IMG/VR virus record: IMGVR_UViG_3300042343_001542
Length of the DNA: 20,000 nt
Reading direction: 5' to 3' (one strand)
DNA from: an uncultured virus (IMG/VR IMGVR_UViG_3300042343_001542)
Taxonomy: Duplodnaviria; Heunggongvirae; Uroviricota; Caudoviricetes
Position numbers and translations under genes: made by a program. Shown here piece by piece: positions 1-20,000 of this stretch (its first letter is position 1; the number at the start of each line of letters is the position of its first letter). The notes beneath the pieces were generated by a model. It saw nothing but the letters and a program-made list of their open reading frames with translations, was not told the DNA's origin and made no database searches.

Positions 1-337
1 CTTCTTTTATGCCAGAAGAATATATACCCTTTGAACATTGAATACAAGGAGAATGTGTTATAAACATAACAGCACCAAACCCAGATTCAGAACTTTTTGC
101 CAATTTAGATATGGCATTCATCTCAGCATGAATTGTTTCGTCTTTTGTTTTTAAAGAACCGTCTTCTAGTACATATTCCGCAACATTATCAAACCCAGAA
201 GGAGTTCCATTATATCCAATAGAAATAATTCTGTCTTCTTTAACTATTATGGAACCAACTTTTAATTTTTCAGCATAAGACAATAAAGCGGTTCTTTTAG
301 CTACATCCATATAATATTTAATAAACTTATCTTTCAT
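1..337 (-). CDS. cd: dCMP deaminase (3' end runs off the window)
   Basis: Not in the ORF track; manual translation from ATG at 337 gives MKDKFIKYYMDVAKRTALLSYAEKLKVGSIIVKEDRIISIGYNGTPSG...IHAEMNAI...THSPCIQCSKGI, with the HAE and PCxxC zinc motifs and the GYNG motif. Confidence 0.93.
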   Translation of the reverse strand, partial: MKDKFIKYYMDVAKRTALLSYAEKLKVGSIIVKEDRIISIGYNGTPSGFDNVAEYVLEDGSLKTKDETIHAEMNAISKLAKSSESGFGAVMFITHSPCIQCSKGIYSSGIKE

Positions 338-737
338 CAAAGAAGTTATCCCACCTATTCTTAGGGTTAAGACCGTTAGCGCAATGAATAAAATATTGCA
401 AATCTTCCGCAATATCTTGGATATACTTTTTTGGTGTTGATTCTTTATTTGCAATAATTGAAAGAACTTCAGAAGCGATTTTATAGAAAGCAATATCGTC
501 TTTTGCTATTTCAAATTCTGCGCTATAATCAGAGTCTAAACATTCCATCCTATCATAAGCAATTTTTCTTCCTTCGCTCTTGATGAATTTATCGTGATTA
601 CACCTAAATGCCCAACCGCACCTAACGAAAGTTTTATCTTCTTTATCAACCAAATCGGAAACAATAGTTATATCCCTCTTTTTCCAATCGTTGCGTACAT
701 ACAAATACTTACATTTTGACATTTTAACCTCACTCAT
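327..737 (-). CDS. hypothetical protein (136 aa)
   Basis: Intact ORF tightly packed with and overlapping both neighbours; no recognised motif. Confidence 0.7.
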   Translation of the reverse strand: MSEVKMSKCKYLYVRNDWKKRDITIVSDLVDKEDKTFVRCGWAFRCNHDKFIKSEGRKIAYDRMECLDSDYSAEFEIAKDDIAFYKIASEVLSIIANKESTPKKYIQDIAEDLQYFIHCANGLNPKNRWDNFFDER

Positions 738-927
738 TTGAAATTTTAGACATCATTTCTTTCAGCATATAATGCAAAGTTTTATCCGAAGGTAATTTTT
801 TCACCCCAATAAAAACCTTTCCATCAATAACCTTTTCTGGAAAATCTTTAGAAGTATAATACAAGTCGGAATTTATCTTACTTTTCACCTTTACCAAAGG
901 CGCTGGATTTCTTTTCATTTTCGACAT
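730..927 (-). CDS. small hypothetical protein
   Basis: ATG at 927 (MSKMKRN...) preceded by GGAGG at 937-933, preferred over the TTG at 939; lies just downstream of a promoter. Confidence 0.7.
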   Translation of the reverse strand: MSKMKRNPAPLVKVKSKINSDLYYTSKDFPEKVIDGKVFIGVKKLPSDKTLHYMLKEMMSKISNE

Positions 928-946
928 AAAACCCTCCAAAAAATAT

Positions 947-975
947 ATTATAATAAAAATATCAGAAAAAGTAAA
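947..975 (-). promoter_or_regulatory. sigma70-like (early/middle) promoter
   Basis: Minus strand TTTACT (975-970), 17-nt spacer, TATAAT (952-947). Confidence 0.7.
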
Positions 976-996
976 GGGGGTTAAAAACCCCCTTTA
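964..996 (-). terminator. intrinsic terminator after hsp20
   Basis: Inverted repeat TAAAGGGGGTT-AAA-AACCCCCTTTA (972-996) followed on the minus strand by CTTTTTCT. Confidence 0.8.
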
Positions 997-999
997 ATA

Positions 1000-1458
1000 T
1001 CATTTAGATTTTTCTATCAAAAGGGTTTTGTCACATCCAATTGGAATTTTTTTTGGTTTCTTTTCTTCTGGAATTACATTTTCAATTTGAATCTTCAAAA
1101 TTCCATTAACAATATCTGCCGAACGAACAACAGACAAATCGCTTAATGTATAAACGTGCTTGAAGTCTCTATTTGCTAGACCATGATGTAAATATACTGG
1201 TTCTACTTCTGGTTTTTTAGCGACACCAAAAACAATAAGTTTATTTTGAGAAGTTTCCACCCCAATATCATCAGCAGAAAAACCAGCTACAGCAATTTGT
1301 ATTTCGTAGTTGTATTCGTCTAGTTTTAGGATAGAATAAGGGGGATAAGAGGGCGCTTTTGTGTTACCAAAAAGCTTGTCCATTTCTTCCATTGTTGAAA
1401 ATAACCGATCAAATCCAACGGTCATCGGAAGAATATTTTTACCATATGCGTAAGTCAT
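1000..1458 (-). CDS. hsp20: small heat-shock protein (Hsp20/IbpA-like)
   Basis: GFDRLF N-terminus, SYPPYSI, IAVAGFS, YLHHGLANRDF, NGILKI and C-terminal PKKIPI (IxI) motifs; AGGAG RBS. Confidence 0.95.
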   Translation of the reverse strand: MTYAYGKNILPMTVGFDRLFSTMEEMDKLFGNTKAPSYPPYSILKLDEYNYEIQIAVAGFSADDIGVETSQNKLIVFGVAKKPEVEPVYLHHGLANRDFKHVYTLSDLSVVRSADIVNGILKIQIENVIPEEKKPKKIPIGCDKTLLIEKSK

Positions 1459-1560
1459 AGTTTTCTCCTTTTAAAAAAGCAAGAGTTAATAAAATTTGCT
1501 TCCCCGAAGGCAAAGCAATTGCTGGTTCCGCCGCCAGCATCCCTTTTTCGTATGGATCGG
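1459..1560 (-). promoter_or_regulatory. ROSE-like RNA thermometer in the hsp20 5' UTR
   Basis: UCUUGCUUU-UUUA-AAAGGAGA hairpin pairs the UUGCU motif (bulged G) with the AGGA Shine-Dalgarno; preceded by hairpins TGCTGG-N8-CCAGCA and TTGCTTtgCC-TTCG-GGgAAGCAA. Confidence 0.7.
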
Positions 1561-1612
1561 TTACATTATACGCTTTCTTTTATTTTAATTCGCTTTAAGC
1601 CCCGAACATTTT

Positions 1613-1620
1613 TATTTATA
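1613..1620 (-). promoter_or_regulatory. T4-type late promoter TATAAATA
   Basis: Exact gp55 consensus just after the regA stop and upstream of the hsp20 leader. Confidence 0.65.
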
Positions 1621-1624
1621 TAAC

Positions 1625-2035
1625 CTAATTAACTTTTCTAGAACCTATAGAATATTTATGTTCTAACTTCCAATCAAATTTCTCTTTATGCGACAAAACT
1701 TTTATTTGGCTCATATCTAAAACTTTATCGCCTATAATGCTGTTACCAATAACTTTTACTAAATCCCAATCTTGGAGTAATAAAGTTATAGTATTCCTTC
1801 TAGCTATATCCGTTTCAGAAATGTCTGAAGTTCTTCCATCCAACATAAAAAGTTCTTTAAAATGGAGAATATGATAAAACCCCTGTTTATGTAAAATGTG
1901 ACAACTTTGCCACAAAGTTTTTTCTTTTCTTGATGCAATACCTATTCTAGTTAGAGTTTCTCGAACTTTTAGAAAAGATTCTTCATCAGATAACTTTACA
2001 GGAACTCCATACCCTTTAAATAATTCCATAGACAT
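1625..2035 (-). CDS. regA: translational repressor RegA
   Basis: FLKVRETLTRIGIAS, LWQSCHILHKQG, HFKELF and RRNTI motifs; ATG at 2035 follows a GGAG RBS; sits after gp62. Confidence 0.96.
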   Translation of the reverse strand: MSMELFKGYGVPVKLSDEESFLKVRETLTRIGIASRKEKTLWQSCHILHKQGFYHILHFKELFMLDGRTSDISETDIARRNTITLLLQDWDLVKVIGNSIIGDKVLDMSQIKVLSHKEKFDWKLEHKYSIGSRKVN

Positions 2036-2067
2036 AAAATAATTCTCCAAAATTGATATATGTAGAA

Positions 2068-2472
2068 TTATTTATTATTTTTGAACCTTCCGCCTTTATC
2101 CAACTTTTCTGTAATATACTCCAAATCAGATTTAGATAATAGCGGAAAAACTTGTTCTGCTTGTTTGGTAGAATAAGAATAATACTCTTTAATTAATTGT
2201 ATATCTTTGGACTCGTTATACTTCATCCATTTCTGATATTTCCTCTTATATTTTCTTATAGAATGAAATAGATAATCGTATTGCAACTTTTTATCTAAAA
2301 AATGTCTCCTATTCATTTCGTTAGCATAAAGAATTGTGTCTATATGCGCCGAAAGGGATTTATTCACCATAAATCCCGAATAAACCTTTTCGTCTTCTTC
2401 ATTTGTCAATTGGTATTCTTTACTTTCAAGAATTGAAGGAATTATTTCTTTGAATAGATCTTTATTTTGCAT
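2068..2472 (-). CDS. gp62: clamp loader small subunit
   Basis: YSGFMVNKSLS, YANEMN, LQYDYL, IKEYYSYS and DKGG motifs; between gp44 and regA. Confidence 0.93.
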   Translation of the reverse strand: MQNKDLFKEIIPSILESKEYQLTNEEDEKVYSGFMVNKSLSAHIDTILYANEMNRRHFLDKKLQYDYLFHSIRKYKRKYQKWMKYNESKDIQLIKEYYSYSTKQAEQVFPLLSKSDLEYITEKLDKGGRFKNNK

Positions 2473-2489
2473 TTTATTTTCTCATTATA

Positions 2490-2627
2490 TATAAATAAAT
2501 AAATAAATGTAGGTCGCGATATAACCAGTATCCACCTACTCTAAATCTTAAACTTTAACATAGGAGACTCAGCATGAGTATTTATATTCCATCTTCTAAG
2601 TTCATAAGAAATAAAAATCTCAGATGA
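2490..2627 (+). other. orphan late promoter + hairpin + RBS + 17-aa mini-ORF (possible remnant of a lost mobile gene)
   Basis: TATAAATA 2490-2497; stem GTAGGT/ACCTAC 2509-2539; AGGAG 2562-2566; ATG 2574 to TGA 2627 (MSIYIPSSKFIRNKNLR). Confidence 0.45.
2579..2586 (-). promoter_or_regulatory. T4-type late promoter TATAAATA facing gp62
   Basis: Exact consensus on the minus strand about 105 nt upstream of the gp62 start. Confidence 0.45.
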
Positions 2628-3561
2628 ACTCGCATTCCATCATAACTTCTACCATAAACGCAAGAAGGTTAATTTCTTGATCGCTACAAAAACCGGATTG
2701 ATATTGATATTTCGCAATAACCAAAACCATTTGGGGGATGGATTGAGGCTTTAGAAAATCATACATACCATCATATATTTTTCTATAGATTGAAACTGGA
2801 TCGTTATGTACGTTATTGACTACCCATTCTCTAACTTTACCGAAATCCTTTTCTTTAAGACTTTTAATTAGGTCTTTTAGTTGAATTTCTCCGACTTGAG
2901 ATAATATCCCCGCGTCGATTTGTCCATTTACGGAATATCTTTGTAGTTCGTTTAATACCCTTCTGTTATCAGGATACCATTTTGTGATAAAAGAAGCAAC
3001 AGATTCTTTATCGTATGCAACATTTTCGTTATCTAAAATTTCACAAACACGTTTAAAGAATTGTGTAATTAACTTTTTCTTTTCTGTTTTATTGATTACA
3101 AAATTAACAACAGCACATCTTGAGTGGATGGGTTGGATAATCTTATTTGCGTAATTACAAGTTAAAATAAAAGTACAATTCTTAGAAAAAGTCTCTAAAA
3201 AATTTCTAAATGCAGATTGAAAGTTATTTGTTGCAGCATCAAACTCGTCTAAGATTACTACCTTACGCCCACCAGAAAGAGAAACTGAAGAAGCGTAATT
3301 GGATATCTTATTTCTAAGAGTGTCAATACCATTTTCATCAGAAGCGTTAATGAACAAATAATCACAACCAACTTCATTGCACAACGCTTTTGCTACTGTA
3401 GTTTTACCCGTCCCAGCACCCCCAACCAACAATAGGTTGGGGATTTCTTTACGATCCACATAAGTTTGGAAAGTTTTCTTAATACCATCAGGAAGAATAC
3501 AATCGTCAATGTTAGTTGGGCGATACTTTTCTACAAACAAAAACTGTTCGTTACTCATCAT
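2620..3561 (-). CDS. gp44: clamp loader large subunit (AAA+)
   Basis: EKYRP, Walker A GGAGTGKT, INASDENG, Walker B ILDEFD and SRC motif. Confidence 0.97.
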   Translation of the reverse strand: MMSNEQFLFVEKYRPTNIDDCILPDGIKKTFQTYVDRKEIPNLLLVGGAGTGKTTVAKALCNEVGCDYLFINASDENGIDTLRNKISNYASSVSLSGGRKVVILDEFDAATNNFQSAFRNFLETFSKNCTFILTCNYANKIIQPIHSRCAVVNFVINKTEKKKLITQFFKRVCEILDNENVAYDKESVASFITKWYPDNRRVLNELQRYSVNGQIDAGILSQVGEIQLKDLIKSLKEKDFGKVREWVVNNVHNDPVSIYRKIYDGMYDFLKPQSIPQMVLVIAKYQYQSGFCSDQEINLLAFMVEVMMECEFI

Positions 3562-3584
3562 ATAAATTTCACTCTCAAAAAAGA

Positions 3585-3875
3585 TTAAACCAAATCTTCT
3601 ACTTTCTTCACAATACCTTCGTATAACGCTTCAAATTCTTCTTGTTCTGCGATAACTTCGCTGTAATTTCTCTTATGATACGTTGTTGCCATTTTGCGGA
3701 TCAACTTCTTTGGAATCTTCAATTCTTCATAAAGATGATTAATCAATTCCTTCATAGTATCTCTTTGTGCTTCTTGCATCGTCATCACGTCGCTCATTTC
3801 GCGCAAACCTTTCTTTAAAGTATCTAATTCGGATTCAGTAAATGTCCCAAAAGCAGAAACAATAGTTGTACTCAT
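3585..3875 (-). CDS. dsbA: DsbA-like double-stranded DNA-binding protein
   Basis: 96 aa with pattern EELKIPKKLIRKMATTYHK...EFEALYE, resembling T4 DsbA as recalled. Confidence 0.7.
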   Translation of the reverse strand: MSTTIVSAFGTFTESELDTLKKGLREMSDVMTMQEAQRDTMKELINHLYEELKIPKKLIRKMATTYHKRNYSEVIAEQEEFEALYEGIVKKVEDLV

Positions 3876-3892
3876 AATATAATACCCTCGAA

Positions 3893-4573
3893 TTAATTGT
3901 AAGAAGAAGAAGTTTCCAAAGTTACAAAATATACCAAACCCTTATTAGGATCGTTAAATTTCGCAATACCCTTTGATGAAATTTCTACGTTGTAGTTTCC
4001 AGGCATCATTTTAAGGTTTTCAGTCTTAAAAATCAGCTTAAAACTTTTGCCGCCAGAATCAACGCCATTAAGTTCTAAGTTTTGTGTTGATGCAGAATCG
4101 TCGTTTGCATCAAAAGTAAGCAAACTCACTACAGTTCCATCGCTAACCACAGCGACATGAGGGGAACCAAGGACGTTAGCAGAACGAAGAATCCAATTAA
4201 AATCCTCTTCCGAAAACGAAAACTCAACGTCCACCGAAGGCAAGTTGGGTCTTTTGTCTGGAGCTACAACAATCATAGAAGGATCAGTAAAGCGATACTT
4301 GACCTTAGAACGACCACCAACACCCTTTACAACAACATGTTTATCATCAAATTCTAATTCCGCTCCATCTTTGAAAAGAGAAATAACCGAAAGAAAGTTA
4401 TTCAAATCGTAAATTCCAAAATCTTGAGGAATGGTTTCTGATATTTGAGCATCAGCTAGAATATTTTTCTGCGGGGATACCGTAGAAAGTATACTTCCTT
4501 GTTTAAAGAAAATACCAGTATTGATAGACGAAAAGTTCTTCAATACAGTTAAAGTTTCATTAGATAATTTCAT
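3893..4573 (-). CDS. gp45: sliding clamp
   Basis: MKLSNETLTVLKNFSSIN start, FGIYDLNNFL and ENLKMMPGNY motifs. Confidence 0.97.
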   Translation of the reverse strand: MKLSNETLTVLKNFSSINTGIFFKQGSILSTVSPQKNILADAQISETIPQDFGIYDLNNFLSVISLFKDGAELEFDDKHVVVKGVGGRSKVKYRFTDPSMIVVAPDKRPNLPSVDVEFSFSEEDFNWILRSANVLGSPHVAVVSDGTVVSLLTFDANDDSASTQNLELNGVDSGGKSFKLIFKTENLKMMPGNYNVEISSKGIAKFNDPNKGLVYFVTLETSSSYN

Positions 4574-4600
4574 TTTTTACCTCTATACATAATTTAAATT

Positions 4601-4870
4601 TCAACGACCAACGCTTTTGTAAGCACTTGTAGATACTACTGACGAAATTTCTGTTTCTTCCTCCCACATTTCTATTCTTCTGTTTAAAGAAACAATTGCT
4701 TCTTTAACATCTTTTTGGAGATCTTTATGACCTCGATTTCCAGCAACCAACAATTTCTTTACAGCATGCTGAATTGCTGGATCGACGACTTCAAAAAGTT
4801 CCAAAACCCTATAAACGTCAATATATTCGTATGGAACTTTTTTATAATAATGATTGTATTCTTTATCCAT
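4601..4870 (-). CDS. DUF3310-like protein
   Basis: HY...IDVY...HAVKKLLVAGNRGHKD...DVKEA pattern resembles DUF3310/SaV-like phage proteins. Confidence 0.55.
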   Translation of the reverse strand: MDKEYNHYYKKVPYEYIDVYRVLELFEVVDPAIQHAVKKLLVAGNRGHKDLQKDVKEAIVSLNRRIEMWEEETEISSVVSTSAYKSVGR

Positions 4871-4897
4871 TATACCACTAATATCAAATAAAGTAAA
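4869..4897 (-). promoter_or_regulatory. sigma70-like promoter with extended -10
   Basis: TTTACT (4897-4892), 17 nt ending in TGG, TATAAT (4874-4869). Confidence 0.7.
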
Positions 4898-5695
4898 TTA
4901 CAATTCGCCCAAATTTTGAGCAATGGCTGGGAGATTGCCAGTGAAGATGTAACTTCCAACATGAGACAAACTCATCCAAGGACATAACCAAACTTCAATA
5001 CCAATTTTCCGACATTGCTGACAGAAATAATAATCTTCGGACAAATATCTCTTAGTATCTTCGTCGATATGACAATCGAAAAATGCAGTAATTTCTCTAG
5101 AACCATCAAAATTTGCTTGACCCACATGATCCGGACGATACTTTTGCTGCGGATAAGCGTCTTCAAATTTCTTTAAAGCTTCTCTAGAAATCATCATAAA
5201 GCCTGTTCCAGTTTCTAAAACCGATAAAGGTTCTGTAATAGAAAATTTATTAGTACCTTTTGCTGGATTAAATACCATTGAACCCGTCAACTTAGAATAT
5301 TCTTCTACAGGAAGGTTTGGATTCTTTTTAATCGCTTTGTGTAGTTGACCCCATTCAATACTCTTTTTTGGATACGGACCACCAATAATTTCCTTATCTA
5401 AAGCAAGCATTGCTACAATATCTTGAGGGTTAAACGCAACATCAGCATCGATGAACATGAGGTGCGTACAATCAGAACGATTATAAAATTCGTCTGTTAG
5501 ATAATTTCTTGCCCTTTGAATAAGGGATTCATTAAATAGAAAACTGAATTTGACTTCTACCCCATAATTACCCATTAACGCTTGCAAATCGAGCATAGAT
5601 TTTGCTGTCATACCACAACACATACCGCCATACATTGGCATAGCAACGAACAATTTCTTTTTTGATAATTCTTCTCTAGAAATTTTAATTTCCAT
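4898..5695 (-). CDS. GT-A fold glycosyltransferase-like protein
   Basis: FVAMPMYGG, NESLIQRARN, DxD motif in LMFIDADV, GTGFMMI and LSEDYYFC. Confidence 0.8.
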   Translation of the reverse strand: MEIKISREELSKKKLFVAMPMYGGMCCGMTAKSMLDLQALMGNYGVEVKFSFLFNESLIQRARNYLTDEFYNRSDCTHLMFIDADVAFNPQDIVAMLALDKEIIGGPYPKKSIEWGQLHKAIKKNPNLPVEEYSKLTGSMVFNPAKGTNKFSITEPLSVLETGTGFMMISREALKKFEDAYPQQKYRPDHVGQANFDGSREITAFFDCHIDEDTKRYLSEDYYFCQQCRKIGIEVWLCPWMSLSHVGSYIFTGNLPAIAQNLGEL

Positions 5696-5712
5696 AATTT
5701 ACCTCATTATTA

Positions 5713-7041
5713 TTAAATTTTTTCACCAACCAAAAACCCACGCAACCTTACAAACCTAGGAAACCTTAAAGAATAAGTTCCTTCTTGATTTTGAGTTATT
5801 GCATCACATTTAATTTCTGCAATTTTGCCGATGATTTGAGTTTTATTGCTCCAATATTGGATTCTTTCTTCGTCTGTCAACCCAGACCCAACATTCACAA
5901 ATATCTCTTTATTTCCGTCAAACCCTCTACAGATTAATGCTCCCAACATTCCTTCATATTTATCTTTCCCTTCTTCCAACCCTATAACTTCTAAGTCTAC
6001 TGTCATTACAGGTTTAAGTTTTAACCAAGCGGTAGACCTCTTACATTCATACGGAGCTTGGGGGTCTTTGATCATTATACCCTCATAACCTTCTTCAATC
6101 GCCTTCCTATTGATTTCTTCAAAATGGGTCTTTCCAATTTCTGTATCTAAGTCTACAATTTCATATTGTAATACCTTTACGTTAGAAAGTAAAGTTCTGT
6201 TAGTATCATACCATTTATGTAAATTTTCCGTTCTGTATATTTGTTTCTCCAAACGAACGCCAAATATAAAATCAGATAACGGGATCATATCGAAAATATA
6301 AAGATTGGCGTCAGAAGTATTTACGTTTTCTTTTCTATAGAATTGCGTCATCAAATCTTGAAAAGAAGAAGACATAATTTCTCCATCAAAAACCATAGGT
6401 TCACTAACAGTTTTTGCAACCAAAGAAAATTGATCTTTTATCAAATTAAAATTTAATATTTCTTTTCCGTTCCTTGAAAATTGTTGTACCCTTCCGTCAG
6501 GATAGACTAGAGTTAATACTCTAGAACCGTCCAATTTACATTCTATGATTTTTTTACCGAAAAGTTTTGAATCGTGCTGTTTTGAATCAAACGCTAGTTG
6601 ACAAGAAAATACAGGAACTTTATACTTTTCGACCTTAACCTTTTTCGCACAATTATTGATAGTGGTTTCCGAAACGCCACATTTCAAATCTTTCAACAAG
6701 ATCCTACGATACCAATTATTCCAAGTATGATGAGAAGTTTTATTACAAATCTCTAATAAAAGATCTTTTGCAGCATTTCCAGTAATTTCTCTTTTAATTA
6801 GTTTTTCTATATAAAGTTCAAATTCTGAAAACTTTATATGATCTACATCTACCTCTGATTCATCTTTATATGGAATAGTTTTTTCATTTACTCCAAATGT
6901 GATTAACCTATCGCAAGCGTATTTAACGCCGTTAAAAAATTCAACGTTATCAGCAGCCATTTCTCTAATAATAACAGACTCTTTAAATAATCTGCTATTG
7001 TCAGATTCCAATTCAATAATAATATCTGCAGGGGTTTTCAA
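5713..7041 (-). CDS. gp30: ATP-dependent DNA ligase
   Basis: KLDG adenylation motif, FDGE, EGIMIK, WLKLK and SLRFPRF; TTG start with AGGAG upstream. Confidence 0.95.
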   Translation of the reverse strand: MKTPADIIIELESDNSRLFKESVIIREMAADNVEFFNGVKYACDRLITFGVNEKTIPYKDESEVDVDHIKFSEFELYIEKLIKREITGNAAKDLLLEICNKTSHHTWNNWYRRILLKDLKCGVSETTINNCAKKVKVEKYKVPVFSCQLAFDSKQHDSKLFGKKIIECKLDGSRVLTLVYPDGRVQQFSRNGKEILNFNLIKDQFSLVAKTVSEPMVFDGEIMSSSFQDLMTQFYRKENVNTSDANLYIFDMIPLSDFIFGVRLEKQIYRTENLHKWYDTNRTLLSNVKVLQYEIVDLDTEIGKTHFEEINRKAIEEGYEGIMIKDPQAPYECKRSTAWLKLKPVMTVDLEVIGLEEGKDKYEGMLGALICRGFDGNKEIFVNVGSGLTDEERIQYWSNKTQIIGKIAEIKCDAITQNQEGTYSLRFPRFVRLRGFLVGEKI

Positions 7042-7623
7042 TTAAAATCTCCTAGACCCAACTAACTCTTTCGCAAAACTTTTGATTTTCTTTTCTCTAC
7101 CCCTTTTCGCCATCTTTAGCGCAAGAGGTTTTGCGACCATATCAAAAGTTACACCGTTTAAATGATCCAATTCATGCAAGACTACCCTTGCAGAAATGCC
7201 GTCCAATTTCAAATTTACATAATCTCCAACCTCATTTTGGAATTTAACAACCAAACTCTTAGGTCTGGTTATACTCAAAAACAAAAAGGGAAATGACAAA
7301 CAACCCTCTTCCAAATGAACCTTTTCTTCAGAAACTTCAACCAGTTCTGGGTTATACATTGCGAAATAATTATCACCAGCCCCCATAACTAATACCCTAT
7401 GGGGTAAACCGCATTGAGGTGCTGCTAGACCGAATGCCCTATTAACCTTTAAAGTTTCAATAAGACGACCAGTCAATTCTTTCGTATCAATCCCAGAAGA
7501 AAAATCAAACTTCGGAGTTTTTTGTTTTAAAACGGGGTTGTCTTCAACAACCAACTCAAACCTCTCGTAAACGATCTTTTCTGCTGTTGGCAACGAAGTG
7601 TTTATTGTAATCATTTCGCTCAT
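7042..7623 (-). CDS. def: peptide deformylase
   Basis: All three PDF motifs present: GLAAPQ, EGCLS, HELDH. Confidence 0.96.
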   Translation of the reverse strand: MSEMITINTSLPTAEKIVYERFELVVEDNPVLKQKTPKFDFSSGIDTKELTGRLIETLKVNRAFGLAAPQCGLPHRVLVMGAGDNYFAMYNPELVEVSEEKVHLEEGCLSFPFLFLSITRPKSLVVKFQNEVGDYVNLKLDGISARVVLHELDHLNGVTFDMVAKPLALKMAKRGREKKIKSFAKELVGSRRF

Positions 7624-7631
7624 AGAGTATT

Positions 7632-9356
7632 TTACCTCATTTCTTGCATTCTAGTAAAGTTTTTCTTTTTTTCAAATTTTAACGTTCTATCGAACTTGTC
7701 TCCTAATTGATCTCCCCTATGAGAAATAACAACTATATTTGTATTATTATCCAAAGAATCTATTAGATCAAAAAATTGATCTGCCCCTTCCAAATCCAAA
7801 GAACCATCTAATATTTCATCCATGATTAAAAGATTGGTATTAACAGAATTTTTCATTTTGGCTATTTGGCGAAAAGAAAATAATATTGAAAGATCTATTC
7901 TTAGTTTTTCTCCTTCAGAAAAGTTCTCATATTTAAATTCGTCCCTATATCTACTTTTGATAACCTCTTCAAAATTTTCATTAATGTTAAAATTAACAAA
8001 AAAGTTGAGTTTTGATAGATAAGTGTTTATCAGTTTATTCATTATAGGAAGGTATTGTTTAATGATCCTAGTCTTAATACCTCCATCTTTAAGCAAAACC
8101 GAAGAAAAATCGTAGTATCTTTTAGTTTCTGTTAATTCTTCTTTAACAACCTCATATTTAGATAGTTCTCCAAACAAAGAATTTAACCTTTCATTATTTT
8201 CTTCGAAATTATCAAAAGTTTCTGAAATTTGATTTATTTGTACTAATTCTTTTTTGATGTAATTTTGAATGGCTATAATAGAAGCATTTATCCTAACAAT
8301 TTCAGATTGATGCTCTTGTATATGGTTATTAATATTTTTAATTTCCAATAACCTTTGTTCTAACGAAACGACATCAGAAGAAAGTTTCTCCAAACCAGTA
8401 TTAAATTCTTCAAGCTTAATTCTATTACCAGTTAGTTGTTTTTCTTTATGTTCTTGATCTATTGATTGTTTACAAGTCGGGCAACTATCGTTAATTTCAT
8501 AAAATTCAGAATCTTTCTTCAACTTCTTTAAATTTGTTTCTATTTTAGATTCTATAGAAATCAATTTATTTCTTTTAGTTTCCACGGAAGTTTTGTCTTT
8601 GATTTTATTCTCAAGAACTGATATATGTTTCTGAATAAGTTCTATATCTTTTTGAGATTTTTCTATTTGTATGTTCGATTTATCTATCTCTTCTAATTTT
8701 TGTTTTATTTGCTCTTTTGTTTTATCTTTATGTTCTTGTATATTCTGTTTCTGTAAATCTATTTTTTCTTTTGTTAGGTCAATATTATAGTTTTGTGTCG
8801 CTAGGTCTTCTTTCAACTTTGAAGCTTTGTCCTTTAGGAGAACGTTCATAGTAGAGAAAATCTGAATATCCAACAATTCTTCAATAATCGCCCTACGATC
8901 AGAAGCAGACATACTCATAAACGGAGTATATCTAGCGGAACCCAATATTACAACATTAATAAAGGATTTGTAATTAGTTTTCAAAATATACTTTTCAAGG
9001 TATTCTTGATAGTCTTTTGTTTTGGCATCTTGGTTTATCAGAACACCATTTTGGTATATTTCAAAAATTCCAGGTTTTATACCACGGACAACTTTATAAT
9101 TCCTACTTCCTATAGAAAATTCTAATTCTACCAACAGACCGGATTTATTAATACTGTTTACAATATTGGGTTTATTAGTCTTACGAAAAGGTTTTCCGTA
9201 GAGAGCAAATACAATAGAATCGAGCATACAAGAACTCTTGGACGCTCCATTCTTACCAATAACTAAAGTCTTTTTGTGTGTGTCCAAGTTTATCTCTACT
9301 GGGCTATTACCAACAGAGAAAAAGTTGCGCATTGTTACTTTTTTAAAAATTATCAT
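7632..9356 (-). CDS. gp46: recombination endonuclease ATPase subunit (Rad50/SbcC-like)
   Basis: Variant Walker A GKNGASKS, long coiled coil with CPTC zinc hook, signature FSEGE, Walker B LIMDE, ISH. Confidence 0.96.
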   Translation of the reverse strand: MIIFKKVTMRNFFSVGNSPVEINLDTHKKTLVIGKNGASKSSCMLDSIVFALYGKPFRKTNKPNIVNSINKSGLLVELEFSIGSRNYKVVRGIKPGIFEIYQNGVLINQDAKTKDYQEYLEKYILKTNYKSFINVVILGSARYTPFMSMSASDRRAIIEELLDIQIFSTMNVLLKDKASKLKEDLATQNYNIDLTKEKIDLQKQNIQEHKDKTKEQIKQKLEEIDKSNIQIEKSQKDIELIQKHISVLENKIKDKTSVETKRNKLISIESKIETNLKKLKKDSEFYEINDSCPTCKQSIDQEHKEKQLTGNRIKLEEFNTGLEKLSSDVVSLEQRLLEIKNINNHIQEHQSEIVRINASIIAIQNYIKKELVQINQISETFDNFEENNERLNSLFGELSKYEVVKEELTETKRYYDFSSVLLKDGGIKTRIIKQYLPIMNKLINTYLSKLNFFVNFNINENFEEVIKSRYRDEFKYENFSEGEKLRIDLSILFSFRQIAKMKNSVNTNLLIMDEILDGSLDLEGADQFFDLIDSLDNNTNIVVISHRGDQLGDKFDRTLKFEKKKNFTRMQEMR

Positions 9357-10429
9357 ATTGTATCTAGGGATAACGCTTCATTATATAGAGAACTTAGAAT
9401 ACCTTTAAGTTTGTTGGATTCTAAATCTTTTGTTTTAATATTGTCAACAAACTTCGCCAATATCGTCATAGTGTCTTCGGTTTCATCAATATCGTTTAAT
9501 TCTTCATTCAATACCTCTGAAATTTCTTCTATTATAACTAAATCTATGGGGTTGATTTTATATAAGCTATCTACATATAAATCAAACAAGTATGGGTTTT
9601 CTTTATTTTTTACTACAACCTTAATATAAGAATTAGTATATCTTTCTAATTCAAAATTCTCTATATTAGATTTAATTTCTTCTTCTTTCAATAAATCGTC
9701 ATAATACAATTTATTAAACATTTTATAAGGATTTTGGATGAATTCTAATTCTCTAGAATTTAAATCAAAAATATGGAACCCTTTGGGGTCAGAATCATCG
9801 TGCCAAGTTAATTCATATGGAGTGCCGACATAATATATATTTCCTCTATTAGACCTATGATGGTAATGCCCAGTCATTACAAATTCAAATTTATCAAACA
9901 GTTCCGGAGACATACCATCATCGCAAAGAATACCTTTATGCATAGCAAAATCTCTGAGTTCTAAATGTCCAAAACAAATATCAGACTTACTATCTCTAAT
10001 TACATTAAAACATTCGTCGTAATTATCTTTACATATCCAAGGAATAATAGTTATTGGAACGTCGTTTAGTTCTATTTGTTTAGGTTTGTCTACAATAGTA
10101 ACGTTTCCGTATTCTTTAATGAGAAGGTTTTGAGAATTTACCTCTATATTATCGCGATAAAATGAATCGTGATTACCAACTAAGGTTATTAACCTAATGT
10201 CTAATTCTTCAAATTTATCAAAGAAATATTTTTTACATTCTGACAACCCCTGCAAATGTGCGTTTTTTCTATTGTCGAAAAGGTCTCCGCTTTGTATTAC
10301 CGTTTTAATATTATTGTTAATTAAATATGGAAAAAATACGTTTTCGTAAAACCGTTCAAAATAATTATTAAAAGATTTAGACCCATTACGAACCAGAAAA
10401 TGGGTATCTCCAAGAATTGCTATTTTCAT
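9353..10429 (-). CDS. gp47: recombination endonuclease nuclease subunit (Mre11/SbcD-like)
   Basis: GDTH, GDLFD, GNHD, GHLE and GHYH phosphoesterase motifs; ATGA overlap with gp46. Confidence 0.96.
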   Translation of the reverse strand: MKIAILGDTHFLVRNGSKSFNNYFERFYENVFFPYLINNNIKTVIQSGDLFDNRKNAHLQGLSECKKYFFDKFEELDIRLITLVGNHDSFYRDNIEVNSQNLLIKEYGNVTIVDKPKQIELNDVPITIIPWICKDNYDECFNVIRDSKSDICFGHLELRDFAMHKGILCDDGMSPELFDKFEFVMTGHYHHRSNRGNIYYVGTPYELTWHDDSDPKGFHIFDLNSRELEFIQNPYKMFNKLYYDDLLKEEEIKSNIENFELERYTNSYIKVVVKNKENPYLFDLYVDSLYKINPIDLVIIEEISEVLNEELNDIDETEDTMTILAKFVDNIKTKDLESNKLKGILSSLYNEALSLDTI

Positions 10430-10432
10430 ACA

Positions 10433-12217
10433 TTATTGTGCCATTATTTGTTCTATTTGATTAAAGTCAATAGTTTCATATTGCATAAGCATTTCTGCCA
10501 TAATTTCAACTTTTGACCAATGTTTCTTCAAAATCCTTTCAGCAGACTTATAATTCTTATTGATAATCGCTTGGATCTCTTTTTGGACTAATGTTGTAAT
10601 TTCTTCCATCCCTTGTTTGAACTGAGGACCACCACCAAAACCATTACCTTCATCAACAAATTTAATAGGAGGAAGCTTTTTACTCATACCCCATTCGGTA
10701 ATCATCTTTGTTGCTATAGCCGTCGCTCTCTCAATATCGTTAGAAGCGCCAGTAGTAATAGATTCATAACCTGCATATAACTCTTCTGCTATCCTACCGC
10801 CATATAAAGAAGAGATTTGACTTTCTAATTTAGTTTTAGACATAGAAACAGAATCTCTTTCTGGTAAAAACATAGTAATACCTAACGCTCTTCCTCTAGG
10901 CACAATAGAAACTTTATATATTGGGTCGTGTTCTTTACAGTAGTATCCTACCACTGCATGCCCAGCTTCATGATATGCGGTCATTCGTTTTTCTTCATCA
11001 GACATCGCAAAAGTTTTCCTCTCTACCCCCATTAATACTTTATCTTTTGCCCGTTCAAAATGTTGTGATGATACCTCTTCTGCACCATCCCTAGAAGCGA
11101 AAATTGTTGCTTCGTTAACTAAATTAGCCAATTCTGCCCCAGAAAACCCAGAAGTTCCTCTAGCAATATGTTCTAGATTAACATTTCCGTTTAATGGTAT
11201 ATTCTTTGTGTGTACGTCAAGAATTTGTTTTCTTCCGTTAAGGTCTGGTAAACTAACAGAAATTTGACGATCAAACCTTCCGGGTCTTAATAAGGCTTTG
11301 TCTAAAATGTCTGGTCTATTAGTAGCGGCAATAACTATAATTCTTGAATTGGTACCAAATCCATCCATTTCTACCAATAAAGCGTTAAGCGTTTGATCTC
11401 TTTCGTCGTTGGAAACCATTCCAGCACTTCTAGACTTACCAACAGCATCAATTTCATCTATGAACAGAATAGCTGAGGTATTTTTCTTTAGTTCTGCGAA
11501 CATGTCTCTAACCCTAGAAGAACCAACACCAACAAACATTTCTACAAAATCAGAACCAGAACAATAATAAAAAGGAACACCAGCTTCGTGAGCAACAGCT
11601 TTTGAAAGTAAGGTTTTTCCGGTTCCTGGATCTCCAGTTAATAGAACTCCTTTAGGAACCTTTCCGCCAAGTTTATTGAACTTTTCAGGGTTTTGTAAGA
11701 AATCAATAATTTCTTTTAATTCCTCTTTTGCTTCATCACAACCAGCAACATCAGAAAAAGATACAGAATTATTTTCGTCTTTTTCTAGAAGTTTTGCTTT
11801 AGAGTTACCAATAGAACCTAATCTACCGCCAGATTGCTTACGAGCAATCCAAATCCAAACAGCAATTAACAATAATACCGGAAGAAGACTAAAAAATAAA
11901 TCAACAAAAAAACTCCTCTTAGGAGGGTCAAGAACTAAAACGTCTACATTATGCGCCAACAAATCGTTAATCAATTGTTGATCTTGATCGGGAGCATTTA
12001 CGGTAAACTCTTCTCCAGTTTTTGTAAGTACATGGATATTATTTCCTTGCATTCTTACTTTAAAGATTCCGTCGTGTTTAACGATATTAATAAATCTAGT
12101 ATAAGAAGTAACGTATTCTTCTTTTTCTTTAGGGGATGTAAGGTAATTGTATATTGTCACGGTAGACAATGCTACAGTGAATATAATTAACACTTTCAAT
12201 AAGGTTTGTTTATTCAT
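10433..12217 (-). CDS. ftsH: ATP-dependent zinc metalloprotease FtsH
   Basis: Two N-terminal hydrophobic segments, Walker A GDPGTGKT, pore loop FVEMFVGVG, Walker B IDEID, SRH TNRPDILDKALLRPGRFDR, HEAGH zinc site, TGASND; ATG at 12217 follows a GGAG RBS. Confidence 0.97.
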   Translation of the reverse strand: MNKQTLLKVLIIFTVALSTVTIYNYLTSPKEKEEYVTSYTRFINIVKHDGIFKVRMQGNNIHVLTKTGEEFTVNAPDQDQQLINDLLAHNVDVLVLDPPKRSFFVDLFFSLLPVLLLIAVWIWIARKQSGGRLGSIGNSKAKLLEKDENNSVSFSDVAGCDEAKEELKEIIDFLQNPEKFNKLGGKVPKGVLLTGDPGTGKTLLSKAVAHEAGVPFYYCSGSDFVEMFVGVGSSRVRDMFAELKKNTSAILFIDEIDAVGKSRSAGMVSNDERDQTLNALLVEMDGFGTNSRIIVIAATNRPDILDKALLRPGRFDRQISVSLPDLNGRKQILDVHTKNIPLNGNVNLEHIARGTSGFSGAELANLVNEATIFASRDGAEEVSSQHFERAKDKVLMGVERKTFAMSDEEKRMTAYHEAGHAVVGYYCKEHDPIYKVSIVPRGRALGITMFLPERDSVSMSKTKLESQISSLYGGRIAEELYAGYESITTGASNDIERATAIATKMITEWGMSKKLPPIKFVDEGNGFGGGPQFKQGMEEITTLVQKEIQAIINKNYKSAERILKKHWSKVEIMAEMLMQYETIDFNQIEQIMAQ

Positions 12218-12785
12218 TAGTTTCTCCAAGAGATTGTTCTATAATCTCGTCCATGAAAAGTTCTACACCTTTCGTTTTTTCGCTTAGGGGTTTCTTTTTA
12301 AATTCTGTTTCTTCGTATTTTTCTATAAAGTCATACATATTTTCGTATACTTCTAATTGTTTGATTTCTCCATTACCCAATTCCAATAATTCTCCTTCGT
12401 CTAAAGCTCCAAACGATTCAGTAACTTTATACTTTATATATTGTTGCTTTTTTTCTTTGGCGATTCTCCGAACAAACGCATACCAAGAAATTTGAGTGAA
12501 ATATGCAAAAGGATTTTTAGACTTATCAGGATCAAAATTCTCAAAATACATAAGCATGTTTTCTATTGCATCAGAAACCATTTCTTCTTTGAATGTATAC
12601 GCATAAAAGTTTGGACGTTTTGCCAAATTTTCTGCAATTTTGAGAAAACATTCTCCAATGTAATTAGGAATTTTAGGTTTAGAAGAACCGGAAGCTTTCG
12701 CTAAATCGCAAGACTTCTTATAAGAAATAAGAGCGTCTAAGAAATCCACGTTGTTGATGTAGTTGTTTTTTACTGGTTTGGTCAT
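12210..12785 (-). CDS. gp55: late transcription sigma factor
   Basis: NYINN, YIGECFLKIA, EMVSDAIEN and NPFAYFTQI...AFVRRI.KEKKQ motifs; GGAGG RBS. Confidence 0.96.
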   Translation of the reverse strand: MTKPVKNNYINNVDFLDALISYKKSCDLAKASGSSKPKIPNYIGECFLKIAENLAKRPNFYAYTFKEEMVSDAIENMLMYFENFDPDKSKNPFAYFTQISWYAFVRRIAKEKKQQYIKYKVTESFGALDEGELLELGNGEIKQLEVYENMYDFIEKYEETEFKKKPLSEKTKGVELFMDEIIEQSLGETNE

Positions 12786-12816
12786 ATAATCCTCCGTTAA
12801 TTCAATTTATAGTAGA

Positions 12817-12845
12817 ATTATATAAGTAAACACTCAAAAAATAAA
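12817..12845 (-). promoter_or_regulatory. sigma70-like promoter for the gp55-ftsH-gp47-gp46 run
   Basis: TTTATT (12845-12840), 17 nt, TATAAT (12822-12817). Confidence 0.65.
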
Positions 12846-12847
12846 GC

Positions 12848-12876
12848 TTTACTTTTTAAAAAAATAAAAATAAGAT
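12848..12876 (+). promoter_or_regulatory. divergent sigma70-like promoter with no sense gene downstream
   Basis: TTTACT (12848-12853), 17 nt, TAAGAT (12871-12876). Confidence 0.4.
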
Positions 12877-12913
12877 AAGTATGTACCCCGGTTGATCTAT
12901 AGATATCTAAATA

Positions 12914-13258
12914 TTAGTGTATCTTCTTAGTGTTCTTGGCATCTATTCCTTCTAAGATATCTTCTACGCTTAGATTAGCATTTACATCCAATCCATTCAA
13001 GAAATTAAAATATAGTTCTTTCATTTCTTCTTTCGGTTCCATAACAGCTAGAATTGAGCTAGGATGGATTTCTACTTCATTTTTTACTATTAAACTTGAA
13101 GGCAACCAAAATTTCATAATAAGTTCGTCTGCATTTTCTTTTGTATAAGTTATATATACAGAAACTGGATGTATCAATTTTAATGTACCTTTTCCCTTCT
13201 CATAAAAAGAAATGATATCGTCCCCTTCTTTTAATCTAAAAATTTTAATAAAACTCAT
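12914..13258 (-). CDS. conserved hypothetical protein (possibly Sm-like fold) between uvsW and gp55
   Basis: IKIFRLKEGDDII...P...W.P pattern typical of small T4-like proteins at this locus; ATG at 13258 just after the uvsW stop is preferred. Confidence 0.7.
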   Translation of the reverse strand: MSFIKIFRLKEGDDIISFYEKGKGTLKLIHPVSVYITYTKENADELIMKFWLPSSLIVKNEVEIHPSSILAVMEPKEEMKELYFNFLNGLDVNANLSVEDILEGIDAKNTKKIH

Positions 13259-13262
13259 ATAT

Positions 13263-14771
13263 TTACTCTGCTTCAAATGGTACTGTAATTATTTTATATT
13301 CAAAATGTTCTTGGTTGTAAGTCTTTACTCTTTCTAAGAAATGACCCAGAGTAAAATTTTGGTGTTTTCCTACCGAAAGGTCATCTACAATATCGTATAA
13401 AGTTGCGGCATTCTTTGATTCGTGGAGCCTTAATACCCTACCGATTGATTGCAGATTTCTTATCCTAGATTTTCCAGAAATGGCGAAAATTATATTATGA
13501 AGGTTTTTAATAGAAACGCCTGTACTCATTGTTCCGCTTGAAGCCACTATGATGGCATTACTTTCGTGTTCCATAATATTTCTTATTTTTTCCCTTTCTT
13601 CACCTTCAACGCCTCCGTGTATAAAGTATATATTTCTACCTTTTGCAAGTTTTGAGTTTTTTAAAAGTTCGTATATAACTTTTCCGTGAGTTTCTACATA
13701 ATTAAAAAGAATAATAGTATTTTTTTCCATTGATAAAGCTAGGTTTTTAATAAATATATTCCTTTTATTATTAGAAACTAAAAATTTTATTTCTTCTTGG
13801 TATTTGAACTTTTTAATCGCTTTTGAGATTTCTTTATCGTATTTCAATATTAGACATTTAATCTTTAGTTCAGAAACCTGTTTTCGGTCCATTAATTCTT
13901 TTGTAGTTATAACTTTAGTAATTGGTCCAAATAAACCTATCAAAGTTTTTTCGTTGACTTTTAGATTATCTAATGTTCCTGTTAACCCTATACGATATTC
14001 GGCATTGGTGCATTTTTCTAAAATCCCAGTTAGTGAAGTAGCTTTTGCCGTATGAACTTCGTCGTTTAAAACAAAATCGAACTGTTCAAAAAATTCTTCA
14101 TCTTTAATATCATAAATGGATTGCCACGTACTCAAAGTGATAGGAGAAGTAATTACTTTACTTTGTCCTTGATATATTTTTTGAGAATTTTTAGACATTT
14201 TCCAATCTATTAATGCCGAATAATCTTCAAAATCTGAATATAACTGATGAACAAGAGAAATATTTGGAACCAATATTAAACCCCTTTTGCCGGATTCAAT
14301 AAGGTATTTACAAATCAGGTATATAATTAAAGATTTTCCAGAAGAAGTAGGGGATAATAACAATATACGTTTGTTGTTTATAGCGTCAACAAACCCTTTA
14401 ATTTGGTAGTCTCTTGGGTCAATTAATTCCTTTTTAGAACTGAGATTTAAATTCTTAATGAAAGATTTAATTTCTTCAACATCTACCTTTTCTTTATTAA
14501 AGACATTATCTAATATTGTATATGTATAATTCCTACTTTTGCAAAAATTTATTATTTCTGGTAATAACCCGCAATAAATTTCTCCTTTGTTTTTTGAAGT
14601 AAACCTAAAAATTCTGATAATCCCGTCCCAGAGTTTCGCTTTAACTTTTGGGTGGAATTTATATCCTTCTGCGTAAAAAGCAAAAGCGTCTTGAATTTCT
14701 TGTAATGTGGATTGTTCCCCTGATAATATTAGGAAACTTTCGTTTTTCTTTTCGATAATTAAATCGTTCAT
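13263..14771 (-). CDS. uvsW: SF2 DNA helicase UvsW
   Basis: WDG.IR, PRDYQ, Walker A PTSSGKS, DEVH, GLTGT, QSIGRVLR; ATG at 14771 just after the uvsY stop. Confidence 0.96.
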   Translation of the reverse strand: MNDLIIEKKNESFLILSGEQSTLQEIQDAFAFYAEGYKFHPKVKAKLWDGIIRIFRFTSKNKGEIYCGLLPEIINFCKSRNYTYTILDNVFNKEKVDVEEIKSFIKNLNLSSKKELIDPRDYQIKGFVDAINNKRILLLSPTSSGKSLIIYLICKYLIESGKRGLILVPNISLVHQLYSDFEDYSALIDWKMSKNSQKIYQGQSKVITSPITLSTWQSIYDIKDEEFFEQFDFVLNDEVHTAKATSLTGILEKCTNAEYRIGLTGTLDNLKVNEKTLIGLFGPITKVITTKELMDRKQVSELKIKCLILKYDKEISKAIKKFKYQEEIKFLVSNNKRNIFIKNLALSMEKNTIILFNYVETHGKVIYELLKNSKLAKGRNIYFIHGGVEGEEREKIRNIMEHESNAIIVASSGTMSTGVSIKNLHNIIFAISGKSRIRNLQSIGRVLRLHESKNAATLYDIVDDLSVGKHQNFTLGHFLERVKTYNQEHFEYKIITVPFEAE

Positions 14772-14776
14772 AATGA

Positions 14777-15214
14777 CTAACTTCCGCTTAGGAATTTGTT
14801 GTAATCTACTACCGTTTTTAATTGCCAAGTACGGTTTTTTAGTTCGTTTAGGATTTGTTCGCAAGTGCTTACTACTTGATCGTGGTAGGATTTTTTATAT
14901 AATAGTTTGTTTAACCTTTCGTCTGAATTGATATACCTTTCAACGCCGCTTTTCATTAATTTTAAATCAAATTGTTCCCAACCTAATTCGTCTAAAGTTT
15001 CTTTATCTAAATTACCGTTATAATACTCTGTAAGCAGGTTTTTTAGTTTATCGTAATCTATTTTCGCTTTAATTGAAGCAAGTTTGTGGTCGTTCAAATG
15101 TCTAATATATTTTGCGTGCAATTTGGGGATACCCACAATTTCTGAGCTTAACCTTGCTTCGTCAATATTGCAATCTTTGGTCCACTCTTCTAAAATATTT
15201 TCAAGTTTTAACAT
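14777..15214 (-). CDS. uvsY: recombination mediator UvsY
   Basis: W.KD..ID, IPKLHAKY, EYYNG and NRTWQLK motifs; directly upstream of uvsW. Confidence 0.92.
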   Translation of the reverse strand: MLKLENILEEWTKDCNIDEARLSSEIVGIPKLHAKYIRHLNDHKLASIKAKIDYDKLKNLLTEYYNGNLDKETLDELGWEQFDLKLMKSGVERYINSDERLNKLLYKKSYHDQVVSTCEQILNELKNRTWQLKTVVDYNKFLSGS

Positions 15215-15234
15215 AATATATAAAATACCTCAAA

Positions 15235-15762
15235 TTATCGTTCAATATTGAATAAATGATATTTAAATGATGCTACAGCAGTAATCACTAAATCTGCGCT
15301 TTGCGTAGTGCTGAATTTTACAGGGGAAAGAGATATGGGAAATAAATTCATAAATTTCACTTTCAATCTAGGGTTATTTAGTGCAGATAAAATCGTTAAA
15401 GAAGCGTCTGAATATTGGGGTTTTTCTTTGTGGAGAGAAATTAAAGATTCTCTATTCATAGTTCTATACTCTTCGAAAGAACAAGGAAAAGTATATCCCC
15501 TAATCCAATCGTGAACAATTTGCCAAGACCACATTTCTTCATCTACGATAAATTCCATATCAAAACTTCCAAATTGGATTTTGTCTCCAGGAATAGGAAA
15601 ATCTGAAAATGGTGTCGGGTGTATTGCTGGTCGAGACCCTAACCCTGGTATATTGACTTCTTGGCAAAAATATGTTACTGTGGATATTTTAGGAAATACC
15701 ACTTGAAACTTTGACGCTTGAAGTTGGTTTGTGTTCGATGGATTTCTACTAATTGCGCTCAT
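15235..15762 (-). CDS. gp3: tail completion/sheath stabiliser protein
   Basis: N.LQASKF, YFCQEVNIPG, PGDK, FIVDE...W, SDASLTIL and FPISLS motifs; expected position between gp23 and uvsY. Confidence 0.85.
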   Translation of the reverse strand: MSAISRNPSNTNQLQASKFQVVFPKISTVTYFCQEVNIPGLGSRPAIHPTPFSDFPIPGDKIQFGSFDMEFIVDEEMWSWQIVHDWIRGYTFPCSFEEYRTMNRESLISLHKEKPQYSDASLTILSALNNPRLKVKFMNLFPISLSPVKFSTTQSADLVITAVASFKYHLFNIER

Positions 15763-15791
15763 ATATTTATTCTAAATAATGAAAAAAAGTA

Positions 15792-15820
15792 TTTATTTAT
15801 TTTGAGTTGTAGGTTATAAT
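15792..15820 (+). promoter_or_regulatory. sigma70-like promoter of the DNA-modification operon
   Basis: TTTATT (15792-15797), 17 nt, TATAAT (15815-15820), then GGGAGG RBS and ATG at 15844. Confidence 0.7.
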
Positions 15821-15843
15821 GTTTTAAAAATGGGAGGTTATTT

Positions 15844-17196
15844 ATGGTTAGGACGATTGTAGCAGAAACTAAATTGGATTGTGAACATTTATTGGGACAA
15901 TTCTTAGAAGAAAGTCATTTTGACGAAATTATTGACGAGGACTGCAATTTTTTTGCTCCACCCTCTTGTGGTATTGAAGAAAAAACTAATTGCGAAACGA
16001 AAGAATGCAATAAGTGCCCAAAAGGTATTGACGAGGATGGAGTAATTTTCATTCTGAGGAAAAACTTCTTTACAGAAGAAGAACAATTGAACGCCCTTGA
16101 AGGATTAAAAGGTGCGGCAACACAATCCCAAAATAGGGGTATTGCTGCTGGTCCTAGAGGAGAAAAACTTAATAACAGAGAATGGGTGACAGAATATCAA
16201 TTAGAAATTTTAGACTATTTTTCTGACCCTATTCCAAACCTTTTTGGAGAAGATAAAATTGCTGAAATTCAAGCAAACCGTAATCCTGCTAAAGATGAGG
16301 TTGGCACAAGAGGTTATGTTTGGTTGACGTCAAAAACTCAAGCCGAAAATTTTGATTTTGATTCTTGGGTCGATATTACTAGAAACCTTTCTTCTGAAGA
16401 ACAAAAAACCGAAGCGGAAAGAGTTAAGAAGTTTATTTCCGAAACAAATTATGCTGCTCCTGTATTTTCTGGTGTTGCGGGTTATATGGATAGATATCCG
16501 CGTATTGATTGGGGTAGAGCAACCGCTTATACAGCAAATAACCCAGAAAAGTTTAAATTGGCGTTTCCGTTCCTTCAGAAACTTGCAAAGGGGTTTTCTG
16601 AATATTTGCCAAGAAGGTTTAATTTTCAATCAGAATGTGCTAAAAAAATTGATCCGCTGTTTGTCGTCCCAGGCACACCTTTTACAACAATCACTGTAAA
16701 CAAAACCTTTAGAACAGCAGCGCATAGAGATGCTGGAGATCTTCATCAAGGGTTTTCTAACCTTTCCGTATTAACTAATGGAAAGAAGTATTCTGGCGGT
16801 ATGTTGGTCCTTCCAGAATTTAGAGTTGCCGTAAATGTTCGTCCCGGCGACCTACTTTTGATTAACAACCACTTTGGTATTCATGGAAATACCCCTATTG
16901 TATTGGAAGAAGAAGGCGCAGAAAGGTATTCTGTGGTTTGTTATTTCAGAGAAAATATGTTAAAGTTGGGTCCAAAAGAATATGAAGATTATCGTTTTAA
17001 TTTCATTGAAGGTCGCCGTCTAAATAAAGAACATCCAATGTGGCGTCCTCTTTGGAATGGAATTTCTCCTGGCTGGGTCCATTCTGAAGAATGGAAAGAA
17101 TACCTACTAAAACAACCAAATGGAGAAAAGTATCTAAAACGGTTTCATCCAGAATTAATAGATACTTCTAAAAACCTTCTTGAAGATTTCTTTTAA
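15844..17196 (+). CDS. TET/JBP-family 2OG-Fe(II) dioxygenase (5-methylpyrimidine oxidase)
   Basis: FTTITVNKTFRTAAHRDAGD (HxD), LVLPEFRVAV..RPGDLLL, IHGNT (distal His) and RYSVVCYFRE (2OG-binding Arg). Confidence 0.85.
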   Translation: MVRTIVAETKLDCEHLLGQFLEESHFDEIIDEDCNFFAPPSCGIEEKTNCETKECNKCPKGIDEDGVIFILRKNFFTEEEQLNALEGLKGAATQSQNRGIAAGPRGEKLNNREWVTEYQLEILDYFSDPIPNLFGEDKIAEIQANRNPAKDEVGTRGYVWLTSKTQAENFDFDSWVDITRNLSSEEQKTEAERVKKFISETNYAAPVFSGVAGYMDRYPRIDWGRATAYTANNPEKFKLAFPFLQKLAKGFSEYLPRRFNFQSECAKKIDPLFVVPGTPFTTITVNKTFRTAAHRDAGDLHQGFSNLSVLTNGKKYSGGMLVLPEFRVAVNVRPGDLLLINNHFGIHGNTPIVLEEEGAERYSVVCYFRENMLKLGPKEYEDYRFNFIEGRRLNKEHPMWRPLWNGISPGWVHSEEWKEYLLKQPNGEKYLKRFHPELIDTSKNLLEDFF

Positions 17197-17206
17197 AGGA
17201 TATATT

Positions 17207-17869
17207 ATGAGCGAATTTAAATGTGGGGATAGTATCCCAAATATTGATAAAGAAGAATACGATTATTTGTTTTCAAGCCCCCCTTGTTATGAAGACTTGA
17301 AGTTTTTTGGCGTTGATGTAAAAGAACCAGATTCTTATAAAACAAAATTTTTGGATTTGGTCGTCCCTTTGATGAAACCTAAATCTGGAACTGTGACTAT
17401 TTCTTTTACAGGAGCCAGAAGAAATAATTCAAGAATTTTACCAAAGTTTTTATACCTTAACCACTCTTTTATAGAAAACGATTTTTATCTTCGTGACGTA
17501 AAATACTCCAAAAAAACAGATAGTTATAACGCATATTCTTCACAAATTTTGCATATTTACACTTTCCAGAAAAATACAACTAAAGGTACATATAATTTAA
17601 AAAACGACAAATTATATCAAAGATATGGAAAAGACTTTTGGGGACCGTTTGGGAAAGAATTGAAGATTGACGGTGAAGTTGTTGGACAACCGATAGAGAT
17701 AGCAGAATATTGTATTGAAAATTTTACCAATGTCGGAGATACAGTATTTGACCCCTTTGCTGGTATTGGTACTACTTTAGGAGCAGCAAAAAATCTTAAT
17801 AGAGATTATGTTGGATACGAATTAAGAGAAAATATTTGGAAGTTTGGTAAAGAACATTATGGAATATAA
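17207..17869 (+). CDS. beta-class N6-adenine/N4-cytosine methyltransferase-like protein with variant catalytic motif
   Basis: Motif IV-like FSSPPCY precedes motif I VFDPFAGIGTT and YVGYEL; ATG at 17207 follows AAGGA. Confidence 0.8.
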   Translation: MSEFKCGDSIPNIDKEEYDYLFSSPPCYEDLKFFGVDVKEPDSYKTKFLDLVVPLMKPKSGTVTISFTGARRNNSRILPKFLYLNHSFIENDFYLRDVKYSKKTDSYNAYSSQILHIYTFQKNTTKGTYNLKNDKLYQRYGKDFWGPFGKELKIDGEVVGQPIEIAEYCIENFTNVGDTVFDPFAGIGTTLGAAKNLNRDYVGYELRENIWKFGKEHYGI

Positions 17870-18920
17870 AGATTACAGGCTCTTAGAAAACCGTCAAGAA
17901 GGGTTCGATAAGTTTTACGAATTTCACTGCATAACAAACGATTGTAGTCCTGATATAGCTGTTGAGCGTTGGATTGCCGACGATTTAGATTACGATTTTG
18001 AGAAGCGTTGTGTAATGGGATTATTCCACGGTGCGACATACGCTGGACCTTGTGAAACTATGTTTTCTGATAAATTTCCGATTATAAATTCAGAAGTACA
18101 ACCAGTAGTAGATTTTTTCTTTGAGCATAAACAAAGGCTATTATTTTCTCCGGATTGTAAGTATAGAAAAATGGTGTTTGATAAATTTCTATATTCTGTT
18201 GGAGAATCAATTAAACCTTACGGAACGTTAGGTAAGTTTATTTCTTCTTGTTTCGAGTCTGACGATAAATTTAAAAATTACGACACACTAAAGAAAAAAT
18301 GTCAAGATAATTGGTTTCACTGGGGTAGAATGGGTCATTGGTGCTTTTCCGAAGCTATCGCTAGATTTATTGATGCCCCGATATTACCCCCAACAATGGA
18401 ATTTAACGAAGGAAAAAGCCATCGTTCTGGTTGGGCGTTTTGTATTGGTAGAGACGATTTGGTTGGAGATAATGTTTCTAAAGAAGAAGTTGAATACCTG
18501 GAAGAAACTGCAGCAGAATATATTAAAGATAAAACTTATAAAAATGCTGGATTATTTACTTTAGAAACTGCTTGTTGTAATTATAAAAGGCAACATAAAG
18601 GTTCTAGATATGGTGGTTGTTATGTAGACGAACAACAATGGGAAATAAACCATATGAGGAACCTTTGGCCAGAATATAATTGGTTGTGGGATAAGTATAT
18701 GGAAGGTCGTCAAGCGGTTATTCCTTCTTCTTTATTGTTTGAGAATTTTCCACAAACTTTACCAGACGCTTATTGTAAAGATTGGGTTAATTGCCTTAAA
18801 GACCATGGAAGAATTCCAAGAATTGAAGCGTATTTCAATAATGAACCTCAAAAATGGGTTTCTATTAAGAATATGCCGTTTTATAATAATAGTTCGTTTT
18901 CTTTTGAGGATTTTGTATGA
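17859..18920 (+). CDS. amino acid:DNA transferase (aGPT-pyrophosphorylase clade 2-like)
   Basis: WGRMGHWCFSE, KSHRSG..F.IGRDD and FTLETACCNYK...RY...Y.D resemble recalled aGPT-PPlase2 motifs; adjacent to the cognate kinase; ATG at 17859. Confidence 0.75.
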   Translation: MEYKDYRLLENRQEGFDKFYEFHCITNDCSPDIAVERWIADDLDYDFEKRCVMGLFHGATYAGPCETMFSDKFPIINSEVQPVVDFFFEHKQRLLFSPDCKYRKMVFDKFLYSVGESIKPYGTLGKFISSCFESDDKFKNYDTLKKKCQDNWFHWGRMGHWCFSEAIARFIDAPILPPTMEFNEGKSHRSGWAFCIGRDDLVGDNVSKEEVEYLEETAAEYIKDKTYKNAGLFTLETACCNYKRQHKGSRYGGCYVDEQQWEINHMRNLWPEYNWLWDKYMEGRQAVIPSSLLFENFPQTLPDAYCKDWVNCLKDHGRIPRIEAYFNNEPQKWVSIKNMPFYNNSSFSFEDFV

Positions 18921-19456
18921 GAAATATAATTGGAATTTCTGGCGTTCCAGGGACAGGCAAAACCACTTTGATGTGGAAATTTATTGATCAATATAATTGG
19001 ATTGAAACCGAACCAGTAAAATTGGTTCCCGCTCTTTATAATGCAGAATTAGATTTGTATATACTTGGTAAATACGAAAAAGGTGAAGTATTTGCTGGTA
19101 CAGATAGATTATCAATGGCTTGTCAGCCAGCAGTCGTAGAATTTATTTCTAACAATACTTCTAATATTTTATTTGAAGGCGATAGATTAACCAATTTTAA
19201 GTTTTTTGATTTTCTTTTGAGTTTAAAAGAAACCAAGGTAAATTTCGTAGTGTTAACTACAAATAAAAATTTATTGAAGGAAAGATACGATTTTAGAGGT
19301 AGTAATCAATCAGAAACGTTTTTAAAAGGTAGAAATACCAAGATTGATAATATTTTAGCCAATTTTGAATATATGGATTATACTGAAGTATTTCCTAACG
19401 ATAAGTTTGACGATCAAAAAACAATATTAGAATTTATAGAAAAGAATTTAAAATAA
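18917..19456 (+). CDS. P-loop kinase, 5-hydroxymethyluracil-DNA kinase-like
   Basis: Walker A GVPGTGKT, LGKY...FAGTDRLSM, FEGDRL and RGSNQ.E.FLKGR.TK; ATGA overlap with the upstream gene. Confidence 0.8.
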   Translation: MRNIIGISGVPGTGKTTLMWKFIDQYNWIETEPVKLVPALYNAELDLYILGKYEKGEVFAGTDRLSMACQPAVVEFISNNTSNILFEGDRLTNFKFFDFLLSLKETKVNFVVLTTNKNLLKERYDFRGSNQSETFLKGRNTKIDNILANFEYMDYTEVFPNDKFDDQKTILEFIEKNLK

Positions 19457-19457
19457 T

Positions 19458-19483
19458 AAAAAAGGGGACCGAAGTCCCCTTTT
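19458..19483. terminator. bidirectional intrinsic terminator
   Basis: AAAAGGGGAC-CGAA-GTCCCCTTTT; C(UUCG)G tetraloop on the minus strand; U-tracts on both strands; lies between the convergent kinase and gp23 genes. Confidence 0.9.
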
Positions 19484-19500
19484 CGTTATTCCCTAATAGA

Positions 19501-20000
19501 TTAGGCAATGTTCTTAACTGTGAAGATACGATAGTAAGTGTTCTTACGAGCAGTTAGAGCGCCACCGCCAACATTAGTAGGAGCAGCACCTTCAGCAAAT
19601 GGGTTTGCAACCATACCATAACGGGTTTTGAATCCGATTTTTGGTTGGAAGGTAGCAGGATCAACTGCACGAACCATTTGTAGAGGTACATATGGGCAAT
19701 AGAATAGACCTGAGTCATAAGGAGAAGTACCCTTATAACCAACGGTAACTAGTTCAGTACCAGCAGACATGCCATTGAAGTATGGGTCGATATAGACCTT
19801 AATACGACCATGTAGCATACCGCAGAAAGTATTACCAGTATCGTCAACTTGTAGATCAGCAGATAGTGCTGGAGTGTATTGTAGAACACCAGCCATTGCT
19901 AGAGCAGAAGCTACGTCAGAAGAAACGATAAGGATATTACCTTTCCCTCTACGAGTTTCTTTCGCAATTGCGTTAGCTTCGCGTTCGATGTGGTAAATTA
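19501..20000 (-). CDS. gp23: major capsid protein (C-terminal part; 5' end outside the window)
   Basis: Frame is open to the window edge: IEREANAIAKETRRGKGN...SSDVASALAMAG...YIDPY...GYKG...YCPYVPLQMVRA...FQPKIGFKTRYGMVANPF. Confidence 0.98.
   Translation of the reverse strand, partial: IYHIEREANAIAKETRRGKGNILIVSSDVASALAMAGVLQYTPALSADLQVDDTGNTFCGMLHGRIKVYIDPYFNGMSAGTELVTVGYKGTSPYDSGLFYCPYVPLQMVRAVDPATFQPKIGFKTRYGMVANPFAEGAAPTNVGGGALTARKNTYYRIFTVKNIA

Follow-up and report, generated by a model that had tools for sequence, protein, structure and literature searches.

Why does a phage place a relative of DNA amino-methyltransferases, with an extra residue in its catalytic motif, among genes for the hypermodification of thymine, and what would such an enzyme methylate? 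The question arises at a locus of an uncultured virus of the Caudoviricetes (IMG/VR record IMGVR_UViG_3300042343_001542), in a stretch of 20,000 nucleotides that was analysed as a whole and is called the window here. A sequence-only reading of this DNA had suggested that the enzyme may N-methylate an amine appended by the neighbouring amino-acid:DNA transferase (AADT), or alternatively that it marks sites for modification. What that reading observed was confirmed, and its interpretation found support in part. The answer tentatively favoured here is a SAM-dependent tailoring step, in which the protein would N-methylate the side chain that the AADT attaches.

The methylase gene lies between a TET/JBP gene and the AADT gene, as first described, and the coordinates of these and other features are collected in Table 1. 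An AAAGGA Shine-Dalgarno-like stretch stands immediately 5' of the ATG and the homologues likewise begin MSE(F/Y)K, so the start is placed at 17207 and not at an upstream TTG at 17180. The protein matches a single Pfam family, PF01555 (N6_N4_Mtase; E=1.6e-18; bit score 67.9, cut-off 26.7), over residues 42-212, with the motif IV stretch outside the match. This match, together with 49 homologues and a confident AF2 model, marks the gene as real and not a chance open reading frame. The Cys insertion in motif IV had been located exactly, and calling it an insertion is fair when canonical TSPPY relatives are the reference; the DPFAGIG motif for SAM binding is also intact. The compact size (about 220 aa) was read correctly as well, but the argument drawn from it, that there is little room for a target-recognition domain, is weak, given that M1.HpyAVI, a solved adenine methylase among the top structural matches, has a chain of 232 residues.

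The three neighbours, the TET/JBP protein, the PF18751 kinase and the PF18724 AADT, all score above Pfam cut-offs and stand together at one locus, an arrangement that recurs in more than 30 contigs. The AADT ATG overlaps the final 11 nt of the methylase gene, and the AADT and kinase genes share 4 nt, where the stop of the former meets the start of the latter. The AADT is ~25% identical to the aGPT-Pplase2 proteins of ViI-type phages; among 344 records it has no close cultured relative, all being below 60% identity and the best at ~25%.

Table 1. Positions of the cassette genes, methylase motifs and other features named in the text (aa, amino acids; cells are empty where no value is given).
Feature	Sequence	Positions	Strand	Length	Remarks
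TET/JBP-family 5-methylpyrimidine dioxygenase	window	15844-17196	+	450 aa	PF12851, E=1.2e-23; C-terminus ...NLLEDFF
C-terminal tail of TET	window	17173-17193			(S/T)LE(D/A/G)FF-type in T4-like loci
Methylase	window	17207-17869	+	220 aa	ATG 17207 to TAA 17869; PF01555 lineage, beta-class SAM methyltransferase
Motif IV region, S24-P-P-C27-Y28-E29-D30	window	17276-17296	+		family pattern [SG][PTIS L]P[CD][YF]ED
S24-P25-P26-C27-Y28	window	17276-17290	+		translation of the methylase ORF
Motif I, SAM-binding loop D182-P-F-A-G-I-G-T-T	window	17750-17776	+		residues 182-190
E205	window	17819-17821	+		acidic residue beyond the first strand C-terminal to motif I; invariant in both clades
AADT (aGPT-Pplase2-like)	window	17859-18920	+	353 aa	PF18724, E=1.1e-12
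C-terminal tail of AADT	window	18897-18917			SLTKF(L/F), NLESFF or SFEDFV-type in T4-like loci
P-loop kinase, 5-hydroxymethyluracil DNA kinase type	window	18917-19456	+	179 aa	PF18751, E=1.8e-07
gp45	window	3893-4573
FtsH-type AAA+/M41 protease	window	10433-12229	-	598 aa	full-length; Peptidase_M41 1.9e-63, N-terminal FtsH_ext match
TET-AADT-KIN cassette	L177	3688-6589			no methylase; overlapping stops and starts
X protein	L279	2372-3487
X protein	L280	2867-3997
X protein	L281	2725-3936
X protein	L282	2381-3631
X protein	L283	4181-5431
X protein	L293	550-1800
ParB-associated TET	L008	742-1683
ParB-associated TET	L086	800-1753
ParB-associated TET	L279	518-1411
Larger protein beside sister methylase	L181	5642-6970
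Larger protein beside sister methylase	L183	2457-3410
Larger protein beside sister methylase	L185	3739-5001
Larger protein beside sister methylase	L188	2275-3657
Larger protein beside sister methylase	L189	718-1875

The AF2 model of the methylase (pLDDT 89.8, pTM 0.88, from a 27-sequence alignment) has the class I methyltransferase fold with permuted order, motif IV being N-terminal and motif I C-terminal. A strand at residues 20-23 leads directly into the S-P-P-C loop, with residue 28 as the first of a helix. The top Foldseek matches in the PDB are all beta-class DNA amino-methyltransferases (E down to 4.5e-16, TM 0.65-0.74): M1.HpyAVI, TTHA0409, a rotifer N4C methyltransferase, CcrM, M.PvuII and M.RsrI. 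By sequence, the methylase aligns to solved structures in its C-terminal SAM-binding third only, where motif I meets the DPFAGSGTT of solved N4C/N6A methylases. The position of E205 is presumably that which contacts the SAM ribose in class I methyltransferases. Motif order, a DPFxGxGTT loop and a similar size are common to the cassette methylase and the small enzymes M1.HpyAVI (5hfj), TTHA0409 (2zie), rotifer N4CMT (8s9m) and CcrM (6pbd), which share its fold at Foldseek E-values of ~1e-15 to 1e-16. Unlike them, the cassette enzyme carries one more residue, Cys or Asp, ahead of the aromatic of motif IV and a nearly invariant Glu-Asp behind it, and the first Pro of the motif is not conserved in its family. 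The contiguous tetrad (D/N/S)-P-P-(Y/F/W) is thus interrupted, reading S-P-P-C-Y with one extra residue. Among 160 records from cultured phages there is no close relative, all being below 60% identity and the best full-length match at 24-27%. Pfam and NCBIfam searches of the methylase returned PF01555-type DNA methylase models only, with no MnmC2/MnmM-type homology, and there was no Pfam match to PF00145 at E up to 0.01.

A word-indexed search recovered 49 full-length metagenomic homologues at 48-99% identity, along with one fragment and one unrelated canonical enzyme. An exhaustive profile search found 9,093 proteins at E up to 0.001 and 9 at E up to 1e-30, so the tight family is small. Of the 52 family proteins, 40 have Cys at residue 27 and the other 12 have Asp. 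P26, E29 and D30 are kept in 51-52 of the 52, the first Pro of motif IV in 36, and D182, F184, G186 and E205 in every one; E205 is also invariant in 26/26 proteins of a sister clade. Distant canonical relatives read TSPPYDDL, TSPPYNFD, TSPPYHNL or TSPPYAQQ, and when the TSPPYDDL of one such locus (L010) is set against the SSPPCYEDL of the window, a single residue is inserted before the aromatic. The next tier of profile matches consists of proteins of ~200-230 aa that align over their full length and read (S/G)PPD(F/Y)xE; in this sister clade, Asp or Glu fills the inserted position. In a quick IQ-TREE tree (78 rows, SH-aLRT only), branches with SH-aLRT 100 separate the two clades, the family sits on a long branch, and the Cys/Asp swaps within it amount to at least 4-5 changes. 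Ancestrally, the inserted residue is Asp or Glu, with Cys as one interchangeable state. The weight previously placed on the Cys is not sustained by these results, since Asp variants occur even in complete TET-containing cassettes (L270, L271 and L272) and the insertion extends to the sister clade. Some members are longer than the window protein: P0027 (278 aa) has an N-terminal extension with a zinc-ribbon-like CPYCHGW motif, and P0020 and P0023 (284 aa) have a Ser/Thr-rich C-terminal tail.

The exchange of Cys for Asp also bears on whether the protein is a disguised C5-cytosine methyltransferase, in which Cys27, within a PPC resembling the PCQ motif, would make 5mC for the TET. PPC sits where C5-methylases have their catalytic Cys, in the loop behind strand 4. 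However, swaps with Asp in complete cassettes argue against both a covalent nucleophile and a hidden C5-methylase, and the PF00145 match that such an enzyme should give is absent. Additionally, a 26.8-kb record (G005) carries AADT-MT-KIN, where MT is the methylase and KIN the kinase, and no TET or ThyA was found in it. The TETs of kinase/AADT clusters are described as T-dioxygenases in the available passages of a published survey (PMC13229309), and a C5-methylase is highly improbable here.

The gene content of relatives is consistent with this. Neither of two near-complete relatives (G003, 87%; G004, 100% complete at 176,865 bp) has a PF00145 or PF00303 match, controls being positive, and the cassette methylase is the sole PF01555 gene in each. 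The nearest record, G001, matches neither the methylase nor PF00145, but as a 13.4-kb fragment it is uninformative here. A C5-methylase and ThyA are both missing from G003 and G004, so that the TET would act on T, and the methylase would not be there to feed it; most likely, the TET/JBP protein oxidises thymine in DNA to 5-hydroxymethyluracil. The earlier expectation that an enzyme of this type would not make 5mC for the TET agrees with the gene content, with the missing PF00145 match and with the replacement of Cys27. The published account, as far as its available passages go, shows that 5mYOX enzymes of phage clade C1 that are linked to ParB, P-loop kinases and AADTs act on thymine as dioxygenases after replication (PMC13229309). 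Similarly, 5-hydroxymethyl-U DNA kinases and AADTs are described as putting glycine or serine on the activated methyl group, and a PaMx11 acetyltransferase as making 5-AcNmdU, in the accessible part of PMC8989533.

If the methylase does not serve the TET, its constant neighbours are of more interest. Family loci were 4/80 and 3/80 of the loci kept in two retrievals on the methylase side, the remainder being generic PF01555 genes. The AADT is the immediate neighbour in 8/8 family loci (the window, L005, L006, L007, L008, L085, L086 and L087), and the kinase stands beside the pair wherever the contig reaches that far; no close family member away from an AADT was found among the loci retrieved from this side. 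From the AADT side, 47 contigs of this AADT clade were scored by tblastn, and seven truncated ones (L265, L287 and L293-L297) were left out of the count. A methylase lies next to the AADT in 34 of the 40 loci with both flanks visible, although these 34 are not independent events because many contigs are near-identical copies. In the remaining six, the slot is empty or holds an Asp/Asn-hydroxylase-like gene. The co-occurrence check that had been proposed for this gene pair is thus positive from both directions. It may simply be that the cassette is inherited as a block.

Gene order within the cassette is flexible. The majority of loci have TET-MT-AADT-KIN, often with ATGA-type overlaps. In others the order is AADT-MT-KIN (L085/L288 and L289), in one case with the TET further upstream (L272). 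A third arrangement, TET-AADT-KIN, has no methylase (L177/L266). Its AADT is 75% identical to that of the window, and neither a methylase nor an obvious replacement gene was found in the 24-kb record. The L177 cassette is usable as a natural methylase-minus comparison. In a fourth, TET-AADT-X-KIN (L279-L283), X is a protein of 372-417 aa with a C-terminal PF05118 Asp/Asn beta-hydroxylase-like domain, and may hydroxylate the appended amino acid. The slot behaves as a variable tailoring position, which can be empty or filled by a methylase or a hydroxylase-like gene.

The cassette is found both on T4-like contigs and on contigs with ParB and HK97-type terminase/portal genes (L007, L008, L086 and L286). 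In the ParB contigs, ParB lies upstream of the TET, as a ParB-N gene preceding it in L008, L086 and L286 much as in the published ParB-dependent T-dioxygenases (PMC13229309), and the terminase/portal genes lie downstream. Across backbones, identity to the window proteins is 28-40% for the TET, 47-59% for the methylase and 51-67% for the AADT. The pairing of methylase and AADT persists through changes of backbone and gene order and through replacement of the TET. With due caution, the methylase may be viewed as an established though dispensable part of a cassette that hypermodifies thymine after replication. The alternative suggestion that it marks sites for modification gains no support, because cassettes work without the gene in L177/L266 and L279-L283.

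The cassette itself is of a known type. The clade C1 5mYOX cassettes described in the available parts of O'Toole et al. 2026 (PMC13229309) and Lee et al. 2021 (PMC8989533) have the same core of TET/JBP, PF18751 and PF18724 proteins, with or without ParB, which here is 5' of the TET in the three loci named above. The difference is that a PF01555 methyltransferase is inserted beside the AADT, and that the tailoring genes seen in other published cassettes (GATase, GNAT, PLP, rSAM and FAD) do not occur. What is new is a tightly linked, unstudied methylase clade with a non-canonical catalytic loop. The class "N6/N4 methyltransferase only" was counted in 534 of 23,070 5mYOX contigs (2.3%; supplementary file 11 of PMC13229309), and the passages of that paper covered here discuss no function for the co-occurrence. 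More broadly, no function was found assigned to the N6/N4 methylase of these cassettes in the portions of the literature that were accessible.

The sister clade complicates the sequence-only reading. In its nine loci (L181-L189), the genes nearby encode gp46/47-type proteins, a DNA polymerase, gp32, UvsX/RecA, an RNase H-type exonuclease and a peptide deformylase, and also other methylases, including further PF01555-partial proteins and MT-A70. None of the loci has an adjacent AADT, kinase or TET. Their neighbours were also considered as hidden AADTs and rejected (hhalign probability 0.2-0.3%, no ADDT Pfam match even at E up to 1). The presence of an SPPD[FY] insertion in a clade without AADTs indicates that the odd motif predates the cassette and is not an adaptation to hypermodified thymine. 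The main argument of the sequence-only reading is weakened by this, as the insertion precedes recruitment. The sister methylases are often found beside a larger second protein of 318-461 aa, the C-terminal end of which matches only the first half of PF01555, on the motif IV side (Table 1). This suggests methylase islands or paired methylase subunits.

Although the insertion is common to both clades, the cassette family differs from the sister clade at many invariant positions. The sister proteins (P0056-P0090) have their size, D19, Y20, P26, Y44, R71, K80, K99, D143 and the SAM-site residues D182, P183, F184, G186, G188, T189 and E205 in common with the cassette family. They keep D27, D70, W101 and R111, which are lost or replaced in the family; of the sister-invariant residues, the family has lost D70 (in "TDRK"), W101 (in "KIW"), R111 and an aromatic residue at position 157. 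Its near-invariant gains are Y28, E29, D30, G61, T62, R72, Q121, N130 and G141, and further W145-G-P-F, K150, E151, E157 and R207. To judge from these residues, the substrate site appears to have been remodelled and to have become more acidic upon joining the cassette, in what would be an active methyltransferase.

An ordinary phage DNA amino-methyltransferase, which would methylate unmodified DNA to give a second and independent protective layer and travel with other clustered modification genes, is a plausible though less favoured explanation. The fold points in this direction, as every solved relative that was found methylates adenine N6 or cytosine N4. The sister clade has the same insertion and sits among replication genes and methylases like orphan phage methylases do, and the conserved basic residues R71, K80, K99 and K103 are common to it and the family. 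M1.HpyAVI, a real DNA methylase, shows that small size is no bar, and the cassette functions without the gene in L177. The nearest canonical relatives read TSPPY, and m4C would therefore be a more likely product than m6A. However, an ordinary methylase would not be expected to keep its place beside the AADT and kinase through rearrangement, TET replacement and change of backbone. Nor does it account readily for the long, fully supported branch with its many clade-specific invariants and the loss of sister-invariant D70 and W101, or for the failure to find close family members away from an AADT among the retrieved loci. Even if it is a plain m4C or m6A enzyme, the protein defines a methylase clade with an inserted catalytic-loop residue, and its mechanism merits a structure.

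N-methylation of the AADT-added side chain draws on the linkage of methylase, AADT and kinase through rearrangements, on the variable slot, on the intact SAM site and on the clade-specific remodelling. A cautious case can be made that the methylase descends from phage beta-class DNA amino-methyltransferases and is active. It is conceivable, and at present the model to which we lean, that this lineage was retargeted from adenine or cytosine to the AADT-attached amino-acid side chain, with N-methyl-aminoacyl-thymine as the product and the Cys/Asp-Tyr-Glu-Asp loop deprotonating an aliphatic amine. In such a pathway, the TET/JBP protein would convert T in DNA to 5-hydroxymethyl-U, the P-loop kinase would phosphorylate it, and the AADT would swap the phosphate for an amino acid. 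The methyltransferase would then flip out the modified base and methylate the nitrogen of the side chain thus appended. The fold, the intact SAM site, the altered catalytic loop, the clade-specific residue changes and the linkage to AADT and kinase are shown here, whereas we infer in what sequence the steps run, which atom accepts the methyl group and which amino acid is attached. Points already raised count against this model, namely the chemistry of the solved relatives, the insertion that was in place before recruitment, as judged from sister proteins in replication and methylase islands, and the near-identical copies and possible block inheritance behind the 34 loci. A further one is that phage genomes of this kind often have start and stop codons that overlap.

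The chemistry proposed for N-methylation has parallels elsewhere. Some NPPY enzymes, HemK among them, methylate nitrogens that are not part of a base, and in tRNA the aminomethyl group of U34 is the target of MnmC, which converts nm5U to mnm5U. N-methylation could "cap" the amine, as acetylation does in phage PaMx11 or as MnmC does on nm5U in tRNA. The PaMx11 acetyltransferase, as described in the accessible part of PMC8989533, and tRNA MnmC both resemble the proposed last step in acting on a nitrogen that hangs from C5 of a uracil ring. The likeness to these precedents is in the proposed chemistry alone: no homology to them was found for the methylase, which matches Pfam PF01555 only, and its substrate would be DNA. 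Among the literature matches listed, "methylaminomethyl" occurs only in a review of paramagnetic probes, and no title concerns such a base in phage DNA.

The same combination of a conserved SAM site and a non-canonical catalytic loop would also fit another acceptor or donor, for instance if 5-hydroxymethyl-U were O-methylated, if the free amino acid received its methyl group before the AADT transfers it, or if a SAM analogue served as donor. A phage enzyme with a methyltransferase fold that uses carboxy-SAM is reported in the available portion of PMC12783734. Set against this, no search returned a PF01555 relative with such chemistry, and nothing at these loci points at one specific alternative acceptor, which makes this family of explanations unlikely.

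The gene overlap raises the further idea that the protein is a non-catalytic or accessory subunit, which would bind or flip the target base or keep the AADT or kinase tethered to DNA. The methylase overlaps the AADT start codon, it does not keep the classical catalytic tetrad, and in T4-like loci it is without the C-terminal tail seen on TET and AADT. An inert scaffold would, however, have no need of the SAM-binding residues, which are invariant, and the AADT of L177/L266, close as it is to that of the window, works in a cassette without any methylase; such a role is improbable. A complex prediction of AADT, methylase and SAM gave no answer in either direction (score 0.00, mark 0.32).

Thymidine hypermodification is described, in the sources available, as drawing on a modular pool, which comprises kinases, AADTs and acetyltransferases besides enzymes of the PLP, radical-SAM and FAD types. 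The same body of literature, as far as it was accessible, assigns no methyltransferase a role in these pathways. If N-methylation of the side chain is correct, the enzyme would provide the first SAM-dependent tailoring step in thymidine hypermodification and a DNA counterpart of mnm5U formation. Action on the appended group would add a new base to the natural DNA modifications and would mean that an enzyme of the (D/N/S)PPY class can be redirected to a nitrogen on DNA that is not part of a base. The four genes would then also form a compact cassette with which to write a new DNA mark in vivo.

The phage that carries the cassette has a T4-like backbone, with dCMP deaminase, RegA, gp62, gp44, gp45, DNA ligase, gp46/gp47-type genes, UvsW, UvsY and gp23 in the window. 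Searched as assembled contigs, 20 lake and freshwater metagenome runs (X1-X20, 2016-2024), no RNA run being among the listed holders, contain 99-100% of the sampled words of the cassette (15844-19456). The phage is thus recurrent in fresh water, and several relatives come from other aquatic contigs.

In the T4-like loci (the window and L166-L179), the TETs and AADTs end in short tails of the types given in Table 1. These tails resemble the T4 sliding-clamp-binding tail, and the window encodes gp45. They are absent from the methylase and kinase, and from the ParB/terminase-type loci L006, L008, L086 and L087. The TETs of T4-like loci are also longer, at 432-467 aa, with a long N-terminal extension that in the window includes the Cys-rich stretch CGIEEKTNCETKECNKCPKG, whereas ParB-associated TETs have 298-326 aa only. 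It may be that the extension replaces the requirement for ParB. Elsewhere in the window, the gene for the FtsH-type protease is located between the gp47-like and gp55-like genes of the T4-like phage.
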